Shown piece after piece: positions 1 through 64,000 of a DNA stretch of 64,000 nucleotides. Every line of letters begins with the position of its first letter. Position 1 is the first letter of the stretch. A program made the translations under genes and the position numbers. The DNA comes from Candidatus Saccharimonadota bacterium (lineage in GTDB: Bacteria; Patescibacteriota; Saccharimonadia; Saccharimonadales; JACDBH01): positions 128,995 through 192,994 of the forward strand of contig JACDBH010000004.1 in NCBI GenBank assembly GCA_013694995.1, given 5' to 3'. The notes below the pieces were generated by a model, which was not told where the DNA came from, did not search any database, and saw nothing but the letters and a program-made list of their open reading frames with translations.

Positions 1-1250
1 ATATTTTGTCCATCAATTGTAATTTCACCTTTATTTATATCTGAAAATCTTTGTAAAACTCGTACCAATGAAGATTTGCCTGATCCGGAATGGCCAACAA
101 GACCGACTTTTTCACCCGGTTTTATCCTTAGATTCAAGTGCTCAAATATACTGGTATCGGCATCTTTGTGTGCGAAGGTAAGATTATTGAGGTTAATCGC
201 ACCGCGGCCCATACGTAACTTTTCTGGTATTTGAGTATCACTAATTTCAGGTTCCAATGCCATAATCTTCACCATTTCAGCCGCATCGCCAATTGAACGG
301 TTATAATTCCGAAGCCCTTGGTTACTAAACTGAAACAGCTGGACGACAATGTTGGTTGTATAGCTGAGGATTAAGAATACTGTGGCTACGTCGGCGTTAA
401 AGCTAATTACACTAACTATGGCGAGTGCGAATGATGTAATCGAAATAATGCTTGATAAGCCTCCGAAGTACAGCATCTGACGTTGGTGTGCTGACATAAT
501 ATCCATAAGCTTGCTGTGCGTGTACTTTGTCACCTTCTTATAAGCAATATTTTCGAATAGTTCACTCGAGAAACTTTTTACAGCCATAATGTTCGTTAGA
601 GCATCAGCTAAGTAACCAGTTTGCTTGCTCTCTGCTCTGGCGTGTACTGCACCCTTACGTCTTACGGGCTTTGATACAAATACTGAAGTCGAAATATAAA
701 ATATAGAAAACAACACCAGGCTTACCACATAGATAGGAGCCTGCGACCAAAGGATTACACTGGCTAAAATAATGCTCGAAATCAAAGGTATAACATTAAA
801 CCAAGTAGTATCAGCTAATCTAACGTATGAACTTATGGCTTTATTGGTTTGCGAAACTAATGAACCGCTAAAACGGTTGGCATGAAAATCAGCACTTTGG
901 GATATTAGGTGGTTAAAAATAGACCTGGCAATATCTCTTTGTATCTTGCCCTCTAGCCGCCAAACCATCACGTCCACAACACGCCACATCACCAAGCTAG
1001 CAAATAAAATAACCGCAGCATACATAATAATTTCGGACCTAAAACTATCCCATGGTTGGTTTGGTATAAAATCACCGAGGCTCAAACGTCTTAGGGTATT
1101 GGCCAAGATTAACGGCGGTAGGAATTGGTTAAATAAGATTGTAAATGGCAAACAAATCACTAACCCTAACAAGGTGTAGGGGTATTCTTTAGCATATCTC
1201 CAGTAGAAGCGGATGGTAGTTAAAACCGATTTTTGAGATTTTTTTGACAT
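1..1250 (-). CDS. ABC exporter, fused permease + ATPase (MsbA/MdlB-like); C-terminal part runs off the window
   Basis: Reverse-strand reading starts at ATG 1250 (MSKKSQKSV...). Several hydrophobic segments are followed by Walker A GHSGSGKSS near nt 70-110. Absent from the ORF track because it is open at the window edge. Confidence 0.85.
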   Translation of the reverse strand, partial: MSKKSQKSVLTTIRFYWRYAKEYPYTLLGLVICLPFTILFNQFLPPLILANTLRRLSLGDFIPNQPWDSFRSEIIMYAAVILFASLVMWRVVDVMVWRLEGKIQRDIARSIFNHLISQSADFHANRFSGSLVSQTNKAISSYVRLADTTWFNVIPLISSIILASVILWSQAPIYVVSLVLFSIFYISTSVFVSKPVRRKGAVHARAESKQTGYLADALTNIMAVKSFSSELFENIAYKKVTKYTHSKLMDIMSAHQRQMLYFGGLSSIISITSFALAIVSVISFNADVATVFLILSYTTNIVVQLFQFSNQGLRNYNRSIGDAAEMVKIMALEPEISDTQIPEKLRMGRGAINLNNLTFAHKDADTSIFEHLNLRIKPGEKVGLVGHSGSGKSSLVRVLQRFSDINKGEITIDGQN

Positions 1251-1419
1251 GCTTTAGTGCCTTCCTGCATGATAAGTCTTTAAATAGAAATATACTTTTA
1301 CTATTTTAGTTTTTGTAGAACTTTTTTGCCGCCTCTTTAGTAATAAAAATGTGTTGTTAGTATAGCCTTAAACATATGCGCGTGACAACAGTTAAATTAC
1401 ATTTTATACTGGTAGTCTG

Positions 1420-2292
1420 ATGGAAAAGATTGTTCTATATTATAAATTTATACCAATTCCTGATACGGAGACAGTTTTGTATTGGCAGCATTCTTTATGT
1501 GAAAAGCTTGGGCTGAAGGGTCGCATTTTAATTAGCAACAAGGGCTTAAATGGCACTCTTGGTGGCGATATTAAGGCGTTAAAGGCTTACCGTAGGGCAA
1601 TGAACGAACATTCACTGTTCAAAGGCATCGAATATAAATGGTCCGATGGTAAAGCCGATGATTTTCCAAAACTTAGTATTAAAGTCCGTTCTGAAACCGT
1701 AACATTGGGCTGGGAACCTACGGTTAATAAGGATGGTGTTGTTGGCGGCGGCAAGCATTTAAAGCCGGAGCAAGTCCATAAATTAATTGAAGAACGTGGC
1801 GATGAGGTTGTATTTTTTGACGGACGTAATAAATACGAGGCCCAAATCGGAAAATTTAAAAATGCGGTCGTACCTAGCGTAAATACATTCAAAGAATACT
1901 TAACCGAACTGGATAAACCTGAATATGAAAAATTAAAGAAAAAACCAGTCGTTACATATTGTACAGGGGGAATACGTTGCGAAACTCTTAGCGCACTTAT
2001 GAAAGAAAAAGGCTTTGAAGAAGTTTATCAAATTGATGGTGGTATCGTAAAATACGGCAAAAAATATGCCGACGAAGGTTATTGGGAAGGCAAATTGTTT
2101 GTCTTTGATAAACGGATGAAGCTTGGATTTTCTGATCAATCCAAAGATATTGCCGAGTGCGAAATGTGCGAAAATAAAACCAGCAACCAAACCAACAGCA
2201 CAAATATTCGCCGGCGCCTGCACATAGTTTGTGAAGACTGTGCCTTAGCTAAAACTCTTAAGTTAGCTCCAGAAGTTTCTGGCACTAGTTAA
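1420..2292 (+). CDS. trhO: rhodanese-domain tRNA uridine(34) hydroxylase (UPF0176/YceA family)
   Basis: Active-site loop CTGGIRCE followed by GGI.KY and FVFD.RM, as in E. coli YceA. Cys-rich C-terminus. Confidence 0.8.
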   Translation: MEKIVLYYKFIPIPDTETVLYWQHSLCEKLGLKGRILISNKGLNGTLGGDIKALKAYRRAMNEHSLFKGIEYKWSDGKADDFPKLSIKVRSETVTLGWEPTVNKDGVVGGGKHLKPEQVHKLIEERGDEVVFFDGRNKYEAQIGKFKNAVVPSVNTFKEYLTELDKPEYEKLKKKPVVTYCTGGIRCETLSALMKEKGFEEVYQIDGGIVKYGKKYADEGYWEGKLFVFDKRMKLGFSDQSKDIAECEMCENKTSNQTNSTNIRRRLHIVCEDCALAKTLKLAPEVSGTS

Positions 2293-2447
2293 AAAGTTTT
2301 ATATATTTAGGATAGAGTGACTGGCGAACGGTTTTGGTCAGTAGCGTAAGCCACCAATTTACCGTTGCCAGCCACTCTTACCCCACAATATTTACGGCCC
2401 CAAACCTTACTTCGATAAAAACACTTCCTTTCTTAAAACCACTTGAC

Positions 2448-3245
2448 TTAGGTGGAAGAATGATCCATTTCACGGTCTTGATCGTGGTCGGCATCGACAT
2501 ATTCGTTGTCAGTGAATAGTCCTCCATGTTGTGGTGGTGCCGGCGGCGGGAGATCCCGTGTTTCAATCATTTCCGTTTCGGGCTCACCGATCGGCTTGCG
2601 CGAATCGCGTGCCATACTGCCTGATGCTTTTTGAGGCTGATTTGGCTTCGATGGTTGTTTGGACATACCGCTGGCAATCTCGGTACCCATCGTCAACATC
2701 ATCAACATCAACAGCTCTCCAAATAAGGAGATCAGGACCGTCAGCGCAAGCATGCCAACCCAGAACGGGTCAATACGGTCCAGGGGCGGTATAATTGCTC
2801 GAGGATCAAGCATAGACATGTTCAGTTGTGTCATGCCGCCTACGTCGAAGACTACGTCTGCGATGGTCGCAAGTATGGCGACAATGACTACAAGCCTAGC
2901 GTCACGTGTTCCCCTCGGGAGGTTTCCTGTCCTTTCCTTGTTCCAGAACGAAAGCTTAATTGCCGTAGCAGCCAAGCTCAACGTGAATGGTAGAAAAATC
3001 CAGAATCCGCCGCGGTTTGCTTCAGGCTGTCCGGAAAGAAATGACAGACTTAGAAAAATCGTGGACGCAAGCACACACAGCACGCCGATGAAGTACATCG
3101 ACGAGAAGAAGACAACTCCGAATCGTCGCGCCCATTTCTGAGCTCTCGGATTTATGAGCGAGAACTCATGGAACGTCGGATCAGGAACAGGCTCCTTATT
3201 CTTTTTTGCAGGACTCATGTTTTTTGCCTTTCGGCTCGGGCTCAC
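2448..3245 (-). CDS. polytopic membrane protein with Pro-rich acidic C-terminus, unknown function
   Basis: 265-aa ORF with 4-5 hydrophobic helices. I recognise no motif. Confidence 0.5.
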   Translation of the reverse strand: MSPSRKAKNMSPAKKNKEPVPDPTFHEFSLINPRAQKWARRFGVVFFSSMYFIGVLCVLASTIFLSLSFLSGQPEANRGGFWIFLPFTLSLAATAIKLSFWNKERTGNLPRGTRDARLVVIVAILATIADVVFDVGGMTQLNMSMLDPRAIIPPLDRIDPFWVGMLALTVLISLFGELLMLMMLTMGTEIASGMSKQPSKPNQPQKASGSMARDSRKPIGEPETEMIETRDLPPPAPPQHGGLFTDNEYVDADHDQDREMDHSST

Positions 3246-3406
3246 CAGGGTGAGGCATTTGTGGGGTACGTCTCGAACTACCAGTAAAGGTGCTGAGATT
3301 TAAAAATAGTAACAACACACTTATATGCAAGTCAACAGAACAATATTTATGTCAAGCCATTAATCTGTAAATAAAGCATAAGCATATTGACAAATACACA
3401 AAAAGC

Positions 3407-3435
3407 TTGACAAGCATCACGATTAGATGATTAAT
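3407..3435 (+). promoter_or_regulatory. sigma70-like promoter TTGACA-17-ATTAAT for the 3637-11361 operon
   Basis: TTGACA at 3407-3412, 17-nt spacer, ATTAAT at 3430-3435, inside an AT-rich 390-bp intergenic region. Confidence 0.4.
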
Positions 3436-3636
3436 TAAATGTGACGTAACTTTTTAATTTAAGTTACGCCTGTAACCGTAATTTCGAAAGACCTCAATCT
3501 TTCGTCCTGGGGAATATGAATGGACGGGTTGGTGGTGGGCTATACGATTCGCAGGCTAATGGAAATATGTCTATCTTCGAAGACAATTTCACTTAATCTT
3601 ATCCACTTCATGCCTCCTCAAAAAGGAGAATAATGC

Positions 3637-4968
3637 ATGATCTATCAACCTATAGTCGTAACACCTGAAGGCCTAGTGATGGTGCCAGAAAATGTCATGC
3701 GCCGGCCCGAAGATGATTTTATCGAACAAGTAGCAGACAGAATACGACAAGTGGGCTCGACGGCGGGTGAATTTATCAATAATCAAGCAAAACCGCGTTC
3801 GGGATTTCTAGCACGTTTCGGACTGGCAACCGTGTTGACGGTCGGAGCGATAGGTACGGAATCGTTCGATGCAAATCAGACATCAGTATTAGAAAAAAGA
3901 AAAGACAAGACTGAACAGACGATTCGTTTCAAAGGGCCGCGCAGCAAGTTGCCATACGTAGCAGCAGGTGGTGTGGCAGCCGGAGTGTATGCCATCGGCG
4001 GCATATTTAGCAAATGGCCCTTCCCATGGAAAATCAACGTACCTAGCCTTCCTGCCATAAATGAGAAAAGCCCGCCGGAAGTCGTCGTCGGTATAGACCC
4101 GGAATCGTATGAAATTGAAGATGAATTCGAACTGTATTGTAATTCGCGTATTTCCGTAGCGGTCGGAGTCAAGGGACGCCAGCATAATTCGATCCTCGGT
4201 GATGGAACGTTAAATGATAAAAAATTCGGTGATTTCTTATTGTGTGCCGACAATGGAAAGCTGCGGTTTAGAATCACACCGGAATTCGATGAATATGGAA
4301 ATGTTATCAGTGTCAGTGGCGTACTACCGCCATTACTTGTTACTCAACCACGAGTTGATCATGAAGATGTCCGAAATTGCATCGACGCCAAAAGTGACAC
4401 ATCCATGGAAAAGATCCAAGAACTAGTCGCCAAGCGTAAGGCGGAAATAGCTGAGGGCAAACATCCTAAATGTGATAATGGCTTCGATGTAGATGGTTTC
4501 CTGCCTGCTCCAGACGAATCCTCAACAATCATCGACCTTTCTTATACGGCAGCTCAAATTGCAATCGCACTGGATGCCAACCCGAATATTCCTGTCTATC
4601 CTACTGAGAGTACAGTAGATGCTTCTACCGTAGCCGAACGTGAAGGCGGTGAAACGTTAACGATCATTGAGAGAGAATACGCACGGTACGAAAAAAAGGT
4701 GCGGGATGAGCTCATGTTCTATTATCAGCTTCCTGCCAATATGATCCATCTTACCCGGACCGATTTGAAAGAAACGCTTGAAACTCGGACTGCCAAAGTT
4801 TACGAAGAAATCAAATCAGAAGGCTTGTTCACCAAGTTCGAATTGAGCGAAGACGGTTCACAGCTTGTCATGTGGGGGCCGGATGACTCCAAGGTAACTG
4901 TCAATTACACGAATGAGATTGTTGTTGAAGATATCGTCGAACCAAGTGTAGAGCACGTAGGAAATTAG
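3637..4968 (+). CDS. membrane protein (2 TM helices), unknown function; first gene of the envelope operon
   Basis: AGGAG 8 nt upstream of the ATG. TM segments FLARFGLATVLTVGAIG and YVAAGGVAAGVYAIGGIF. No known motif. Confidence 0.6.
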   Translation: MIYQPIVVTPEGLVMVPENVMRRPEDDFIEQVADRIRQVGSTAGEFINNQAKPRSGFLARFGLATVLTVGAIGTESFDANQTSVLEKRKDKTEQTIRFKGPRSKLPYVAAGGVAAGVYAIGGIFSKWPFPWKINVPSLPAINEKSPPEVVVGIDPESYEIEDEFELYCNSRISVAVGVKGRQHNSILGDGTLNDKKFGDFLLCADNGKLRFRITPEFDEYGNVISVSGVLPPLLVTQPRVDHEDVRNCIDAKSDTSMEKIQELVAKRKAEIAEGKHPKCDNGFDVDGFLPAPDESSTIIDLSYTAAQIAIALDANPNIPVYPTESTVDASTVAEREGGETLTIIEREYARYEKKVRDELMFYYQLPANMIHLTRTDLKETLETRTAKVYEEIKSEGLFTKFELSEDGSQLVMWGPDDSKVTVNYTNEIVVEDIVEPSVEHVGN

Positions 4969-4975
4969 GATTTTT

Positions 4976-5593
4976 ATGGACAAAAGAACGGAATATTACG
5001 AACCAAGACCGAAAGCACCGATCAAGGCATGGCATGTCGGCGCGGTAGTCACAGGATTAGTAGCATGGGGCTCCGCGACACATGCCAAGAATTTGTGGAA
5101 TATCGAAAAGAAGGAAGCAGCCAATGGCGTATCGTATTGGGCGCTCTCAGGTCCTTCGGCACCGAACGATGACGTTCGGCAACATGCGGTGATGCCGTCC
5201 GAGCTGCAGTTGTTCTTACGTACTAGCGCGTCAACCGAGCCCATGTGCGCCGATAACGAAGCTGGCAGCATCGAAGTAAAAGATAATGACAACAAAGAAC
5301 AATATAAAGTCTGCATTGACGCAGGTACGATAACCATAGATAAGAGTAATCCTACTCGCATCACCGCCGGCGTGCGCTTAGACCCAGTCCCCGAAGATCA
5401 GGAAGAAGCTCCGGTACTTTTGAAAACCTTTGAAACGTTCGTTGACCAATGCTATTCGGCAAAAGCTGGTATCACTGAAAGCTTTGACCAGGCACTGTCG
5501 GAAGAGTACGGTGAAGCGTTTGCTGGTCAGTTCGACCTAACAATCAGTATCGGCCGTAATGTCCGCCAGGATCCCTGTGGAGAAGAGTCATGA
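4976..5593 (+). CDS. single-pass membrane protein, unknown function
   Basis: 8-nt gap to the upstream gene. TM segment WHVGAVVTGLVAWGSA. Confidence 0.55.
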   Translation: MDKRTEYYEPRPKAPIKAWHVGAVVTGLVAWGSATHAKNLWNIEKKEAANGVSYWALSGPSAPNDDVRQHAVMPSELQLFLRTSASTEPMCADNEAGSIEVKDNDNKEQYKVCIDAGTITIDKSNPTRITAGVRLDPVPEDQEEAPVLLKTFETFVDQCYSAKAGITESFDQALSEEYGEAFAGQFDLTISIGRNVRQDPCGEES

Positions 5594-6474
5594 GTATGCG
5601 TAGCAACACCATAAAGAGCGGCAGACAGGAACGGTTCGACCGCGCCGGCCGTAGAAATATGAAAGGTGCCGACAAGATCGAAATTTTCCCCGGCCCTTTG
5701 GAACAATATGATAGCGAGAAAATAGCGTGGTCATTACCGCGACCTGAAACCTCACTGGAACCAGCGCCACGCGAGGACCGTGACCGTCGGATTAGCGGGA
5801 TAGGTAAGTTAGGTCTTGTACTGAGTGTATCTGCCGCAGTATTTAACATGCTGCCAGAATTCAAAAGCGGCAACGAAGCGGTCAAGCCGATACCAGTTTT
5901 AATACCGGAAGGCGGAACATTGCCAGTATCGGTCGGAGTTGTACCGCAAACCGGAAGTACAGCATCGGAACCCTCACCATCTAACCCGAGTATGCAGGGT
6001 AGCGAGTTCGGGATTTCTGATGTGCAAACGGCCGAAGTTTTTGATTCAACCGCTGCCGGCAGCGAAGGCTGTTTCCTAGTAGCAAAACATCTCGGACGAT
6101 CCACGTTCAAAGCGGAATTCGACATCTGCTTCGTCGACGCGGGTGAAACTGTCCAACAGAATAACTTCTTTGGAAGTGCAAAGCTGGAAAAAGTTTATGT
6201 AAGCTTCGAGAATCCCCAGACCCATAACCCGATTCCGCTACAGCTCCTTGACCACTACCAAACCGCAAGTAATGGAGAACCGCAAACCATCCAGCTCCAA
6301 TACGCATTCGACCAAGCGGTTGAAGCCGGCTACGTTACTGAAGGTAAATCGGCCTTGTACTATCGTGGTGACGACGTACCAAGCCCGATCAGTAGCGGAG
6401 AGATGCCGTACACGATCTTAGAACAGGAGATTATATTGGAAAGTGAAAACACAGGGGACATAACTAATGGTTGA
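5590..6474 (+). CDS. single-pass membrane protein, unknown function
   Basis: ATGA start/stop overlap with the upstream gene. TM segment GKLGLVLSVSAAVFNMLP. Confidence 0.55.
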   Translation: MSMRSNTIKSGRQERFDRAGRRNMKGADKIEIFPGPLEQYDSEKIAWSLPRPETSLEPAPREDRDRRISGIGKLGLVLSVSAAVFNMLPEFKSGNEAVKPIPVLIPEGGTLPVSVGVVPQTGSTASEPSPSNPSMQGSEFGISDVQTAEVFDSTAAGSEGCFLVAKHLGRSTFKAEFDICFVDAGETVQQNNFFGSAKLEKVYVSFENPQTHNPIPLQLLDHYQTASNGEPQTIQLQYAFDQAVEAGYVTEGKSALYYRGDDVPSPISSGEMPYTILEQEIILESENTGDITNG

Positions 6475-6486
6475 GGGAGTTAAAAA

Positions 6487-9400
6487 ATGTCTATAACAAA
6501 TGAACTTATCGGGCTGTACGGAGAAATTCCGCTTCAACATATAGCTGAGCCCCGATCAGATATTGATGATAAAAAAGCCGATTCATTAGTTGAGGAACTC
6601 CGTAAGCTTTATGGTGTGGATCTTCCGATTATTCGAATAGATGAAACATGTATTCCTGCCAATACAAACAGCCATTTGTTAATCAATTCACCGCATAAAT
6701 ATGAACCGTTATTAATAACCGGACAGGCCGAACTGGGTGAAAGAGTACCAGTAAGTCTCTTTTTACCTGGCAGGGCAAAGCAAGCTATTAAATATCTTGG
6801 TATAGCTGCTGGTGTTTCCGCACTTGTAGGTATTAGTGGTGGAGACCGGGCGCATGCCCATGAAGCGCCAGAAGAAGATCTGGATACCCCAAACGGGGTA
6901 GTTATTGGTAAAAACCAAACTTTATATTCCGAGCTCAGGAAATTTTATACTCATGAAGAAGTAGAACATGAACTAAGTAAGCGTAATATTACACTCGAGC
7001 AAGCCAATTCATTAAAGTTAACAGTTGGTTTCGCATGGGAAGTGCACCCGGATACAGTTGCTGAGCGGGATGCACGACTAGGGGGCAATACATCATCGTT
7101 CTTACTGGACAGTGGCGAGGATATAGTTAAGGAATTCCGGGACAGGGGGAATACTAGCATTGATGATGTTAAAAAAACCCTTCAGCATAATGGATGGTCC
7201 AACGATGTAAATAACTTACTAGCCGGTACTAATGTAAATGTACCTGCAGGGGTAATTCTCGGACCAGAACATACCCAACAAGTTCCCGTTGTGCTAGCTA
7301 CCCCGGCAGCAGAAATTCCAGTGGCTCCGGAACCCGCTAGAGCACCTTTAGCAGAAATGCCCGCACCAGAAACAACCGTGCTGCACCTGCAGGGGCCTAA
7401 TATTATCACTGATCTAACTAACTTGGACGTTACTGATCCTTACCAGGCAGGCATGGAAGCAGTATGGATAAGTAAAATAGATCCTACCAAAATGCAAAAA
7501 GGCGACGCCTATACCGTGCTTGCAAAAAGGCTACCGGCACCACCTGCTGGCCCACTTGAGTCAGAAATTAAGCCTGAACCTGAATTTATCACTTTGCCAC
7601 CAGGTGGATCAATTATAAGTGTACTCACATCGCTTGGCATACCTAATCCTGTACTCGTAGCTAACAGGATTAGAGCATTCAACGACAATATGACACTTGA
7701 AGAAGCCAGAAAAATTTTGCCTGGTGAGCCAATTGCTGTGCCACCAGGCATGTTGTTGCACTCCCATGAATCTCCTATTACAGAGCCTGTAAATATCATA
7801 CTTCCAAATGTACCCATAGAAGCACCGACGGATAGCCAATCAGAAGTCAATAGTTTGATTTCTACGCCTGTGCCGGGTATTGCTATAGGGGATTCTTTGA
7901 CTAAAGGTATGGCCAGTTTAGGCGACCTTGATGCAAAAGGTGCTGCAAATGGCTTAGAAATCGACAGCAGTAATGCCGTTAGTGGACGCTCATTGATAGA
8001 GGCGTTAAAAGGTCCAATTGATTTTGATCATCTACTATCTCAAAAATTTGTTGTGTTAGCGTTAGGCACTAATGCTTTAGAAAGTGATGCAGTTTATGCC
8101 GATACTATTCGTAGCTGGAATGGCGCCCTGAAAGCAGAAGCCGCTATTCGCGGGGTAGATATGCCGGCTATTTTCCTAGTTACATTGGTAGAAATTGAGG
8201 ACGGCGAGAACCGAGTTCCGGACGAAACCCGTAATGGTGTCATACATGACCTGAAAGATGAATTAGGACTCCATAGCATCGAGTGGGCAGATTATGTTGC
8301 AGCGCACCCTGAGATTTACGCATCTGGCGGTTTCCACCCAAGCGACTACGGGGCTATGTCAGATTTTGTAGTAAATGAAATAGCCCATCAGCTCGCTCCA
8401 GTAATGCCTGATACTCCAGGGGAAGTCGTGCCTACTGAAGAGAGTCAATCAGAAGTTGCACATCCTGCGGAAGTAGTTGCCCCGGCGGAACCTATTGTAG
8501 AAACGACTGAACTGCCTGAAGCCATTGTTGAGCCAGCGCTAGTCAATATATTAGAAGAATTAAGGGCTCATTACGGGGAAGGGTCGATTGATATAGCTAA
8601 ACTTGGCGCATTTGTAGAAACCCATTTTGCGCATCCGGCTCCAGCTCAAGGCATTAGCGAAGAGGCTGTAGGGCACCTATATCATCTACCAGAACGCCAG
8701 GAAGGCTTTGATTATGTAACCCATCCGCTGACTTGTATTAACGAAACCCTAGCCACAGCGCCACTATTAGCAGTAATAATTGCCATGCAAGATTATGCAC
8801 GACTGCTGACTATGTATGATGACCGTTTTAAGCAATTTTATGGATTTGAGTATGAGATTGGTGATGCGTCTTCCGGACACCATAATTCTCATGACAATGC
8901 GACGGCCGTGGATTTGCGTTCACGCTATGATGGGGTGGGTCCACTAATCAATCCACAAGGTCCATTATTTGCATCAGGCGCACCTAATTTTTACGCGGAA
9001 TTTACAGCCGAAATCATGCAGTTCGGACTGAACCTAACCTATAATGGAGATAAACTTATAGATCGAATCGAAATTACTTCGAAAGATATAGAAAAAGCTC
9101 TAACAGGTAATAACAAAAAAGGTGACGATGTATCTTACCAGCCTGGACATGCGGATCATATACATCTTGAGCTGGAAAAGCGCTATGGTATTAAAGTAAA
9201 CCCAAACTACAAAGCTTTGTCCTGTGCAGATCCATCAACTGGCGGTACAACTGCTACGCTTTACCCTGTGTCTCCACCGGCGCCAGTAGCCATTGAAGAA
9301 GTAATAATTGAGCCTGTAGCGGAGCAAGTCGCAGAAATTGTCGAAGAAATTCTAGAAGTTGTTGAGCCATCGATAGATATTCCACAAGAGGAAGTCAAAG

Positions 9401-9963
9401 AGCCAGAAGTAATTCCCCCTACAATTACAGAAGTAATTGAGCATGCCCGACAACTTACTCCCGAAGAATATATTAATATCTACAACGGCGGAGAATCGTG
9501 GACAGTAACTTACCGTGATGGCTCTACTGCCCAGGCTTCCCCGGAAGCTCAGAAATGGGTTGATTTTGTCTGGCGGGTCAAACACGGTGCATCGCCTGCG
9601 GTAGTTCAGAAAGCACTTACCGTTACGGGTGCCGAGTCAGGGTTTAAAAACAATATTAAGAATAAGAAAACACAAGATTCATGTCTATTTCAAGTTAACC
9701 CAGTAAATAAGAAATTTACAGAGTCTCTCGGGTATGATTACGACACATTACATTTAAATCCTGAAGCCTGCGCTGAAGTAGCTTATGCATTGTACGAACA
9801 ATCCATTGGCAAAGATTATGATGCTGAAACTATTAACTACTGGATAAATAATTACGGGCTCAATCTACCCGAGAATATGTATGATCTTTTAACATCGGGA
9901 AAAGCAATATCAGAAGGTTTCTTCCCATGGTTGATGAGCTCATCAAAAACAGGGCTTATCTAA
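6487..9963 (+). CDS. membrane-anchored multidomain cell-wall hydrolase (SGNH/GDSL + LAS-type Zn peptidase + SLT lytic transglycosylase motifs)
   Basis: TM segment AIKYLGIAAGVSALVGISGG. GDSL block IAIGDSLTKG (~nt 7880-7900). H-x6-D (HDNATAVD, ~8890-8915) plus HADHIHLE (~9148-9171). The SLT-like motifs are GAESGF...CLFQVNP...AYALY (~9630-9800). Confidence 0.7.
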   Translation: MSITNELIGLYGEIPLQHIAEPRSDIDDKKADSLVEELRKLYGVDLPIIRIDETCIPANTNSHLLINSPHKYEPLLITGQAELGERVPVSLFLPGRAKQAIKYLGIAAGVSALVGISGGDRAHAHEAPEEDLDTPNGVVIGKNQTLYSELRKFYTHEEVEHELSKRNITLEQANSLKLTVGFAWEVHPDTVAERDARLGGNTSSFLLDSGEDIVKEFRDRGNTSIDDVKKTLQHNGWSNDVNNLLAGTNVNVPAGVILGPEHTQQVPVVLATPAAEIPVAPEPARAPLAEMPAPETTVLHLQGPNIITDLTNLDVTDPYQAGMEAVWISKIDPTKMQKGDAYTVLAKRLPAPPAGPLESEIKPEPEFITLPPGGSIISVLTSLGIPNPVLVANRIRAFNDNMTLEEARKILPGEPIAVPPGMLLHSHESPITEPVNIILPNVPIEAPTDSQSEVNSLISTPVPGIAIGDSLTKGMASLGDLDAKGAANGLEIDSSNAVSGRSLIEALKGPIDFDHLLSQKFVVLALGTNALESDAVYADTIRSWNGALKAEAAIRGVDMPAIFLVTLVEIEDGENRVPDETRNGVIHDLKDELGLHSIEWADYVAAHPEIYASGGFHPSDYGAMSDFVVNEIAHQLAPVMPDTPGEVVPTEESQSEVAHPAEVVAPAEPIVETTELPEAIVEPALVNILEELRAHYGEGSIDIAKLGAFVETHFAHPAPAQGISEEAVGHLYHLPERQEGFDYVTHPLTCINETLATAPLLAVIIAMQDYARLLTMYDDRFKQFYGFEYEIGDASSGHHNSHDNATAVDLRSRYDGVGPLINPQGPLFASGAPNFYAEFTAEIMQFGLNLTYNGDKLIDRIEITSKDIEKALTGNNKKGDDVSYQPGHADHIHLELEKRYGIKVNPNYKALSCADPSTGGTTATLYPVSPPAPVAIEEVIIEPVAEQVAEIVEEILEVVEPSIDIPQEEVKEPEVIPPTITEVIEHARQLTPEEYINIYNGGESWTVTYRDGSTAQASPEAQKWVDFVWRVKHGASPAVVQKALTVTGAESGFKNNIKNKKTQDSCLFQVNPVNKKFTESLGYDYDTLHLNPEACAEVAYALYEQSIGKDYDAETINYWINNYGLNLPENMYDLLTSGKAISEGFFPWLMSSSKTGLI

Positions 9964-9972
9964 GGAAACAAT

Positions 9973-11361
9973 ATGCAGACTACTTATAGACCAGAAACTG
10001 CACAGATACCAATTACAGAAGCATTAGATGCGGACGAATTAAGGGGCATAGACTTAAGCCAATTCAGACGGTTAAGTCTTAATGAGCATAAAATTCAAAA
10101 AATACTTGACGAGACCGACCGCAGTTTAAAAACAACCGATACTGACTTGTGGGTAAGCTATGGTGAAAACAGTTTACGTCCAGACGAAAAGGTAACAGAT
10201 TATCCGCTTGCCGTTGTCCTAACCCTTGCGGAGTTTGTTGCCGAGCTTCCAGACAAGCCTTTTGATAACATTACCTTCTTAAAAAAGAATAGCCAGGATC
10301 CGTTGTTCAGGGAGCTTCATGACCAATTGGCAAAAGATCAAAGCTTAAAACTTGCCTTAAATGTAGCGCTTGAAGATATATTTGGTGTGGCTAAACAAGA
10401 CCGCATATTCCAAAAGCACCGGGATAGGATATCCCTGGCTCTGATGGAATTATCTTTGATTAGGGAATCTGAGACTCAACAGTCTACACGTATTAGTAGT
10501 AAAAAAAGAAATTTTCGCTTAGGCCGTTCTTTAGGAGTAGGCATTGTGGGTGTTTTGGCAATTGCCGGTACAAGCGAAGTTGCACTGAAAAATGACGAAA
10601 ATAAATCGTCTGTTGCAGAATCTACGACCACTATAGACCACTCAAACATTACTGAGAATATTATAATATCTCAGCCGGCTCCAAGTACTTCGGCAGAACA
10701 ACAACCTGAATTCATATGTCCTAAGCCAGCGGAAGACGGCTCTATAGCAACTATTGTGCAATATGGTGACTCAATGTGGAAAATTGCTGAGGCTTGTAAT
10801 ACATCGGTATCTGCGCTCAAGGAATTGAATGAATATATTGAGGATGTAAATGATATAAAGACTGGGCAAATAGTACTTATTAAACCAACAACAGCATCGA
10901 CTGCTACAACAGAAAACCCAATTATAATTACCAATTATGCGCCAGCATCAACCGTGCCTGAAACTACGACAACGCCGGTGCCGGAAACCACATTAGCTGC
11001 TATTGAGGAACCACTCCCCGAAATAACAGTTGTGCCTGAACTTGTTCAAGAAACGACAATACCAGCAGTTGAAGAGACAGCGCCTCCGCAACCTCAAAGT
11101 GACGGTACGCTTTCAGCTCAGGCCTGTAAAGATAAAGGCGGAACGCATCAACAAGCATTTAACGGTATAGGTGGCTGGGAATTCTTACGAAAATTTTATG
11201 CTGCCCAAGGTTATACTGTTACAAATAATGAGCTTGGATCATATTATAATACAACCCAACCGGACGATTTCCGTATACGGGACATCACGGGATCGACACC
11301 AGAGCATAAAGTTTTCGAATGCGCACCGAGCTTCAGCGATTTCATGAAGTATGCCCGTTAA
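9973..11361 (+). CDS. single-pass membrane protein with LysM domain and Thr/Pro-rich linker
   Basis: TM segment LGRSLGVGIVGVLAIAGTS. LysM-like IVQYGDSMWKIAEACNTSVSALKELNEYIEDVNDIKTGQIVLIKP. Confidence 0.65.
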   Translation: MQTTYRPETAQIPITEALDADELRGIDLSQFRRLSLNEHKIQKILDETDRSLKTTDTDLWVSYGENSLRPDEKVTDYPLAVVLTLAEFVAELPDKPFDNITFLKKNSQDPLFRELHDQLAKDQSLKLALNVALEDIFGVAKQDRIFQKHRDRISLALMELSLIRESETQQSTRISSKKRNFRLGRSLGVGIVGVLAIAGTSEVALKNDENKSSVAESTTTIDHSNITENIIISQPAPSTSAEQQPEFICPKPAEDGSIATIVQYGDSMWKIAEACNTSVSALKELNEYIEDVNDIKTGQIVLIKPTTASTATTENPIIITNYAPASTVPETTTTPVPETTLAAIEEPLPEITVVPELVQETTIPAVEETAPPQPQSDGTLSAQACKDKGGTHQQAFNGIGGWEFLRKFYAAQGYTVTNNELGSYYNTTQPDDFRIRDITGSTPEHKVFECAPSFSDFMKYAR

Positions 11362-11419
11362 TCGATTGTATTTTTGGATACCTAGGCTTTAGCACATGCA
11401 TCAGTAGTTATATACTATT

Positions 11420-12928
11420 TTGGTGACCAACGAAATATTAGTGGAGAAATTATCTAATTTACCTAAAGAGCCCGGCGTTTATTTTCATAAGAATTTAGCC
11501 GGGGAAATTATTTATGTCGGTAAAGCCGCAGTGCTCAAGAACCGGGTGCGCCAATATTTTCAAACTAGCCGCAACCGTGACCCAAAGACCGAAGCATTAG
11601 TTTTAGAAATAGCCGACGTGGATTGGATTGAAGTCGAAAGTGAAATCGAAGCGCTCTTTCTAGAAGCTGAGATGATCAGGCGGTATTTGCCACGCTATAA
11701 TATTTTGCTTCGTGACGATAAGTCCAACCTGTATGTACGGATCGATATGAAGAGCGTGTATCCGAGCGTAAGCTATACTCGGCGGCCGCTGGACGATGGT
11801 GCGCTGTACCTAGGGCCTTATTTGAATGGCTTCAGCGTTAAGCGGGCAATGAAATATTTACGCAAAATTTTTCCATACTCGATGCATCTTATTCTTCCCA
11901 ATCGGCCGTGTCTGCAGTACCATATAGGCCTTTGCCCCGGACCGGAGAGTGGCAGTCTGGACAGCAAAGTTTATAAAGAAATACTCAAGAGACTCATCAT
12001 GTATCTAAAAGGTGAGAGAGTACAGCTGGTTAATGAACTTGAGCGGGAAATGCACTCAGCAGCAAAAAAAAAGGAATTTGAACTTGCCGCGCAGTTACGC
12101 AACCAGTTATTTGCGCTACGCAACCTAAGCAAACAAGTTATCTTTAGCGATCGGGAAAACATGGACTTAAGCCGCGACCACGCGCTTAATGATTTGTCGC
12201 AGCTATTGGGACTTAAGAAGATCCCCCGGCGGATTGAAGGTTACGATATTTCGCATATGTCAGGAGTCGACACTGTAGCTAGCATGGTGGTTTTCACGAA
12301 TGGCGTGGCCGACAAGGGCGCCTACCGCAAGTTCAAAATGCGGATTTTGGGCAATGACGACTTTGCCCATATGAACGAAGTTTTATCACGAAGGCTGAGT
12401 GAAAAACATAACAACTGGCCTTTGCCCGACCTGTTTTTAATAGACGGTGGCAAGGGCCAGCTGGGGGCGGCCCTGATGGTGCTTAGTGAGCGTGATATAA
12501 AACGTCCGGCAATCGGCTTGGCCAAACAGTTCGAGGAAATTATCGTTAAAAAAGGCTGGCCGTTGATTGAAATTGATAGTAAAAAAATACTAGCATTAAA
12601 CGGCGTCGTCATGGAAAGCGACGACTTCTATACTATCAAGCTGCCTTCGAACTCGCATGTTGTCAAACTGCTACAACGTATCCGTGACGAGTCACACCGC
12701 TTTGCCATCAGCTACCACACTGTGCTGAAAACGAAACGCCAAACTAGCAGTTTACTAGATGATATCCCGACTATCGGTCCTGAAACTCGTAAAAAATTAC
12801 TAAGAACATTCGGCAGCTACAAAGGTATCCAACAGGCGAGACAGTGGGAGCTGGAGAAAATAGTAGGAGAAAAACGTGCCATTATATTGCGGCAATATAT
12901 GCGACCCCATCGTAAGGATGAGATATAA
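11420..12928 (+). CDS. uvrC: excinuclease ABC subunit C (short form)
   Basis: GIY-YIG N-terminus (GVYFHKN..GEIIYVGKA..LKNRVRQYF), a UvrC endonuclease core, and a C-terminal helix-hairpin-helix. TTG start. Confidence 0.85.
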   Translation: MVTNEILVEKLSNLPKEPGVYFHKNLAGEIIYVGKAAVLKNRVRQYFQTSRNRDPKTEALVLEIADVDWIEVESEIEALFLEAEMIRRYLPRYNILLRDDKSNLYVRIDMKSVYPSVSYTRRPLDDGALYLGPYLNGFSVKRAMKYLRKIFPYSMHLILPNRPCLQYHIGLCPGPESGSLDSKVYKEILKRLIMYLKGERVQLVNELEREMHSAAKKKEFELAAQLRNQLFALRNLSKQVIFSDRENMDLSRDHALNDLSQLLGLKKIPRRIEGYDISHMSGVDTVASMVVFTNGVADKGAYRKFKMRILGNDDFAHMNEVLSRRLSEKHNNWPLPDLFLIDGGKGQLGAALMVLSERDIKRPAIGLAKQFEEIIVKKGWPLIEIDSKKILALNGVVMESDDFYTIKLPSNSHVVKLLQRIRDESHRFAISYHTVLKTKRQTSSLLDDIPTIGPETRKKLLRTFGSYKGIQQARQWELEKIVGEKRAIILRQYMRPHRKDEI

Positions 12929-12939
12929 TAGCTGCTTAA

Positions 12940-14160
12940 ATGACTGATATTTTTACTAATGGCTTTTTTATTGGTAACAGAAAAGCCTTACGTCAAACTA
13001 CCGACAGCAATTTAATTGTATTATCAGCCAACGGTTTACTCCAGCGCAGTGGTGATACAACATTTCCGTTTCGCCAAGATAGTAATTTCTGGTACCTGAC
13101 TGGCATTGAAGAACCTGATTTTATTTTAGTGATGGCGGAAAATGAGGATTTCTTGATTATGCCAAAGCGTGGAGAGCATCGTGATCTTTGGGACGGTATA
13201 GTTAATAAAAAAACCATTAGACAGTGCTCTGGGATTGATACGATTCTTGAATTCCATGAGGGTTGGCTAAAACTTGATAAGCTGCTTAAAAAATACAACA
13301 AAGTTCATACACTGGCTCCAGCTGACGTATATATGGAGCACTTTGGATTTTATGCTAATCCGGCGCGGGGCGTCTTGTTAGCGGCTTTACAAAAACATCG
13401 GAAGTTAGAAATAGTTGATGCCCGTAAAGATATAGCACGTCAAAGACAAATAAAGCAATCACCAGAAATTACAGTCCTGCAGCGTGCTATTGATATAACA
13501 ACCGAAACGTTAAAAGATGTGCGAAATAACCTGACTAATTATAAGACTGAGTATGAAGTCGGAGCTGATATAGCAGCTGGGTTTTTACGTCGCGGTGCCT
13601 CAGGCCATGGCTATCAGCCGATTATAGCCTGCGGCAAGCACGCAACGACGATTCATTACACCCAAAACAGAGCGGTTTTGGATGAACAGTTACTGCTTTT
13701 GGATGTAGGGGCTGAAGTTGCCAACTATAGTGCCGACATTACTAGAACTTACGCTATTAAAAAGCCTACCCCCAGGCAGCGTCATGTTCACGACAGTGTC
13801 ATTGCCGTTCAGCAGAAAGCTTTCGATATGTTAAAGCCTGGTATCGACATGAAGGAATTTGAGCAAGCAGTAGATTTAGAAATGGCCAGAGAACTTAGAA
13901 AGTTAAAGGTCTTAGGCAACATTAATGATAAAAAGAAGCTGAAAAAGTACTACCCCCACTTAACATCACACTTTCTTGGACTCGATACGCATGATGCCGC
14001 AGACTACACTAGGCCTCTAAAACCCGGCATGGTGTTAACGGTAGAGCCAGGTATTTACCTGCCTGATGAAGAAATCGGTATAAGAATCGAAGACGACGTG
14101 CTGATAACCGAAACGGGCATAAAGGTGCTGAGTGCAAACTTGCCCACAGACTTAGGCTAA
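12940..14160 (+). CDS. Xaa-Pro aminopeptidase (peptidase M24B)
   Basis: M24 metal-ligand blocks DVGAEVANYSADITRT, HFLGLDTHD, EPGIY and IRIEDDVLIT. Confidence 0.85.
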   Translation: MTDIFTNGFFIGNRKALRQTTDSNLIVLSANGLLQRSGDTTFPFRQDSNFWYLTGIEEPDFILVMAENEDFLIMPKRGEHRDLWDGIVNKKTIRQCSGIDTILEFHEGWLKLDKLLKKYNKVHTLAPADVYMEHFGFYANPARGVLLAALQKHRKLEIVDARKDIARQRQIKQSPEITVLQRAIDITTETLKDVRNNLTNYKTEYEVGADIAAGFLRRGASGHGYQPIIACGKHATTIHYTQNRAVLDEQLLLLDVGAEVANYSADITRTYAIKKPTPRQRHVHDSVIAVQQKAFDMLKPGIDMKEFEQAVDLEMARELRKLKVLGNINDKKKLKKYYPHLTSHFLGLDTHDAADYTRPLKPGMVLTVEPGIYLPDEEIGIRIEDDVLITETGIKVLSANLPTDLG

Positions 14161-14176
14161 CATACAATGTAGGGGA

Positions 14177-14539
14177 ATGAAAAAACCCTGGAGTCGGTTC
14201 TTACTTAGGTGGTTTGTTTGCAGCCTTGGGCTGTGGATTGCTGCTGGCTTTTTGGATGGACGCATTGCTTATAACAGTCGCCTAGGTGTAATAGTAGTTT
14301 CAGGTTTGATTCTAGCAATCGTCAACTCCGTAATTAAGCCATTAGTCGTGTTACTGAGCCTGCCGGCAATTCTTTTTAGTCTTGGCCTGTTTATGATTGT
14401 TGTTAACGGGCTAATGGTTTTATTGGCAAGCGTCCTCTATAAACCCCTGCAAGTGACAAGTTTTGGAGCGGCTATGCTTGCAGGAGTCTTCATCGGCTTG
14501 GTAAACTATCTAGTAACAGCAATTGTAGAGGATATATGA
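14177..14539 (+). CDS. small 4-TM membrane protein (holin family IV / YvlD-like)
   Basis: 120 aa with the pattern G..LA.VN..IKP......LP....LGLF..V.N. typical of PF04020-type proteins. Confidence 0.55.
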   Translation: MKKPWSRFLLRWFVCSLGLWIAAGFLDGRIAYNSRLGVIVVSGLILAIVNSVIKPLVVLLSLPAILFSLGLFMIVVNGLMVLLASVLYKPLQVTSFGAAMLAGVFIGLVNYLVTAIVEDI

Positions 14540-14751
14540 CGATAGCAAATTACGTAACGATTATTTCAGCGGTGCTTGTAACTATATTGATAATGATTCA
14601 AACCAGAGGTGCCAGTTTGGGCGCTGGAATGGGTGGTGGCGGCGAAGTAAATACGGTCCGTCGAGGTTCGGAAAAGTCACTTCATAACATAACTATTTTT
14701 ATGGTTCTGGTGTTCTCATTTTCACTGATTGCAAATCTTATTCAAATATAA
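14536..14751 (+). CDS. secG: preprotein translocase subunit SecG
   Basis: 71 aa, two TM helices flanking a Gly-rich loop (QTRGASLGAGMGGGGE). Layout resembles B. subtilis SecG. Confidence 0.7.
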   Translation: MTIANYVTIISAVLVTILIMIQTRGASLGAGMGGGGEVNTVRRGSEKSLHNITIFMVLVFSFSLIANLIQI

Positions 14752-14787
14752 GCCGTTAATCTATACATAAGGGGTGGAAAGTACTTA

Positions 14788-16563
14788 ATGATTGATCGTA
14801 CGACTAAACTCCGATGGCGCCGGCGGGTCAGGCGTCGTCAGCGCCAAGTAGAAGACATTGGTTCACAGACCGAAGAAAATCTCGATCGTCATTTTTTCAG
14901 GCGGTTGGGCAGACTTTATGAGGTGCGCCGCTTTATCCTGGCATGGTTAATGCTACTCGTAGCATTAATTGGTGCGGTAGTCGTACAGACCCGGGCCCTG
15001 GGTGATTATTACCTCAAGATTGTCCCAGTTGCCGGTGGCATCTACAGCGAGGGGATATTAGGAACCTACACTAATGCTAATCCGATTTTTGCTACTGGTG
15101 ATGTCGACACTGCGGTTTCTCGCCTGCTTTTTTCTAGTCTATTCAGTTATGATGCCGACAATATTCTAGTGGGCGACATAGCCGAGGGCTGGTCGGTTGA
15201 TGAAAGTGGAAAAATCTATACAGTAAAACTGAGGCAGGATATATTCTGGCACGACGAAACTCAACTGACTGCCAAAGACGTACTATTTACCTATCAAACA
15301 ATCCAGAATCCTGACGCCCGGTCACCACTTTTCTCGAGCTGGTCAGGGGTAAAAATAGAAGCTTCTGATGAGCACACACTCACATTCACCCTGCCAAATG
15401 TCTTAGCTTCTTTCCCATATTCAATGACCAATGGCATTATTCCTGAACATTTGCTTAAAGAAGTCGCCGTGACAGACTTAAGAGGCTCATTATTTAATAC
15501 AATTGAACCAGTAGGAACAGGACCTTTCAAGTGGGGAGGTGTTGAGGTTGTCGGCGATACTGTCGAAAATCGTGAGCAACGCATTGCATTAAAAGCAAAC
15601 AATAAATATCATAAGGGACCTCCACGAGTTACCGAATTTATACTTCGTGCATATTTAAATGAAAACGCATTGGTCGGTAGTTTTGATAGAGGCGAACTTA
15701 ATGCCGTGGTTGGAGCATTGTCAATGCCCTTATCAGGCAACCTGGCAGAAGAATATAATATTTCGTTGACAGGCTCGGTCATGATATTTTTCCGTAATAC
15801 ACAAGAAGTTTTGCAGGATGCTAAGGTAAGACGCGCCCTTACTTTTGCTACCAACCAAAAAGAGATAATACGTAGCTTAGCCTATTCGAGTAAAGCCGTG
15901 ACAGGACCATTGCTACCTGAGCATATCGGCTATGACGAAACACTTATGCAGTATGGGTTTGATCTTGAGCAAGCCAAAAAACTGCTTGAAGAGGCAGGTT
16001 GGATGTCGGATCTGTCGGGCGATATACGCGTAAAGGACGGTCATAAGTTAAGTATGACTCTGACGACCCTAAGCAGTGCTGAATACGCCGGAGTCGCTAC
16101 TCAGTTGCAGAAACAATGGCGTCTGGCAGGAGTGGACCTTATAGTCAATTCATTTTCTCAGGACGAGTTACAGAGCCTTATAGGTCAGAGGGCATATGAT
16201 GCCCTTATGTATGGCATAGTAATGGGAGTGGACGCTGATCAATTCGCCTACTGGCATAGCACCCAGGCAGACGTGCTGGCGCAGCAGCGGCTTAATTTCT
16301 CAGATTATAAGTCAGCTACAGCCGATGCGGCACTTGAAGCCGGCCGTACTAGGATAAACGCCGAACTTCGTGCAGCTAAATACAAGCCTTTCTTGCAATC
16401 ATGGCGCGACGACGCCCCGGCTATTGCCCTATATCGCCCGCGGTTTATCTATACTACTTACGACAAGGTATATAACTTCCAGGCAAAAGATATTCATTCT
16501 CCAACCGACCGATTCTTGGGTATTGAGCAATGGATGATTCGCACCGACCGTGCAGTAAACTAA
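14788..16563 (+). CDS. ABC transporter substrate-binding protein, family 5 (peptide/nickel, OppA-like), membrane-anchored
   Basis: 591 aa with an Arg-rich N-terminus plus a TM anchor. SBP_bac_5-like blocks (WHDE..LTAKDV.FTY, GTGPFK). Confidence 0.75.
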   Translation: MIDRTTKLRWRRRVRRRQRQVEDIGSQTEENLDRHFFRRLGRLYEVRRFILAWLMLLVALIGAVVVQTRALGDYYLKIVPVAGGIYSEGILGTYTNANPIFATGDVDTAVSRLLFSSLFSYDADNILVGDIAEGWSVDESGKIYTVKLRQDIFWHDETQLTAKDVLFTYQTIQNPDARSPLFSSWSGVKIEASDEHTLTFTLPNVLASFPYSMTNGIIPEHLLKEVAVTDLRGSLFNTIEPVGTGPFKWGGVEVVGDTVENREQRIALKANNKYHKGPPRVTEFILRAYLNENALVGSFDRGELNAVVGALSMPLSGNLAEEYNISLTGSVMIFFRNTQEVLQDAKVRRALTFATNQKEIIRSLAYSSKAVTGPLLPEHIGYDETLMQYGFDLEQAKKLLEEAGWMSDLSGDIRVKDGHKLSMTLTTLSSAEYAGVATQLQKQWRLAGVDLIVNSFSQDELQSLIGQRAYDALMYGIVMGVDADQFAYWHSTQADVLAQQRLNFSDYKSATADAALEAGRTRINAELRAAKYKPFLQSWRDDAPAIALYRPRFIYTTYDKVYNFQAKDIHSPTDRFLGIEQWMIRTDRAVN

Positions 16564-16571
16564 GAGCTACA

Positions 16572-16734
16572 GAACTCATTTCATATCTCCCGTCTGTTAA
16601 GTGAAGCAGTACATGGTGAGTGCCGGATGGTTGTTCTTGGGAGGAGGCGTGCCCATAGGCACGGCGACGAACAAAACTAACAGCTGGTGCCGCCAGGTAC
16701 TGCTGAAGCTGGAGGGGAGATATGAAATGAGTTC
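16572..16734. repeat. 163-bp element closed by a perfect 20-bp inverted repeat (candidate structured RNA or MITE)
   Basis: GAACTCATTTCATATCTCCC (16572-16591) is the exact reverse complement of 16715-16734. Nested inner helices AGCAGTAC/GTACTGCT and CGTGCC/GGCACG. Lies between convergent genes. Confidence 0.5.
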
Positions 16735-16781
16735 AATAGATGATGAAGTATTTAATAAATGGCCGCAACTGGATCGGGCCG

Positions 16782-17336
16782 CTATCGCCTCGCTAAGTAG
16801 AAAAGATATTCTTTATTTTTACCCTTGCTCCCCACAATAGGTGACTCAACTTCCCCTAAAACTTCAAGTCCAATTTCTAGTAACTCGGCTCTTACCTTAT
16901 CTAGCACTTCAGGAATGTATTCATCAAGCAGTTTTCCTCTGTATAACATTGGAGGGTTGGCTTCGTAATGGGGCTTTACAAGGGTTACAAGATGGCCACC
17001 TGGTTTTAAATTTAATAGTGCATTCGGAGTAACTTTTTGTAGCTTAGTCCAGCTCGTATCTACTGTAATAAGATCGACCTTTTCTGGGAGTTTAACGTGC
17101 ATGGCATTTGTCCGCTCCATGACGATAACCCGTTTATTGTTGCGTAGTTTCCAGTCCAGGACTCCATATCCAGTCTCAACTGCATATACTTTTTTTGCGT
17201 CTGCCTGCAGCAGGCAGTCCACAAAGCCGCCAGTACTTGAACCAAAGTCTGCGCAAACCAAGCCCTCTATCTTTATATTCAAGCTTTGTAATGCGTGCTC
17301 GAGTTTCTCTCCCGCACGAGAGGCGTATTTCATCAA
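16782..17336 (-). CDS. TlyA-family rRNA 2'-O-methyltransferase (no S4 domain)
   Basis: SRAGEKLEHAL...DFGSSTGGFVDCLLQ..AKKVYAVETGYG.LDWKLRN..RV.VMERTNA matches the TlyA/FtsJ-like SAM-binding core. Confidence 0.8.
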   Translation of the reverse strand: MMKYASRAGEKLEHALQSLNIKIEGLVCADFGSSTGGFVDCLLQADAKKVYAVETGYGVLDWKLRNNKRVIVMERTNAMHVKLPEKVDLITVDTSWTKLQKVTPNALLNLKPGGHLVTLVKPHYEANPPMLYRGKLLDEYIPEVLDKVRAELLEIGLEVLGEVESPIVGSKGKNKEYLFYLARR

Positions 17337-17377
17337 TATAAAGTATAGACCATTGCTACTTCATATAACTTGGGTAA

Positions 17378-17408
17378 TTTATATGGTGGGCGAAAGAGGA
17401 CTTGAACC
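17378..17408 (-). repeat. 31-bp perfect direct repeat of the tRNA-Leu(CAG) 3' end plus trailer
   Basis: TTTATATGGTGGGCGAAAGAGGACTTGAACC is identical at 17378-17408 and 17534-17564. No matching 5' acceptor strand is present, so this copy is a fragment. Confidence 0.85.
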
Positions 17409-17539
17409 CGAAGAAGCCCAGTGGGCTTCTGAGTTCACGCTAGTTAAGCGTCTGTTTAGCATAGTGTTCAAAAGCTGTATATATACATTCTATTGTTTAG
17501 CGCTAAGGTACAATGTCCTATTTGTTCAGCAAGTTTATA

Positions 17540-17626
17540 TGGTGGGCGAAAGAGGACTTGAACCTCCACAAGATTGCTCTCACTAGCTCCTGAAGCTAGC
17601 GCGTCTACCAATTCCGCCATTCGCCC
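17540..17626 (-). tRNA. tRNA-Leu(CAG), type II, CCA encoded
   Basis: Manual cloverleaf: acceptor GGGCGAA/TTCGCCC, anticodon arm CTAGC-TTCAGGA-GCTAG, long variable arm, T arm GGAGG-TTCAAGT-CCTCT. Confidence 0.85.
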
Positions 17627-17845
17627 GCACTGTTATCAGGAAGTGCAACAGCCATAATTCGATGTCAACAAATCCAGTAAAACAAACCAAAAAGTAATTA
17701 TAGCGATAACAGGGGTAATTGTACCGGCATTCACTACTAATTGCAATTGATTGGAAGCCCTAAACCGCTATTACGTTCGTCACACTGTTTATGCTATGAT
17801 TGCTCTTAAGGAAAATAGAAATAAGTAGAGGGTAATTGTCTATTC

Positions 17846-19483
17846 ATGAGCAAAGTTGCACACTATTTACAGGAGCACCTTGTTGGTGAAGTTATTACCA
17901 GTCCTGATGCCCGCCGTTATTTTTCAACGGACGCTAGTATTTTTAATTTGACTCCTGCGATAGTTGTATATCCACGTAATGAAAATGATGTTCGTAAGAC
18001 TGCCAGGTTCACCTGGCAGCTAGCTGAACGGGGCAGAATAATACCAATTACGGCTCGCGGCCATGGCACTGACCAGTCCGGAGCTGCTATCGGTTCAGGC
18101 ATCATGCTGATTTTTCCAGCCTATATGAATAAGGTTTTAGAGCTCGATCCTAAAAGCGGTAGCGTGGCTGTTCAGCCGGGCTTGAATTACGGTAAACTGC
18201 AGCAAACCCTACATACACATGGCCGCTTTTTGCCACCGTTTCCGGCATCGATGGAGTATTCAACATTAGGTGGCGCCATCGGCAATAATGCCGGCGGAGA
18301 AAAGAGCGTCAAGTACGGCTCGACCAGGGAATATGTTCGTAATTTACGTGTTGTGCTTGCCAATGGCGAGGTGATCGAAACACGCCGTCTCAATAAACGC
18401 GAACTTAGCAAAAAGATGGGACTTAGCAGTTTTGAAGGCGAAGTCTATAGGGCGCTCGACACGCTTATAGAAGAGCAGCGAGACTTGGTCGTGAAATCAA
18501 AACTAGAGGTTAGTAAAAATTCGTCTGGTTACAATCTTGCCGACATTAAGAATAAAGATGGCTCATTCGACCTGACTCCTTTATTCGTTGGTTCTCAGGG
18601 CACCCTAGGTTTGGTTACGGAAGCTATAATGGAAACGGAAACCTTTAACCCTCAGTCCAGTTTAATTTCGGCGTCTTTCAATAGTATCGATGACGCCGCT
18701 AAAGCTGTGGCCGAACTCAGGAAACTGCCGGCTATTCCTAGTGCGATGGAGATGGTAGATGAGCATCTCATCACTTTTATCGAACAACATAATCCTAACC
18801 AGCTAAAAGGCTTGGTAGATAAACCGTATCACAAGTTGATATTACTGGTTGAGTTTGATGACGCCAACCAGCGTGTTCAAAAACGTAACGTCAAAAAAGC
18901 CCTTAAGATTCTAGATCGCTACAATGCCGTATGCAAAGTCGAAACTGAGACCGAACAACAAGAACAATTCTGGAAAATACGCCATGCAGCCGCTTCGGTG
19001 GCGTCATATCATGACGGCAATACCAAAGCGTTGCCAATTATTGAAGACGGAATCGTGCCAGTTGATCGGTTTGGAGAATACATCGAAAAAGTCTATGAAT
19101 TATTTGCCAAGCATCATCTGCAGGTGGCGTTGTGGGGCCATGCTGGCAATGGAAACCTGCACATGCAGCCCATGCTTGACCTTGCCCAGCTCGGCGACCG
19201 CCAGAAGATCTTTCGCCTAATGGACGAATACCACAAACTGGTAATTGAATTGGGAGGTTCATTGAGTGGCGAGCATGGTGACGGACGGCTGAGAGGCCCG
19301 TACCTAGAACAATTGTACGGCCCGCAAATCTATGAATTATTTACAAAAGTAAAAGCAATTTTTGATCCGCATGGTATTTTGAATCCAGGTGTTAAAACCG
19401 GCATTACACTGGATGATATCAAGCCTTTACTGCGGTCAGAATATACCCTGGATCACTTGTATGACCATTTACCGCGTACTTAA
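17846..19483 (+). CDS. FAD-binding oxidase (GlcD / D-lactate dehydrogenase family)
   Basis: FAD_binding_4-type N-terminus (ITARGHGTDQSGAA, GGAIGNNAGGEKS) and C-terminal GGSLSGEHGDGRLR. Confidence 0.8.
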   Translation: MSKVAHYLQEHLVGEVITSPDARRYFSTDASIFNLTPAIVVYPRNENDVRKTARFTWQLAERGRIIPITARGHGTDQSGAAIGSGIMLIFPAYMNKVLELDPKSGSVAVQPGLNYGKLQQTLHTHGRFLPPFPASMEYSTLGGAIGNNAGGEKSVKYGSTREYVRNLRVVLANGEVIETRRLNKRELSKKMGLSSFEGEVYRALDTLIEEQRDLVVKSKLEVSKNSSGYNLADIKNKDGSFDLTPLFVGSQGTLGLVTEAIMETETFNPQSSLISASFNSIDDAAKAVAELRKLPAIPSAMEMVDEHLITFIEQHNPNQLKGLVDKPYHKLILLVEFDDANQRVQKRNVKKALKILDRYNAVCKVETETEQQEQFWKIRHAAASVASYHDGNTKALPIIEDGIVPVDRFGEYIEKVYELFAKHHLQVALWGHAGNGNLHMQPMLDLAQLGDRQKIFRLMDEYHKLVIELGGSLSGEHGDGRLRGPYLEQLYGPQIYELFTKVKAIFDPHGILNPGVKTGITLDDIKPLLRSEYTLDHLYDHLPRT

Positions 19484-19489
19484 GATTTG

Positions 19490-19681
19490 CTAGCGACTAG
19501 AAATTACTGCGAACAGAATCCCTGCAATCGCCAATAACACACTCAAAATACTCAGTAGTAATACGCGTTGCTGCAACCTGTCGTTGTCTCGATCCAGTAA
19601 TTCTATGGTCCGTTCCAAGTGATGGATTGGATTAAGGATTTGGGCATATGAACGATGTTTGTGATGTTTTTTCTTGGCCAT
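19490..19681 (-). CDS. small tail-anchored membrane protein, unknown function
   Basis: 63 aa with a His/Lys-rich N-terminus and a C-terminal TM (LLLSILSVLLAIAGILFAVI). Confidence 0.4.
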   Translation of the reverse strand: MAKKKHHKHRSYAQILNPIHHLERTIELLDRDNDRLQQRVLLLSILSVLLAIAGILFAVISSR

Positions 19682-19783
19682 AAGCTTTAAGAAACTATAG
19701 CAGATAAATATGAGGCAGGCGAGACAGGACCTGTCTATGTTCCTAATTCCAATAAGTTACTACTGGTGCGCGAGAGAGGCTTG

Positions 19784-19870
19784 CTCACGTTCCGCGAGCC
19801 CAGAACTTTCATGCGTTGAACCAGTTCAACCCTGGAAGGTTCTCTTGCAAAATGCCACTGGCATTTCTCA
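19784..19870 (-). ncRNA. 87-nt conserved tRNA-fused element, copy A
   Basis: Shares sequence and compensatory hairpin changes with 22505-22591 (+) and 33747-33832 (-). Begins TGAG and ends GGAACGTGAG. No ORF. Confidence 0.5.
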
Positions 19871-19935
19871 CCTATCGGTTCAAGTTCTCCGGCACCAAAA
19901 CAACAAACCGACCTAAAGAGGCCGGATAGTTGTTT

Positions 19936-20019
19936 TGGTGCGCGAGAGAGGACTTGAACCTCCACGCCTTGCGGCACTTGCCCCTCAGACAAGCGTGTCT
20001 ACCATTCCACCACTCGCGC
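19936..20019 (-). tRNA. tRNA-Leu(GAG), type II, CCA encoded
   Basis: Acceptor GCGCGAG/CTCGCGC, anticodon arm CTTGT-CTGAGGG-GCAAG, T arm GGAGG-TTCAAGT-CCTCT. TATAAT about 22 nt upstream. Confidence 0.85.
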
Positions 20020-20298
20020 GTTTGTAAAGCCATAAAATTATAACATCGCAGGGGTATAATAAAAACATAAGAAGAGAGGGTGATGAGGGACTCGCCTCGC
20101 TGTCAAATCAAAATAGGGACTCGCATGTTGATATATAAATAAAACCTTGCAAGCAAGTATTATTTGCATCCCTGATAAATCAGGGTGCCATAGGAAAACA
20201 TGAACAGCCACTGTCTGTTCATACCCGCCGACCCTAGGCGTCGGCAGTACGAGTCCATACACCAAATTAAAAACCGGCCTTACAGCCGGTGCTTAATT

Positions 20299-20375
20299 TG
20301 GTGGGTGATGAGGGACTCGAACCCCCGACCCTCTCGGTGTAAACGAGATGCTCTAGCCAACTGAGCTAATCACCC
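20299..20375 (-). tRNA. tRNA-Val(TAC), CCA encoded
   Basis: Acceptor GGGTGAT/ATCACCC, anticodon arm TCTCG-TTTACAC-CGAGA, T arm GGGGG-TTCGAGT-CCCTC. Confidence 0.85.
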
Positions 20376-20439
20376 CTAGTTTATATCAATAGGCTCGGGA
20401 GATAGTAGCATACCCAGAGACAATTTTAAAGTGTTATTG

Positions 20440-21423
20440 CTAGTGCAAAGCTTTGTTTGCGCGTTCAGAAATTAGCTTTCCTATTTTCTTTGCTCGTGCT
20501 ATACCGGTTAGCCGATCAGACTCGTAGACTGTTGTTACTCGCGCGAGTCCAGCAGTCTCGCCCGCGATCCATTCCATACATTCATGTATACTGGTTTCTG
20601 TTTTAGCTCGGACAGATAAGAGTTCGCCTATTGTTAAGAATTTATGTCCTTTCGGTGCCTCCAGCCATACAGACACTGGTAATATGCGATCAAATAGTAA
20701 AAGAAGATTGGCCGTACCGGAACTCATCCTCTGTAAGGTAAGGCCTGTTAGATCGTCAAATTTATAATTCCTTTCATCAGTTGAGCCACTTGGAGCAATG
20801 GCAACCATTTTACCGCCTTCTTCAATGTACTGCTGGAGTGCGTTTAGCATGATGGCATTTTCTTCCTGCGCAATGTCATTATCAATACCGGAACGAAAGA
20901 TAGACTTTGAACGGGGTATGCTAAAAAATGTATGTCCCAAATAACTAAGTACTGAACTAGCAGGCAGCCCAAATGCTTCAAGGCGGGTAAGGATCTTGCT
21001 CACCACAATAGCGTTACGTTTTATATATTTTTCGTCACCAAGTGCGCACACAAGTGCTGCCTGCACAATTGGGATATCTTCTAATTTGCCGTGGTTTGTA
21101 ATGAGGGCAATATTTTTGCCTTCCACCAGATCCGTACGTATATTATTGAGTAAATCTGTGCGTGCTTCAAATACCTCCACCATTCTTTCAAATCTATCCG
21201 GGTAGCGGTTGCCAAGAGCCGACGAAGCGTATAAACGGATCGTGTCAAAATTAGTATCGGGTGAGATCGGGTTCATCACATGAGACAAGCGCTGATCGTC
21301 ATGATTAACGGGATCGTAATTCATAAGAACCAAGCCCAGATCACCGCCCTCGTGCTTTTGACCCAAACGCGTTAGTTCGTCATGCAGTGCGACCTCCGAG
21401 TCTAGTGCCCTGTCTCGCTCCAT
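20440..21423 (-). CDS. putative glycerolipid acyltransferase (PlsC-like)
   Basis: H-x4-D block ITNHGKLED and a later IAPSGST resembling the acyltransferase PEGT block. The rest is unrecognised. Confidence 0.4.
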   Translation of the reverse strand: MERDRALDSEVALHDELTRLGQKHEGGDLGLVLMNYDPVNHDDQRLSHVMNPISPDTNFDTIRLYASSALGNRYPDRFERMVEVFEARTDLLNNIRTDLVEGKNIALITNHGKLEDIPIVQAALVCALGDEKYIKRNAIVVSKILTRLEAFGLPASSVLSYLGHTFFSIPRSKSIFRSGIDNDIAQEENAIMLNALQQYIEEGGKMVAIAPSGSTDERNYKFDDLTGLTLQRMSSGTANLLLLFDRILPVSVWLEAPKGHKFLTIGELLSVRAKTETSIHECMEWIAGETAGLARVTTVYESDRLTGIARAKKIGKLISERANKALH

Positions 21424-21544
21424 ATTAGTGATATTAGCACTATAATGAAATAAATTCAGCCGGGTCTCTTGTATTAAATGTAAGCTACTTTACAGGCATG
21501 GAATTGCTGTTTTGGTAAACTCCAATCAGAATAAGGAGCTATCT

Positions 21545-21901
21545 ATGTCTAACATACATGTAAAGACAGCCGCAATTAATCTACGTAGGGCAGTAAATGA
21601 TCTTGAAACTGAGCGCAAACAACTTGAGGCAGATCTCTCTAAGCAGCTAAAAGACATAGATTCTAAGCGCAACAATTTGAGTTATTTAGAAAAACAGCGA
21701 ATTGGAAAAATAAGCCAGACAGATGACCAAGCCGCACAAACACAAAGTTTGGTTATGGCCGAGCGTATGCATAACGAATCCAAAGATCTCGAAAATCAAA
21801 TTGCCCAAATCAAAAATGAGGCAAGCCAACGAACTGCAAGTATAGACAGCCAGATTGCATCGTATAGCGGCCTGGCCAACCAACTAGAGATGCAGGCTTG
21901 A
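21545..21901 (+). CDS. coiled-coil protein, unknown function
   Basis: AAGGAG 7 nt upstream of ATG 21545, preferred over the TTG at 21512. Heptad-rich, Gln/Glu/Lys-rich. Confidence 0.5.
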   Translation: MSNIHVKTAAINLRRAVNDLETERKQLEADLSKQLKDIDSKRNNLSYLEKQRIGKISQTDDQAAQTQSLVMAERMHNESKDLENQIAQIKNEASQRTASIDSQIASYSGLANQLEMQA

Positions 21902-21970
21902 GGTAATAAAGCTTTTCGCGTAATATACAGGGGTCTCGCATCCACTTTTTTAAACCAAGAACTCGTTATG

Positions 21971-22070
21971 TTTGAAAAAGTGAAAGGAGATGACTTGGTG
22001 AAGTTACTAATGATACCGGTCAAACTTGTTTTGCCGGTGACATAGTAACTGCACCATTACACATCGACGC
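21971..22070 (+). promoter_or_regulatory. conserved pre-tRNA leader module, copy 1 (59-nt hairpin 21997-22055)
   Basis: Same architecture as 22388-22479, 40525-40618 and 60010-60101. Helices covary, loop TCAAACTTGTTTTG, and ATTACACATCGACGC abuts the tRNA. Confidence 0.7.
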
Positions 22071-22146
22071 GGCTCTTTAGCTCAGTTGGTAGAGCAGAGG
22101 CCTGAAGAGCCTTGTGTCCCCAGTTCGAGTCTGGGAGGAGCCACCA
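22071..22146 (+). tRNA. tRNA-Phe(GAA), CCA encoded
   Basis: Acceptor GGCTCTT/AGGAGCC, anticodon arm GAGGC-CTGAAGA-GCCTT, T arm CCCAG-TTCGAGT-CTGGG. Confidence 0.85.
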
Positions 22147-22185
22147 AATAAAAACCCCACCCTCCGTGGGGTTTTTATTTGGTGG
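22141..22185 (+). terminator. rho-independent terminator whose 20-bp stem includes the tRNA-Phe CCACCA end
   Basis: CCACCAAATAAAAACCCCAC-CCTCC-GTGGGGTTTTTATTTGGTGG is a perfect inverted repeat with a T-run. Confidence 0.75.
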
Positions 22186-22317
22186 TACTCACAACTAGAA
22201 TATGCCGAAGGCAGTTCGCTAATTGCACGATTAGTGCAATTATATGCAGAACCCTAGAAATCAATCCTTTGAAAAATAGATTTCTAGGAGTGAAGCTATA
22301 TTCTGGGAGGGTATAAC

Positions 22318-22346
22318 TTGTCTGTAATGTCATTTTTAGGTATAAT
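22318..22346 (+). promoter_or_regulatory. sigma70-like promoter TTGTCT-17-TATAAT
   Basis: TTGTCT at 22318-22323, 17-nt spacer, TATAAT at 22341-22346, upstream of leader copy 2. Confidence 0.55.
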
Positions 22347-22387
22347 CCTCCCTGTTCTTATACCAAATTTGCGAGAGAATTCGCGAA

Positions 22388-22479
22388 TTTGAGAGGAGAC
22401 GGCTTGGCGATATTGCCAGGATTGCCGAGCAAACTTGTTTTGGCGGTAATACGGCAAAAACGCCATCACACGTCGACGA
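22388..22479 (+). promoter_or_regulatory. conserved pre-tRNA leader module, copy 2 (59-nt hairpin 22406-22464)
   Basis: TTTGAGAGGAGA..GGCTT, a three-segment hairpin with loop AGCAAACTTGTTTTGG, then ATCACACGTCGACGA abutting tRNA-Gly nt 1. Confidence 0.7.
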
Positions 22480-22504
22480 GCGGGTGTAGCTCAGTTGTTT
22501 AGAG
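22480..22504 (+). pseudogene. 5' fragment (nt 1-25) of tRNA-Gly(GCC), truncated by element copy B
   Basis: GCGGGTGTAGCTCAGTTGTTTAGAG is identical to 22662-22686. A decayed anticodon arm follows at 22592-22613. Confidence 0.7.
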
Positions 22505-22591
22505 TGAGGCCCGCTTGTGGCGGGCCGCAAGGCAAACTTCTGATGAAAACTTGTTTTCAATCATGAAGTTGCGGGGTCGCGGGAACGTGAC
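22505..22591 (+). ncRNA. 87-nt conserved tRNA-fused element, copy B
   Basis: TGAG-GCCCGC/GCGGGC hairpin-CGCAAGG-CTTC...GAAG helix-GTTGCGGGGTCGCGGGAACGTGAC. Homologous to copies A and C. Confidence 0.5.
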
Positions 22592-22661
22592 CTTACTTGC
22601 CAGGCCAAGGAAGCTTTCGTAAGTAACATGATGTACCTTACAATACGAACGAACCAAACAT

Positions 22662-22738
22662 GCGGGTGTAGCTCAGTTGTTTAGAGCGCTTCCTTGCCAA
22701 GGAAGAGGTCGAGAGTTAGAGTCTCTTCACCCGCACCA
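22662..22738 (+). tRNA. tRNA-Gly(GCC), CCA encoded, unusual D loop/T loop
   Basis: Acceptor GCGGGTG/CACCCGC, anticodon arm CTTCC-TTGCCAA-GGAAG, D loop AGTTGTTTA (no GG), T arm GAGAG-TTAGAGT-CTCTT. Confidence 0.85.
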
Positions 22739-24272
22739 AATGGGACTTATCTGTAATGGATAGGTCTTTTTTATTGCCCGCCAATCTGATGAGCTCGCTT
22801 ATTTCGGGGGTGTAAACATTTTTGTTGGCATCCAGCCTAAAACCAGCAGGGAAAACGATTTGTTTAAACCTCAACCTGTTTTCATGTGGTGTCAGGGGGT
22901 CTAGGAACTTTTGGCTCGTGTCACCCACAAAGCCAAAGGCAAACTTTAAGAACCGTTCGTAGTCATCCTCGGCTTTACGAGTGAGCCTGTGCAGTTGGTC
23001 TTCAATGTCTTCAGCTTCCTGTTTTCGTTTAGCTATGTTTGTAAGTATGTCGGACTTAATAGCGGCATTCTCGGGGTCTGTGGCTGCTTCAACCTGTTGG
23101 CTAATACTCTCCTGTAGGCTGGCTAGCTTGTGTCGTAGACGTACAGCCTCTTGCTGGTTCTCGCTCTCACGGCGTTTCCAGACAATATCAAGTGCTTTTG
23201 TGAGGTCAGATACACCAGCATCGGTAATAGGGTTGTTCCTAAGCTGCTTAGTAATTTTATCGTGCATTTCGCCACGGGCTAAGGCGCGCTTACAGGCACG
23301 GCACCTGTACTTTTCGTATATCTTAGGGCTTTTCCCGTTCGTTATGTCCACGCCTACAATGCGGTTGTACTGTTTACCCTCACAAACATCACAGTGAATT
23401 ATGTTGTTGAGGGGGTACTTAGGATTGCCGTTTTTGCGGGGACCAGTTTGGTTTTTCTGCTTCCCTCCAAATATACGCAACAGTTCATGGTGCTGTTCAA
23501 GGGTGATAAGCGGTTCGTGCAGCCCGTTAAGGTTATGGACTTTAACTTGTTTATCAATTGCAACACCGCCAGCGTAATAGATGTCGGTGGCTATCTTACG
23601 AAACTTGTCCATTTTATACAGGGAATGTCCTCTCATGAACTCGCTACTGTTAAGGTTTATCAAGCCCTGGGTTGGCGTGACCCGCTTGGTGACTATATCA
23701 AGCAATACCTTCCTTAGAGCCTGCCCACGCACAGGGTGAGGCTTGTGGATGCCACGTTCATCACCTCGCATGTAGCCTGGCTTAGGGCAAAACGTGTAGC
23801 GACCCTCTTGCAGGGCTTTTGTTTGACCGTTAATTGACTTACGTTGCCGTTCCTCGTTGCTACCTTCAGCAGATAGGTACTTGGTAAACTTGAGTAGCTT
23901 GGCTGCAAGGTCACCTTTGTTTAGCTCAGCGTCTGAGGCGTACCAGACTGTTACCCCTAACTGGCGAAAAGTGACTTCAAAAAACGCAGCTTCATCAATT
24001 GACCGCATAAATCTATCTGGTTCGTCTACAATAATGTACTTAATGCGCTTATCTTTTTTGCAGCGTACTATCATTTGGTTTAGGTCTTTACGGTCTACGT
24101 TCGTACCCCGCTTGCTTGAGACGCTGCCAGACCACCAGCAGTCATCAGGTATCATTACGCCTAATTCATTAGCCGCTTTTAATACAACTTCTCTCTGACG
24201 ATTAAGACTGTTATTCTCCAGTTGCTCGGTACTAGAGACTCTGCACAGTGCTATGGCGAGATGCTTAGGCAT
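22716..24272 (-). CDS. large serine recombinase (integrase type)
   Basis: N-terminal resolvase catalytic block AIALCRVSSTEQ...SL.RQ, a recombinase domain, the Cys cluster CDVC..//..CRAC (zinc ribbon), and a C-terminal coiled coil. 518 aa. Confidence 0.9.
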   Translation of the reverse strand: MPKHLAIALCRVSSTEQLENNSLNRQREVVLKAANELGVMIPDDCWWSGSVSSKRGTNVDRKDLNQMIVRCKKDKRIKYIIVDEPDRFMRSIDEAAFFEVTFRQLGVTVWYASDAELNKGDLAAKLLKFTKYLSAEGSNEERQRKSINGQTKALQEGRYTFCPKPGYMRGDERGIHKPHPVRGQALRKVLLDIVTKRVTPTQGLINLNSSEFMRGHSLYKMDKFRKIATDIYYAGGVAIDKQVKVHNLNGLHEPLITLEQHHELLRIFGGKQKNQTGPRKNGNPKYPLNNIIHCDVCEGKQYNRIVGVDITNGKSPKIYEKYRCRACKRALARGEMHDKITKQLRNNPITDAGVSDLTKALDIVWKRRESENQQEAVRLRHKLASLQESISQQVEAATDPENAAIKSDILTNIAKRKQEAEDIEDQLHRLTRKAEDDYERFLKFAFGFVGDTSQKFLDPLTPHENRLRFKQIVFPAGFRLDANKNVYTPEISELIRLAGNKKDLSITDKSHLVRVKRL

Positions 24273-24355
24273 GATTACCCCTTACTAATACAAGAGGGAG
24301 CTTCTCGGACAAGGTCAATGCACGACCTAAAGAAGCTCCCGCTAGTAATAATAAA

Positions 24356-24517
24356 TTAGTTAGTCTCGGTAGATTGTGCATTGTTTTGTCCATCCTCTAT
24401 TGTACCTTTTTCCCTCTGTTCTTCCTCTTTGTACATATCATAAATCAGCTCTGCTAGTGCCAGAGCGTCCTTCTTTCTTGCCTCTTTGGTGGTAAGTGGT
24501 AGCTTGGAATACGACAT
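24356..24517 (-). CDS. small acidic protein (53 aa), unknown function; possible recombination directionality or regulatory factor
   Basis: ORF below the track cutoff (MSYSKLPLTTKEARKKDALALAELIYDMYKEEEQ...). It sits just upstream of the recombinase and is followed by hairpin GGGAGCTTCT/AGAAGCTCCC. Weak RBS. Confidence 0.3.
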   Translation of the reverse strand: MSYSKLPLTTKEARKKDALALAELIYDMYKEEEQREKGTIEDGQNNAQSTETN

Positions 24518-24866
24518 TGGAGCGTTTCTGCTCCAGGAAAATAAAAAAGCCCTGGAGTCTTACCCACTTCCAGGGACGTGTCAGCTACATTTACTTTGAT
24601 GGGGCTGTTGAAGTTATTATACCACTATTTGCCAGACACAATCTAGGTAGTGATACAGAGGTGATATAATTGCAACAAGTGGTAAATCCACTCAGACCTA
24701 AACCACAGCTTTAGCAGTGGCATGGTTGATAAAACCTACGTAAATGCAATCCCGTCATTGGGTATCTATTTACGTAGGTCATAACTGGAAACGGTTGTGG
24801 CGGCTTCGGTCGCGTCTCAGTGGCGGGTTTTTATTTTGACCGCTGCTTATAACAAGGAGCATCGTA

Positions 24867-25028
24867 ATGGGCAAAGTCATTAAAAAGATAATTGTATGGG
24901 TCGTAATACTGTTAGGCATAACTCAGGTAGTCGCGGGTGAACCGCCTGTAAAGGCAGTGGGTGTGGTGTTGATACTGGCAATGATTTTCTGGGATAATGC
25001 AGGACGCTTGAAGAAGAAAAATGACTAA
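24867..25028 (+). CDS. small 2-TM membrane protein (53 aa)
   Basis: AAGGAG 7 nt upstream of the ATG. Stop overlaps the next start in an ATGA-type arrangement. Hydrophobic IIVWVVILLGI and VGVVLILAMIFW. Confidence 0.5.
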   Translation: MGKVIKKIIVWVVILLGITQVVAGEPPVKAVGVVLILAMIFWDNAGRLKKKND

Positions 25029-25455
25029 CAATAACGGCTGGAATATATCACCTGAACAGAGAGCTGCTGAAGCCAAAGATGTTGCGTCTCAAAAGAAAAT
25101 CAAGATTGCTTACGTGGTTATCCTGGCTGCAATACTCATCCCGCTATTACTTTTCAATAGCCCGTATAGTCCTCTCCATAAAGAGAGTAGTGTTAGCTAT
25201 GGCATGAGCCGCGAACAGGTAGACCGTATGAAGGCACAAGACCTTATTGATAATGACGATGTAGATATCTTTCTTGAATCATGCGAGGAAAACACATCCG
25301 AGAAGACCAGAGAAGCTATGGCAAAGCGGTGCGGGTGCGAGTTCAATGTCCTGGCAAATGTAGCCGAAACGTATAACAAGAAGTTCAGTGATGTAATATC
25401 AGACTCAGATACGGCAGTACTTTTGCTTGTCAAAGAGCGATGCCCTGCAACTTAG
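25021..25455 (+). CDS. single-pass membrane protein, unknown function
   Basis: 144 aa with TM segment IAYVVILAAILIPLLLF. Island cargo. Confidence 0.5.
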   Translation: MTNNNGWNISPEQRAAEAKDVASQKKIKIAYVVILAAILIPLLLFNSPYSPLHKESSVSYGMSREQVDRMKAQDLIDNDDVDIFLESCEENTSEKTREAMAKRCGCEFNVLANVAETYNKKFSDVISDSDTAVLLLVKERCPAT

Positions 25456-25468
25456 GAGAGTAGAGACA

Positions 25469-25729
25469 GTGACCAACAAAAACATTAGGGCTACAGATGA
25501 TTATGAAGATGAGCTTAAACTTGCCAAGGAATTGTTCTTCAAGGCGTGTAAACTTGGCTTTGAAACTAATAAGCTCACGGTAGGGTTAATCCAAAGAAGA
25601 CTACAAATAACTTACATGATGGCTATGTTTTTACTGAATGAAATAGAGAGACGAAATATTGCAGCTCGTGTAGGAGATACATACATATTTAGAATGTGTG
25701 TAAAAAGTATTGAAGACTGTAAGTGGTAA
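25469..25729 (+). CDS. winged-helix DNA-binding protein resembling the FtsK gamma domain
   Basis: LTVGLIQRRLQITYMMAMFLLNEIERRNI resembles the FtsK-gamma pattern S.S.LQRRL.IGY.RAARL...E..G. A GTG start follows AGGAGAG; the track start at 25427 is an alternative. Confidence 0.45.
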   Translation: MTNKNIRATDDYEDELKLAKELFFKACKLGFETNKLTVGLIQRRLQITYMMAMFLLNEIERRNIAARVGDTYIFRMCVKSIEDCKW

Positions 25730-25803
25730 CCACTACTGCGCTTCAGTTGCGATTAAAAGTTAAGTGCACTTATTTAACCATGCTGATGATATATTAAAAG
25801 CAT

Positions 25804-26508
25804 ATGGGACGCTCAGGTATTTTAGCTTCAATATTTCTAAGACCCTTATCAAAGTTAGGTAAGCCCTCGCAGCCTGATATAAAGGTTACTTTTACGTTCC
25901 ATCCCATTGTTTGTAAGGCTGAATACTGGTGCCGCAAAGAATCAATGCTTGGTGACGAGTGGATGATAACTACCTTCGCTTATTATCTGGGTAGGTATCT
26001 CAGTATTTGCGATGACCGACAGCGCGAGATGATGGCAGAGTTACTTTCTGAACTTTTCAATGTTAAAGATGAGAAGGATATGCATATCCTGGCAGAACTC
26101 TGTTACGAAAATCTGCTCCCAACACTTACGGATGATGAAAGAAAAGCGGCTGCTGGACTTTTCGGTATGTTCCCACCCGTACGCCTTTACTATCAGAATA
26201 GGAATATGGAAGTACCTGATGAAAAATTTAGCACTTATATTTATCAGATGGTTATGACATCTAAAGGCATGCAAACCCATTTAGAATTGGGCGTAGCTGA
26301 TATGATATTGTTTCCGCTCTCAGTAGTACATCTTTATACGTTCGTGTCTGGTGAAGCATCTACGAAAAACAGTCGTTTATTATCAGAACTGTCCAATGAG
26401 ATACTCCTTGATTATTACAACAACGACCAGCCGCTAAGCTGGATGCATGCTGGTATCAATAAGATGTTGAAAAAGTATCCTCAAATCGTTGAGAAACTCA
26501 AAAAATAA
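25804..26508 (+). CDS. hypothetical protein (island cargo)
   Basis: 234-aa ORF with no recognisable motif. Confidence 0.45.
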   Translation: MGRSGILASIFLRPLSKLGKPSQPDIKVTFTFHPIVCKAEYWCRKESMLGDEWMITTFAYYLGRYLSICDDRQREMMAELLSELFNVKDEKDMHILAELCYENLLPTLTDDERKAAAGLFGMFPPVRLYYQNRNMEVPDEKFSTYIYQMVMTSKGMQTHLELGVADMILFPLSVVHLYTFVSGEASTKNSRLLSELSNEILLDYYNNDQPLSWMHAGINKMLKKYPQIVEKLKK

Positions 26509-26649
26509 TCCTACTTTTTAAGGGGGTACGTACACGGAAGGGTATATTCCCTCAGCCTATATAGGTGTATGGGTACCCTTATCGTTTCTGGGGGTGGGGG
26601 GTGTCCCTGGCTATATTTGCAGCCCTGGTGTTTCATAATTCAAATAGGC

Positions 26650-27210
26650 TTAGTCAGCTATTTTTTGGGCTTGGCTACCTTGTACTTCGCCAAGTTCGCC
26701 TGGAGTCCCTGGTGTATCTGCTTTGGGGTTTTGCCCTTCGTTGAAATGAGGGTGATTAGTCGTTTCATAAGTCTGATTATACTCTCCAGTGGTGTAATGG
26801 GGTCTGTAAGTTATCACCTCAGGCTCACTACCAACCGTGATAACTACAGTCTGCTGTTGCTGAGTAATATCTACTTGAGTGCGTAGCATACCGTAGTGTT
26901 TCATCATCAGCTCAATAGCTTTTAGCCTTGCCGAAGGACGCATGTCAGTATCCTCTATGAAGGTTTTGAGTGTTGCTAATATCCTCTCGGGTGTAAAGTG
27001 GCGCGCGTTAGTAGCCTCGTACTGTCTTAACCAGCCTGGCTTCGTTCTGGATAGCTCTCGTGCTGTGTGGTGACTAAAGCCACTGGTAATAGCAGATTGA
27101 TAGCAGTTGCCAAAGGACGGGCTTTTGGGATTAAAGTAGCAATCAATAAACCTCTGCTGCCTAGGATTATTTATTACTGACGATACGTTTAGCAATCGGT
27201 TCGTAGCCAT
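26650..27210 (-). CDS. phage terminase small subunit-like DNA-binding protein
   Basis: N-terminus PRQQRFIDCYF.....FGNCYQSAITSGFSHHTARE fits the Terminase_2 HTH pattern (Q..F..EY....NAT.AA..AGYS..TA). Confidence 0.5.
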   Translation of the reverse strand: MATNRLLNVSSVINNPRQQRFIDCYFNPKSPSFGNCYQSAITSGFSHHTARELSRTKPGWLRQYEATNARHFTPERILATLKTFIEDTDMRPSARLKAIELMMKHYGMLRTQVDITQQQQTVVITVGSEPEVITYRPHYTTGEYNQTYETTNHPHFNEGQNPKADTPGTPGELGEVQGSQAQKIAD

Positions 27211-27462
27211 TGCTTCCTCCTATAAGTATTATATTTATCTTTCGGCTTTGTGTATATTGCAGGGTTTCTATAAGGCTGTTTAATGGGTAAGGTGTAGGGC
27301 ATTGTGGCGGGGTTCAAGGTTAGGTGATAGTTGAGGATGTAACTCCCAGCTCTTACCTTGATAACAAGTACTCCTTATAAGGAACTGCCAGGATATCACG
27401 CCAGCGATTGATTTCCACCCCTAGTTCGTGTAACTTTTCGCCCACGTATCGCACCATTGAGG

Positions 27463-27993
27463 TTATACCGAACGGCGACGTCGAGCAGCCAGTAATGCGC
27501 TGCCTATCAGTATTAAAGTGGTCGAAGCTATTAGTTCTCCGTTCACTATTTTTTCCTGTGTACCAGTTTCGGGCAATATCACTTGCTTTGGTTTCACAAC
27601 TGCGCTCACTGTAGGTATGGTTTCCGGCGTAGAAGTAGTCGTAGTCGCTACATCACAGTCTGAAGGAAAGTAGCCGCTAACATAGAAAAAGCCATTTTTT
27701 GCACATAACTGAGTACCTACCGGCACGCCCGTATCGGCTATAGTAGTTGTAGTTTCAGGTTCGTCGTTACAATTGGCAGGAGGTTTCACCGCACCGCCAA
27801 TTGCATATAAATTACCATCGACAGGGCAAAAGACATCTCCCGCCGGTATATAGTAAAAAAAAGTTGTCGATGTTTCGGGTGGTGCGGTTGTAGTGGTAGT
27901 TGGATCAGTATCAACAGGTACAGTTAAAGGCAAGGCCTCAACGGGAGTCATTTGCCAGAGAATGTTATTAGGTAATTGATTAAAATTCTTCAT
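27463..27993 (-). CDS. small Thr-rich surface protein with C-terminal LPXTG sorting signal (LPETG-TM-RRRR), no N-terminal signal peptide
   Basis: The C-terminus is ILPETG followed by a hydrophobic stretch and RRRRSV. Start set at MKNFNQLP (AAGGA upstream), matching paralog 33923-34501. Two Cys-x-Cys loop modules. Confidence 0.65.
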   Translation of the reverse strand: MKNFNQLPNNILWQMTPVEALPLTVPVDTDPTTTTTAPPETSTTFFYYIPAGDVFCPVDGNLYAIGGAVKPPANCNDEPETTTTIADTGVPVGTQLCAKNGFFYVSGYFPSDCDVATTTTSTPETIPTVSAVVKPKQVILPETGTQEKIVNGELIASTTLILIGSALLAARRRRSV

Positions 27994-28167
27994 TAACCAT
28001 CCTTTAATTTCATTTAACCACAGTTTCATATAAAAGTCAATAGCTTACGCTTTAAATTACATAAACACTAACATCACAGATACGTGCGTAGCTTTTACAT
28101 TTTATAATGATTGTGTTTTGTTGGCTACTGTGATATCAATATAACTAATAAGGGCGATGTTCAGCAT

Positions 28168-31100
28168 ATGTTTATGAGAAAAAAATCAAAAAAAGTTCAA
28201 ACGCAATTTAAAGAAGAACAAATCAATCCTGGCCTAATCTTGCCTACACCCATAAATCAAAGAAAGTCCCGGTTTAGACTTTATTCACCCTCAGGAAAGG
28301 GCTGGAAATCCAAAGCTTTAATTTTCATGTTAGCTTTTGGAGTTATTGGCGGCTTCTTCTTATATAGAAGCTTTGCCGAAACCCCTTATGGCGACATACT
28401 AACTGGAGCTGACCAATTGGTGTTACGGTACGAACTGCCCTACCCGCATAATTATATTGAGAACGAATTTGAACAAGTTCCGCCACCTGCCACACTTTTA
28501 TATGGAAATGGTCTAATGCTCTGCCACGAATATGAGAAGTCTCGTGCCGACACCCAAACAAGTCCGCTAATGTTTTTAAAGGAGCGTCAGCTTGCGTCGG
28601 GTGAAATTGCGATACTCGTTGATCAAATACGAGCTCTGGGCTTTGATGATATGTTTACCAGGACGCTACCTGATACTATTCCTCCGGCGGTAGACGAAAC
28701 ACCTAGCATTAGCCTGTTTACCACTAGCGGCGAAAGGGAAGTTGTTCTTTATCCTACTGAAAAGTTAGACAAATTTGATGCAATAGCTGCGCTCCTAAGC
28801 AGTGAGTGCAAAAAGGCAAAGACTGATTTTGATCCTGATGAAGTTATCTTGGAAAGTATCAAACTGCCGGATATGGCTGAAAGTACAGTGGCTACCTTGC
28901 CAAATTTGTCAGTATCAGTTGCTGAAAAGGACAACGATATCCAATCCAAAGTCCTTAGTGGCGATGAAGCTAAAAATATTAAAGGCCTAATAGCTAAAGG
29001 GAATAAAATATATAAAGCACCAGACGGCAAAAAAATTAAAGTAAGGGTAATACCGAAAGTACCCGATTACCAAATTTCGAAACGTTTCAGTAAATCTAGC
29101 GGTGGAAACGTGGCCAGTGCAGCTAATATATACAAAGTCCGTTTCGTATATATATATGCTGCTGATCAAGCTCCTCCAACCTCAGATCAACTTAGTGGCT
29201 TTGTTGAGTTGATGAACTCATTGCCGGGCTATTACAGTAACAATGTGAATAAGCCTTTTACATCCCAGGGGCTAACAGTGATGCAAGCAACCAAAAACGT
29301 GGCAGATTATCATGTATGTCCAGATAACAAATGCGTAGATACAAATACAGGTGAGTACATGGGCTCACTGGCTACATATAAAAACTTAGAACTAGATAGT
29401 AATATAAAAAAAGCTGGTATAAGTACGGTGGTAGCATATAACTGGAACTACGGGAGCGAAGTATGTAGGGGCTGGGGAGGCCCTACTCATCCTGAATCTG
29501 AATTTTTTAATTACGTTGGTGTCGAAAATTATGGTGTAGCAGCCTTTGCTGCCGCAAAGTGTATGGGATCTACTTCTCTATATCCTCCCCCGGGTAACCC
29601 AAGTCCAAATCTGAGACACAAGGTGGGCGCGCATGAAGTCGGCCATACTTTTGGGTTAGGTCATGACACAGAACTAACAATGATGCATAGGGGCGGTGTC
29701 ACTATGACTACTTTTGGTTATGGTATTCCACTGAATCCCGTCCAGGCTACCCTACTTCGTGATTTAAGCCTATTCTTTCGTGAAGAAGCTGGGGCGGTGT
29801 ATGAACCTGGACCAGTTACATCAGGTTCAACCTTTGTCTCCATAAACCCAGCACGCCTACTTGAAACACGTCCAAACCTTTCAACTGTCGATGGGAATTT
29901 TAATGGCATAAACAGCCTAGTAGCCGGCTCAACTACAAAATTACAGGTTGGTGGCCGGGCCGGAATGGCCACCAATGCTAGAGCAGCTGCGCTCAATGTT
30001 ACAGCCATTAACCCAATAGCAGCGGGTTATATGGTAGTTTTTCCATGTGATACTGGGCAACCAAAAACTTCAAACGTTAATTATAATCCTGGCATTACAG
30101 TTTCAAATTTTGTTATTTCAAGGTTAGACGGTAACGGACAGGTCTGCATATATACTAATAATGCCATAGATTTGGTAGTAGATATAAATGGGGTGTTTCC
30201 ATCTGGTTCTACTACATCATATACCAACATAAGCCCTGTCCGCATACTAGAAACGCGGGGAGGCCTATTAACTGAAGATGGGCAGTTTAATGGCATTAAC
30301 CGTTTGCCGGCAGGTTCAGTTACCCAGTTAACGGTTAATGGCCGTGTCGGTATACCCTCTAATGCTTCTGCTGTATCCTTAAATGCTACAGTTATAGATC
30401 CAGCTGCCGATGGGTTTATGGTTATTTACCCTTGCAATACCTCTCCGCCTTCTACTTCAAGTATTAACTATATGAAAAGTAGTAATATATCGAATGCTGT
30501 TATATCAAAAGTAGGCAATGGCAGTGTCTGTATCTATACCAATAACGCAATTGATCTGGTAGTTGATATTAATGGTGCGTTTAATGACTACACGTCATTT
30601 AAAAGTGTTCCGCCTAAGCGCTTACTGGAAACTAGGCCTGGGCTTATTACCTATGATGGTATTTCGCAAGGTATTAACAGGCTTGGAGCTGGCTCAATAA
30701 CCGAATTCCAGGTTGCCGGAAGGGCTGAAGTACCCAATGATGCCCTAGCAACGGCATTGAATGTTACAGTTATTAATGCCCAGTACGACGGTTTCATGAC
30801 AGTATATCCTTGTGGTATCCCTTTACCGAAGACTTCCAATGTCAACTTTAACGCCAATACCACCGTTTCTATAGCTGCATTTTCGAAAATAGGGGTAGGT
30901 AGCAGTGCTGGCAAAGTCTGCCTTTATACAAATGTTGCTACGGACGCTGTAGTTGATGTAAATGGCGCGTTTGTGATTTCAGATGGGTCGCAATCCGCTC
31001 TAACCGCGGTTGATCCTGTCGGGGTTTCTCCCGCCCCACCTACTACCGTAGTAGCCTGCCCGTCAGGCTACATAGGCACTTATCCAAACTGTGTCATACC

Positions 31101-33708
31101 AGTTCCTCCAGACACCATTGCAAGAAAGATGTTTACCTGGGTTAGTAACAGTGCAACTGCTCCAAACATTCCGGATTATCCTTACTGTGCTCGCATGGAT
31201 GCTTCTGCCACGGACCCGCATACTTGGGCTGACAACTGGCTATGCAGCCACTTCGATTATGGCTTAAGGCTTTATTTAGCTACTGCACCACTTAATCATG
31301 CCTCCCTGTATCCAACCAGTTCGATTTTCATGGCTGAGCCGGCGCATAAAGATGCAGGATGGGGCGATTCCTCAATGGGGACTACAAGGACTGCTTACTT
31401 CCTGCAATCCGACAGAAATACCCCAAGCGATTTTGTATCAAAATTTACCTGGAGCTATGTAGGTTCTACTGAGATAGCGGCAGGCTTACCTGACGCGCGC
31501 TCCTGTACTGCATGGAGTGAACCATCCGAACCAGCCAGCTCGATGTGGAGCGATAACTACCTATGTGGGCCTTGGTGGTTCCAAACTATACCCCCAACGC
31601 CACCAGTAGTCTCGATAACGGCGCCAGCTAGTAATTCTACCGTGAGCAACATTGTCACCATCAGTGCCAATGCAACTGATGCTAAAGGGATCTCAGTCGT
31701 CCAGTTCAAGTTGGATGGCAATAACCTCGGCGTCGAAGATGCGACGGCACCTTATTCGATAAACTGGGACAGTAAAACGGTGAACAGTGGCAACCATACC
31801 CTCACGGCGGTAGCGCGTAATGTCAGCGGACTTAGCACAACTTCAGCACCCGTTACAGTGAATGTCCAATTACCCCCACCACCACAAAGCACAGCACAGG
31901 GCACAATAACTAGTGCAGACTGCGCAATCATAAGGGGAACTGCCTACGATGCAGACTGGCCAGCAGGTGGAATACGAATTGATATACGAATCGATTCTTC
32001 TTACGCGTCCAATCCCCGTCCACCAGATGGAACCGTTTACACCGACTCAGCCGGTAATTGGTCTTGGTCAATCCCTAATACATCGGCTTATAAAACCAGT
32101 CGAGCTCGTTCTATATATTTTGACATATTGGGCAAAAACTCCTCAGGTGTTGGTGATGCTTGGGTAGTTGGCATTAACTCAGGTAGTCCAACTTACGGCC
32201 CTTGCCAAGTTGCAATGTGTAGTTCTATTCAAGTCAGCATGGATAATGGGGTTACATACGGAAGTAACATTGGTTATAACGGTAGCGCCAATGTCACTGG
32301 TGGTAAGGCATTCAAAGTGAAAATGGCGATGAATAACCTAGCTCCTGTGGTTGGCGGTTCTACATGGAATACAGGATCTGCCAGTCAACAGGTACATGTC
32401 GGAACAGACGGAACAGATACTAGGAATGACTTTAAGGCAATAACTGGTTTAGATTATAGGACATCCGAAAATTCACCGGCTACCGTATACCCTGGCCAAG
32501 TAGGGTACTTCGTATGGGGAATTACTGCTCCGAATGCCAACACAACGCAGTATAAAAACTACACTATGCGTTTCCAGGCTGTGCAGGAATGGGTTGAATG
32601 GTTTAATACGGCTGGTTCTTCGAATACAGGAAACTGCCAGTTTAATATAAACGTCACAGCTCCGATTATAAGCAAATGCTCGGGCGTAACAATTTATAGT
32701 GACTCAAACTTCATAGGCGGTAGTTCAATTTTAAGTGCAGGATACAGTACAACGCGGATTCCTCTTGGTAGTGATACTATCAGCTCAGCACGCATACCAA
32801 AGGGATGTAAATTACGGCTGTTCCTGAATAATGTATATAGCGGAGCAATGCATGATTTAACAAGTGATTGGCCAGGCAGTGTATCTGACCCATGGAATGA
32901 CAAAGCCTCAGCACTGCAAGTCACAGAATCAGATACGATTACGGCAACAACGCCAATAACATGTCCCTCAAATAGCGTGACGCTATTCAAAGATTCCGGT
33001 TACTTAGGGTCATCGAAAATATTAAGTAATGGTAAGTATGATGTGAGGCAGCTTTCAGGTATTGGGGATAATAGGCTAAGCTCAGTTAAAGTACCTCTTG
33101 GCTGTAAGGTTATCCTATATCAAAATAGCGGTTTTGGCGGTGCAACCAAAGTACTAAACGGCGACTGGACAAGCACTGCTGATGATCCATGGAACGATAT
33201 TACTTCTAGTATTGAAGTCAAAAACCGTGCTACGGCTGTGGCTTCGACTGAGATGTTACAGAACCCTGGGTTTGAGCAGGGCAATGTAGTTTGGACAACA
33301 TCTGTTCCGAGTGGTGTAGTGTTCAACTACAATGTGTTATCTACAGCCGGACAAGCAAAAGAAGGAACTAAGTATATGGAAGCTAACTCTACACCATATG
33401 GAGCATCGCTATATCAGGTCGTCACAGCAAATCAAGAGCCAGGTTCTACATATAGATGGTCGGCTTGGGTAAGGTCGCCATCTTGTACTCCCGTAAATGG
33501 ACATGTTACTCTTTGGAGTGTGTGGGCAACAGTCACTAATTCCTACACCGGCTTCACAGCTGATTGTACTTGGCGCCAAATAACGACCACCTTCACTGCA
33601 ACTAATACCGGGGACACACAGTTCCTGCCATATATAACGTTACTTACGGGAGGCGTAAATCTGGATATTGATTCAGCTAGCTTGGTTAAAATTAATTACG
33701 TAGAGTAA
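28168..33708 (+). CDS. giant membrane-anchored surface protein: metzincin-motif protease region, 3x ~115-aa repeats, Ig-like, beta/gamma-crystallin-like x2, CBM-like C-terminus
   Basis: Start MFMRKKSKK matches the paralog. TM segment ALIFMLAFGVIGGFFLY. HEVGHTFGLGHD at 29632-29667 followed by MMH. Repeats run LETRP...LNVT...YPC...TSN.N...D.VVD.NGAF. C-terminal NPGFEQG..W block. Confidence 0.75.
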   Translation: MFMRKKSKKVQTQFKEEQINPGLILPTPINQRKSRFRLYSPSGKGWKSKALIFMLAFGVIGGFFLYRSFAETPYGDILTGADQLVLRYELPYPHNYIENEFEQVPPPATLLYGNGLMLCHEYEKSRADTQTSPLMFLKERQLASGEIAILVDQIRALGFDDMFTRTLPDTIPPAVDETPSISLFTTSGEREVVLYPTEKLDKFDAIAALLSSECKKAKTDFDPDEVILESIKLPDMAESTVATLPNLSVSVAEKDNDIQSKVLSGDEAKNIKGLIAKGNKIYKAPDGKKIKVRVIPKVPDYQISKRFSKSSGGNVASAANIYKVRFVYIYAADQAPPTSDQLSGFVELMNSLPGYYSNNVNKPFTSQGLTVMQATKNVADYHVCPDNKCVDTNTGEYMGSLATYKNLELDSNIKKAGISTVVAYNWNYGSEVCRGWGGPTHPESEFFNYVGVENYGVAAFAAAKCMGSTSLYPPPGNPSPNLRHKVGAHEVGHTFGLGHDTELTMMHRGGVTMTTFGYGIPLNPVQATLLRDLSLFFREEAGAVYEPGPVTSGSTFVSINPARLLETRPNLSTVDGNFNGINSLVAGSTTKLQVGGRAGMATNARAAALNVTAINPIAAGYMVVFPCDTGQPKTSNVNYNPGITVSNFVISRLDGNGQVCIYTNNAIDLVVDINGVFPSGSTTSYTNISPVRILETRGGLLTEDGQFNGINRLPAGSVTQLTVNGRVGIPSNASAVSLNATVIDPAADGFMVIYPCNTSPPSTSSINYMKSSNISNAVISKVGNGSVCIYTNNAIDLVVDINGAFNDYTSFKSVPPKRLLETRPGLITYDGISQGINRLGAGSITEFQVAGRAEVPNDALATALNVTVINAQYDGFMTVYPCGIPLPKTSNVNFNANTTVSIAAFSKIGVGSSAGKVCLYTNVATDAVVDVNGAFVISDGSQSALTAVDPVGVSPAPPTTVVACPSGYIGTYPNCVIPVPPDTIARKMFTWVSNSATAPNIPDYPYCARMDASATDPHTWADNWLCSHFDYGLRLYLATAPLNHASLYPTSSIFMAEPAHKDAGWGDSSMGTTRTAYFLQSDRNTPSDFVSKFTWSYVGSTEIAAGLPDARSCTAWSEPSEPASSMWSDNYLCGPWWFQTIPPTPPVVSITAPASNSTVSNIVTISANATDAKGISVVQFKLDGNNLGVEDATAPYSINWDSKTVNSGNHTLTAVARNVSGLSTTSAPVTVNVQLPPPPQSTAQGTITSADCAIIRGTAYDADWPAGGIRIDIRIDSSYASNPRPPDGTVYTDSAGNWSWSIPNTSAYKTSRARSIYFDILGKNSSGVGDAWVVGINSGSPTYGPCQVAMCSSIQVSMDNGVTYGSNIGYNGSANVTGGKAFKVKMAMNNLAPVVGGSTWNTGSASQQVHVGTDGTDTRNDFKAITGLDYRTSENSPATVYPGQVGYFVWGITAPNANTTQYKNYTMRFQAVQEWVEWFNTAGSSNTGNCQFNINVTAPIISKCSGVTIYSDSNFIGGSSILSAGYSTTRIPLGSDTISSARIPKGCKLRLFLNNVYSGAMHDLTSDWPGSVSDPWNDKASALQVTESDTITATTPITCPSNSVTLFKDSGYLGSSKILSNGKYDVRQLSGIGDNRLSSVKVPLGCKVILYQNSGFGGATKVLNGDWTSTADDPWNDITSSIEVKNRATAVASTEMLQNPGFEQGNVVWTTSVPSGVVFNYNVLSTAGQAKEGTKYMEANSTPYGASLYQVVTANQEPGSTYRWSAWVRSPSCTPVNGHVTLWSVWATVTNSYTGFTADCTWRQITTTFTATNTGDTQFLPYITLLTGGVNLDIDSASLVKINYVE

Positions 33709-33724
33709 GACAAGTTTTAATATA

Positions 33725-33886
33725 TGGTGCGGGTTGAAGAGACTCTCCCACGTTCCGCGGGCCCGAAACTTCATCTTTACAGGCTAGTTTGTAAGAGAAG
33801 ATTTCCTTGCGAATTGCCACCGGCAATTCTCACTCTCGACCTCGTCCTTGGCAAGGATGCGCTCTAAACAACTGAGCTAAACCCGC
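33725..33886 (-). tRNA. tRNA-Gly(GCC)-like gene interrupted in the T loop by the 86-nt element (intron-like, or a pseudogene)
   Basis: The 54 nt at 33886-33833 match tRNA-Gly through the T-stem 5' strand. The 22 nt at 33746-33725 are AGAGTCTCTTCAACCCGCACCA. TATAAT at 33908-33903. Confidence 0.5.
33747..33832 (-). ncRNA. 86-nt conserved tRNA-fused element, copy C
   Basis: TGAG-AATTGCC/GGCAATT hairpin-CGCAAGG-CTTC...GAAG-GTTTCGGGCCCGCGGAACGTGGG. Homologous to copies A and B. Confidence 0.5.
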
Positions 33887-33922
33887 ATACTAACAGATTG
33901 AGATTATAGCGGAATTTGGGAT

Positions 33923-34501
33923 TTATACCTGACTAGGACGACGAGAACGTAAATGCATTACACCACCTAGAGCAACTAGAGCAGTTGCAAATAGTATTTC
34001 TGTGCCTATGATTTCACCTGTACCTGTAACGGGTAATGAAGTTTCTTTGGGTTTAGAAGCAACCAAGGCTATTGGCGCGATGGTAGTAGCTGGAACAACG
34101 ATTGTAGTTGTTGTGGTATCGGCCGGTGCAGCTTCAGTAGTAGGTGGTACTAGGCAGTTTTCTGGTAACTGAATATTGACATATCTAATACCGTCTGCAC
34201 AGAGAGTAGTATCAGGAGGCACTGGAGGTATACCAGTATCTACAATGACCACAGTCGTGGTAGTTGATTCTACTCCACAATCAGTAGGTAGTGGGTCACC
34301 AATAGGAATTATGGTGCCGTCCATGCAATATGTATCTCCCACAACTACCCCTGTATTCGTAGTAGGGATACTTTCGGGAGTGGTAGAGACTGGATCGGTT
34401 GGAGGAACTACATCAATAGAATGTATCAGTGATTCTAGAGAAATACCGGCACTATGGCTAAAGCTTAATTCGCTACTTGGAAGCTGGTTGAAATTATTCA
34501 T
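33923..34501 (-). CDS. small Thr-rich surface protein with LPXTG sorting signal (LPVTG-TM-RSRR), paralog of 27463-27993
   Basis: N-terminus MNNFNQLP. Two Cys-loop modules (YCMDG...PTDC, LCADG...PENC). The C-terminus is SLPVTG followed by a hydrophobic stretch and RSRRPSQV. Confidence 0.65.
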   Translation of the reverse strand: MNNFNQLPSSELSFSHSAGISLESLIHSIDVVPPTDPVSTTPESIPTTNTGVVVGDTYCMDGTIIPIGDPLPTDCGVESTTTTVVIVDTGIPPVPPDTTLCADGIRYVNIQLPENCLVPPTTEAAPADTTTTTIVVPATTIAPIALVASKPKETSLPVTGTGEIIGTEILFATALVALGGVMHLRSRRPSQV

Positions 34502-34667
34502 GATCTACCTTTTTACAACTTGATTGTAACACACTACTGTAAAATTGTCAATAGCTTATGGTTATCCACAGCTTATCATCTTACAATTTATCAAAATAAG
34601 TATAGAAAAAGGTTGTGTTTTATATCTCAGTGTGTTTAATTGAAGGTAATTAAAAGCGTCTTATTAT

Positions 34668-37600
34668 ATGTTCATGAGGAAAAGATCGAAGAAAACTAAA
34701 ATGCCAGTAGATATGATGCAAACAGACGCACCTATAGAAGCGCCAAAAAGTGGACGCCGCCAGAAACATTTAAGCTTATATCCGGTATCAGGGAAAGGCT
34801 GGAAGCAAAAAGCAATCATATTTATGGTCGCTTTTGGAGTTATTGGCGGCTTCTTTATATATAAGAATTACGCATTAAACCAGTATGGTGATATCCCAAC
34901 TGGTGCAGATGAGCTTGTCTTAAACTATGAGCTGCCCGAAGTTTATGAGGTTTTAGAAAATGACTTTAATCAGGGTTCTGCGCCAGCCATGATGTTATAT
35001 GGCAATGGACTTATGCTTTGCGGCAACGAAACATCGGGAAAAAATCCCCAAATTAGCCCGCTTATGTCTATTAAACAGCGTCAGCTATCGCCTCTGGAAG
35101 TCACGACTTTATTTGAAAAAGTACGAGCATTGGGATTTGATAGTTTGCTTACGCGTACTTTGCCGGATTCGCCAGCGCCGCCTTTTGGTGTTACGCCTAG
35201 TCTTAGCTTGTTTACCAGCGAAGGTGAGCGGCGGTTAGTCCTAGCATTTAATGAAAAACCGGCTCAGTTTACTGCTATTACTAATTATTTGGACGATGAA
35301 TGTAAGAAAGCTAAAGAAGAATTCTATCCAGACGATGTAGTACTTGAGAGCATAAAAATTACCGAATCGGCCGAGGCTGGTTTGGAGGCACTTCCTGACA
35401 TACCTGTGCCAAATAGAGACGGTCTTGGTTCTACCAGGCTGCTGGGTGATGAGGCTATAAGGGTTAAAAGCTTAATTTCTAAAGGAAACAAGTTATATAA
35501 AACGTCAGATGGTAAAAAGATCAAAGTACGTCTATTACCAACAATTCCCGAGTACAAGATACCAAAGCTAGCTACTGCTGCCAACAGTAGCAGTAATGTT
35601 GCACACGCGGATAATTTCCGAAAAGTGCGTTTCCTGTATGTAGTTGCAGCCGATGAAGCTGTACCATCTAATGCCCAAACACAGATTAGCGAATTGGCTT
35701 CATCACTGCCGGGATATTACGAAACACAAGTTGGCAAGACATTTACAGTAGAAGGGGCGAGCGTTGTCAAGGGAAGTAAAACTGCTGCACAATACCGTGC
35801 GTGCCCCTATGCAGGTGTTGATTATGCTAAGTGTTTGGTCGATGGTATATTTGAAGATTCACTTGCCTCATATCTACACTTGCAACAAGAATTTAGAGCA
35901 GACAACTTCAGTACGATTATGATGTTAAGCTGGACAACGAGTAGATGTTTAGGAATGGGTGGCCCAACTGATCCTTTGAAAGTGGATAATGCAAATCTTG
36001 ATACGTATGGCATGGGTAGTTTCTCGGCACCTTCATGTCCTTGGGCAGGAACCAAAGAATTGCTCGGTGCTCACGAAGGTGGCCACAGTTTTGGCCTAGA
36101 ACATACCCAGGACCAAACAATTATGTCGAATGCTTACACTCCACCCAAAGGTTATGTATGGCCGCTTAAATCAAGCCAGGCTGCACTGCTAAGTAACTCC
36201 AGTCCATGGTTTAATGGTCCCACTGCGGCTGCTCCCGCTCCTGCAGCAGTCTCATCAGGCTCCACATTTATCTCCATAACTCCTGCCCGCATCCTAGAAA
36301 CACGTCCAAATCTAAGCACTGCTGATAATCAGTACAATAATACTGGCCGTCTCAAGGGAGGTATAGTTAGAGAATTACCAGTAGCTGGGCGTGTTGGTAT
36401 ACCGATCAACGCTCTAGCGGCAGCATTAAATGTTACCGTAGTTAACCCTTCAGGTGATGGCTTCGTAACGGTCTTTCCGTGTGGCACTGGCACACCAGGG
36501 ACATCAAATGTTAATTTCCGCACAGGAAACGTAATTTCTAATATGGTTATATCAAAACTAGGCGGTGGCCAGGTCTGTTTATATAGCAACGTTGATACCG
36601 ATCTGGTGGTTGACGTCAACGGAGCCTTCCCATCTGTTTCTACCGCATTTTATACTAATGTTACCCCATCACGCCTACTTGAGACGCGGCCAGGTAATTC
36701 TACTACCGATGGGCAGTTTAATAACATAGGACGTAGAGCTGGAGGAACAGTCACTGCTGTGCAGGTTAGCGGTCGTTTCGGTATCCCTTCCAATGCTTCC
36801 GCAGTATCTCTAAACGTTACGGTCATTGAGCCTTCAGCAACCGGCTACATGGTTGTATATCCGTGCGGTATACCACCTCCAACTACTTCAAGTGTTAACT
36901 ATACAGGTGGAGGAATTATCTCAAATGCAGTTATTTCGAAACTAGGCAGTGGCCAAGTCTGTATCTATACCAATAACGACACCGATCTAGTGATTGACGT
37001 TAATGGTGCCTTTAATGACGTAACATCGTTTAAGAGTGTCCCGCCAGTCCGCCTACTTGATACCCGCCCTGGTTATAGTACGGTTGACGGTGTTAGTGCA
37101 GGTATAGGGGCACGCACAGGGGGTTCAACTTATGAGCTCACAGTTGCAGGCAGGGGAGGAGTGCCTGCCGATGCAGTGTCGGTTGCGCTCAACGTTACAG
37201 TGATTAACCCTGTGGGAGATGGTTTCTTGACTGTATTCCCATGTGGCATAGGTTTGCCAAATACTTCAAATGTTAACTATAAAGCAGGCACTATTCTCTC
37301 CAATGCCGTGCTGTCTAAACTAGGCAGTAAAAAAGTCTGCATCTATACCAACAATAGTACCGATATAGTTGTAGACGTTAGTGGCGCTTTCACACTTCTG
37401 GATACGCAGCAAAGTGCAACGGCCGTAACCCCGTCGGTTACCTCGCCAACTTTAATCTCTTCCTGCCCAACCGGCTACACCGGAACCTATCCGAACTGTG
37501 TTCTTTCACGATGCCCAACCGGCTACACCGGCACCTACCCGAACTGTGTGCCTCCACCATGCCCAACCGGCTACACCGGCACCTACCCGAACTGTGTGCC

Positions 37601-39056
37601 TCCGGCCTGCCCAACCGGCTACACCGGAACCTATCCGAACTGTGTGCCTCCGGCTACCTTAGCCCCATCCATATGCAGAGGTTTGACTGTCTACAGTGAT
37701 GCTAATTACTTGGGTGCCTCCCAGTCTCTCACTTATACCCAGTACGACTACCCGTTAGCAATAGGCAACGATGCCATCAGCTCAGCCCGTGTTCCAGCTG
37801 GCTGTAAGCTAACCCTTTACCAGAACGGTGCCTACGGCGGAGCTACCCAGGAGCTAACAAGCAATTGGGCTGGCAGCGCTGGCGACCCATGGAATGACAA
37901 GACTTCCAGTGTCAAAGTCGCCACCAATGGTATAGTGTCTACTACTCCGCTAACCTGTAGTAGTGTCGGTATAAGACTATACACCGAAGCTGGTTATACT
38001 GGTACTTCGCAAGCATTCTTTAAAGGCAATTATGACTACGCTCAGCTTGGTACCGTAGGCAATGACAAAGTAAGCTCAGTATATGTTTCGGCTGGCTGTA
38101 AGGTCATCCTTTACCAGCACGGTGCCTTCAGTGGTGCCACTAAAGAACTAACAAGTGGCTGGTATGGGAGTACTACCGACCCATGGAACGACATCACATC
38201 TGGTATTAAGGTAGTTGACCGTGCCACGACCAATTACGGCTCGAATAATGCCTACCGCATGCTAGGTCTTAGATGGAGTTATACTGGCTACATACCTGGC
38301 GGCTACTGTGTCGAAGTCGTTGAACCAAGCGACCCAGTCTGGATGACTTACCGTGATAACTTCCTCTGTAGGACATCAGGTGATTTAAAATGGAGTTACG
38401 CTGGCCCAATTGCCGGTATGTACTGTACGTTAGTCAATGAACCTGCTGAACCGTTAAATTACTACTGGTACGATAACTATATCTGTACAAATAACTCCCA
38501 AGGCACCAGGTTCAGCTCAGCTGGCCCAATTGCCGGTATGGCTTGCACCCTCATGAACGAACCGGGAGACCCTCATTCCTGGAATGATAACTATATCTGC
38601 GAACCGGCACGGGTAACGGCTTCTAGCGTTTATACCCCATATGGCTATTATGTCGCTGCTAATGCGACTGACGATGGGGGGGTAACTAACGAATGGGCCT
38701 CCTATGGCCAAGGAGCTGGCGCATGGGTGCAGATTGGCTGGCCGGGCGTAGTTAACGTCAGTAAAGTAAGCATCAGAGATCGGGTCAACCCACTCGATAA
38801 CATCCAGAGCTTTACACTTACCTTTAGCGACGGTTCAGCCGTGGCTTACGGCATACCGCTACCGAACGACGGGGCTCCACTAGAAATTCAATTCCCAGGC
38901 AAAAACATTATCTGGATGCGTATGACTGTAAACACTTCAATTGGTCCGAATATTGGTGTCGCTGACATTAAGACTTTCCCTTATATTGGATATACAGAGA
39001 CTACAACAAGTACAACAACTACAACAACTACGACACCGCCGCCTACTGCAAATTAA
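34668..39056 (+). CDS. giant membrane-anchored surface protein, paralog of 28168-33708, with discoidin-like C-terminal domain and poly-Thr tail
   Basis: MFMRKRSKK start. TM segment AIIFMVAFGVIGGFFIY. HEGGHSFGLEH at 36072-36104. 3x LETRP...NGAF repeats, 4x CPTGYTGTYPNCV, 2x crystallin-like domains, 3x W/C modules. Confidence 0.75.
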   Translation: MFMRKRSKKTKMPVDMMQTDAPIEAPKSGRRQKHLSLYPVSGKGWKQKAIIFMVAFGVIGGFFIYKNYALNQYGDIPTGADELVLNYELPEVYEVLENDFNQGSAPAMMLYGNGLMLCGNETSGKNPQISPLMSIKQRQLSPLEVTTLFEKVRALGFDSLLTRTLPDSPAPPFGVTPSLSLFTSEGERRLVLAFNEKPAQFTAITNYLDDECKKAKEEFYPDDVVLESIKITESAEAGLEALPDIPVPNRDGLGSTRLLGDEAIRVKSLISKGNKLYKTSDGKKIKVRLLPTIPEYKIPKLATAANSSSNVAHADNFRKVRFLYVVAADEAVPSNAQTQISELASSLPGYYETQVGKTFTVEGASVVKGSKTAAQYRACPYAGVDYAKCLVDGIFEDSLASYLHLQQEFRADNFSTIMMLSWTTSRCLGMGGPTDPLKVDNANLDTYGMGSFSAPSCPWAGTKELLGAHEGGHSFGLEHTQDQTIMSNAYTPPKGYVWPLKSSQAALLSNSSPWFNGPTAAAPAPAAVSSGSTFISITPARILETRPNLSTADNQYNNTGRLKGGIVRELPVAGRVGIPINALAAALNVTVVNPSGDGFVTVFPCGTGTPGTSNVNFRTGNVISNMVISKLGGGQVCLYSNVDTDLVVDVNGAFPSVSTAFYTNVTPSRLLETRPGNSTTDGQFNNIGRRAGGTVTAVQVSGRFGIPSNASAVSLNVTVIEPSATGYMVVYPCGIPPPTTSSVNYTGGGIISNAVISKLGSGQVCIYTNNDTDLVIDVNGAFNDVTSFKSVPPVRLLDTRPGYSTVDGVSAGIGARTGGSTYELTVAGRGGVPADAVSVALNVTVINPVGDGFLTVFPCGIGLPNTSNVNYKAGTILSNAVLSKLGSKKVCIYTNNSTDIVVDVSGAFTLLDTQQSATAVTPSVTSPTLISSCPTGYTGTYPNCVLSRCPTGYTGTYPNCVPPPCPTGYTGTYPNCVPPACPTGYTGTYPNCVPPATLAPSICRGLTVYSDANYLGASQSLTYTQYDYPLAIGNDAISSARVPAGCKLTLYQNGAYGGATQELTSNWAGSAGDPWNDKTSSVKVATNGIVSTTPLTCSSVGIRLYTEAGYTGTSQAFFKGNYDYAQLGTVGNDKVSSVYVSAGCKVILYQHGAFSGATKELTSGWYGSTTDPWNDITSGIKVVDRATTNYGSNNAYRMLGLRWSYTGYIPGGYCVEVVEPSDPVWMTYRDNFLCRTSGDLKWSYAGPIAGMYCTLVNEPAEPLNYYWYDNYICTNNSQGTRFSSAGPIAGMACTLMNEPGDPHSWNDNYICEPARVTASSVYTPYGYYVAANATDDGGVTNEWASYGQGAGAWVQIGWPGVVNVSKVSIRDRVNPLDNIQSFTLTFSDGSAVAYGIPLPNDGAPLEIQFPGKNIIWMRMTVNTSIGPNIGVADIKTFPYIGYTETTTSTTTTTTTTPPPTAN
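37464..37655 (+). repeat. 4 x 48-bp in-frame tandem repeat encoding CPTGYTGTYPNCV(L/P)(S/P)(R/P/A)
   Basis: TGCCCAACCGGCTACACCGG(A/C)ACCTA(T/C)CCGAACTGTGT... repeated head-to-tail four times. Units 1 and 4 share synonymous variants, as do units 2 and 3. Confidence 0.9.
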
Positions 39057-39182
39057 ATATGTAATGTAAAACAAGCCCAAGTGATAGATTAAGTATGGTT
39101 TTTACTTACGTAAATGAATCATGTAATTATTGAGACCTATATTACAGAATATTTATATTATTACTGATAAAGTATTTAAATT

Positions 39183-39524
39183 ATGAGCATTGAGCTAAGT
39201 ATTGATCAAGCAGATGAAATAAAACTGGGAGTTGTTCAGCCCCGTGAAAATATTGCCGAGATCTGGCATACAACTCAAGAAGGGGATGAGGTCAGGATTG
39301 GTGCTATCATGCAGGATCCTAATGATCCGGACAGCCAACTGGCAACGCTCTATAGACATAACCGTATAACAGGTGAGACCACCAACGACCATGGACGCAT
39401 ACGCGGAAACATCCGCGAGGCTGCGCACTATGTATGGGAACATAAAACAGGCGCATCGGCAGTTGCCTCTTTGGCGATTACCGTAACACTTGGCACGCTT
39501 TGGGCAAGGCACAAAAAATCATAA
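39183..39524 (+). CDS. small tail-anchored protein, unknown function
   Basis: 113 aa with C-terminal TM AVASLAITVTLGTLWA followed by RHKKS. Confidence 0.45.
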   Translation: MSIELSIDQADEIKLGVVQPRENIAEIWHTTQEGDEVRIGAIMQDPNDPDSQLATLYRHNRITGETTNDHGRIRGNIREAAHYVWEHKTGASAVASLAITVTLGTLWARHKKS

Positions 39525-39531
39525 AAAAGTA

Positions 39532-39611
39532 AAAGAAGTCCGGGGGCCCGAGTGGGGGAAATGAGCGCGCATGAGCGGGCAGATTTCAACCCCAAACGGG
39601 ACCGGACTTCA
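39532..39611. other. GC-rich nested hairpin between convergent genes (possible bidirectional terminator or small RNA)
   Basis: GAAGTCCGG (39532-39540) pairs with CCGGACTTC (39603-39611). Inner pairs are CCCG/CGGG and GGGG/CCCC. Confidence 0.35.
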
Positions 39612-39622
39612 GCTGCTGATGA

Positions 39623-40351
39623 TCAAATAACGACCACCTTTGTTCCTATTGAGGCGAATTGCCATAGCCAGTCAGAGAATTCCGACCCGAGACGGATACA
39701 GCCACTGGAAGCAGCTTTATTCGTGCCGAGGATGGACTCGTCATGGAACCGTTTGCCAGTAGCCAGTGTTACGGGAATTTTGTGGAATCCAACATTACCA
39801 AAAAACTGCTGATAGTTTTCGAGCAACAATTTCCCTTCATGGGCGATATGCGGCTTGTTTTTCCACCCAATGACATACGTTCCTTTCGGAAGTTCCGCAG
39901 GGTTGTCGATCATGCCGCCGGTTCTTAGTAAACTACCTTTTGGACTGTATGCCCGCACTTGGTTGGAGTTTTGGTCGACAACAACGCACTTACGTTTGGG
40001 GCAATCCTTCGGGATGCTGTTGAGTTCAGATGAAACAGCAACTCCTAAGGCTGCGAGGGTTTTAGGACCCAAGCGGCCAAAGTTGCCTTTGGCATCTATG
40101 AGTGGGGGCTCATTTGATTGTTGGAATGCAATGAGTGCGCTGCAGCTTTTCGGTCCGATAAAACCATCGGCGTAGACTTTTAGGGCAGTTTGCACAGCCT
40201 GGATCACCACTACAGTATATTGGTCTGTGCCATAACATATCGGCGGTTGGGCAGCGTGAGCTTTGGGGGCACAGCTGACGACTAAGAATACCAAACCTGA
40301 AGTCAGGATGGCAAAAAAGCGGATCAACGGGTTGACTTTCATGAAATTCAC
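39623..40351 (-). CDS. L,D-transpeptidase (YkuD domain) with PG-binding domain, probable lipoprotein/secreted
   Basis: Signal sequence with VVSC. The PG_binding_1-like segment is VQTALKVYADGFIGPKSCSAL. Catalytic block HDES..GT..ASSGCIRL. Confidence 0.8.
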   Translation of the reverse strand: MNFMKVNPLIRFFAILTSGLVFLVVSCAPKAHAAQPPICYGTDQYTVVVIQAVQTALKVYADGFIGPKSCSALIAFQQSNEPPLIDAKGNFGRLGPKTLAALGVAVSSELNSIPKDCPKRKCVVVDQNSNQVRAYSPKGSLLRTGGMIDNPAELPKGTYVIGWKNKPHIAHEGKLLLENYQQFFGNVGFHKIPVTLATGKRFHDESILGTNKAASSGCIRLGSEFSDWLWQFASIGTKVVVI

Positions 40352-40440
40352 CTCTGTTTTGAAGGTACACTCGGATGAGCGGCTAAGGAAGTGACCCTAA
40401 CCTTATCATTATAGCACAAAATTAAATAAAAGTCAATACA

Positions 40441-40469
40441 TTGGAGCCTTCCAACAGAGGTGTTACAAT
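40441..40469 (+). promoter_or_regulatory. sigma70-like promoter TTGGAG-17-TACAAT
   Basis: TTGGAG at 40441-40446, 17-nt spacer, TACAAT at 40464-40469, upstream of leader copy 3. Confidence 0.45.
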
Positions 40470-40524
40470 AACTGGGTCCTCGGCTAATTATGCAAACCAG
40501 GCAACTTGTTTGCTGTTTAGCGTA

Positions 40525-40618
40525 TTTAAGAAGAGAGGGCTTGGTGAGGTTGCAAATAATGCCACACAAACTTGTTTTGATGGCAGTATGGCAACATCAC
40601 CATTACACCTTAACGACA
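40525..40618 (+). promoter_or_regulatory. conserved pre-tRNA leader module, copy 3 (59-nt hairpin 40543-40601)
   Basis: TTTAAGAAGAGAGGGCTT, hairpin GGTG..TTGC..TGCCA-loop CACAAACTTGTTTTGA-TGGCA..GCAA..CACC, then ATTACACCTTAACGACA. Confidence 0.7.
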
Positions 40619-40685
40619 GGGCGCCTTGGCCGAGAAGTTAGGCAGCGGTCTGCAAAACCGCGTAGACGGGAGCGTTACCCGTAGG
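40619..40685 (+). pseudogene. orphan 5' two-thirds of a type II tRNA with anticodon loop CTGCAAA (GCA); no T arm or 3' acceptor strand
   Basis: GGGCGCC-TT-GGCCGAGAAGTTAGGC-A-GCGGT-CTGCAAA-ACCGC plus a long variable arm ACGGG/CCCGT. Downstream sequence cannot form a T arm or pair with GGGCGCC. Confidence 0.55.
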
Positions 40686-40788
40686 TGCCTCCAGCTTGAA
40701 TTTGTACCTCGTTTTTATGTAAAGTGCTTTATAGCACTTTACTTTCAAACTCGGACAATTTCTACGTTTTCCATTACACGTCGACGAA

Positions 40789-40875
40789 GGGCGAGTGGCG
40801 GAATTGGTATACGCGACGGACTTAAAATCCGTTGGTCTAAAAACCTTGTGGGTTCAAGTCCCACCTTGCCCACCA
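40789..40875 (+). tRNA. tRNA-Leu(TAA), type II, CCA encoded
   Basis: Acceptor GGGCGAG/CTTGCCC, anticodon arm ACGGA-CTTAAAA-TCCGT, T arm GTGGG-TTCAAGT-CCCAC. Preceded by ATTACACGTCGACGAA. Confidence 0.85.
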
Positions 40876-40878
40876 TAT

Positions 40879-40908
40879 AAAAAAGCCTGAAGTTTACAGG
40901 CTTTTTTA
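40879..40908 (+). terminator. rho-independent terminator after tRNA-Leu(TAA)
   Basis: AAAAAAGCCTG-AAGTTTA-CAGGCTTTTTT. Confidence 0.75.
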
Positions 40909-40949
40909 TACTTTAATTGACATTATAAAAAAAAGAGTATAATAAATTT

Positions 40950-42161
40950 ATGAATGAAAAGCTACAAAGAGTCGCCTTCGCCGGTGCGGTACTGTTCACA
41001 GGTTGTAGCTCAAATGAAAACCTTCAGCCCAGTCAAAGTACTGCAGTTGAATCCACTACAACTTTGTTTCCTGTGAATACTTTATTAGAGACGGCAACTG
41101 TACTTGAAACCTCTACTACTGCGTCCATGCCTGGCGTTGTTAATCCGGAATGTGTGGTAGAAATTTTACCTGGGAATTCATTGTTTTCGGTTTTTAACAA
41201 AACTGGTATAAGTATTGTTTCCCTTCAAACCGAAAATCGGATTCAAGACCCCGATAAAATTCAGCCCGGATACTTAGATATATGTATTGACGAGATGGAT
41301 GATATATCTGGTGGTCAACGATTGCCTGCTACAACCACTACTTCAACAACTACGGCACTTACTACTACCACGACTGTTCATACAACAACTATTCCAGAAA
41401 CAACTATTACCCCAGCGCCAGAGACAACAACCACGGTAACATTACCACCGGAAACAGCAGTGCCTGTAACGGAAGCTCCTAAGTCGCTGCCGACGGGCGT
41501 TAAGGCACAACAGGAGAAAGCAAACACGTTATTTGCAGGCTACGGCATGCCAGAGCTAAGTGTAGATGGAATCGCTGGACCAAAGACCGACCAAAAAATT
41601 TGTGCTTCACGGCTTCTGCTCAATATGCCAGCCACAAGAGCCGACATGGTGCCTGGAAGTGAAGAAGAGCGACTATTTATGTCGTCAGAAAGTTTATTAA
41701 TACCATCAACCGCTGCTACAAAAGCGGCAAAGTGGATGTTAATTGATCAGACATGCCAGGTTACAGTCTTAGGCGAGAGCGATACAAAAGTTGCATTTAT
41801 TTTCCCCTCTTCATCCGGCACGGTAGAGTTTCCATCTCGAAATGGCGAATGGGCTGCCTTCCGCTATGACCCAGCGTTGGCAAATGGTGGCTGGCATAAT
41901 AGCAGTGACTATCCCGCCGATGTAGATTCGCTACTTAATGGCAATATGAAATGGCCTGTTTATCATCATAAAGGGCAGGCAACGCACGGTGCACTGAATG
42001 TTCCGACGTATCCCGCAAGCCATGGCTGTAACCGGTTGTCAGAAGCAAATCAGGAGATTCTGATTAATTGGTTAGGGCTAGTTGGCATTCAGGAAGAAAT
42101 ATGGAGTATTAGTCGTATCGGGCTTACCGTTACAGTCCAAGGTGCTTACGAGGGGGAGTAA
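40950..42161 (+). CDS. lipoprotein L,D-transpeptidase (LysM-like + PG-binding + YkuD domains)
   Basis: Lipobox LFTGC. Thr-rich linker. The PG_binding_1-like segment is LSVDGIAGPKTDQKI. Catalytic block HG....P.YPASHGCNRL. Confidence 0.8.
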   Translation: MNEKLQRVAFAGAVLFTGCSSNENLQPSQSTAVESTTTLFPVNTLLETATVLETSTTASMPGVVNPECVVEILPGNSLFSVFNKTGISIVSLQTENRIQDPDKIQPGYLDICIDEMDDISGGQRLPATTTTSTTTALTTTTTVHTTTIPETTITPAPETTTTVTLPPETAVPVTEAPKSLPTGVKAQQEKANTLFAGYGMPELSVDGIAGPKTDQKICASRLLLNMPATRADMVPGSEEERLFMSSESLLIPSTAATKAAKWMLIDQTCQVTVLGESDTKVAFIFPSSSGTVEFPSRNGEWAAFRYDPALANGGWHNSSDYPADVDSLLNGNMKWPVYHHKGQATHGALNVPTYPASHGCNRLSEANQEILINWLGLVGIQEEIWSISRIGLTVTVQGAYEGE

Positions 42162-42240
42162 TACTGCACCGTAGCATTATTTCCTACGGTAAAAAATGCT
42201 ATAATGTAAGTATAAATAAAACAGGGAGAAGTAGACAATC

Positions 42241-42807
42241 ATGACGTTGCTATTAATCATCGGCGGCGCGGTAATATTGCTAGTAATTATCTTTGCGGCA
42301 ATGTACAACGGCCTATTGAAGCTTAATATCCGTGCAGACGAAGCCTGGAGTGATATATCAGTGCAATTAAAACGCCGGCTTGATCTGATTCCAAACCTTA
42401 TAAACACCGTCAAGGGTTACGCTGCGCACGAAAAAGAAGTTTTTGAACGTGTTACAGAAGCTCGCGCTTCTATGTTGAAAGCCCAAGGCCCTGCTGAAAC
42501 CGGTAAAGCAGAAAACATGATGGAAAGTGCACTCAAGAGCATTTTTGCTGTTGCAGAGGCTTATCCGGACCTCAAAGCCAACGAGAACTTCAAAGAATTA
42601 CAAGCAGAGCTTGTCGACACCGAAGACAAGATCCAGGCGTCTCGCCGTTTTTATAACGGTGTAGTCCGAGATTTTAACACCAAGCGTAAAGTCTTCCCGA
42701 CTAACATGTTTGCCGGTATGCTTGGGTTTAATGCTGACCGCGAATTCTTTGAAGTTGACGAAGCTGAGAGTGAAGCTATACAGAAACCGGTTGAAGTTAA
42801 GTTCTAA
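42241..42807 (+). CDS. lemA: LemA family protein
   Basis: N-terminal TM then YNGLLKLNIRADEAWSDISVQLKRRLDLIPNLINTVKGYAAHE, typical of LemA. Confidence 0.85.
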   Translation: MTLLLIIGGAVILLVIIFAAMYNGLLKLNIRADEAWSDISVQLKRRLDLIPNLINTVKGYAAHEKEVFERVTEARASMLKAQGPAETGKAENMMESALKSIFAVAEAYPDLKANENFKELQAELVDTEDKIQASRRFYNGVVRDFNTKRKVFPTNMFAGMLGFNADREFFEVDEAESEAIQKPVEVKF

Positions 42808-42841
42808 TTAGTCGAGCTCTTAAGTTTATCGAGGTTATTTA

Positions 42842-43729
42842 ATGTATAACGCTATTGAAGATAATAAACGCAAAACCGTCATTATTATGGTGTTGTTTCT
42901 GGCACTTATTGGCGGCTTGGGTTGGTTGTTCAGCACACTTTATGGAAACGGGGAACCGAGCATCACGGTAGGTGTGCTTATAGGCGGGCTGATCTATGTG
43001 CTAATAAGTTATTTTATATCTTCAAAACTTATGCTAGCTATGAACGGCGCTAAACCGATCGAGAAACGCGATAACCCAAGACTGTATCGAATTGTCGAAA
43101 ATTTGTCTATAACTAATGGAATGCCAATGCCTAAAATATACCTGACCGAGGACCGGGCAGCGAACGCTTTTGCAACCGGACGCAATCCCGAAAATGCGGT
43201 CGTAGGGGCAACTACCGGATTACTTGATATTCTTGATGACAGTGAGCTTGAGGGCGTTATGGCGCACGAGATGGGGCATGTTAAGAACTATGATATCCGC
43301 GTCAGTCTTGTTGCCTTTGCCATGGTCGCGGTTATCGGACTACTCGCTGATATTATGCTACGAATGAGCTGGTTTGGTGGTGGTGATGACGATGATGGAG
43401 GTAGTAACCAAATATTATTTATTTTAAGTATCGCCGCTGCAATACTCGCCCCGTTGGTTGCTACATTAATTCAACTGGCTATTTCACGGCAACGGGAATA
43501 TTTGGCTGACGCAACTGGAGCTCTGACCACGCGTTATCCAGAGGCCCTTGCTAGCGCATTAGAAAAAATTAGCCAAAATGGATCTGCCCTAAAACGGCAA
43601 AACCGCTCAACAGCCCATTTATTTTTTGCTAATCCTTTGAAACGTAGTACTTTTAGTGCCTTGTTCAGTACTCATCCCCCAATTGAAGAGCGCGTTAGCC
43701 GTCTGCGCAGTATAGCCACAAAGGCATAA
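42842..43729 (+). CDS. htpX: zinc metalloprotease HtpX (peptidase M48)
   Basis: HEMGHVKNYD motif, 4 TM segments, and C-terminal STHPPIEERV. Confidence 0.85.
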   Translation: MYNAIEDNKRKTVIIMVLFLALIGGLGWLFSTLYGNGEPSITVGVLIGGLIYVLISYFISSKLMLAMNGAKPIEKRDNPRLYRIVENLSITNGMPMPKIYLTEDRAANAFATGRNPENAVVGATTGLLDILDDSELEGVMAHEMGHVKNYDIRVSLVAFAMVAVIGLLADIMLRMSWFGGGDDDDGGSNQILFILSIAAAILAPLVATLIQLAISRQREYLADATGALTTRYPEALASALEKISQNGSALKRQNRSTAHLFFANPLKRSTFSALFSTHPPIEERVSRLRSIATKA

Positions 43730-43733
43730 AAAT

Positions 43734-44687
43734 ATGCCGGCTAAAAAAAATAAAACAGCTGCAAAAAAAAGCCTACAAGTTAAAGCTGATCAGCCCAGAC
43801 GTCGAAAACTTACCAGGAAAAACAAAAAAAAGTTTACCAAACAAAATACCCAGGTATCTAGTAGCTTCCGCTTGCTAATAAACGCAGGGCGGCATTTATG
43901 GCAGCATAAGGGACTATTTGCTGGCATCTTGGCTGTTTATTCCATACTTTATTTTATACTCGTCAAAGGACTTGCCACTGACTTTCAACTGACTGAGGCT
44001 AAGAGTTTGATTGAAGAAACTGTTGGAGATCAACTTGGTAATTTTGAAACAGCGGCAACGCTATTTGGGGTACTTATAGGTTCGGCGGGCAGCGCTAATA
44101 ATGATGCGGCCAGTATATATCAGGCAATACTGGTTATGTTTGTTTCGCTCGCTGTTATTTGGGCGCTTAGACAAACTTATGAACAGCATCAGGACCGTAC
44201 TATTAAAAGCAGTTTCTATAAGGGAATGTACCCGGCTGTACCTTATATACTAGTGTGGTTTGTCATCATCCTACAGATGATACCGGCGCTCATAGGCCTT
44301 TCGATTTATGGTCTAGTACAGAGTAACGGTTTAGCTGTAAGCGGATTTGAGCAGATATTGTGGCTGTTTGTACTTCTACTAGGTCTCAGCATATCTATTT
44401 ACCTAACAAGTTCATCAATATTTGCAAGCTACATTGTGACGCTGCCTGATATGACACCGATGCGTGCGTTGCGTTCAGCACGAAAGCTGGTTAAATTTAG
44501 GCGATTCACGATACTACGTAAAGTTATCTTTTTGCCTGCCGTACTTAGTCTGCTGGCAGGTATAATATTTTTTCCGCTAGTTTTATTCGCGCCGGTTGCA
44601 GCCGAGGTTTTATTTTTGCTGTTCAGTTTGGCAGTTATAATTATTGGCCATAGTTATTTGTATCAGTTGTACAGGGAACTTCTATGA
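43734..44687 (+). CDS. polytopic membrane protein with Lys-rich N-terminus, unknown function
   Basis: 317 aa with about 6 TM helices. No recognisable motif. Confidence 0.5.
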   Translation: MPAKKNKTAAKKSLQVKADQPRRRKLTRKNKKKFTKQNTQVSSSFRLLINAGRHLWQHKGLFAGILAVYSILYFILVKGLATDFQLTEAKSLIEETVGDQLGNFETAATLFGVLIGSAGSANNDAASIYQAILVMFVSLAVIWALRQTYEQHQDRTIKSSFYKGMYPAVPYILVWFVIILQMIPALIGLSIYGLVQSNGLAVSGFEQILWLFVLLLGLSISIYLTSSSIFASYIVTLPDMTPMRALRSARKLVKFRRFTILRKVIFLPAVLSLLAGIIFFPLVLFAPVAAEVLFLLFSLAVIIIGHSYLYQLYRELL

Positions 44688-46702
44688 CATATACCGAAGC
44701 TAAAAACCGCATAGAAAAGCTCAAAAAACTAATCAACGATTACCGCTATCATTACCATGTGCTTGACGAGTCTATTATGAGCGAAGCTGCGGCTGACAGT
44801 CTGAAACATGAGCTTACGAAGCTGGAAGAAACCTACCCGGATCTACTAACTAACGACTCACCGACGCAGCGGGTGGCTGGTACGGCATTGGATAAGTTTG
44901 TTAAAGTTGAACACAAATACCCAATGATTAGCCTGAATGACGTGTTTGACCGTGAGGAAGTGGAGGCTTGGATCAAACGTACAGATAAGTTGGCACCAGG
45001 GCGTACGCATCAGTATTTCTGCGATATTAAAATGGATGGCCTGGCCTGTGCGTTGATTTATGAAAACGGCACGTTAAAGCAGGCGGTTACACGTGGTGAT
45101 AGCATGGTCGGTGAAGACGTTACCCAAAACATACGGACTATAATCAACGTGCTGGTATCAATGCGTAAAAATAAATCTAATCAGCTATTTCTTAAAGGAC
45201 GAACTGAAGTCCGTGGGGAAATAGTAATGTATAAAAAGGATTTTGCAGAACTAAATAAGAAGCGCGAAGCAGCAGGAAAGCCGATTTTTGCAAATCCGCG
45301 CAATCTTGCTGCTGGCACTATCCGACAGCTTGATGCGCGGCTGGTGGCTGAGCGCCCACTGCATTTCCGGGCATATGATCTTCTGCGTGATAACCCGGCT
45401 GAAGTACCAAGCAATGATTTGGCATATAAAGTCTTGATTTCTTTAGGCATTACTACCAACAATCAGGCTGAAGTATTTTCTGATGTTGATTTGGTTATGA
45501 AGTTTGCTGACGAATGGCAGCAGAAACGTCACGAATTACCGTTTAACACCGATGGTTTGGTTATTAAATTAAACGACCGGAAGCTGTTTGCCGACCTTGG
45601 TACGGTCGGCAAGACGCCCAGAGGAGCAGTTGCGTATAAATATGCAGCCGAGGAAGCGACTACGATAGTTAAAGACATTGTGATCAGCATTGGTAGAACT
45701 GGGGCAGCCACTCCGGTGGCCGTATTTGACCCGGTGGTTGTGGCCGGTACGACCGTACAGCATGCCAGCTTACATAACGCCGATGAGATAAAGCGCAGGG
45801 ATATCCGTGTGGGTGACACGGTTGTTATCTATAAGGCCGGTGATATCATACCGCAAGTTGAAAAAGTTCTACTGGAGCTCAGGCCGAAAGTTGCTAAAAC
45901 ATTCAACATGTTTACGGAACTCAGCCGACAATATCCTGAGTTGGAGTTTGTACGTCCGGAAGGGGAGGCTGTATACCGGGTCAAGGGCGCAACGGGACCA
46001 TTGCTCCTAAAACGCGCCCTCGAACACTTTGCGAGCAAAAGCGCACTCGATATCGATACCTTGGGTGAAAAGAATGTTGAAGCCCTTGTGGATGCAAATT
46101 TGGTGCATGATCTCGCAGACCTTTACACTGTCACTAAAGAGCAGCTGTTGAATCTTGAACGTTTCGCCGAGGTGTCGGCCGAAAATCTCGTTAATGCGAT
46201 AGGCGCAAAAAAGCATCCTTCTTTGTCCCGTTTTGTGTATGGGCTTGGCATCCGGCATGTTGGTACGCAGACGGCAGTAGATCTGGCAAATTATTTCAAG
46301 AAACTTGATAACCTCGGCACTGCTACCTACGAAAATCTACGTGCCGTCAATGGCATAGGTGAAGTTGTCGCTGATTCGATCCTTGGATGGTTCGTCGACG
46401 ATGATAACCAGGCTCTACTGTCAAAATTCCGGGTTTTAGGCGTATGGCCTAGGGACGTGACAATAGCTGGAGGCAAATTAAGCGGCAAAAGTTTCGTAGT
46501 TACTGGTACGCTTGAGACAATGGGCAGGGAAGCCGTTGCAGAAAAAGTCCGTAATTTAGGTGGCACCTTCCAATCGTCAGTTGCATCAGGAACGACATAT
46601 TTGGTAATGGGTAAGAACGCGGGGCAAAGTAAAGCTGATAAAGCCAAAAAACTTGGCACACAAATCATTAATGAAACAGAGCTGCTGAAACTTATCGGCT
46701 AA
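44684..46702 (+). CDS. ligA: NAD-dependent DNA ligase
   Basis: Adenylation motif CDIKMDGLA, an OB fold, a HhH region and a C-terminal BRCT (GKSFVVTG.L). 672 aa. Confidence 0.95.
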   Translation: MTYTEAKNRIEKLKKLINDYRYHYHVLDESIMSEAAADSLKHELTKLEETYPDLLTNDSPTQRVAGTALDKFVKVEHKYPMISLNDVFDREEVEAWIKRTDKLAPGRTHQYFCDIKMDGLACALIYENGTLKQAVTRGDSMVGEDVTQNIRTIINVLVSMRKNKSNQLFLKGRTEVRGEIVMYKKDFAELNKKREAAGKPIFANPRNLAAGTIRQLDARLVAERPLHFRAYDLLRDNPAEVPSNDLAYKVLISLGITTNNQAEVFSDVDLVMKFADEWQQKRHELPFNTDGLVIKLNDRKLFADLGTVGKTPRGAVAYKYAAEEATTIVKDIVISIGRTGAATPVAVFDPVVVAGTTVQHASLHNADEIKRRDIRVGDTVVIYKAGDIIPQVEKVLLELRPKVAKTFNMFTELSRQYPELEFVRPEGEAVYRVKGATGPLLLKRALEHFASKSALDIDTLGEKNVEALVDANLVHDLADLYTVTKEQLLNLERFAEVSAENLVNAIGAKKHPSLSRFVYGLGIRHVGTQTAVDLANYFKKLDNLGTATYENLRAVNGIGEVVADSILGWFVDDDNQALLSKFRVLGVWPRDVTIAGGKLSGKSFVVTGTLETMGREAVAEKVRNLGGTFQSSVASGTTYLVMGKNAGQSKADKAKKLGTQIINETELLKLIG

Positions 46703-46761
46703 GATGACTACTGTATGTCAGGACACATTTTTAATGTACAATAAACCCTAAAGAGAGATGT

Positions 46762-47340
46762 ATGATAGACCTGATAAATCCGGTTGCTAAAGAAGCCCTG
46801 AGTCAAAGCCTTGAAAAGTATTTTGCCAAATGGGACGAATACGTTGCACGCATGGGCATTTATGCAATTGCCGAAAAAATGCAGCCGGTCGCAGTCGGAT
46901 GGAAAGTCGGTAACCGTGATGAATACCGGCGAACCATGAGTGTACTTGATAATTATGCCCTCCAGATACATACCTTAACGGTCAGTAAGCGAAAGATAGC
47001 TACAGTTGTGTTAGAGGAGCCGCTGGCTCGTGGTATAACGACAATAAAAGTAATTGAGCGCCGTGCAGGTGCAAATGATCCTGTTGGTCTTGATCATGTT
47101 GATTTTTATCTTCCAATGATAGATGGCATTGCAGAAATGCTTGAACGTGGAGAGGCTAACTGGCGTAGGCAGGGCAGCGAAAAGTATCAGCGCATCAGTG
47201 TCCGCTTTGGTCCAGAATCGTTGTATGAAGCCAAGATAATTGACCATACAGTTTTAGATATCGCTGCTGATGAGCTTGTACACGCCAGCAAGAAGCTGTT
47301 GAAACCAACTCCACGCAGTAAAAAAGCCACCATGAATTAA
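46762..47340 (+). CDS. hypothetical protein (possibly VOC/glyoxalase-fold)
   Basis: 192 aa. Only a weak GLDHVDFYLP-type resemblance. Confidence 0.3.
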   Translation: MIDLINPVAKEALSQSLEKYFAKWDEYVARMGIYAIAEKMQPVAVGWKVGNRDEYRRTMSVLDNYALQIHTLTVSKRKIATVVLEEPLARGITTIKVIERRAGANDPVGLDHVDFYLPMIDGIAEMLERGEANWRRQGSEKYQRISVRFGPESLYEAKIIDHTVLDIAADELVHASKKLLKPTPRSKKATMN

Positions 47341-47371
47341 AAAGCGATCAACAGTACCTGATCGCTTTTTG
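47339..47371 (+). terminator. rho-independent terminator
   Basis: AAAAGCGATCA-ACAGTACC-TGATCGCTTTTT. Confidence 0.7.
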
Positions 47372-47412
47372 GCCGTACAACAGCTACAGACTCTAGCTAG
47401 TAGATATAAAAA

Positions 47413-47489
47413 TGGTGGAGCATAAGGGATTCGAACCCTTGACCTCTTCCATGCCATGGAAGCGCGCTAGCCAACTGCGCTAATGCCCC
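47413..47489 (-). tRNA. tRNA-Ala(GGC), CCA encoded
   Basis: Acceptor GGGGCAT/ATGCTCC with G3:U70, anticodon arm CTTCC-ATGGCAT-GGAAG, T arm AAGGG-TTCGAAT-CCCTT. Confidence 0.85.
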
Positions 47490-47587
47490 TTAATTACAAG
47501 GGGTGATTGTAGCAGAATAAGCAGCTAAGATAAAGAGTTGTTACTCTGAATAAGATACGGCTTCCTGATGATATACTGGACTGAAGC

Positions 47588-48865
47588 ATGAAACAAATAT
47601 TAAAGAATACGGTTGCTTCAATATTGGGCTGGCAAGTACGTCGTCTGCGGAAGAAGACAAGCTTTATAACTATTGGTGTTGTTGGCAGTATTGGTAAAAC
47701 CAACACCAAGCTGGCAATAGCTGAAGTATTAGAAAAAAAGTTCAAGGTACAGTACCAGAGTGGCAATTACAACGATATAGTTAGTGTACCGCTAATATAT
47801 TTTGGTCATTCGCTGCCTAGCCTGTTTAGTCCTGTGGCTTGGCTGAAAATATTTATAAGTAACGAAAAAATTTTGGGCAAAGCTTATCCATATGATATTG
47901 TCGTGCTCGAGCTTGGAACAGATGGACCAGGACAAATTAATGCATTTAGTAAGTACGTAAGCCTAGACTATGCGGTCATTACAGCAATAACGCCCGAGCA
48001 TATGGAATATTTCGAAACGATGGAGGCGGTAGTTCAAGAGGAGTTGTCAATTAAAAACTTTGCTAAAAAGTTGATCTATAACACTGATTATATAGATGCA
48101 GCTTATTACAATCAGATTGCAGAAGGCAGCGTAAGCTATGCCATTAAAAACGTCGATGCAGACTTCCATCTCGCTAATATTTATCATTCAGCCCAGGGCC
48201 TAGAGGCGGATGTAAAATATGAAAAAGAAATACTACTACATTTTGCACATGAAGTCGTTTCAAGCATTCAACTTTATTCTGTTCTGGCGGCTATAATAGT
48301 AGCCCGAGAACTAGAAATGAAGACGACGGAGATTATAGCGTCAATTGCAAATATAAGACCTGTCAGCGGACGTTTACGTAGGCTAAGGGGGATAAATAAC
48401 AGTACCATAATTGATGATACTTATAACTCAAGCCCAGCGGCGGTAGAGGCAGGACTTGAAATGCTGTACAAGCTACAGGCTTCACAAAAGATAGCGATTT
48501 TAGGCAGTATGAATGAACTGGGCTCGATGTCGGCTGATGCCCATACCGAGATAGGTAAGCTTTGTGATCCTAAGCATTTAGACTTATTGGTCACTATTGG
48601 TGCAGAAGCAAACAAATATACAGCATCTGCAGCCGAAGCTAGCGGCTGCACAGTCAAAAAATTTGATGATCCATATGCAGCCGGAGAATATCTTCAGAGT
48701 CAAATCAAAGGAGAGGCAATAATATTTGCGAAAGGGTCGCAAAATGGTGTTTTTGCTGAAGAAGTTATAAAGCTATTATTAGCAGATCCAGAAGATGCCA
48801 ATAAGTTGGTTCGGCAGTCTCCATATTGGATGCAAAGGAAAAAGAAAGGCTTTAATAAAGGATAA
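47588..48865 (+). CDS. murF: UDP-N-acetylmuramoyl-tripeptide--D-alanyl-D-alanine ligase (Mur ligase family)
   Basis: P-loop GVVGSIGKTNTK and IDDTYNSSPAAVEAGLEML, typical of MurF. Neighbours ddl. Confidence 0.7.
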   Translation: MKQILKNTVASILGWQVRRLRKKTSFITIGVVGSIGKTNTKLAIAEVLEKKFKVQYQSGNYNDIVSVPLIYFGHSLPSLFSPVAWLKIFISNEKILGKAYPYDIVVLELGTDGPGQINAFSKYVSLDYAVITAITPEHMEYFETMEAVVQEELSIKNFAKKLIYNTDYIDAAYYNQIAEGSVSYAIKNVDADFHLANIYHSAQGLEADVKYEKEILLHFAHEVVSSIQLYSVLAAIIVARELEMKTTEIIASIANIRPVSGRLRRLRGINNSTIIDDTYNSSPAAVEAGLEMLYKLQASQKIAILGSMNELGSMSADAHTEIGKLCDPKHLDLLVTIGAEANKYTASAAEASGCTVKKFDDPYAAGEYLQSQIKGEAIIFAKGSQNGVFAEEVIKLLLADPEDANKLVRQSPYWMQRKKKGFNKG

Positions 48866-48869
48866 CTAC

Positions 48870-49790
48870 ATGGCACGAGTATACGAAAAAGTATTTTATG
48901 GCGATAAATTAGTGCCGCTAAGCGAGGCTAGCCTAAGTGTTGCAAGTTCAGCTGTATTATATGGCCTAAGTGTCTATACAGTTTTCCCGGTGTCACTAAA
49001 TAACAAGGGCCAACTTGTCGCTTTTAGGCTGCAAGACCACTTCAGGCGCCTTACGTCATCGGCTAAAATTATCGGCATAGATACATTTGAAAAAAAATGG
49101 AATTACGAACGATTTGTGGATGCGGTTAACCAGGTTGTTACGGATCAAAAACCTACGGAGGACGTATTTGTAAGGGCGACAATTCATGTGGATGCACTAG
49201 TCGCTGGAACGCGCTCTAGGGGACTTAGCACAGTACTCAGTATGTTTCTATACGAAGCGCTGCCCATTATCCCGCAAGACGGGGCACGGCTGAAAACCAG
49301 TGTTTGGCGTAGGATTCCAGATTACGCCATTCCATCGCGTGCTAAAGTGAACGGTGCATATGTAAATTCTGTTCTTGCCAAACAAGACGCAATTGATAGT
49401 GGCTATGATGACTGTATTTTTCTTGATTCCCAGGGTCATGTTTGCGAACTCAGCGCTGCTAATATCTTTATAATCCGCGACGGAGCATTGATAACACCCG
49501 ACACTACACATGATCTACTTGAAGGCATTAATCGCAGAACGGTTATTCAGCTTGCATACGATCTAGATATACCGGTAGTAGAACGCGCAGTTGATCTAAC
49601 GGAACTTTACATTGCCGATGAGGCATTTGCCTGCGGCACCTCAGCGTTCGTAGCGCCAATAAAAGAAGTTGATGCCAGGCAAATAGGCAACGGTCACACG
49701 CCGATTACTGAAAAACTGCGGCCTCTCCATAGCGCTGTGATTCATGGCAACCACCCCGGCTATGAAAAATGGCTGACAGTTATTTCGTAG
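48870..49790 (+). CDS. class IV aminotransferase (D-amino-acid / branched-chain)
   Basis: Fold-type IV blocks (AKVNGAYVNSVLAKQDA, E.SAANIFI, EGINRRTVI). Start set at MARVYEK rather than the 25-codon upstream extension. Confidence 0.7.
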   Translation: MARVYEKVFYGDKLVPLSEASLSVASSAVLYGLSVYTVFPVSLNNKGQLVAFRLQDHFRRLTSSAKIIGIDTFEKKWNYERFVDAVNQVVTDQKPTEDVFVRATIHVDALVAGTRSRGLSTVLSMFLYEALPIIPQDGARLKTSVWRRIPDYAIPSRAKVNGAYVNSVLAKQDAIDSGYDDCIFLDSQGHVCELSAANIFIIRDGALITPDTTHDLLEGINRRTVIQLAYDLDIPVVERAVDLTELYIADEAFACGTSAFVAPIKEVDARQIGNGHTPITEKLRPLHSAVIHGNHPGYEKWLTVIS

Positions 49791-50679
49791 TTGCAAGAAT
49801 TAATAATCTGTCTACAAATTGTGGCATGGAGTAACCAGCTTCCCGCACCATTTTGGGAAGCAGGCTTTGATCGGTTAACCCAGGGATTGTGTTGGTTTCC
49901 AGTACGTGCAGAATATTATTTGAGTCAATCATAATGTCTGTCCGTGACATATGCCGGCAACCCGTAAGTTCGTGTATTTTCAGCGCTATATTTTGTGCCT
50001 GTTTTTGCAGCTCGATGCTTACATTTACTGGGGGGCACAGTTCCTGAGTTGCTCCATTGTATTTATTTTCATAATCAAAGTCACCATTCTCAGGCGGAAT
50101 AATTTCAATAATCGGTAACGCTTCATTATCGAAAATCCCGACAGTAATCTCACTACCTTCAGTCAATGGCTCGAGTAGCATTTGAGGATATTTTTGTAAT
50201 AACTCCGCAGCTTGGCTAACACTTTGGTCATCAATAGTTCTTATAATTAACGTATCAAGGCTGCTGCCGCCATCGAAGGGTTTAAGCACAAATGGTTTTT
50301 GGAATTCAGGAATTCCCATATCATTTCTTGAAATCAATCTACCCTTAGAAGCCGGCAGACTATTTTTTGAAAGAAACTGTTTATACCGCCACTTATCAAA
50401 ACAAAGCGCAGATGCTTCGCTGCCACTACCGACAAATGGAATTCCTAAGTCCTCGAGCTCTCTTTGAAGTACGCCGTCTTCTCCTCCAGCACCATGAAGG
50501 ACTGGGAAAACGACCTTAATGCCGTTAACTAAATTTCTTATATCAAAATCTGGTTCTGCCGGGTCAGCAATTTTACATTGGTGGCCGGCAGCGATTAAAG
50601 CTTCTTTTACTGAATTGCCAGAACGCAACGAGACTTCGCGCTCATTAGATTTTCCTCCTGATAAAAGCAGCACATTCAT
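49780..50679 (-). CDS. ddl: D-alanine--D-alanine ligase
   Basis: MNVLLLSGGKSNEREVSLRSG, HG..GEDG.LQ..LE..GIPFVGS, and ATP-grasp C-terminal TNTIPGLT. Confidence 0.9.
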   Translation of the reverse strand: MNVLLLSGGKSNEREVSLRSGNSVKEALIAAGHQCKIADPAEPDFDIRNLVNGIKVVFPVLHGAGGEDGVLQRELEDLGIPFVGSGSEASALCFDKWRYKQFLSKNSLPASKGRLISRNDMGIPEFQKPFVLKPFDGGSSLDTLIIRTIDDQSVSQAAELLQKYPQMLLEPLTEGSEITVGIFDNEALPIIEIIPPENGDFDYENKYNGATQELCPPVNVSIELQKQAQNIALKIHELTGCRHMSRTDIMIDSNNILHVLETNTIPGLTDQSLLPKMVREAGYSMPQFVDRLLILATTK

Positions 50680-50830
50680 GAGGCACAGTATACGCTAATA
50701 GAATTTAAGTAATTCAAACTATTGGTAATTATTACGGTCTAAGAGATTATAATTTGGTACCTCTTTGATATTAGCAAGATTGAGTCCCTCTAGAGTATAT
50801 CTGTTAAATAGAGTAAAATGTTACAAAGAT

Positions 50831-53257
50831 ATGCAGCGCTACAACCCTAAAGAAATCGAACCCAAATGGCAAAAGATCTGGGAAGATTCTAAGATTTACG
50901 AGGCAGATAATTCGTCTGATAAGCCCAAGAAGTACATTTTAGAATATTTCCCGTATCCTAGTGGTGCCGCCATGCACGTTGGGCACGTGCGCAATTACAC
51001 TATTGGCGATGCCATGGCACGTTTCTACCGTATGCAGGGCTTCAATGTACTGCACCCTATGGGGTGGGACGCATTTGGCTTGCCGGCGGAAAATTATGCT
51101 ATTAAGAATAACATCAGCCCCCAAACTGCCATAAAAGAGAATACCGGGAAGTTTAAACAGCAATTGATGCAAATGGGGTTTAGTTACGATTGGTCACGCG
51201 AAATAAACTCGTCCGATCCATCTTATTACAAATGGACGCAATGGTTTTTCCAATTGTTGTTCGAACGCGGGCTTGCATATCAAAAAGAATCTTTGCAGTG
51301 GTGGTGCGAACACGATAAAACGGTACTGGCCAACGAGCAAGTTGAAGCTGGCAAGTGCTGGCGTTGTGGCAACTCGGTAAGTAAGAAGTCACTTAATCAG
51401 TGGTTCTTTAAGATTACCGATTACGCTGAACGCCTGGCCGATGATTTGGAAAAATTAGACTGGCCCGATGGTGTTAAAGCTATGCAGCGCAACTGGATTG
51501 GTAAGAGCAAGGGTGCAGAAGTTGATTTTAGAGTTGAAGATGCTAATGGTGTAATCCGTGTGTTCACTACCCGGCCTGATACCTTATTTGGCGCAACTTT
51601 CATAGTATTAGCGCCCGAGCATCCCCTAATCGATACGCTAGTAACTGACAGTGAGAAAATCAAGGTAGAGGAGTATATAAAAACTTCTGTGCAAAAATCC
51701 GAGATTGAACGTCAGGAGACGGATCGTGATAAAACAGGAGTTTTTACTGGTTCTTATGCGATTAATCCGGTCAACAATGCCAAAGTCCCTATTTGGGTAG
51801 CGGACTACGTACTGCCAGGTTATGGCACCGGCGCTATTATGGCAGTGCCGGCACATGACGAGCGTGATTATGATTTTGCCAAGAAGTTTGACCTACAAAT
51901 TATTGAAGTAGTACAAAAGCCCGAAGGATTTGAAGGTTGCTACAGCGGCGAAGGGTTGATGGTGAGCTCAAACCATTACAATGGTCTCAGCTCAAGCGAC
52001 GCTAGGGAAAAAATTGTTTCAGATTTGTCCAGCCAAGGTGCTGCCGAAGAAAAAATAAATTATAAAATTCGCGACTGGCTAATAAGCCGCCAGCGTTATT
52101 GGGGCGCACCAATCCCTATTATTCACTGCCAAAAAGACGGTGCGGTGGCGGTGCCAAAAGACCAATTACCTGTTGTGCTGCCGGAAGTTGAAAGTTTTCA
52201 GCCAACCGGTGATGGCAGGAGCGTATTAGCTAGCATACCAGAGTGGGTCTATACTACTTGTCCAAAGTGCGGCGGTCCTGCCCAGCGCGAAACCGACACC
52301 ATGGACGGCTTTGCCTGTAGCAGCTGGTATTTCTTAAGATTTGCCGATCCGCACAGTGACAATGAACCGTTCAGTAAAGACAAGGTTAAATACTGGTTGC
52401 CGGTTGATGATTACATCGGTGGGGCCGAGCATGCTGTTATGCACCTGCTTTATGCTCGGATGTGGACTAAAGTAATGTTTGACTCTAACTTGATCGAATT
52501 TGATGAGCCATTTTTAAAATTACGGAACCAGGGAATGATATTGGCGCCTGATGGTCGTAAAATGAGCAAGAGCTGGGGCAATGTCATTGCACCTGACGAT
52601 ATTATTGCTCAGGGGTATGGAGCTGATAGCGTGCGTCTTATGGAATTGTTTATTGGACCATGGGATCAATCAGCTGCCTGGAGCATTGAAGGGATGGGTG
52701 GCGTATTTAGGTTCTTGCAGCGCGTATGGACATTAGTACAAGAATATTTAGCATCAGAAAAAGGCCATATAGATACACGAGCCTTGCATCAATCCATACA
52801 TCGCACAATTCAAAAAGTAACAGTCGACATTTCTGAAATGAGCTTTAATACAGCCATAGCAGCCTTGATGGAATGTGTAAACGAGCTTTATAAAATTAAA
52901 TCGGTTGATAAATATTCTTCTGAGGGATGGCAAAATTCGCTTGAAACATTAGTACAGCTAACTGCGCCGTTTGCTCCTCATATAGCCGAGGAAATGTGGG
53001 CACAACTTGAGTGTGAGGGCTCTGTTCACGCAAGTGACTGGCCAATTTGGAGTGATGATTACTTGGTGGTAGAAACAATGAAGATAGCAGTACAAGTTAA
53101 TGGTAAATTGAGAGCCCAGCTTGTATTGCCTTCAGAATCAGATGAGGAAGAGGTAATTGCAGCGGCTAGGTCAGATGAAAAAATTAAAAAATACCTCACT
53201 ACAGAACCAGAAAAGGTGATTTACGTAGCCGGCAGACTCATAAATTTTGTTGTTTAA
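50831..53257 (+). CDS. leuS: leucine--tRNA ligase
   Basis: YPSGAAMHVGHVRNY (HIGH motif) and KMSKSWGN (KMSKS motif), with a CP1 editing domain. Start at MQRYNPKEIE. Confidence 0.95.
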   Translation: MQRYNPKEIEPKWQKIWEDSKIYEADNSSDKPKKYILEYFPYPSGAAMHVGHVRNYTIGDAMARFYRMQGFNVLHPMGWDAFGLPAENYAIKNNISPQTAIKENTGKFKQQLMQMGFSYDWSREINSSDPSYYKWTQWFFQLLFERGLAYQKESLQWWCEHDKTVLANEQVEAGKCWRCGNSVSKKSLNQWFFKITDYAERLADDLEKLDWPDGVKAMQRNWIGKSKGAEVDFRVEDANGVIRVFTTRPDTLFGATFIVLAPEHPLIDTLVTDSEKIKVEEYIKTSVQKSEIERQETDRDKTGVFTGSYAINPVNNAKVPIWVADYVLPGYGTGAIMAVPAHDERDYDFAKKFDLQIIEVVQKPEGFEGCYSGEGLMVSSNHYNGLSSSDAREKIVSDLSSQGAAEEKINYKIRDWLISRQRYWGAPIPIIHCQKDGAVAVPKDQLPVVLPEVESFQPTGDGRSVLASIPEWVYTTCPKCGGPAQRETDTMDGFACSSWYFLRFADPHSDNEPFSKDKVKYWLPVDDYIGGAEHAVMHLLYARMWTKVMFDSNLIEFDEPFLKLRNQGMILAPDGRKMSKSWGNVIAPDDIIAQGYGADSVRLMELFIGPWDQSAAWSIEGMGGVFRFLQRVWTLVQEYLASEKGHIDTRALHQSIHRTIQKVTVDISEMSFNTAIAALMECVNELYKIKSVDKYSSEGWQNSLETLVQLTAPFAPHIAEEMWAQLECEGSVHASDWPIWSDDYLVVETMKIAVQVNGKLRAQLVLPSESDEEEVIAAARSDEKIKKYLTTEPEKVIYVAGRLINFVV

Positions 53258-53356
53258 CTAGCCTACTGGTCTCTACCCCTTGAGATTTTTACAGATTAGC
53301 GCTATAATACAGCGTAATTTACTACTTAAATGTAACAAAGGAGAGTATGTACTTCT

Positions 53357-53521
53357 ATGGGTAAGCCCAAGAAACGAACATCGCATCGTAAGACGGGTAC
53401 TCGCCGAAGCCATCATGTGGTCAAGCTGGCACGTGCTACCAATGCGACATCACCGGTAAAAGCTTTTACCACCATCCGTGAATCAGCTAAGGCAAAAGTC
53501 ACAAGCGAAGAAGTAAAGTAG
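53357..53521 (+). CDS. rpmF: 50S ribosomal protein L32
   Basis: 54-aa ORF below the track cutoff: [20 protein letters not shown]... matches the L32 N-terminal signature. AAAGGAGAG and TATAAT lie upstream. Confidence 0.7.
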
Positions 53522-53567
53522 GGTATACTGGTACTCAACGTACCATAAGCGGAAAGTTAACAATTCT

Positions 53568-54029
53568 ATGGCATCCAATCGGCATTTAGGTCGCATCGTT
53601 GCACTACAGACGCTCTATGAGCAGGATTTTCGCCGTGAAGCCGGTGACGAATCATTTGACCTCACCGATGTCCTAGCCCGGAATATCAGCCGCTACCGTG
53701 AGACTATCGACGATACTGATTTTATTGACCAACTAGTCCAAGGGGTCATAAAGCACGAAGACGATCTAGATAAAATATTGCAGCCATTAGCCCAGGAGTG
53801 GCCGATAAATCAAATTGCACGTATGGATCGGGTCGTCTTACACATAGGAACCTATGAGCTAATGCACGACAAAGATATACCGCCTAAAGTAGTGATCAAT
53901 GAAGCGGTAGAATTAGCCAAAGCTTTCGGTGGAGAAAATAGCTCCAAATTCATTAACGGTGTACTTGGTTCGTTGTTACGGCAAATAGAAGAAAAGGAAT
54001 CCCCTAAGCCTAAAAAGGCCGACGCCTAG
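53568..54029 (+). CDS. nusB: transcription antitermination factor NusB
   Basis: [13 protein letters not shown] at the N-terminus and [22 protein letters not shown]. Confidence 0.85.
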
Positions 54030-54030
54030 A

Positions 54031-54597
54031 ATGGGCGACGTTCAAGACCCTACCCCAACTCCTGATTCCCGGGGCCGCAGGTATATAAAAAATATTATGA
54101 AGCGACCGAAACCAATCAAAGGATTTAAGACATTCATTAATCGCCGCCGTCCGGCAATTAATGAAGTTGTTCGTGAGCCAACTGCTGGCGGCATAGTTTT
54201 CCGCCATGCTAAAAATGGCACAGATGTGGAATTCTTACTCATCCAGGACGCCAAAAACCGTTGGACCATACCAAAAGGTCATATAGAAGAAGGTGAAGAC
54301 TCAAAGCAAACTGCTGAACGCGAGATACAGGAAGAAACTGGGCTCCAAGAGATGGAACTCCTGCAATGGCTGGGGAAGATTAACTTCCGATACCGTCGGC
54401 AAACCAGTCTGGTACTAATGACAACAGAAATCTTTTTGGTTCGGGCTAAAGGCGATAGCGACAAGCTCCAAGCTGAAGATTGGATGAACGACTGTAAATG
54501 GCTTCATTCTAGGGACGCACTTGATAAAATAGAGTACGATGACATTGGAAAATTGATGCTTGTCGCACTGTCCAAAATACGTAAAGGCAAGCTGTAA
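54031..54597 (+). CDS. Nudix hydrolase
   Basis: The Nudix box is GHIEEGEDSKQTAEREIQEETG. Confidence 0.8.
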   Translation: MGDVQDPTPTPDSRGRRYIKNIMKRPKPIKGFKTFINRRRPAINEVVREPTAGGIVFRHAKNGTDVEFLLIQDAKNRWTIPKGHIEEGEDSKQTAEREIQEETGLQEMELLQWLGKINFRYRRQTSLVLMTTEIFLVRAKGDSDKLQAEDWMNDCKWLHSRDALDKIEYDDIGKLMLVALSKIRKGKL

Positions 54598-54599
54598 AT

Positions 54600-55301
54600 A
54601 TGCAGGACATTACCAGTTACCAGGCATTTGCTTTAGAAAAACTGAATGTAGAATTCAGCGACATAGGCTTACTAATCACCTCATTAACCCATCGTTCTTA
54701 TGTCAACGAGCACCGATCAACCGTAAAAGATCACAATGAGCGGCTAGAGTTTCTGGGGGATGCAGTACTAGAGCTAGTTGTTACGGAATATTTATACACT
54801 AACTACAAGGAGCCTGAAGGCATACTTACCAACTGGCGCAGTGCTTTAGTGCGAACCGAGAGTATTAGTGCAGCCGCCAGCGCCTTAGGTTTTGAACCAT
54901 TCTTGCGACTTTCTAGGGGAGAAAAACGAGGCACCGAACGTGCCCGAGCCCAAATTTTAGCTAACAGCTTTGAAGCTGTTATAGGCGCAATTTATATAGA
55001 TAAAGGTTACGATGCAGCAAAGGAACTTATTGATAATACAATTCTAAGTACTTTTGCAAAAATTCTAGAAACTGGCTCATGGTTGGATGCTAAATCACGA
55101 GTACAGGAACTAGCCCAGAGCGTTCTTAGTTTTACGCCGTCCTACAAAGTTTTAGCAGAGGATGGTCCGGACCACGACAAGATGTTTACTGTAGGTGTCT
55201 ACATTGACACAAAACTGTATGGCAAAGGAAATGGCCCCAGCAAGCAAGCCGCTCAGCAGGCAGCAGCAGAAAAAGCCCTTAAAAAACTAGAAAAAAGTTA
55301 G
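54600..55301 (+). CDS. rnc: ribonuclease III
   Basis: The catalytic signature is NERLEFLGDAVLELVV, followed by a C-terminal dsRBD (GPDHDKMF...G.G.SKQAAQQAAA). Confidence 0.9.
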   Translation: MQDITSYQAFALEKLNVEFSDIGLLITSLTHRSYVNEHRSTVKDHNERLEFLGDAVLELVVTEYLYTNYKEPEGILTNWRSALVRTESISAAASALGFEPFLRLSRGEKRGTERARAQILANSFEAVIGAIYIDKGYDAAKELIDNTILSTFAKILETGSWLDAKSRVQELAQSVLSFTPSYKVLAEDGPDHDKMFTVGVYIDTKLYGKGNGPSKQAAQQAAAEKALKKLEKS

Positions 55302-55338
55302 TTTTATAATTAATTGATTTTGTTTCATTTCATATCTG

Positions 55339-55367
55339 TTGACAGATAAGATTTATATCTGTAGAAT
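55339..55367 (+). promoter_or_regulatory. sigma70-like promoter TTGACA-17-TAGAAT upstream of rpsP
   Basis: TTGACA at 55339-55344, TAGAAT at 55362-55367. Palindrome ATCTGTTGACAGAT overlaps the -35. Confidence 0.55.
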
Positions 55368-55439
55368 AGGTAAGACTTTTAGGTGATAATATAACATCCC
55401 GCTCCAACAGGCGGTTAGAAAGATAAATTTAAAGCTCAA

Positions 55440-55928
55440 ATGCTCGCTATCCGCATGCAACGAACCGGCCGCAAAGGCCATGCCCAGTTCCGCTTAATAG
55501 TCCAGGAATCTCGCCGCTCTCCTAAGAGCGGTAACATTGTATTTGCTCTAGGCAGCTACGATCCACACAGTAAACAGATTCAAGTTGATAAAGAAAAAGC
55601 AAGCTTCTATTTAGAGCATGGCGCTCAGCCTTCTCCTCGTGTTGCGATTTTGTTGCAAAAAGAAGGCGTTAAAATGCCGAAATGGGTTGAGATAGAACAG
55701 ACTAAAAAGCGTACAATAAAGAACTCAACTAAACTACGTCGTAACCGTCCAGCGGATGAAAAGCCGGCGGATGAATCGGTCACAGAGCTGGCCAATGCGG
55801 TTACTACCGACGAGAAAAAACCTGCCGAATCTGATACGGAAGCTCAGGCACCTGAAGAGACTGCCGCTGAAACCACAGTTGAAGTACCTAAAGAAACAAC
55901 CAAAGAAGCATCTGAGGAAACTGCCTAA
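55440..55928 (+). CDS. rpsP: 30S ribosomal protein S16 with Glu/Thr/Ala-rich C-terminal extension
   Basis: MLAIRMQRTGRKGHAQFRLIVQESRRSPKSG matches the S16 N-terminus. Confidence 0.9.
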   Translation: MLAIRMQRTGRKGHAQFRLIVQESRRSPKSGNIVFALGSYDPHSKQIQVDKEKASFYLEHGAQPSPRVAILLQKEGVKMPKWVEIEQTKKRTIKNSTKLRRNRPADEKPADESVTELANAVTTDEKKPAESDTEAQAPEETAAETTVEVPKETTKEASEETA

Positions 55929-56008
55929 CCTGCAAAATAAGCACGAGCATTTTTCTAAGTTGTTTTGTATAATTAGGTTATACCACTAACCTAAAGGAGT
56001 GACCGTAC

Positions 56009-56479
56009 ATGAATAATAGTATTGACCAGCAATTTATTGAATATATAGTCAAATCTCTTGTTGGCAACCCAGATAAAGTGTCCTTAGAACGACGCATTGA
56101 TGAAAAGGGTGTGTTACTAGAGCTAACAGTTGATCCGGAAGATCTCGGCCGGGTAATAGGCAAACGTGGTGCGACTGCCCAGAGTTTACGCACACTGCTG
56201 CGGGCACTTGGTACTAAGAATGATGCTCGTTATAACTTAAAGATTGTTGATAATGGTGAACCACGACCGCCTCGCGACACTAACTCGCAAGCCTCAGGTG
56301 ATGACGGAAATTGGGGCACATCCGATGATACACCCACAGATAACCCGGCTGCAGTTGCGCCCGTGTTGACCAGCGACGAACTTGATCTTGATGATGATAA
56401 AGCTGAACCTGAAGAAAATGGCGATAAAATGTCCAAAGCCCGTAAGGAACTAGAAGATTTAGACGACCTTGATATCTAA
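56009..56479 (+). CDS. KH-domain RNA-binding protein (YlqC/UPF0109-like) with acidic tail
   Basis: LELTVDPEDLGRVIGKRGATAQSLRTLL contains the KH GxxG loop. Conserved position between rpsP and trmD. Confidence 0.75.
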   Translation: MNNSIDQQFIEYIVKSLVGNPDKVSLERRIDEKGVLLELTVDPEDLGRVIGKRGATAQSLRTLLRALGTKNDARYNLKIVDNGEPRPPRDTNSQASGDDGNWGTSDDTPTDNPAAVAPVLTSDELDLDDDKAEPEENGDKMSKARKELEDLDDLDI

Positions 56480-56492
56480 CTAATAAATAAAC

Positions 56493-57134
56493 ATGAAAAT
56501 ACAGATAATTACCTTGTTTCCTCCGATGTTTGAGGGGGTACTAGGTAACAGTATGCTGTGGAAGGCGCAAGACCGTGGTATTGTGGAATATTCAATTATA
56601 GATTTGCGTCAGTTTGGATTGGGCAGTCGAAGGACAGTAGATGATACGCCATATGGGGGTGGTGACGGCATGCTACTAAAGCCCGAGCCGATCGTGGCCG
56701 CAATCGAACAAGCAAAGAAGCATGATCCGGATGCGCACGTTTTACTGCCTACTCCGCGCGGAAAGCTATATAAACAATCAGAGGCAAAACGACTAGCCGC
56801 TGATACAAACGGCCTCATAATCGTATGTCCGCGATACGAAGGCTATGATGAGCGCATAACCAAATGGGTAGACGAACAGCTCTGCATTGGCAATTATGTG
56901 CTGACAGGCGGGGAAATCCCAGCCATGATAATTATAGATAGTGTAGTCAGGTTATTGCCCGGTGTATTAGGCGGCGAGACCTCGGTCGAGGTTGAATCAT
57001 TTCAAGATGATGATAAAAGTGTTGAATTCCCTCAATACACCCGCCCGGAAATGTTCGAGGGAATTAAAGTGCCGGACGTACTTTTAAACGGCAACCACGG
57101 CGAAATTGCCAAATGGCGCAAAGCACAACAATGA
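56493..57134 (+). CDS. trmD: tRNA (guanine37-N1)-methyltransferase
   Basis: IITLFPPMFEG, VDDTPYGGGDGMLLKPEP and C-terminal LLNGNHGEIAKWR. Confidence 0.9.
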   Translation: MKIQIITLFPPMFEGVLGNSMLWKAQDRGIVEYSIIDLRQFGLGSRRTVDDTPYGGGDGMLLKPEPIVAAIEQAKKHDPDAHVLLPTPRGKLYKQSEAKRLAADTNGLIIVCPRYEGYDERITKWVDEQLCIGNYVLTGGEIPAMIIIDSVVRLLPGVLGGETSVEVESFQDDDKSVEFPQYTRPEMFEGIKVPDVLLNGNHGEIAKWRKAQQ

Positions 57135-57141
57135 TCTTAAC

Positions 57142-58251
57142 CTAGACAGTAGACTTTATGCGCAGCATCAAATCTTCCACGAGATTCCGCATGCCGTGGC
57201 GTGATCTTGCCGATCGGGGATGGGACTCTATTACTTTATGATAAGCTTCAACGTATTGCTGGGACATATTTTTATAATTAAACAATTGGCGTGCCCTGTT
57301 GGCTATATATGTCCTGTCCATCTTAAAACACTCTTCGATGTTGTTACGTCCTTCAATAAAATCCTCAACCAACATTCCTGTCCTTGAAGGTTCTATCAGT
57401 TCTGGCATAGAACCACGGGCAGTTGCCAGTGTAGGCGTTCCGCAGTAAGCAGCTTCCAGTACTGTCAGGCCGAATGGTTCGCGGAAGTTGGTTGGGTGCA
57501 GGTTGCAGCGGGCTTTACTAACAAGTTCTACTTTTGCATCAAAATCTAACTCACCTAAATACTCAACTAGAGGATGGCTTAAGTACTTTTCAATTTCTTC
57601 AATAAAATAGCCTTCGCCCTTAAAGTCAATTTTACCCGCAAGCTTGATTTTTATACCCATGCTAAGAGCTAGCTGTATAGCTAAATGCGGGTTTTTATCC
57701 CGATCAAATCTTCCCAAAAAGCATACGTAATCCTCTGGCTCAGTAATTATAGGAAATTCGGCAGGATTTTCGCCGTTATAAACGACGCCGACATAATTTA
57801 ACTCGGGAAATGCCGCCTGCTGATTCTTTGAAATCGAGGCAAAATTTAAATTCTTACGCTTAGTATAATAATCTACATGTTCGAACTCAATCATATTATG
57901 GAGGGTTGTAATGTTGGGGAAGTTTTTAAAAGCGGTAAGGTCATAACCGTGAGAATGAATAATATCGATTGTTGGCAACAATTCTCGCAGTTTCTTAGCT
58001 GTTATACGGAAGGCTTTTTGCTCAAGAAGCTTATGCGCCTTTAAGCCAGCCTTTGTTTTTGGGAAAAACAGGGCTTTTTCGACTATCGGGACAATTTCAC
58101 AATCTACTTTCGAGTCACCAGGTCCTAAAAGGATCGGGACATGACCAGCTTCTTTTAATCCATTGATTAAGTAGTATATAACTTGCTCTGTTCCGCCATA
58201 CTTAACAGGCGGCACCGGTACATACGGGCCCGCTACAATTGCAACACGCAT
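57142..58251 (-). CDS. glycosyltransferase family 4
   Basis: MRVAIVAGPYVPVPPVKYGGTEQV N-terminus and the GT-B C-terminal E.FGLTVLEA...G.P motif. ATG at 58251 with AAGGA upstream. Confidence 0.75.
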   Translation of the reverse strand: MRVAIVAGPYVPVPPVKYGGTEQVIYYLINGLKEAGHVPILLGPGDSKVDCEIVPIVEKALFFPKTKAGLKAHKLLEQKAFRITAKKLRELLPTIDIIHSHGYDLTAFKNFPNITTLHNMIEFEHVDYYTKRKNLNFASISKNQQAAFPELNYVGVVYNGENPAEFPIITEPEDYVCFLGRFDRDKNPHLAIQLALSMGIKIKLAGKIDFKGEGYFIEEIEKYLSHPLVEYLGELDFDAKVELVSKARCNLHPTNFREPFGLTVLEAAYCGTPTLATARGSMPELIEPSRTGMLVEDFIEGRNNIEECFKMDRTYIANRARQLFNYKNMSQQYVEAYHKVIESHPRSARSRHGMRNLVEDLMLRIKSTV

Positions 58252-58334
58252 GAACAAAATTCCTTAACTTCAAGTCTTAGCACACATATCATTATACTCT
58301 ATAAAACATGTTTCAGGGCTGTAAGAATTTTAAC

Positions 58335-59867
58335 TCATTTGCTTTTGGTCAGCCTATATCCGTATGTCGGATAGCGAGCCCAAAGTGCTATAGGGTTAAG
58401 GTAGAGGCCAACTTTAGGCAGTTTTGCGAGAACTTTTTTTTCGAATGACTTCTGCCAGGCTGACTGTTTTGCTTGTTCGTTTATAATAACCCTGTCTTTT
58501 AGCTGATAGTTCATGATTGCAATGATTGCCGAAACAGTCCAGGCTTGGATACGTTCCGGATTGTTGGTACTATCCACTAACATCAGCTCACCGTGCGTAT
58601 GCGAACTTGGCGAGCTTGCAAGCACGCGCCCGAGCAGATCAACATAAAGGAATTCTGGATATTCCCTGGTCTTTAAGTACACGTTAAGCAAACGGTTTTC
58701 TAGTTGGTATGCAAGCTTTGTTAATCCTTGCCGGCGCAAGCCTTTGGCTATATCATAGGTTTCTTTTGGCCAGGATACGTATGAGCCGTGGTAATCCCAG
58801 AATTCTATCAAATGAGCCGCGCTTAAAGCTCGGCTGCGGATACCGGCATCCGTTACAAAATCGCTGCTCATGATATATTCCACTAATGCCTCAATAAAAT
58901 TATGGCGTTTTTCGGCTGGCAATTCATTAAAAAATTCCGTATCCAATAGGGCCGCGGGGTTAGCAGTACGTGTCTTAATAATTCGTAGCTTGCCTTCAGG
59001 ACTAAAGTCCGTGCCAAGCGCAAAATAGTTGCGGTCTTTTAGCCATAATAGTTCGATCGTACGATCACGTAAGTTCTTTGCCGCCGCAATATATTTAGGG
59101 GCTGATTCCGGGAAAAATATAGCCGCCGCCATTAACCCATCATAAGTAATACCCTGTACTTCAATTGAGCCTATAGGCGCCGAATGATTAGCTAGCTGTT
59201 TGTCTTCATGGACATAAAACTCATCCGAATCTTTCCATACCTGGTTTAGTATCCCATGCGGATTGGCTCTTTTATACTCGAGTAAGCCGGTTTGGGAACT
59301 GTCAAGCTTGTCCATGATCCACTGAACTGCCTGAGCTGCGACATCGTGCATAGTAGTTATTTTGCCGTTTCTCAACGAAATTTTACTTTCTAATATTTTT
59401 GGTCCCTTCATTTCGCAGTACCGGCCTAATGTACGTAAAAAATGCGGTGTCGGATCGATAGCACCGTAGTATGCCATTTCTTTTTCATTGCCGCCCCACT
59501 TTTCTGAAAGACTCTTAAAAATACTCATGGATGTATCATCTATCGACTTGCCGTCAACGATTACATTCCTGTACTCATGGATTATTTTACCTGGCTCTTC
59601 TTCGTTTATTTTATTGTGTGTTTGGCCTTGTAGGCTTGCAAGCGTAGTAAGGATATTAACGACAAGGCGTGGCTTTATCATCATAAGATCCTCTGCGACT
59701 TCTAACGAATCGCGGCCGAATATAGCACCCTTGAATAAAGTGTCAGAACTTGCATATACTCCAGAGCCAGATTTAGATGTCACGCTACGTAGTGCTAGGG
59801 AAGGTATAACTAATGCATTTTGCATCTTCGGCAGAATATTTTTTAACAACTTTACGTTTTGTGCCAT
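58335..59867 (-). CDS. amylo-alpha-1,6-glucosidase / glycogen-debranching-like (alpha/alpha)6-barrel protein
   Basis: GAIFGRDSLEVAEDL block typical of archaeal-type GDE_C proteins. 510 aa. Confidence 0.5.
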   Translation of the reverse strand: MAQNVKLLKNILPKMQNALVIPSLALRSVTSKSGSGVYASSDTLFKGAIFGRDSLEVAEDLMMIKPRLVVNILTTLASLQGQTHNKINEEEPGKIIHEYRNVIVDGKSIDDTSMSIFKSLSEKWGGNEKEMAYYGAIDPTPHFLRTLGRYCEMKGPKILESKISLRNGKITTMHDVAAQAVQWIMDKLDSSQTGLLEYKRANPHGILNQVWKDSDEFYVHEDKQLANHSAPIGSIEVQGITYDGLMAAAIFFPESAPKYIAAAKNLRDRTIELLWLKDRNYFALGTDFSPEGKLRIIKTRTANPAALLDTEFFNELPAEKRHNFIEALVEYIMSSDFVTDAGIRSRALSAAHLIEFWDYHGSYVSWPKETYDIAKGLRRQGLTKLAYQLENRLLNVYLKTREYPEFLYVDLLGRVLASSPSSHTHGELMLVDSTNNPERIQAWTVSAIIAIMNYQLKDRVIINEQAKQSAWQKSFEKKVLAKLPKVGLYLNPIALWARYPTYGYRLTKSK

Positions 59868-60009
59868 ATACTCATTCTAACTGCTATAGTTATCATAAAA
59901 AAACGAAATACCTAACATTCGTACATTAATAAACCTGTTAAAATATGCCCCCATCTGTTAAAATTGTCCCGAAAGTCATTATTTACAAATTCGCGAGAGG
60001 AATCGCAAA

Positions 60010-60101
60010 TTTGAGTGGGGAAGGCTTGCTGAGGTTGCTACTTTTGCCGAGTAAATTTATTTTGTCGGCAAATATGTAACCGCAGCATCACACTTCGACG
60101 A
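60010..60101 (+). promoter_or_regulatory. conserved pre-tRNA leader module, copy 4 (59-nt hairpin 60028-60086)
   Basis: TTTGAGTGGGGAAGGCTT, hairpin GCTG..GTTGC..TTGCCGA-loop GTAAATTTATTTTG-TCGGCAA..GTAAC..CAGC, then ATCACACTTCGACGA. Confidence 0.7.
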
Positions 60102-60175
60102 TGGGGATTGGCCAAGTGGTAAGGCAGTGGATTCTGGTTCCACGATCGGGGGTTCGAATCCCTCATCCCCAGCCA
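60102..60175 (+). tRNA. tRNA-Gln(CTG), CCA encoded
   Basis: U1:A72 acceptor TGGGGAT/ATCCCCA, anticodon arm GTGGA-TTCTGGT-TCCAC, T arm GGGGG-TTCGAAT-CCCTC, discriminator G. Confidence 0.85.
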
Positions 60176-60184
60176 AATAAAAAT

Positions 60185-60207
60185 GACCTCAGTCGAGGTT
60201 TTTTTAT
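60185..60207 (+). terminator. rho-independent terminator after tRNA-Gln
   Basis: GACCTC-AGTC-GAGGTT followed by TTTTTTT. Confidence 0.7.
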
Positions 60208-60390
60208 TTGTTCGTGACAGAGTTTGTGCGTACGAGAATGTCCAGTGGGACATTCCCCGACCCGTAGCCCTAAACCAATTGGATTTGAGGTGGCTTTCGA
60301 ACTTAATTTTAATTTGCTTGTCAGGCTAATCTTTCTATAAAATAGAATACACAAAATGACATCTAATAAGCTGAAACTTTTTACTATAGG

Positions 60391-61077
60391 TTAGTAAACA
60401 GTAGTATCTCTTTGGTGTGCTATGTAGGCGTTAGTAGGAAGTGAAGTTGGTTCAGTTAAGGGTATGGGTACGCGCGATCTTAATAGCGTGTTCTGGGCAA
60501 ATTGAGCAGTCGGATCAGCTCCACGGTGAATTTCGCCTTCGAAAGATATCGCGAGGTTCTCAATTCGTATTCTGCTGCCGTATATGAAGTACCATGGCGT
60601 AGGCACAGTCGCCTCGTACCCAGAAGGCTGTATGAATTCACTTAGAATAGGCACTGCATTTGAGCCGCCACCTATGCGTCGATAGGCAAAGCTCTCAATT
60701 GGGTTTTGCCCTTCTTTCCACCCATCTTCCGGTGGTCTACCGTCAAATACGTAAGCAACAGCTCTTGCGGGTGGCCCATCTATAAGTAAGGCGTGTTTAC
60801 TCGTGCAGCGAGCAAGATCGTTTACGAATTGGCAATCACGGGTTATCGTTGCAGTATCTATATTACCTAGATAATTTTTAATCTCAACATAGCGACCAAC
60901 GGCAGATAAGAAAAAATCAGGATTATACTTTCTACCGTCCGGAAACTCTACTGTAACTGGTTCATAACTGTATCTTATCTTGACTTGGCTCATCAACCGA
61001 GCCCATAAAGCTTCAGCTTGAGATCTGTAAGTCTGGTTGTTGTAAGTATACGGAATTGCTAACTCATAGTCTGTCAT
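60391..61077 (-). CDS. hypothetical protein with PD-(D/E)xK-like nuclease motif
   Basis: E..(~25 aa)..YNPDFFL..(8 aa)..YVEIK resembles the TnsA/Vsr-type restriction-endonuclease fold. Confidence 0.4.
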   Translation of the reverse strand: MTDYELAIPYTYNNQTYRSQAEALWARLMSQVKIRYSYEPVTVEFPDGRKYNPDFFLSAVGRYVEIKNYLGNIDTATITRDCQFVNDLARCTSKHALLIDGPPARAVAYVFDGRPPEDGWKEGQNPIESFAYRRIGGGSNAVPILSEFIQPSGYEATVPTPWYFIYGSRIRIENLAISFEGEIHRGADPTAQFAQNTLLRSRVPIPLTEPTSLPTNAYIAHQRDTTVY

Positions 61078-61225
61078 AAACGACTATTATATAACTAAAT
61101 AATAATCACGACAATATTAATACTAAACTCAACAGTCAGAGGACTTTACTATAGAATATTCATAATAGACTGTAATCACAGAGTTGCGAAGTATGTCCAC
61201 TAGCCCCAGCCAAATTACCTAAATA

Positions 61226-62014
61226 TCAGTAAATGTAGGTAAAGTAATTTGCCGGCAAAGTACGTTCTGTCTTTGTATACAAACTTTGATAATTCATCTC
61301 ACTAATAGTGACTGTATTATCGCTATTAACACGTTCAACATAGACAACATGCATGTTGCGTTGGCCAACAGCACCGGCTCTAGGCACAGAACCTGTGGCG
61401 ATTCCCTGTGAAGCCGCTCGGCTTACCCACGTGTCTGCATTACCTAAATTATTAGGTAAATCAGGTCGTCTGTTTTTTACATACCACGTACAGTAACCGG
61501 GCGTGTAAAGGTTACCTGCAGAAGAACCTGTTGATGTACTTACAGGCCTTGTGGTAACTGCTGATTTTGCAACAGAATTTACTGCAGATGTGGCTGGCTT
61601 AGTTACCTCAGGTTTTGCTGTTTGTGCAAGAGTAGGCGTTTGCACTGGGAGCGTGCGTTCTGTTAGCGCTTCATCATGAGTGGGAATAATTAATTCTTGC
61701 CCAACCGTAATGATGTCGGGGTGCTTAACAGTTTCATTCTTATCAAATATTCGCTTCCATGTAGTTTCGTATTTTTTGGCTACAGTACTAAGTGAATCAT
61801 TTTTAAGTACGGCGTATTTGACTTCAGTAGTTTCTGCTTTCGGCTCTGGGGTTTTAATAGTGCTACTGTCGAGCGTAGCTATAACCAGCGGCTGGGATAC
61901 AGATAGTTTTTTATCATTTGATTGAGAAATTTCTAATGCTTTTACACTTGTGGTCGAGCTAATTACGGCAATAAAAGTAAATATGGACAAACCTGCTAAT
62001 GCGGATTTATGCAT
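61226..62014 (-). CDS. secreted LysM + CHAP peptidoglycan hydrolase
   Basis: Signal peptide. LysM segment YAVLKNDSLSTVAKKYETTWKRIFDKNE...GQELIIP. CHAP segment GYCTWYV...(H)VVYVE. Confidence 0.75.
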   Translation of the reverse strand: MHKSALAGLSIFTFIAVISSTTSVKALEISQSNDKKLSVSQPLVIATLDSSTIKTPEPKAETTEVKYAVLKNDSLSTVAKKYETTWKRIFDKNETVKHPDIITVGQELIIPTHDEALTERTLPVQTPTLAQTAKPEVTKPATSAVNSVAKSAVTTRPVSTSTGSSAGNLYTPGYCTWYVKNRRPDLPNNLGNADTWVSRAASQGIATGSVPRAGAVGQRNMHVVYVERVNSDNTVTISEMNYQSLYTKTERTLPANYFTYIY

Positions 62015-62586
62015 TAATAATAACCCTCCTCAGGATTTAAAACTCAAACAACTACAAACGTAGGTCACTTAGATTTATAGAAATGTAGCTTTTTGCTGTA
62101 ACCATACATTAAGTCATATCTAGTTGAGCTGTTTCCTGGCTGTATGAATATACAGTAAGTTCCATCGCCAATAGAAAGATAACTTTGTATGTAATTTACG
62201 TTTTTGTCGTTTGAATTAAACGGGTTGGATTAAAGCCAATGACCCGCTTTTGTATCTCTCCACTTCACACGAACAGATACAAGTTAATATGCTACAGGCA
62301 TAAAATAAAAAGTCAAGCTTTACAGATAGTCAAAATGCTTATGCCTTAATACAAAAAATCGTATTAGCTTTTATTGTCGCAGTTGAAGTACATCTACTGG
62401 ACACCATATTTATCAATGCATTAGCAAAAGTGAAATAACGCCAAGTTATCGCTGCGCAAGTCGTGAATAGGTGTTATGAAGCCAAGTGCTGGTAGATTAT
62501 GGTGTAAGTTTTTTAAGAAAGCGTAACTCTCAGATGTAATGCTGTATTAAGTCGAACTATTGCTAAAAGCTTGAACTAGGAATTAA

Positions 62587-63795
62587 ATGGAGCTATTAGA
62601 TAAAAGAACTTTTATGTGTGAAATTGAAAACACCCCAAGCGCATCCAATTTTATAGTAGCCCCATTGACCGATCCCTTTGCTTTATACCGACAGGAAGAA
62701 CAGGACGGGCGAACAATCTATAGTGCCGGATTCCCAAGCTATCCCGCTAATTTTTCACGGGATACGTTTCTAGCGGGTATTATCGCTGGCCGGTCAGATA
62801 TCTTAAGCTCGCAGCTTGAATACAGCGCGGCGTACCAGGGTAAGGTTAAAGATCCGGTTACGGGAGAATCTCCTGGTAGGATTCACCACGAACAACCTGG
62901 AGCTCAACTTGTAGGCCGGGAAGGTTTATACACTACATATAACGCGTGTGATACCACTAGCCTTTTTTTAATCGCATGCGAGCATCTAGCTGATCTTGAC
63001 AGATTTGCATCTGATAAGTTTATGGCTAGCAAAAGAAACAGTATTGAAAGCGCTGTCGAGCATATTCAGGAGCAACTCGACGAAGACAAGTTTTATCGAG
63101 AGTGCCCACCTGTCGGCAGCGATATGTACTCATTAAGAGTCACTTACTGGAAAGATTCAATCTTGCCAAATAAAAATAGCAAACTGGAACCTATTTATCC
63201 GGTAACTTATCCTCTGGCACATTTCATTGCGGCGCGTGGTCTTTTAAGTGCCAGTCGTATGCTCAATAAACGAAGCATTGCAACAATTGCTAGCGAAATG
63301 TTTGCTAATGGAATACGAAATTTCATCAGGCCAGGTGGTTATATGGTCTATGAAGACGCCGAAGAGAGAGTTTGGCAGGAGTCATCGGATGAACTGCATT
63401 CTTTAGCTTACATACCTGTCCGATACAATAAGTTACTGCCCAAAACAGACATACTGAGGCGATCCGAAATATTAAAAACTGCCATAGGCTATATGTGTAC
63501 CCCTTCTGAAGTAGCTATTCATCTTAGTGATGGTTATCATGGGGATGTTGTATGGGTGTTTGAACAAGCCCTGATATATTATGGTGCAACTAAATTCGAC
63601 ATGGGCCGGATAGCTACTGTTGCCGCACAGGTAGCACCATATATAGGAGAAGGTCAGGAACTCTTTAAGGTAATCGAAACAGAAGTTGGCAATATCGAGA
63701 TTATACCAAAAGGTAATAATTGTCAGCTTTGGTCTGTAGCCGCCGCCACATACTTCGCGGGACGTTCTGCTTTAGCTAAAAGGTCGCTGCTATAA
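62587..63795 (+). CDS. hypothetical protein, possibly (alpha/alpha)6-barrel glycosidase-like
   Basis: ANFSRDTFLAGII is analogous to the FGRD block of 58335-59867. Weak call. Confidence 0.35.
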   Translation: MELLDKRTFMCEIENTPSASNFIVAPLTDPFALYRQEEQDGRTIYSAGFPSYPANFSRDTFLAGIIAGRSDILSSQLEYSAAYQGKVKDPVTGESPGRIHHEQPGAQLVGREGLYTTYNACDTTSLFLIACEHLADLDRFASDKFMASKRNSIESAVEHIQEQLDEDKFYRECPPVGSDMYSLRVTYWKDSILPNKNSKLEPIYPVTYPLAHFIAARGLLSASRMLNKRSIATIASEMFANGIRNFIRPGGYMVYEDAEERVWQESSDELHSLAYIPVRYNKLLPKTDILRRSEILKTAIGYMCTPSEVAIHLSDGYHGDVVWVFEQALIYYGATKFDMGRIATVAAQVAPYIGEGQELFKVIETEVGNIEIIPKGNNCQLWSVAAATYFAGRSALAKRSLL

Positions 63796-64000
63796 GCGTA
63801 GAGTTTACATCATTAAAGCGATTAGAATATATTATTATTCCTAACCTATATTTATTTTGACGAGCGGCGTCTAAATAAGTTGTTATAGGAACTGAAATAA
63901 TTATTATACCGACGCACCAGACTACAGCCAACCAACCAGAATTATCAAGAGGGGTACCAACTAACCAGGAGCGCATTGAGTCAATGACATGTGCTATAAA
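63776..64000 (-). CDS. membrane protein C-terminus (N-terminal part beyond the window)
   Basis: The reading frame stays open to the window edge. TM segment WLAVVWCVGIIIISVPI. Confidence 0.35.
   Translation of the reverse strand, partial: FIAHVIDSMRSWLVGTPLDNSGWLAVVWCVGIIIISVPITTYLDAARQNKYRLGIIIYSNRFNDVNSTLIAATF

What the first reader, a model, noticed from the sequence alone, without database searches (positions are those of the whole stretch)
22716..27456. Compact (~4.7 kb) serine-recombinase island at tRNA-Gly with TerS-like and FtsK-gamma-like genes: possible satellite-type element
The 518-aa large serine recombinase ORF ends with its stop codon inside the tRNA-Gly T loop, and its last 23 nt are tRNA sequence. 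The tRNA 3' end and the recombinase C-terminus are therefore physically coupled, as happens when an element supplies or replaces a tRNA 3' end.

Cargo:
- A 53-aa acidic ORF.
- A plus-strand operon encoding two small membrane proteins, a winged-helix FtsK-gamma-like protein and a 234-aa unknown. It lies behind an extended -10 promoter (TGATATAAT, 24662-24670) and an 11-bp inverted repeat (CCTACGTAAAT, 24735-24745 / 24768-24778).
- A terminase small-subunit-like gene.

There are no capsid, portal, large terminase or replication genes. An integrase plus a TerS homolog with no structural genes is the layout of phage satellites (PICI-type), which redirect helper packaging. Applying that here is inference.

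Candidate right border: CTTTTCGCCCACGTATCGCACCA (27434-27456) resembles a tRNA 3' acceptor/CCA end. A 12-bp perfect palindrome TCCTTATAAGGA also lies at 27372-27383.
Basis: partly seen in the sequence, partly recalled or inferred. Interest (0 to 1): 0.6.

Follow-up and report, generated by a model that had tools for sequence, protein, structure and literature searches.

The report
Split-integrase mobile island at tRNA-Gly
This is a small mobile DNA island in a Saccharibacteria genome. Its integrase gene is cut in two whenever the island inserts next to a tRNA gene, and related islands in many other Saccharibacteria mostly carry anti-phage defence genes.

Summary
A 518-aa large serine recombinase (LSR, 22716-24272, minus strand) ends 23 nt inside tRNA-Gly(GCC) (22662-22738). 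The proposed right border at 27456 is the true end of the element.

The last ~100 nt of the island (27353-27456) are not a tRNA remnant. In the LSR frame they encode a conserved C-terminal tail, open in 39 of 41 copies from relatives. attP therefore lies inside the LSR gene. Integration at the GCACCA end of the tRNA replaces a 31-residue tail with four tRNA-encoded residues.

Relatives show:
- empty sites with matching flanks;
- tandem arrays in which an old LSR is fused to a new element's tail;
- a 6.5-kb contig that closes into a circle and carries the full-length gene.

The conserved core is the LSR, a small acidic ORF, and a structured hairpin over the LSR ribosome-binding site. About a third of islands also have a LOOT RNA (Rfam RF03000; here 24695-24813) leading the cargo operon.

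Cargo in relatives is mostly defence genes. The TerS-like gene is an orphan specific to this island, and no satellite core genes are present. The phage-satellite reading is not supported; the integrative-element reading is.

The closest precedent is the Dehalococcoides ssrA islands.

The parts
22662..22738 (+). Host tRNA-Gly(GCC). Its 3' end is the attachment site (attB, now attL). It stays intact after integration.
   Evidence: ARAGORN; Rfam tRNA 70 bits. The same tRNA overlaps the LSR 3' end in most relatives.
22732..22738 (.). attL core CGCACCA. GCACCA is shared by attB, attP, attL and attR across the family.
   Evidence: Side-by-side att sequences; direct repeat with 27450-27456.
22716..24272 (-). 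Large serine recombinase, chromosomal (truncated) form, 518 aa. Residues 1-514 are element-encoded; the last four (VKRL) and the stop are read from the antisense strand of the tRNA T arm and loop.
   Evidence: Pfam Resolvase and phrog_95. PDB A118 integrase RD-ZD, E 9e-5. AF2 model of the 79%-identical full-length P0010 matches SPbeta-type and Bxb1 integrase structures.
22742..22775 (+). Terminator-like hairpin plus T-run placed just after the tRNA, embedded antisense in the LSR codons for NKKDLSITDKS. It appears to replace the tRNA's own displaced terminator.
   Evidence: Terminator scan. An equivalent hairpin + T-run with different stems follows CCA in attL and attP of relatives.
24273..24355 (-). 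Conserved ~75-nt hairpin between the stop of the small ORF and the LSR start. The base of its stem pairs with GUAAGG of the LSR Shine-Dalgarno sequence.
   Evidence: Inverted repeat I2. MFE -31 to -40 kcal/mol in 17 of the 20 intergenic sequences folded. RNAalifold: 11 of 25 pairs show compensatory changes.
24356..24517 (-). Small acidic ORF (53 aa; conserved core KDALALAELIYDMYKEE...GQNNAQ), co-oriented with and directly upstream of the LSR. Second core gene; candidate directionality or regulatory factor (inferred).
   Evidence: tblastn hits at the same position in 30 other loci; alignment; no Pfam or PHROG match.
24662..24670 (+). Extended -10 box TGATATAAT, promoter of the LOOT-led cargo operon.
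   Evidence: Sequence. A TATAAT-like box lies ~25-30 nt upstream of LOOT in most of the 16 other LOOT-bearing islands.
24695..24813 (+). LOOT RNA (Rfam RF03000), 5' leader of the cargo operon.
   Evidence: cmscan 75.4 bits, gathering score 46.4. Own models R1/R2 give 17 strong hits, all in LSR loci. The only hit in 0.63 Mb of other tRNA-Gly loci is in an LSR-bearing locus.
24867..25028 (+). 53-aa hydrophobic peptide, first cargo ORF ~50 nt after LOOT.
   Evidence: ORF list. Clearly similar N-termini lie downstream of LOOT in L007, L014 and L046; other small hydrophobic ORFs in L011, L018, L040 and L059.
25021..25455 (+). 144-aa protein with one predicted membrane span (by eye); island-specific cargo.
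   Evidence: no family hit; no relatives in other islands.
25427..25729 (+). Winged-helix protein resembling the FtsK gamma domain; island-specific cargo.
   Evidence: Pfam FtsK_gamma E 5e-7, 29.7 bits (gathering score 30.6). The only PDB hit is the FtsK gamma domain 2J5P at E 1.2.
25804..26508 (+). 234-aa protein of unknown function; island-specific cargo.
   Evidence: no Pfam or PHROG hit; absent from other islands.
26650..27210 (-). 186-aa orphan protein with weak resemblance to a terminase small subunit.
   Evidence: Terminase_2 20.4 bits, below the gathering score; phrog_51 E 5e-9. Only two homologues in the 5.8-billion-protein search. None in IMG/VR. No informative PDB hit.
27338..27352 (-). 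Conserved non-coding end motif just 3' of the tail-exon stop. On the LSR strand the family consensus is GAGCTGGGAGTTACAC; this copy ends in T.
   Evidence: Alignment of about 40 right ends.
27353..27456 (-). Detached last exon of the LSR gene. Joined to 22739 it reads ...SHLVR-YVGEKLHELGVEINRWRDILAVPYKEYLLSR*, with the stop at 27353-27355.
   Evidence: nhmmer copies in about 40 loci, all in the same orientation. LSR frame open in 39/41 copies against 2-3/41 for the other frames; third-codon-position entropy about twice that of positions 1 and 2. The same tail is fused to the LSR in P0010, P0046 and P0074.
27450..27456 (.). attR core CGCACCA; the element ends here.
   Evidence: Homology with L001 ends after this base; att comparison.

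Best explanation
The region 22739-27456 is a 4.7-kb integrative mobile element of a family widespread in Saccharibacteria. It is driven by a large serine recombinase (LSR) whose gene spans its own attachment site.

Proposed cycle:
- In the excised circle, 27456 is joined to 22739. The LSR gene is then complete (545 aa) and ends in a helix-forming tail of about 31 residues.
- Recombination between the GCACCA core in attP and the identical 3' end of tRNA-Gly(GCC) inserts the element between the tRNA and its terminator.
- The tRNA stays intact and receives a new terminator encoded antisense within the LSR 3' codons.
- The LSR gene is cut after codon 514. It now finishes with four residues and a stop read from the tRNA antisense strand.
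- The tail exon ends up 3.2 kb away at the other end of the island.

Shown by comparison: the site, the ends, the split gene, mobility and accretion.

Inferred:
- The tail swap changes LSR activity or directionality. For example, the full-length form integrates, while the truncated chromosomal form is inert or needs the small acidic ORF to excise.
- The hairpin over the LSR ribosome-binding site couples LSR translation to that of the small ORF.
- LOOT is a cis-acting leader controlling the cargo operon.
- By analogy with the defence cargo of sister islands, this island's unknown cargo may also act against phages.
For: Ends and att sites:
- Homology with relatives covers the LSR side and the last ~120 nt, and stops at 27456.
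- attB, attL, attR and attP share GCACCA.

Tail exon is coding:
- 39 of 41 copies are open in the LSR frame, against 2-3 of 41 in the other frames.
- Entropy at codon positions 1/2/3 is 0.73/0.63/1.30.
- Tail types track LSR clades.
- Full-length proteins carrying the tail exist in databases.
- AF2 predicts the tail as a helix with pLDDT 76-88.

Mobility:
- Four occupied/empty pairs have the distal flank flush with the CCA of an LSR-free tRNA-Gly.
- 94 of 120 tRNA-Gly loci lack both LSR and tail motif. Of the 55 with at least 2 kb downstream, 33 have a terminator-like hairpin within 75 nt of CCA.
- 22 of 36 right ends in occupied loci abut a terminator-like hairpin.
- In tandem array L060/L061 the distal LSR is fused to the proximal element's tail while its own tail sits at its own right end.
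- L059 closes into a 6,516-bp circle with a full-length LSR, and an ORF cut by the contig end is completed across the junction.

Recombinase identity.

Core and regulatory parts.
Against: - No empty site, circle or junction read was found for this particular element. All mobility evidence comes from relatives.
- The flank at 27457 is the end of an LPXTG gene rather than a terminator.
- The 21-nt terminal overlap of L059 could also arise from a tandem copy.
- Canonical LSRs do not recombine attP with attL, so the route to the observed tandem arrays is unclear.
- The function of the tail, the small ORF, the leader hairpin and LOOT is inference only.
- I could not inspect where the tail packs in the AF2 model.
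Confidence: 0.8

Rival explanations
1. A PICI-type phage satellite. The island would excise on helper-phage infection and use its TerS-like protein to redirect the helper's packaging machinery to itself.
For: - An integrase next to a tRNA, small size and no structural genes.
- The 186-aa protein hits phrog_51 (terminase small subunit) at E 5e-9 and Terminase_2 weakly.
- Known satellites also carry defence hotspots (own knowledge).
Against: - The TerS-like gene is not a family feature. One weak relative (29% identity) occurs in the other islands, and only two homologues exist in 5.8 billion proteins.
- There is no primase/replication module, no AlpA/Stl-type regulator and no capsid-remodelling gene.
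- The 25 commonest of the 57 Pfam families matched by 150 cargo ORFs from 33 islands include no phage structural or packaging family.
- The TerS-like gene has no relatives in IMG/VR.
- The three IMG/VR contigs with the LSR show no phage genes beside it.
Confidence: 0.07
2. A resident, integron-like platform. The LSR is a fixed host gene at tRNA-Gly that captures and shuffles cassettes, each bounded by a ~120-nt recombination site.
For: - Several right-end motif copies lie in one orientation upstream of a single LSR (L002 x3, L038 x3, L007 x2).
- LSR-less islands are bounded by the tRNA and a motif copy (L089, L124, L146, L158, L179, L183).
- Cargo is highly variable.
Against: - Most tRNA-Gly(GCC) loci sampled have no LSR at all.
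- Tandem arrays contain two LSR genes.
- The motif is the LSR's own coding tail and co-varies with the adjacent LSR clade. That is expected for whole-element insertion followed by LSR loss, as in cis-mobilisable remnants.
- A circular form carries the LSR itself.
Confidence: 0.07
3. A decayed prophage remnant. The LSR and the TerS-like gene would be what is left of a temperate phage, now immobile.
For: An LSR plus a terminase-small-subunit-like ORF; no demonstrated activity for this copy.
Against: - Both ends are intact and the detached tail exon is still open and conserved.
- The family has a consistent small size, with 2.0-9.0 kb between the nearest tail-exon copy and the LSR start.
- The same two-gene core recurs throughout, and a 6.5-kb circle exists.
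- No phage structural genes appear among the commonest cargo families.
Confidence: 0.04

Closest known systems
Dehalococcoides ssrA-specific genomic islands (DsiB large serine recombinase; McMurdie et al. 2011, PMC3146451)
   Same: - LSR-driven islands integrate at the 3' part of a tRNA-like gene.
- The recombinase sits at attL on the reverse strand and 'always overlaps attL at its 3' end'.
- Islands form tandem arrays, and some lack an integrase (cis-mobilisable remnants).
- The authors already suggested the gene may be complete only on the circle or next to another island.
   Different: - There the target is ssrA and insertion is inferred in the T loop.
- The integration module has six genes, including a second small serine recombinase.
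- The overlapping C-terminal part was reported as divergent and probably non-functional.
- Here the target is the CCA end of tRNA-Gly(GCC) and the core is two genes.
- The detached tail is strongly conserved and under coding constraint, and a LOOT RNA and an RBS hairpin are part of the element.
Myxophage Mx8 intP/attP and SSV1-type integrases (own knowledge, not checked in papers here)
   Same: attP lies inside the integrase gene, so integration alters or splits the integrase coding sequence. In Mx8 the C-terminus changes and the prophage-encoded form behaves differently.
   Different: Those are tyrosine recombinases of viruses. This is a serine recombinase of a small non-viral element.
Tycheposons of Prochlorococcus (bioRxiv 10.1101/2020.12.28.424599)
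   Same: Small cargo-carrying elements integrate at tRNA genes. Repeated integration pushes older elements outward, leaves degenerate remnants and builds variable islands.
   Different: - 910 of 937 use tyrosine recombinases.
- Many carry replication genes, and some are PICI-like with terS and a capsid gene.
- Ends are partial tRNA repeats rather than a split integrase gene.
Phage-inducible chromosomal islands and P4-like satellites
   Same: An integrase next to a tRNA, small size, and variable defence cargo in some families (own knowledge).
   Different: Defining replication, regulation and packaging-hijack modules are absent here. The TerS-like gene is an orphan.
LOOT RNA motif (Rfam RF03000)
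   Same: The window sequence matches the full 121-position model well above the curated threshold.
   Different: I found no text describing its genomic context in the library. The only paper whose text on LOOT could be read treats it as a covariation example, and the supplements of the paper from which I recall it were not held. Here it is tied to one element family and one position.

Membership tests
Large serine recombinase (serine integrase) family | N-terminal resolvase-type catalytic domain | tested here: met
   Pfam PF00239, E 8.7e-12, 45.8 bits against a gathering score of 23.3, residues 6-158.
Large serine recombinase (serine integrase) family | C-terminal recombinase domain, zinc-ribbon domain and embedded coiled coil | tested here: met
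   - phmmer to A118 integrase 4KIS/6DNW over residues 220-383, E about 8e-5.
- The AF2 model has beta elements at 293-333 and long helices at 352-432.
- Foldseek top hits are full-length serine integrase complexes: 9Y66 at E 2.5e-13, Bxb1 9IU2, and 4KIS.
Large serine recombinase (serine integrase) family | Recombination between short attP and attB sites with a 2-bp crossover | not testable with these tools
   Only a 6-7-bp shared core (GCACCA) can be delimited by comparison. The crossover dinucleotide is unknown.
tRNA-gene-integrating genomic island / integrative mobilisable element | Occupied and empty versions of the same site, with the island's outer flank adjoining the tRNA in empty sites | tested here: met
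   Met for relatives: L023/L073, L008/L075, L009/L178 and L035/L092. Not found for the window's own genome.
tRNA-gene-integrating genomic island / integrative mobilisable element | An excised circular form or attP junction | tested here: met
   Met for relatives. L059 closes into a 6,516-bp circle. attP-type junctions occur in L058, L059 and L060. Not observed for this copy.
PICI-type phage satellite | Replication module (primase/replicase and origin) | tested here: not met
   No such Pfam or PHROG hit in the window island, nor among the 25 commonest families in 150 cargo ORFs.
PICI-type phage satellite | Packaging-hijack genes (TerS, capsid-size redirection) conserved in the family | tested here: not met
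   The TerS-like ORF is below the Pfam threshold, unique to this island and an orphan.
PICI-type phage satellite | Induction and packaging by a helper phage | not testable with these tools
   Needs experiments or virome read mapping.
LOOT RNA (RF03000) | Score at or above Rfam's gathering threshold over the full model, with the consensus helices | tested here: met
   75.4 bits against 46.4, model positions 1-121. 17 relatives were recovered with own models.
Terminase small subunit (Pfam Terminase_2) | Score above the Pfam gathering threshold | tested here: not met
   20.4 bits against 26.1, N-terminal 38 residues only. phrog_51 at E 5e-9 gives partial support.
FtsK gamma winged-helix domain | Score above the Pfam gathering threshold | tested here: inconclusive
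   29.7 bits against 30.6, E 5e-7. The only PDB hit is FtsK gamma 2J5P at E 1.2.
Integron | Tyrosine IntI integrase, an attI site and attC-bounded promoterless cassettes | tested here: not met
   The recombinase is a serine enzyme. The repeated ~120-nt site is its own coding tail. Arrays can contain whole elements with their own LSR.

The most novel reading that the evidence does not exclude
The C-terminal exchange is a built-in, topology-dependent switch for a serine integrase.

- Only the circular element encodes the full-length, integration-competent enzyme.
- Integration automatically converts the gene to a tail-less form with different properties. That form could be inactive, competent for excision together with the small acidic protein, or relaxed enough to accept attL as a target, which would explain the tandem accretion.
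- This would be a natural directionality control for large serine recombinases that does not rely solely on a separate directionality factor.
Probability: 0.3. Interest if true: 0.75.

Novelty: new variant of a known kind. Interest (0 to 1): 0.6.

Why it matters
- Saccharibacteria are ultra-small episymbionts whose gene flow is poorly understood. This defines a widespread, simple vehicle (two core genes) that delivers defence systems to one tRNA site and builds variable islands there.
- It gives an orphan Rfam RNA (LOOT) a precise genomic home and a testable role as leader of the cargo operon.
- Large serine recombinases are major genome-engineering tools, and their one-way behaviour is a central question. 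An enzyme whose own gene is rewritten by the reaction it catalyses offers a natural pair, full-length and truncated, for testing how a C-terminal helix affects integration and excision.
- Annotation pipelines will systematically miscall these genes and miss the detached exon.

Tried and rejected
- **Left end at 22505 with an element-borne tRNA.** A 25-nt copy of the tRNA 5' part at 22480-22504 and homology with L001 reaching 22487 suggested this. Rejected: the same leader arrangement precedes tRNA-Gly in LSR-free loci (L069, L084, L101, L117, L118), so it is a host feature.
- **Right border as a displaced tRNA 3' end.** Rejected: only GCACCA is shared and the rest is coding tail.
- **The 12-bp palindrome as a site.** Rejected: it comes from the VPYKEY codons and is not palindromic elsewhere.
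- **Inverted interrupted tRNA-Gly copy at 33725-33886 as a second att site or inversion partner**. Its 85-nt insert is the unrelated E88 element, and the LSR crossover is at CCA, not in the T loop.
- **Empty site in close relatives.** Exact look-up of the 327-aa flank protein found only the same genome. A metagenome scan with it found nothing.
- **Viral collections.** The TerS-like gene gave nothing. The LSR occurs in three IMG/VR contigs with the same tRNA layout and no phage genes beside it.
- **Context of the TerS-like paralogue P0122.** Not on record.
- **E88 in IMG/VR.** There were 90 pattern matches, about the number I estimate by chance, and none matches the E88 profile. A too-strict gapped pattern over the fetched loci found nothing.
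- **AF2 model.** Coordinates are not exposed, so tail packing could not be examined.
- **LOOT text.** No supplementary text on LOOT was available.

Full report
**Observation**

- tRNA-Gly(GCC) lies at 22662-22738 on the plus strand.
- A 518-aa ORF on the minus strand (22716-24272) overlaps it by 23 nt. Its last residues...LVRVKRL, and its stop codon are read from the antisense strand of the tRNA acceptor and T arm.
- The ORF is a large serine recombinase (LSR):
  - Pfam Resolvase E 8.7e-12 and phrog_95 integrase E 1e-29.
  - Residues 220-383 of the 79%-identical full-length homologue P0010 match the A118 integrase recombinase and zinc-ribbon domains.
  - An AlphaFold model of that 79%-identical full-length homologue (mean pLDDT 84.5) finds full-length serine integrase structures as its best matches.
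- The organism is a Candidatus Saccharibacteria MAG, GCA_020063845.1.

**Boundaries**

- Nucleotide comparison with relatives shows two conserved blocks separated by unrelated cargo.
  - One block is the LSR side.
  - The other is the last ~120 nt of the island (27338-27456).
- CGCACCA is also the 3' end of the tRNA (22732-22738).
- Across the family the only sequence common to attB, attP, attL and attR is GCACCA.

**The right end is the missing end of the recombinase gene**

- A profile of the right end finds copies in about 40 related loci. All are in the LSR orientation and lie upstream of the LSR start; the nearest copy is 2.0-9.0 kb away.
- Every copy starts with TGGTGC(A/G).
- Read in the LSR frame, the copies encode a conserved peptide with consensus LVQYVGKSLHEIRDEIARWRDILAVPYQEYLLSR*.
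- Coding constraint is clear:
  - The LSR frame is open in 39 of 41 copies, against 2-3 of 41 for the other two frames.
  - Positional entropy is 0.73, 0.63 and 1.30 bits at codon positions 1, 2 and 3.
- Tail variants follow LSR clades. The window, L001, L006, L007 and L008 share YVGEKLHE...PYKEYLLS.
- Database proteins P0010, P0046 and P0074 (544-546 aa) carry this tail fused to the LSR.
- In the model of P0010 the tail is a helix (residues 507-545, pLDDT 76-88) after a low-confidence linker.
- Joining 27456 to 22739 restores a 545-aa gene ending ...SHLVR-YVGEKLHELGVEINRWRDILAVPYKEYLLSR*.
- attP therefore lies inside the LSR gene, and integration exchanges 31 tail residues for four tRNA-encoded ones.

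**Mobility, shown in relatives**

A genome scan returned 52 loci in Saccharimonadia MAGs with LSRs 36-79% identical. Of the 49 with a readable C-terminus, 35 end in the tRNA-derived (L/M)VRVxxL.

Empty sites:
- A metagenome scan for the tRNA 3' end not followed by A gave 120 loci.
- 19 have an LSR, 7 have a tail-exon copy but no LSR, and 94 have neither.
- Of the 55 with neither and at least 2 kb downstream, 33 have a terminator-like hairpin within 75 nt of CCA.
- In occupied loci, 22 of 36 right ends abut such a hairpin oriented for the tRNA.
- In four pairs the outer flank of an occupied site aligns flush with the CCA of an LSR-free site: L023/L073, L008/L075, L009/L178 and L035/L092.

Tandem array:
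- L060/L061 carries two elements in tandem.
- The distal LSR (544 aa) is fused in frame to the tail exon of the proximal element, while its own tail exon sits at its own right end.
- The proximal LSR (519 aa) overlaps tRNA-Gly.

Circular form:
- L059, a 6,537-bp contig, has a 21-nt terminal overlap and a full-length LSR.
- Closing the circle completes an ORF, cut by the contig end, with an ATG start.

None of this was seen for the window's own copy.

**Anatomy of the core**

- Only two window genes are conserved in other islands: the LSR and the 53-aa acidic ORF directly upstream of it. The ORF has tblastn hits in 30 other loci.
- Between these two genes lies a conserved ~75-nt hairpin.
  - Its MFE is -31 to -40 kcal/mol in most of the loci folded, and 11 of 25 pairs show compensatory changes.
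  - The base of its stem pairs with GUAAGG of the LSR Shine-Dalgarno sequence, and its 5' strand begins right after the small ORF's stop.
  - This suggests translational coupling, which is an inference.
- Just after the tRNA, inside the LSR codons, a hairpin plus T-run (22742-22775) looks like a replacement terminator for the tRNA.
  - Relatives have the same feature with different stems.

**LOOT**

The 11-bp inverted repeat is one of its helices.
- With models built here, 17 strong LOOT hits occur in 0.95 Mb of LSR loci. Nearly all are 300-1400 nt upstream of the LSR start and divergent from it.
- In 0.63 Mb of other tRNA-Gly loci the only hit is in a locus that also has an LSR.
- In most of them a TATAAT-like box lies ~25-30 nt upstream. 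In nearly all, the RNA is followed by a GGCGGGCUUUUU...GCCGCC hairpin. Where the first cargo ORF can be picked out, its ribosome-binding site and start lie about 50 nt downstream, and it is often a ~50-aa hydrophobic peptide.
- LOOT is therefore an optional, element-specific leader of the cargo operon. What it senses or does is unknown.

**Cargo and the satellite hypothesis**

- The window's cargo consists of two membrane ORFs, an FtsK-gamma-like winged helix, a 234-aa unknown and the TerS-like ORF. It is essentially absent from the other islands: one weak relative of the small membrane ORF (L007) and one of the TerS-like ORF (29% identity, L056).
- The TerS-like protein is below the Pfam threshold, hits phrog_51 at E 5e-9, and has only two homologues in 5.8 billion proteins.
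- Among 150 cargo ORFs from 33 islands, the commonest families are defence genes:
  - GmrSD, Mrr, Shedu SduA, Avs2 and Pycsar;
  - QatA, PifA and KAP NTPases;
  - Eco57I and EcoRI methylases.
- No replication, capsid or packaging families are among the commonest.
- The family is thus a defence-cargo integrative element, not a PICI-type satellite. Whether this island's unknown cargo is also defensive is guilt by association only.

**Mechanism, shown and inferred**

- Shown by comparison: the target site, the ends, the split gene, the coding constraint on the detached exon, accretion at the tRNA, LSR-less remnants and a circular form.
- Inferred:
  - The tail swap alters LSR activity or directionality.
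  - The small acidic protein is a cofactor.
  - The RBS hairpin couples translation.
  - The element spreads without its own transfer genes, possibly by natural transformation. That last point rests on my own knowledge of Saccharibacteria competence and was not tested.
- One open problem remains. Canonical serine integrases do not recombine attP with attL, yet the tandem array looks like exactly that product.

**Comparison with known systems**

- The closest precedent is the Dehalococcoides ssrA islands.
  - The authors speculated that the gene is complete only on the circle.
  - They found the overlapping part divergent. Here it is conserved and demonstrably coding.
- Mx8 and SSV1 (own knowledge) show the same principle for tyrosine integrases.
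- Tycheposons show similar accretion at tRNAs.
- Library searches found no description of this family in Saccharibacteria.
- I rate it a new variant of a known kind.

**Side observations**

- An ~85-88-nt three-hairpin element, which I call E88, occurs three times in the window and is always attached to tRNA-gene fragments. 25 of its 32 pairs show compensatory changes.
- It is a host feature independent of the island, and its nature is unresolved.

Noticed in passing
window 22505-22592 (+), 33747-33832 (-), 19785-19870 (-); also L001, L006, L015, L016, L033, L065, L069, L084, L101, L117, L118, L182: An ~85-88-nt element ('E88') folds into three hairpins, with compensatory changes in 25 of 32 pairs. 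It has no Rfam match and is always joined to tRNA-gene fragments. The common form is [promoter][tRNA-Gly nt 1-25][E88][CCTTACTTGCCAGGCCAAGGAAGC][~45 nt][intact tRNA-Gly], and this form also occurs in LSR-free loci. It could be intron-like, a leader RNA, or a scar of another tRNA-targeting element.
   Followed up: partly
window 33725-33886 (-): An inverted, ARAGORN-invisible copy of tRNA-Gly(GCC), ~95% identical over nt 1-55 and 57-77, is interrupted in the T loop by E88. It has one anticodon-stem mismatch and an extra base near the acceptor stem, so it is probably a pseudogene. Similar E88-interrupted tRNA-Gly T arms lie just outside the island's right end in L006 (3446-3528) and L017.
   Followed up: partly
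window 19765-19784 (-) and tRNA-Leu(GAG) at 19936-20019 (-): A duplicate of the tRNA-Leu(GAG) 3' end (AAGCCTCTCTCGCGCACCA) follows the E88 copy 64 nt downstream of the intact tRNA-Leu. L026 has the same layout.
   Followed up: no
window 22662-22738: This tRNA-Gly(GCC) lacks the usual GG in the D loop (AGUUGUUUA) and has UUAGAGU instead of UUCGAAU in the T loop (A where C56 is expected). This may be a co-varying tertiary pair. The TTA provides the LSR stop codon. All relatives fetched share the TTAGAGT loop.
   Followed up: no
window 22016-22088 vs 22425-22497: The region upstream of tRNA-Phe and the region upstream of the tRNA-Gly leader are 73% identical over 73 nt (CAAACTTGTTTTG...ACACATCGACG). 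This is probably a shared promoter or leader module of tRNA genes.
   Followed up: no
L053 5689-7336; L057; L047/L049/L050: More distant LSR relatives (36-44% identity) are not at tRNA-Gly. In L053 the ORF runs into tRNA-Ala(UGC) instead, which suggests clades retargeted to other tRNAs.
   Followed up: no
L089, L124, L146, L158, L179, L183, L129 (metagenome loci): Some islands have no LSR and are bounded by tRNA-Gly and a tail-exon copy. A few are only ~0.6 kb long. They are remnants or cis-mobilisable cassettes.
   Followed up: partly
L007, L008, L012, L041, L189 and other contigs: Many assemblies break at or within a few bases of the LSR/tRNA-Gly junction. This is the pattern expected from population heterogeneity or repeats at this site.
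   Followed up: no
window 27463-33708: Immediately outside the right end lie an LPXTG-anchored 188-aa protein and an 1865-aa surface protein, instead of the tRNA terminator seen in most relatives. This stretch, up to the inverted pseudo-tRNA-Gly, might be older inserted DNA, but no end motif was found.
   Followed up: no
P0122 (same organism name in NCBI, another contig of 323,694 bp): An 83%-identical paralogue of the TerS-like orphan exists elsewhere in what the NCBI locus tags (H0V99_) indicate is the same MAG. Its context could not be retrieved.
   Followed up: partly

Follow-up and report, generated by a model that had tools for sequence, protein, structure and literature searches.

The window, as the whole stretch of 64,000 nt analysed here is called, contains a full-length tRNA-Gly(GCC)-like gene that is interrupted in its T loop by 86 nt. 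A sequence-only reading of the same DNA had left two options for this locus, a pseudogene made by a tRNA-targeting element or a gene in need of unconventional processing, and the question is which of the two applies and what the inserted sequence is. Saccharibacteria (TM7) are common epibiotic bacteria, human-associated and environmental, with tiny genomes in which non-essential DNA is expected to be scarce.

Anatomy of the split tRNA-Gly(GCC) locus

Read on the minus strand, the locus consists of a 5' part of the tRNA, the 86-nt insert (designated E) and a 3' part of the tRNA, exactly as previously described (Table 1). The 5' part comprises the acceptor 5' strand, the D arm, the anticodon arm, the variable loop and the T-stem 5' strand GAGAG up to G53; the 3' part comprises A56-T60, the T-stem 3' strand, an extra C, the acceptor 3' strand AACCCGC and ACCA. 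The flanks align with an intact tRNA-Gly(GCC) approximately 11 kb away, the functional paralogue, as a 61-nt inverted repeat of 93% identity, and mapping on this copy places the insertion in the T loop as proposed, with T54-T55 (TT) exchanged for the insert (junction GAG[TT]AGA). The exact insert sequence is unique within the window. An identical tRNA/insert junction is present in the Logan assembly of SRR11719867 and in an NCBI MAG contig (GCA_020063845.1, Candidatus Saccharibacteria); since the Logan assembly is independent, the insertion is real and an assembly artefact is ruled out.

Features of an active gene and of a decaying one, which the sequence-only reading had listed, were found side by side. 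The locus keeps a TATAAT box of its own, a complete paired acceptor stem, in which the change G7 to T is compensated by an A (pair T7:A66), and the CCA end. No good -35 box accompanies the TATAAT, and the promoter scan called no full sigma-70 site there. The anticodon stem carries the mismatch A28.C42, and removal of the insert leaves a short T loop without T54-T55 and an extra C before the acceptor strand. ARAGORN with intron options had been proposed as a check for a split gene, and it called no gene at the native locus, with or without these options and also at lowered thresholds; the Rfam tRNA score was 18.5 bits (threshold 29). With E swapped for TT in silico, ARAGORN called a 78-nt tRNA-Gly(gcc), still with A28.C42 and with the extra C between T stem and acceptor stem. 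The native locus thus presents neither a cloverleaf accepted by the tRNA finder, nor a 7-nt T loop with U54 U55 C56, nor a T stem joined to the acceptor stem without an additional base.

The locus is flanked by two surface-protein modules, each consisting of a small LPXTG protein and a giant protein. The modules, defined from ORFs, the repeats D1, D4, D5, D7 and D8, and Pfam matches, bear out the position assigned to the locus earlier and are diverged from each other. A JGI metagenome scan for the full-length Gly+E arrangement (tRNA-Gly 5' part joined to E, T loop) returned two chance matches in coding DNA, and for the 192-aa protein encoded next to the locus a synteny test found no homologue. 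Judged by these results, the locus looks specific to its lineage.

Table 1. Positions of the split tRNA gene, of E copies and E debris, and of neighbouring features in the window
Feature	Position	Strand	Evidence and remarks
Full-length tRNA-Gly(GCC)-like gene with T-loop interruption	33725-33886	-	sequence; alignment to intact copy
5' part	33833-33886	-	GCGGG...GTCGAGAG, 54 nt of tRNA-Gly(GCC)
E copy 1 (insert, 33832-33747 as read)	33747-33832	-	R1 match 33746-33833, 93.7 bits, E-value 2e-18; fold z = -2.7
3' part	33725-33746	-	AGAGTCTCTTCAACCCGCACCA
TATAAT (33908-33903 as read)	33903-33908	-	17 nt upstream of G1 of split tRNA-Gly
Intact tRNA-Gly(GCC), functional paralogue	22662-22738	+	ARAGORN; Rfam 70 bits
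E copy 2	22505-22591	+	R1 match 22504-22592, 98.5 bits; fold z = -5.5; junction GAG[CG]CTT
tRNA-Gly 5' fragment (nt 1-24) bearing E copy 2	22480-22504	+	alignment
Anticodon-arm remnant after E copy 2	22592-22614	+	CTTACTTGCCAGGCCAAGGAAGC, conserved across genomes
E copy 3, in partial T arm	19784-19870	-	R1 match 19783-19871, 76.9 bits, E-value 9e-15
Duplicated tRNA-Leu(GAG) 3' fragment, C56 to CCA, after E copy 3	19764-19783	-	sequence
Degenerate antisense tRNA-Leu T-arm copy, between terminator and E copy 3	19877-19896	-	significant in alignment test
Intact tRNA-Leu(GAG)	19936-20019		
Decayed E downstream of tRNA-Val(TAC), then tRNA-Val 3' fragment	20119-20224	-	R1 15.4 bits; sequence
E hairpin 1 remnant fused to duplicated tRNA-Leu(CAG) 3' fragment	17384-17430	-	by eye; repeat D6
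E hairpin 1 remnant downstream of tRNA-Phe	22196-22219	+	by eye
E hairpin 1 remnant downstream of tRNA-Gln	60233-60255	+	by eye
D2 copies	21971-22070, 22380-22479, 40517-40619, 60002-60101	+	3' motif alone at ~40770-40788
Large serine recombinase ORF	22716-24272	-	ends within 3' end of intact tRNA-Gly(GCC)
LOOT RNA (RF03000)	24695-24813	+	75 bits; just past recombinase gene
Weak small-terminase-like ORF	26650-27210	-	Pfam

Further copies of E in the window

The copy in the split gene, whose hairpin 2 has two non-canonical pairs at its apex, is joined in the window by another two intact copies and by four or more decayed ones. Copy 2 replaces C25-G26 of a truncated tRNA-Gly copy located 70 nt upstream of the intact gene, and the same layout of tRNA-Gly fragment and E was found at loci L003, L007, L010, L061, L067, L088, L101 and L117. 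Copy 3, absent from the sequence-only reading, lies downstream of the intact tRNA-Leu(GAG); an antisense T arm as at this copy was also significant for tRNA-Phe in the window. Taken together, E or its debris is borne on one side by six of the nine intact tRNA genes in the 64 kb, with the split tRNA-Gly as one further E, and cassettes of a partial tRNA copy with E or its remnants at such a share of the tRNA genes point to unknown RNA biology. The window copies are about 62% alike (one pair measured), so there is no sign of recent movement of E in this genome.

Structure and distribution of E

Copies of E were collected with a sequence pattern from the shared 3' end, with which the GTDB species genomes were scanned. 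At least 118 stretches matched this pattern, of which one, in Pedobacter, was a chance match and the rest carry E, and E was found at no fewer than 117 genome loci besides the window locus, nearly all labelled Candidatus Saccharibacteria or Saccharimonadales. Because the pattern fixed the last 24 nt of E, their invariance reflects in part how the copies were ascertained; hairpins 1 and 2 lie outside the pattern. A covariance model (R1) gave 115 matches in 100 loci, tandem arrays among them.

Alignment of 114 copies, among the matches listed, showed E (~86 nt) to be a three-hairpin RNA with 31 pairs, 20 of them with compensatory changes. In these sequences 98% of the paired cells were occupied by pairs, compared to 82% after shuffling and 25-44% in slid registers; double-sided changes numbered 490 (shuffled, 108; slid registers, at most 63), and the covariation score was 0.428 (shuffled, 0.128; slid registers, at most 0.083). 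Nucleotide 1 of E (U, variant C) covaries with an internal A (or G) and consequently belongs to E, not to the tRNA as T54. The host T stem closes the three hairpins into a four-way junction, again with covariation, and nearly all copies are read on the tRNA sense strand. Nearest-neighbour clustering was weak, both by genome (7/114) and by tRNA type (6/114), among the matches listed. In the CAZNIK genome, two copies at tRNA-Met and tRNA-Pro are 98% identical and their left flank is co-converted. For the E copies in the leader of tRNA-Gly, the structure is kept by compensatory changes in at least nine genomes, though the spacers no longer align.

No Rfam 15 family matched E, either in the gathering scans or, for two window copies, in scans at E-value ≤10, and no description of E was found in the literature. 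The pattern gave 0 matches in IMG/VR, so E is not a phage feature.

A diverged subfamily, found with the model, occurs at L037 4039-4312 (-), L009 1275-1364 (-) and L024 6157-6245 (-), often in tandem with canonical copies. Its fold is kept, including the G.U pair in hairpin 3, in which GCG-GAA-CGU is changed to GCC-GAA-GGU in a compensatory manner, and its GAAGTT motif is altered; with this subfamily, the E family is wider than the search pattern. At L091 172-252 (-), a deletion joins the CCGCAAGGC variable arm of a tRNA-Leu copy straight to the CGCAAGG junction of E, a fusion that demonstrates recombination via this short common sequence. Locus L019 (JAYVTZ010000005.1), binned as Burkholderiaceae, holds E in a tRNA-Pro-like fragment together with a 531-nt class A RNase P RNA, and this contig is probably mis-binned Saccharibacteria. 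At L013 5812-6120, L048, L055 and L005, E sits in T-arm-like hairpins without other tRNA parts, preceded by the conserved GCCGAGCTTTAGGGGGAG and a hairpin; these may represent another unannotated RNA that hosts E.

Genomic context and junctions of E

Among the matches listed, almost every E has an intact tRNA on the same strand at a distance of 40-100 nt, and the fragment carrying E matches this adjacent tRNA in 55 mappable cases. In the downstream arrangement (50 cases), the order is tRNA, palindromic terminator, antisense T-arm copy, T-stem 5' strand, E, and the rest of the T loop with the tRNA 3' end, after which the same terminator often recurs. The antisense T-arm copy is degenerate; it was significant in 38 of the 50 cases by local alignment against shuffles and is enriched relative to tRNAs without E. 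In RNAduplex analysis of the antisense arms, the shuffled control was as high as the real sequences. In the upstream arrangement (at least 34 cases), a promoter comes first, then the 5' part of the tRNA, which runs to one or another loop, then E with a short further stretch of tRNA, a TATAAT-containing spacer and finally the intact tRNA.

Where both flanks could be placed on the adjacent intact tRNA (55 cases among the matches listed), E replaces exactly two nucleotides without exception. Position -1 of the junction is G in 55/55; at position -2, G occurs 46 times, A 8 times and C once; and position +1 is usually C, so that the commonest form is GG-NN-C. The split copy of the window (GAG[TT]AGA) conforms to this rule. 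Most copies occupy T-loop positions 54-55, others 53-54 (Gln, Tyr), 25-26 (Gly, Phe, Ser), the anticodon loop (Pro, Leu), the variable loop (Arg) or the D loop (Glu), which amounts to at least six tRNA positions overall, within loops or at the edges of stems. At L105, E lies inside an antisense tRNA-Phe fragment at a GG-GA-C site, indicating that the sequence motif counts more than the polarity of the tRNA.

No protein family was enriched within 3.5 kb of 120 E copies, and no integrase, transposase or reverse transcriptase emerged; the highest-ranking cluster came from a spurious ORF that spans E, and the best real cluster reached 8/120. This bears on the suggestion that the split copy marks a site, or the scar, of recombination, where the adjacent large serine recombinase would integrate or invert the 11-kb segment with E as incidental cargo. 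The 61-nt inverted repeat between 22662-22738 and 33886-33725, the recombinase ORF ending within the 3' end of the intact tRNA-Gly, and the weak small-terminase-like ORF and surface-protein genes inside the segment are in line with it. Against these stand the occurrence of E at well over 100 tRNA loci without recombinase enrichment and the lack of an island bounded by direct repeats of the tRNA 3' end, and neither the structure of E nor the two-nucleotide rule is accounted for, which leaves this suggestion barely credible.

Fate of the interrupted tRNA

In-silico excision was performed with 99 boundary combinations at 114 loci. Among the matches listed, a whole credible tRNA resulted at the window locus only; 109 loci failed and 4 gave doubtful products without an acceptor stem. 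Since the carriers are mostly truncated tRNA copies near an intact gene of the same identity, splicing need not be invoked. Of the two options named at the outset, the evidence favours the pseudogene made by a tRNA-targeting element; the processing option suffers from the two missing T-loop nucleotides, the residual defects and the fragmentary carriers of 109 of the 114 copies.

The same observations make it improbable that E is an intron or an rRNA-like intervening sequence, whose removal would yield a working tRNA-Gly, religated or in two pieces. The presence of two tRNA halves with a promoter, the ARAGORN call after in-silico removal and the replacement of loop nucleotides, as with rRNA intervening sequences, would suit such a role, and tRNA introns are abundant in Patescibacteria (PMC13011429). 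However, with T54 and T55 missing the canonical T loop is not restored by any excision, the A.C mismatch and the extra base persist, and the 109 fragments (among the matches listed) are unable to yield a tRNA. Furthermore, no Rfam intron or ribozyme matched at E-value ≤10, 86 nt is far below the size of a group I or group II catalytic core, and an intact paralogue exists at 22662-22738.

The verdict of a dead gene, as the sequence-only reading had worded one outcome, fits the tRNA part, and not necessarily the whole locus, because the E module itself appears to be under selection as an RNA.

Origin and role of E

The locus is best explained as a redundant, decaying tRNA-Gly(GCC) paralogue that hosts a structured RNA module which nests in tRNAs and propagates itself, an explanation to which we assign a probability of about 0.6. 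E is an autonomously folding RNA of ~86 nt that has replaced nt 54-55 in a spare tRNA-Gly(GCC), and it would be copied within a genome between tRNA-derived sequences, into tRNA-derived hairpins. Each insertion trades two nucleotides after a G, mostly at GG-NN-C, and destroys the carrier tRNA, so that surviving copies occupy dispensable carriers: usually a truncated tRNA duplicate beside an intact gene and, in the window, a spare full-length gene in which decay has begun. The split locus is probably still transcribed from the tRNA promoter, presumably without a functional tRNA-Gly being produced.

That E propagates is suggested by the several distinct sites used under one precise rule, the decayed copies, the tandem arrays and the 98% pair in CAZNIK. 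Decay of the carrier is indicated by the A.C mismatch, the extra base and the loss of TT, together with the intact tRNA-Gly(GCC) in the same window. Ectopic gene conversion via T-arm homology can explain the spread of E among T loops, but not to the other sites. Several observations run counter to this explanation. Neither an insertion enzyme nor a protein family enriched beside E was found, and the window copies are only about 62% alike (one pair measured). A purely selfish element is at odds with the compensatory conservation at apparently orthologous loci (tRNA-Gly leader, at least nine genomes), which suggests selection at host level. Moreover, the promoter, acceptor stem and CCA are retained at the split locus, and a chimera of tRNA and E might be the RNA that the locus is meant to make.

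These last points would suit a dedicated gene for E. In that case E would be an abundant host ncRNA made from tRNA operons, for example a scaffold for protein binding or regulation; the tRNA body, or an arm of it, would act as a natural scaffold that permits processing (RNase P, CCA end) and confers stability, and the family would evolve by birth and death. The strong purifying selection on structure with compensatory changes at the tRNA-Gly leader in at least nine genomes, the hairpin 3 G.U pair retained even in the diverged subfamily, the tRNA orientation of nearly all copies, the T stem that closes E as a covarying four-way junction, and TATAAT, paired acceptor stem and CCA at the split locus all argue for such a gene. 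Nevertheless, decay or deletion has affected many copies (four or more in the window), and RNase P cannot act on most carriers, in which one acceptor strand is missing. In addition, that exactly two nucleotides are exchanged at many tRNA positions unrelated to each other resembles an insertion process and not gene design, and no partner protein was found in the neighbour analysis of 120 copies; a dedicated gene is therefore considered unlikely. Propagation and function of E are, however, not mutually exclusive.

More tentatively, and with less than even odds, E may constitute a new class of tRNA-specific mobile structured RNA with an insertion chemistry of its own, directed to G-NN sites in tRNA loops or at stem edges, with replacement of two nucleotides. 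The element might enter by a reaction at the RNA level whose product is then copied into DNA, or through a trans-acting enzyme, and the attached sense and antisense tRNA arms might be part of the targeting or of the biology of the element. If true, tRNA loci of Saccharibacteria would be shaped by an unseen RNA element that is also kept as an expressed folded RNA. More broadly, the E cassettes could represent either a new kind of selfish RNA or DNA element that inserts by a precise rule, or an abundant ncRNA of a new kind on a tRNA-arm scaffold. For annotation, E cassettes are misleading in both cases, as they give rise to pseudo-tRNAs and missed or 'split' genes and can be mistaken for integration sites.

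Comparison with known systems

In its way of working, E would seem to come closest to rRNA intervening sequences, or to the tRNA introns that transpose in Thermoproteales. Intervening sequences are extended stem-loops in bacterial 23S and 16S rRNA that are cut out by RNase III, the fragmented rRNA remaining functional. Like them, E is structured extra RNA that replaces a few hairpin-loop nucleotides (two, in tRNA hairpins) and shows a sporadic distribution and variable copy number; unlike them, it has a conserved three-hairpin junction, and its hosts are mostly truncated, non-functional tRNA-derived sequences. The mobile tRNA introns of the archaeal Thermoproteales lie at non-canonical positions and are flanked by a bulge-helix-bulge motif; EndA and a ligase remove them by exact splicing, so that their host genes are functional. 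They share with E the occurrence of related short inserts at several positions (D, anticodon and T arms) of many tRNAs, which suggests transposition, whereas E deletes two nucleotides, offers no solution for exact excision and is bacterial. A protein-spliced tRNA intron of archaeal or eukaryal type was rejected, as no excision boundary restores the T loop (junction sequences inspected by eye).

The group I intron core comprises P3-P9, and the insertion site in bacterial tRNAs is the anticodon loop. E was rejected as a group I intron, being 86 nt long, located in the T loop instead of the anticodon loop and without an Rfam intron match at E-value ≤10. A group II or Euglena-type group III mini-intron was likewise rejected, since hairpin 3 has no bulged A, such as the branch point of domain V/VI would be, and two exon nucleotides are missing, at odds with exact exon ligation; the likeness of the E boundaries (G|UGAG...GAC) to group II ends (5' GUGYG, 3' AY) is merely superficial. 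The tRNA group I introns of Patescibacteria are anticodon-loop self-splicing ribozymes whose precise splicing was shown experimentally, and group II introns are reported absent from this phylum (PMC13011429). E resembles these group I introns in interrupting tRNA genes of the same phylum and in having been overlooked by standard annotation, and differs from them in lacking a group I core (no Rfam match) and in residing mainly in the T loop.

With MITEs, REP/REPIN and Correia elements, E has in common that it is short, multi-copy, non-coding, structured and gene-less, with intact and decayed copies; it differs in being confined to tRNA-derived hairpins, in its fixed orientation and in its RNA-type covariation. 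A MITE or IS-derived repeat was rejected, as the ends (UGAG.../...GUGAC) form no inverted repeat and two target nucleotides are lost without a target-site duplication. E cassettes also resemble the att-type duplications of tRNA 3' ends that integrative elements leave (attL/attR), in which the 3' part of an intact tRNA recurs behind it as a direct repeat, but only 60-100 nt separate the repeats, no integrase is associated, E interrupts the second repeat and the space between the two holds an antisense T-arm copy. A tRNA-targeting integrative element was rejected because no neighbouring protein family, integrases included, was enriched (best real cluster 8/120) and because of this short distance between the repeats. 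On inspection, hammerhead, hairpin, HDV-like, twister, pistol and hatchet ribozymes, tmRNA, permuted and Nanoarchaeum-type split tRNAs, T-box leaders, TnpB/IscB guide RNAs and the IS110 bridge RNA were dismissed, either because the defining core is absent or because the flanks are present on both sides of E.

Neighbouring features in the window

The 11-kb segment from the recombinase gene to the inverted tRNA-Gly copy, which includes one surface-protein module, may represent either an integrated element or a segment capable of inversion. A second element, D2, is a covarying leader of ~100 nt that ends in CCAT(C/T)ACACNTCGACGA and abuts the mature tRNA 5' end; it precedes tRNA-Phe, the tRNA-Gly fragment, tRNA-Cys, tRNA-Leu(TAA) (3' motif only) and tRNA-Gln. 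Its copies have fold z-scores of -2.4 to -5.2 and no Rfam match, and similar leaders were seen at L082 and L101.

The intact tRNA-Gly(GCC) of the window, as well as those of L007 and L010, is without G18-G19 and C56. The T loop reads TTAGAGT in the window and TTTGAGT in L007, and a D-loop base changes to match, so that the 19-56 tertiary pair appears to covary. The terminators after tRNAs (22147-22185 (+) and most loci of the downstream arrangement) are long palindromes with the layout CCACCA-A tract-hairpin-T tract-TGGTGG; as they include the CCA end, pairing is possible between the 3' end of a tRNA and the trailer behind it. tRNA-Cys(GCA) at 40620-40693 (+) has a low tRNA score (41 bits), and its variable region seems unusually long.
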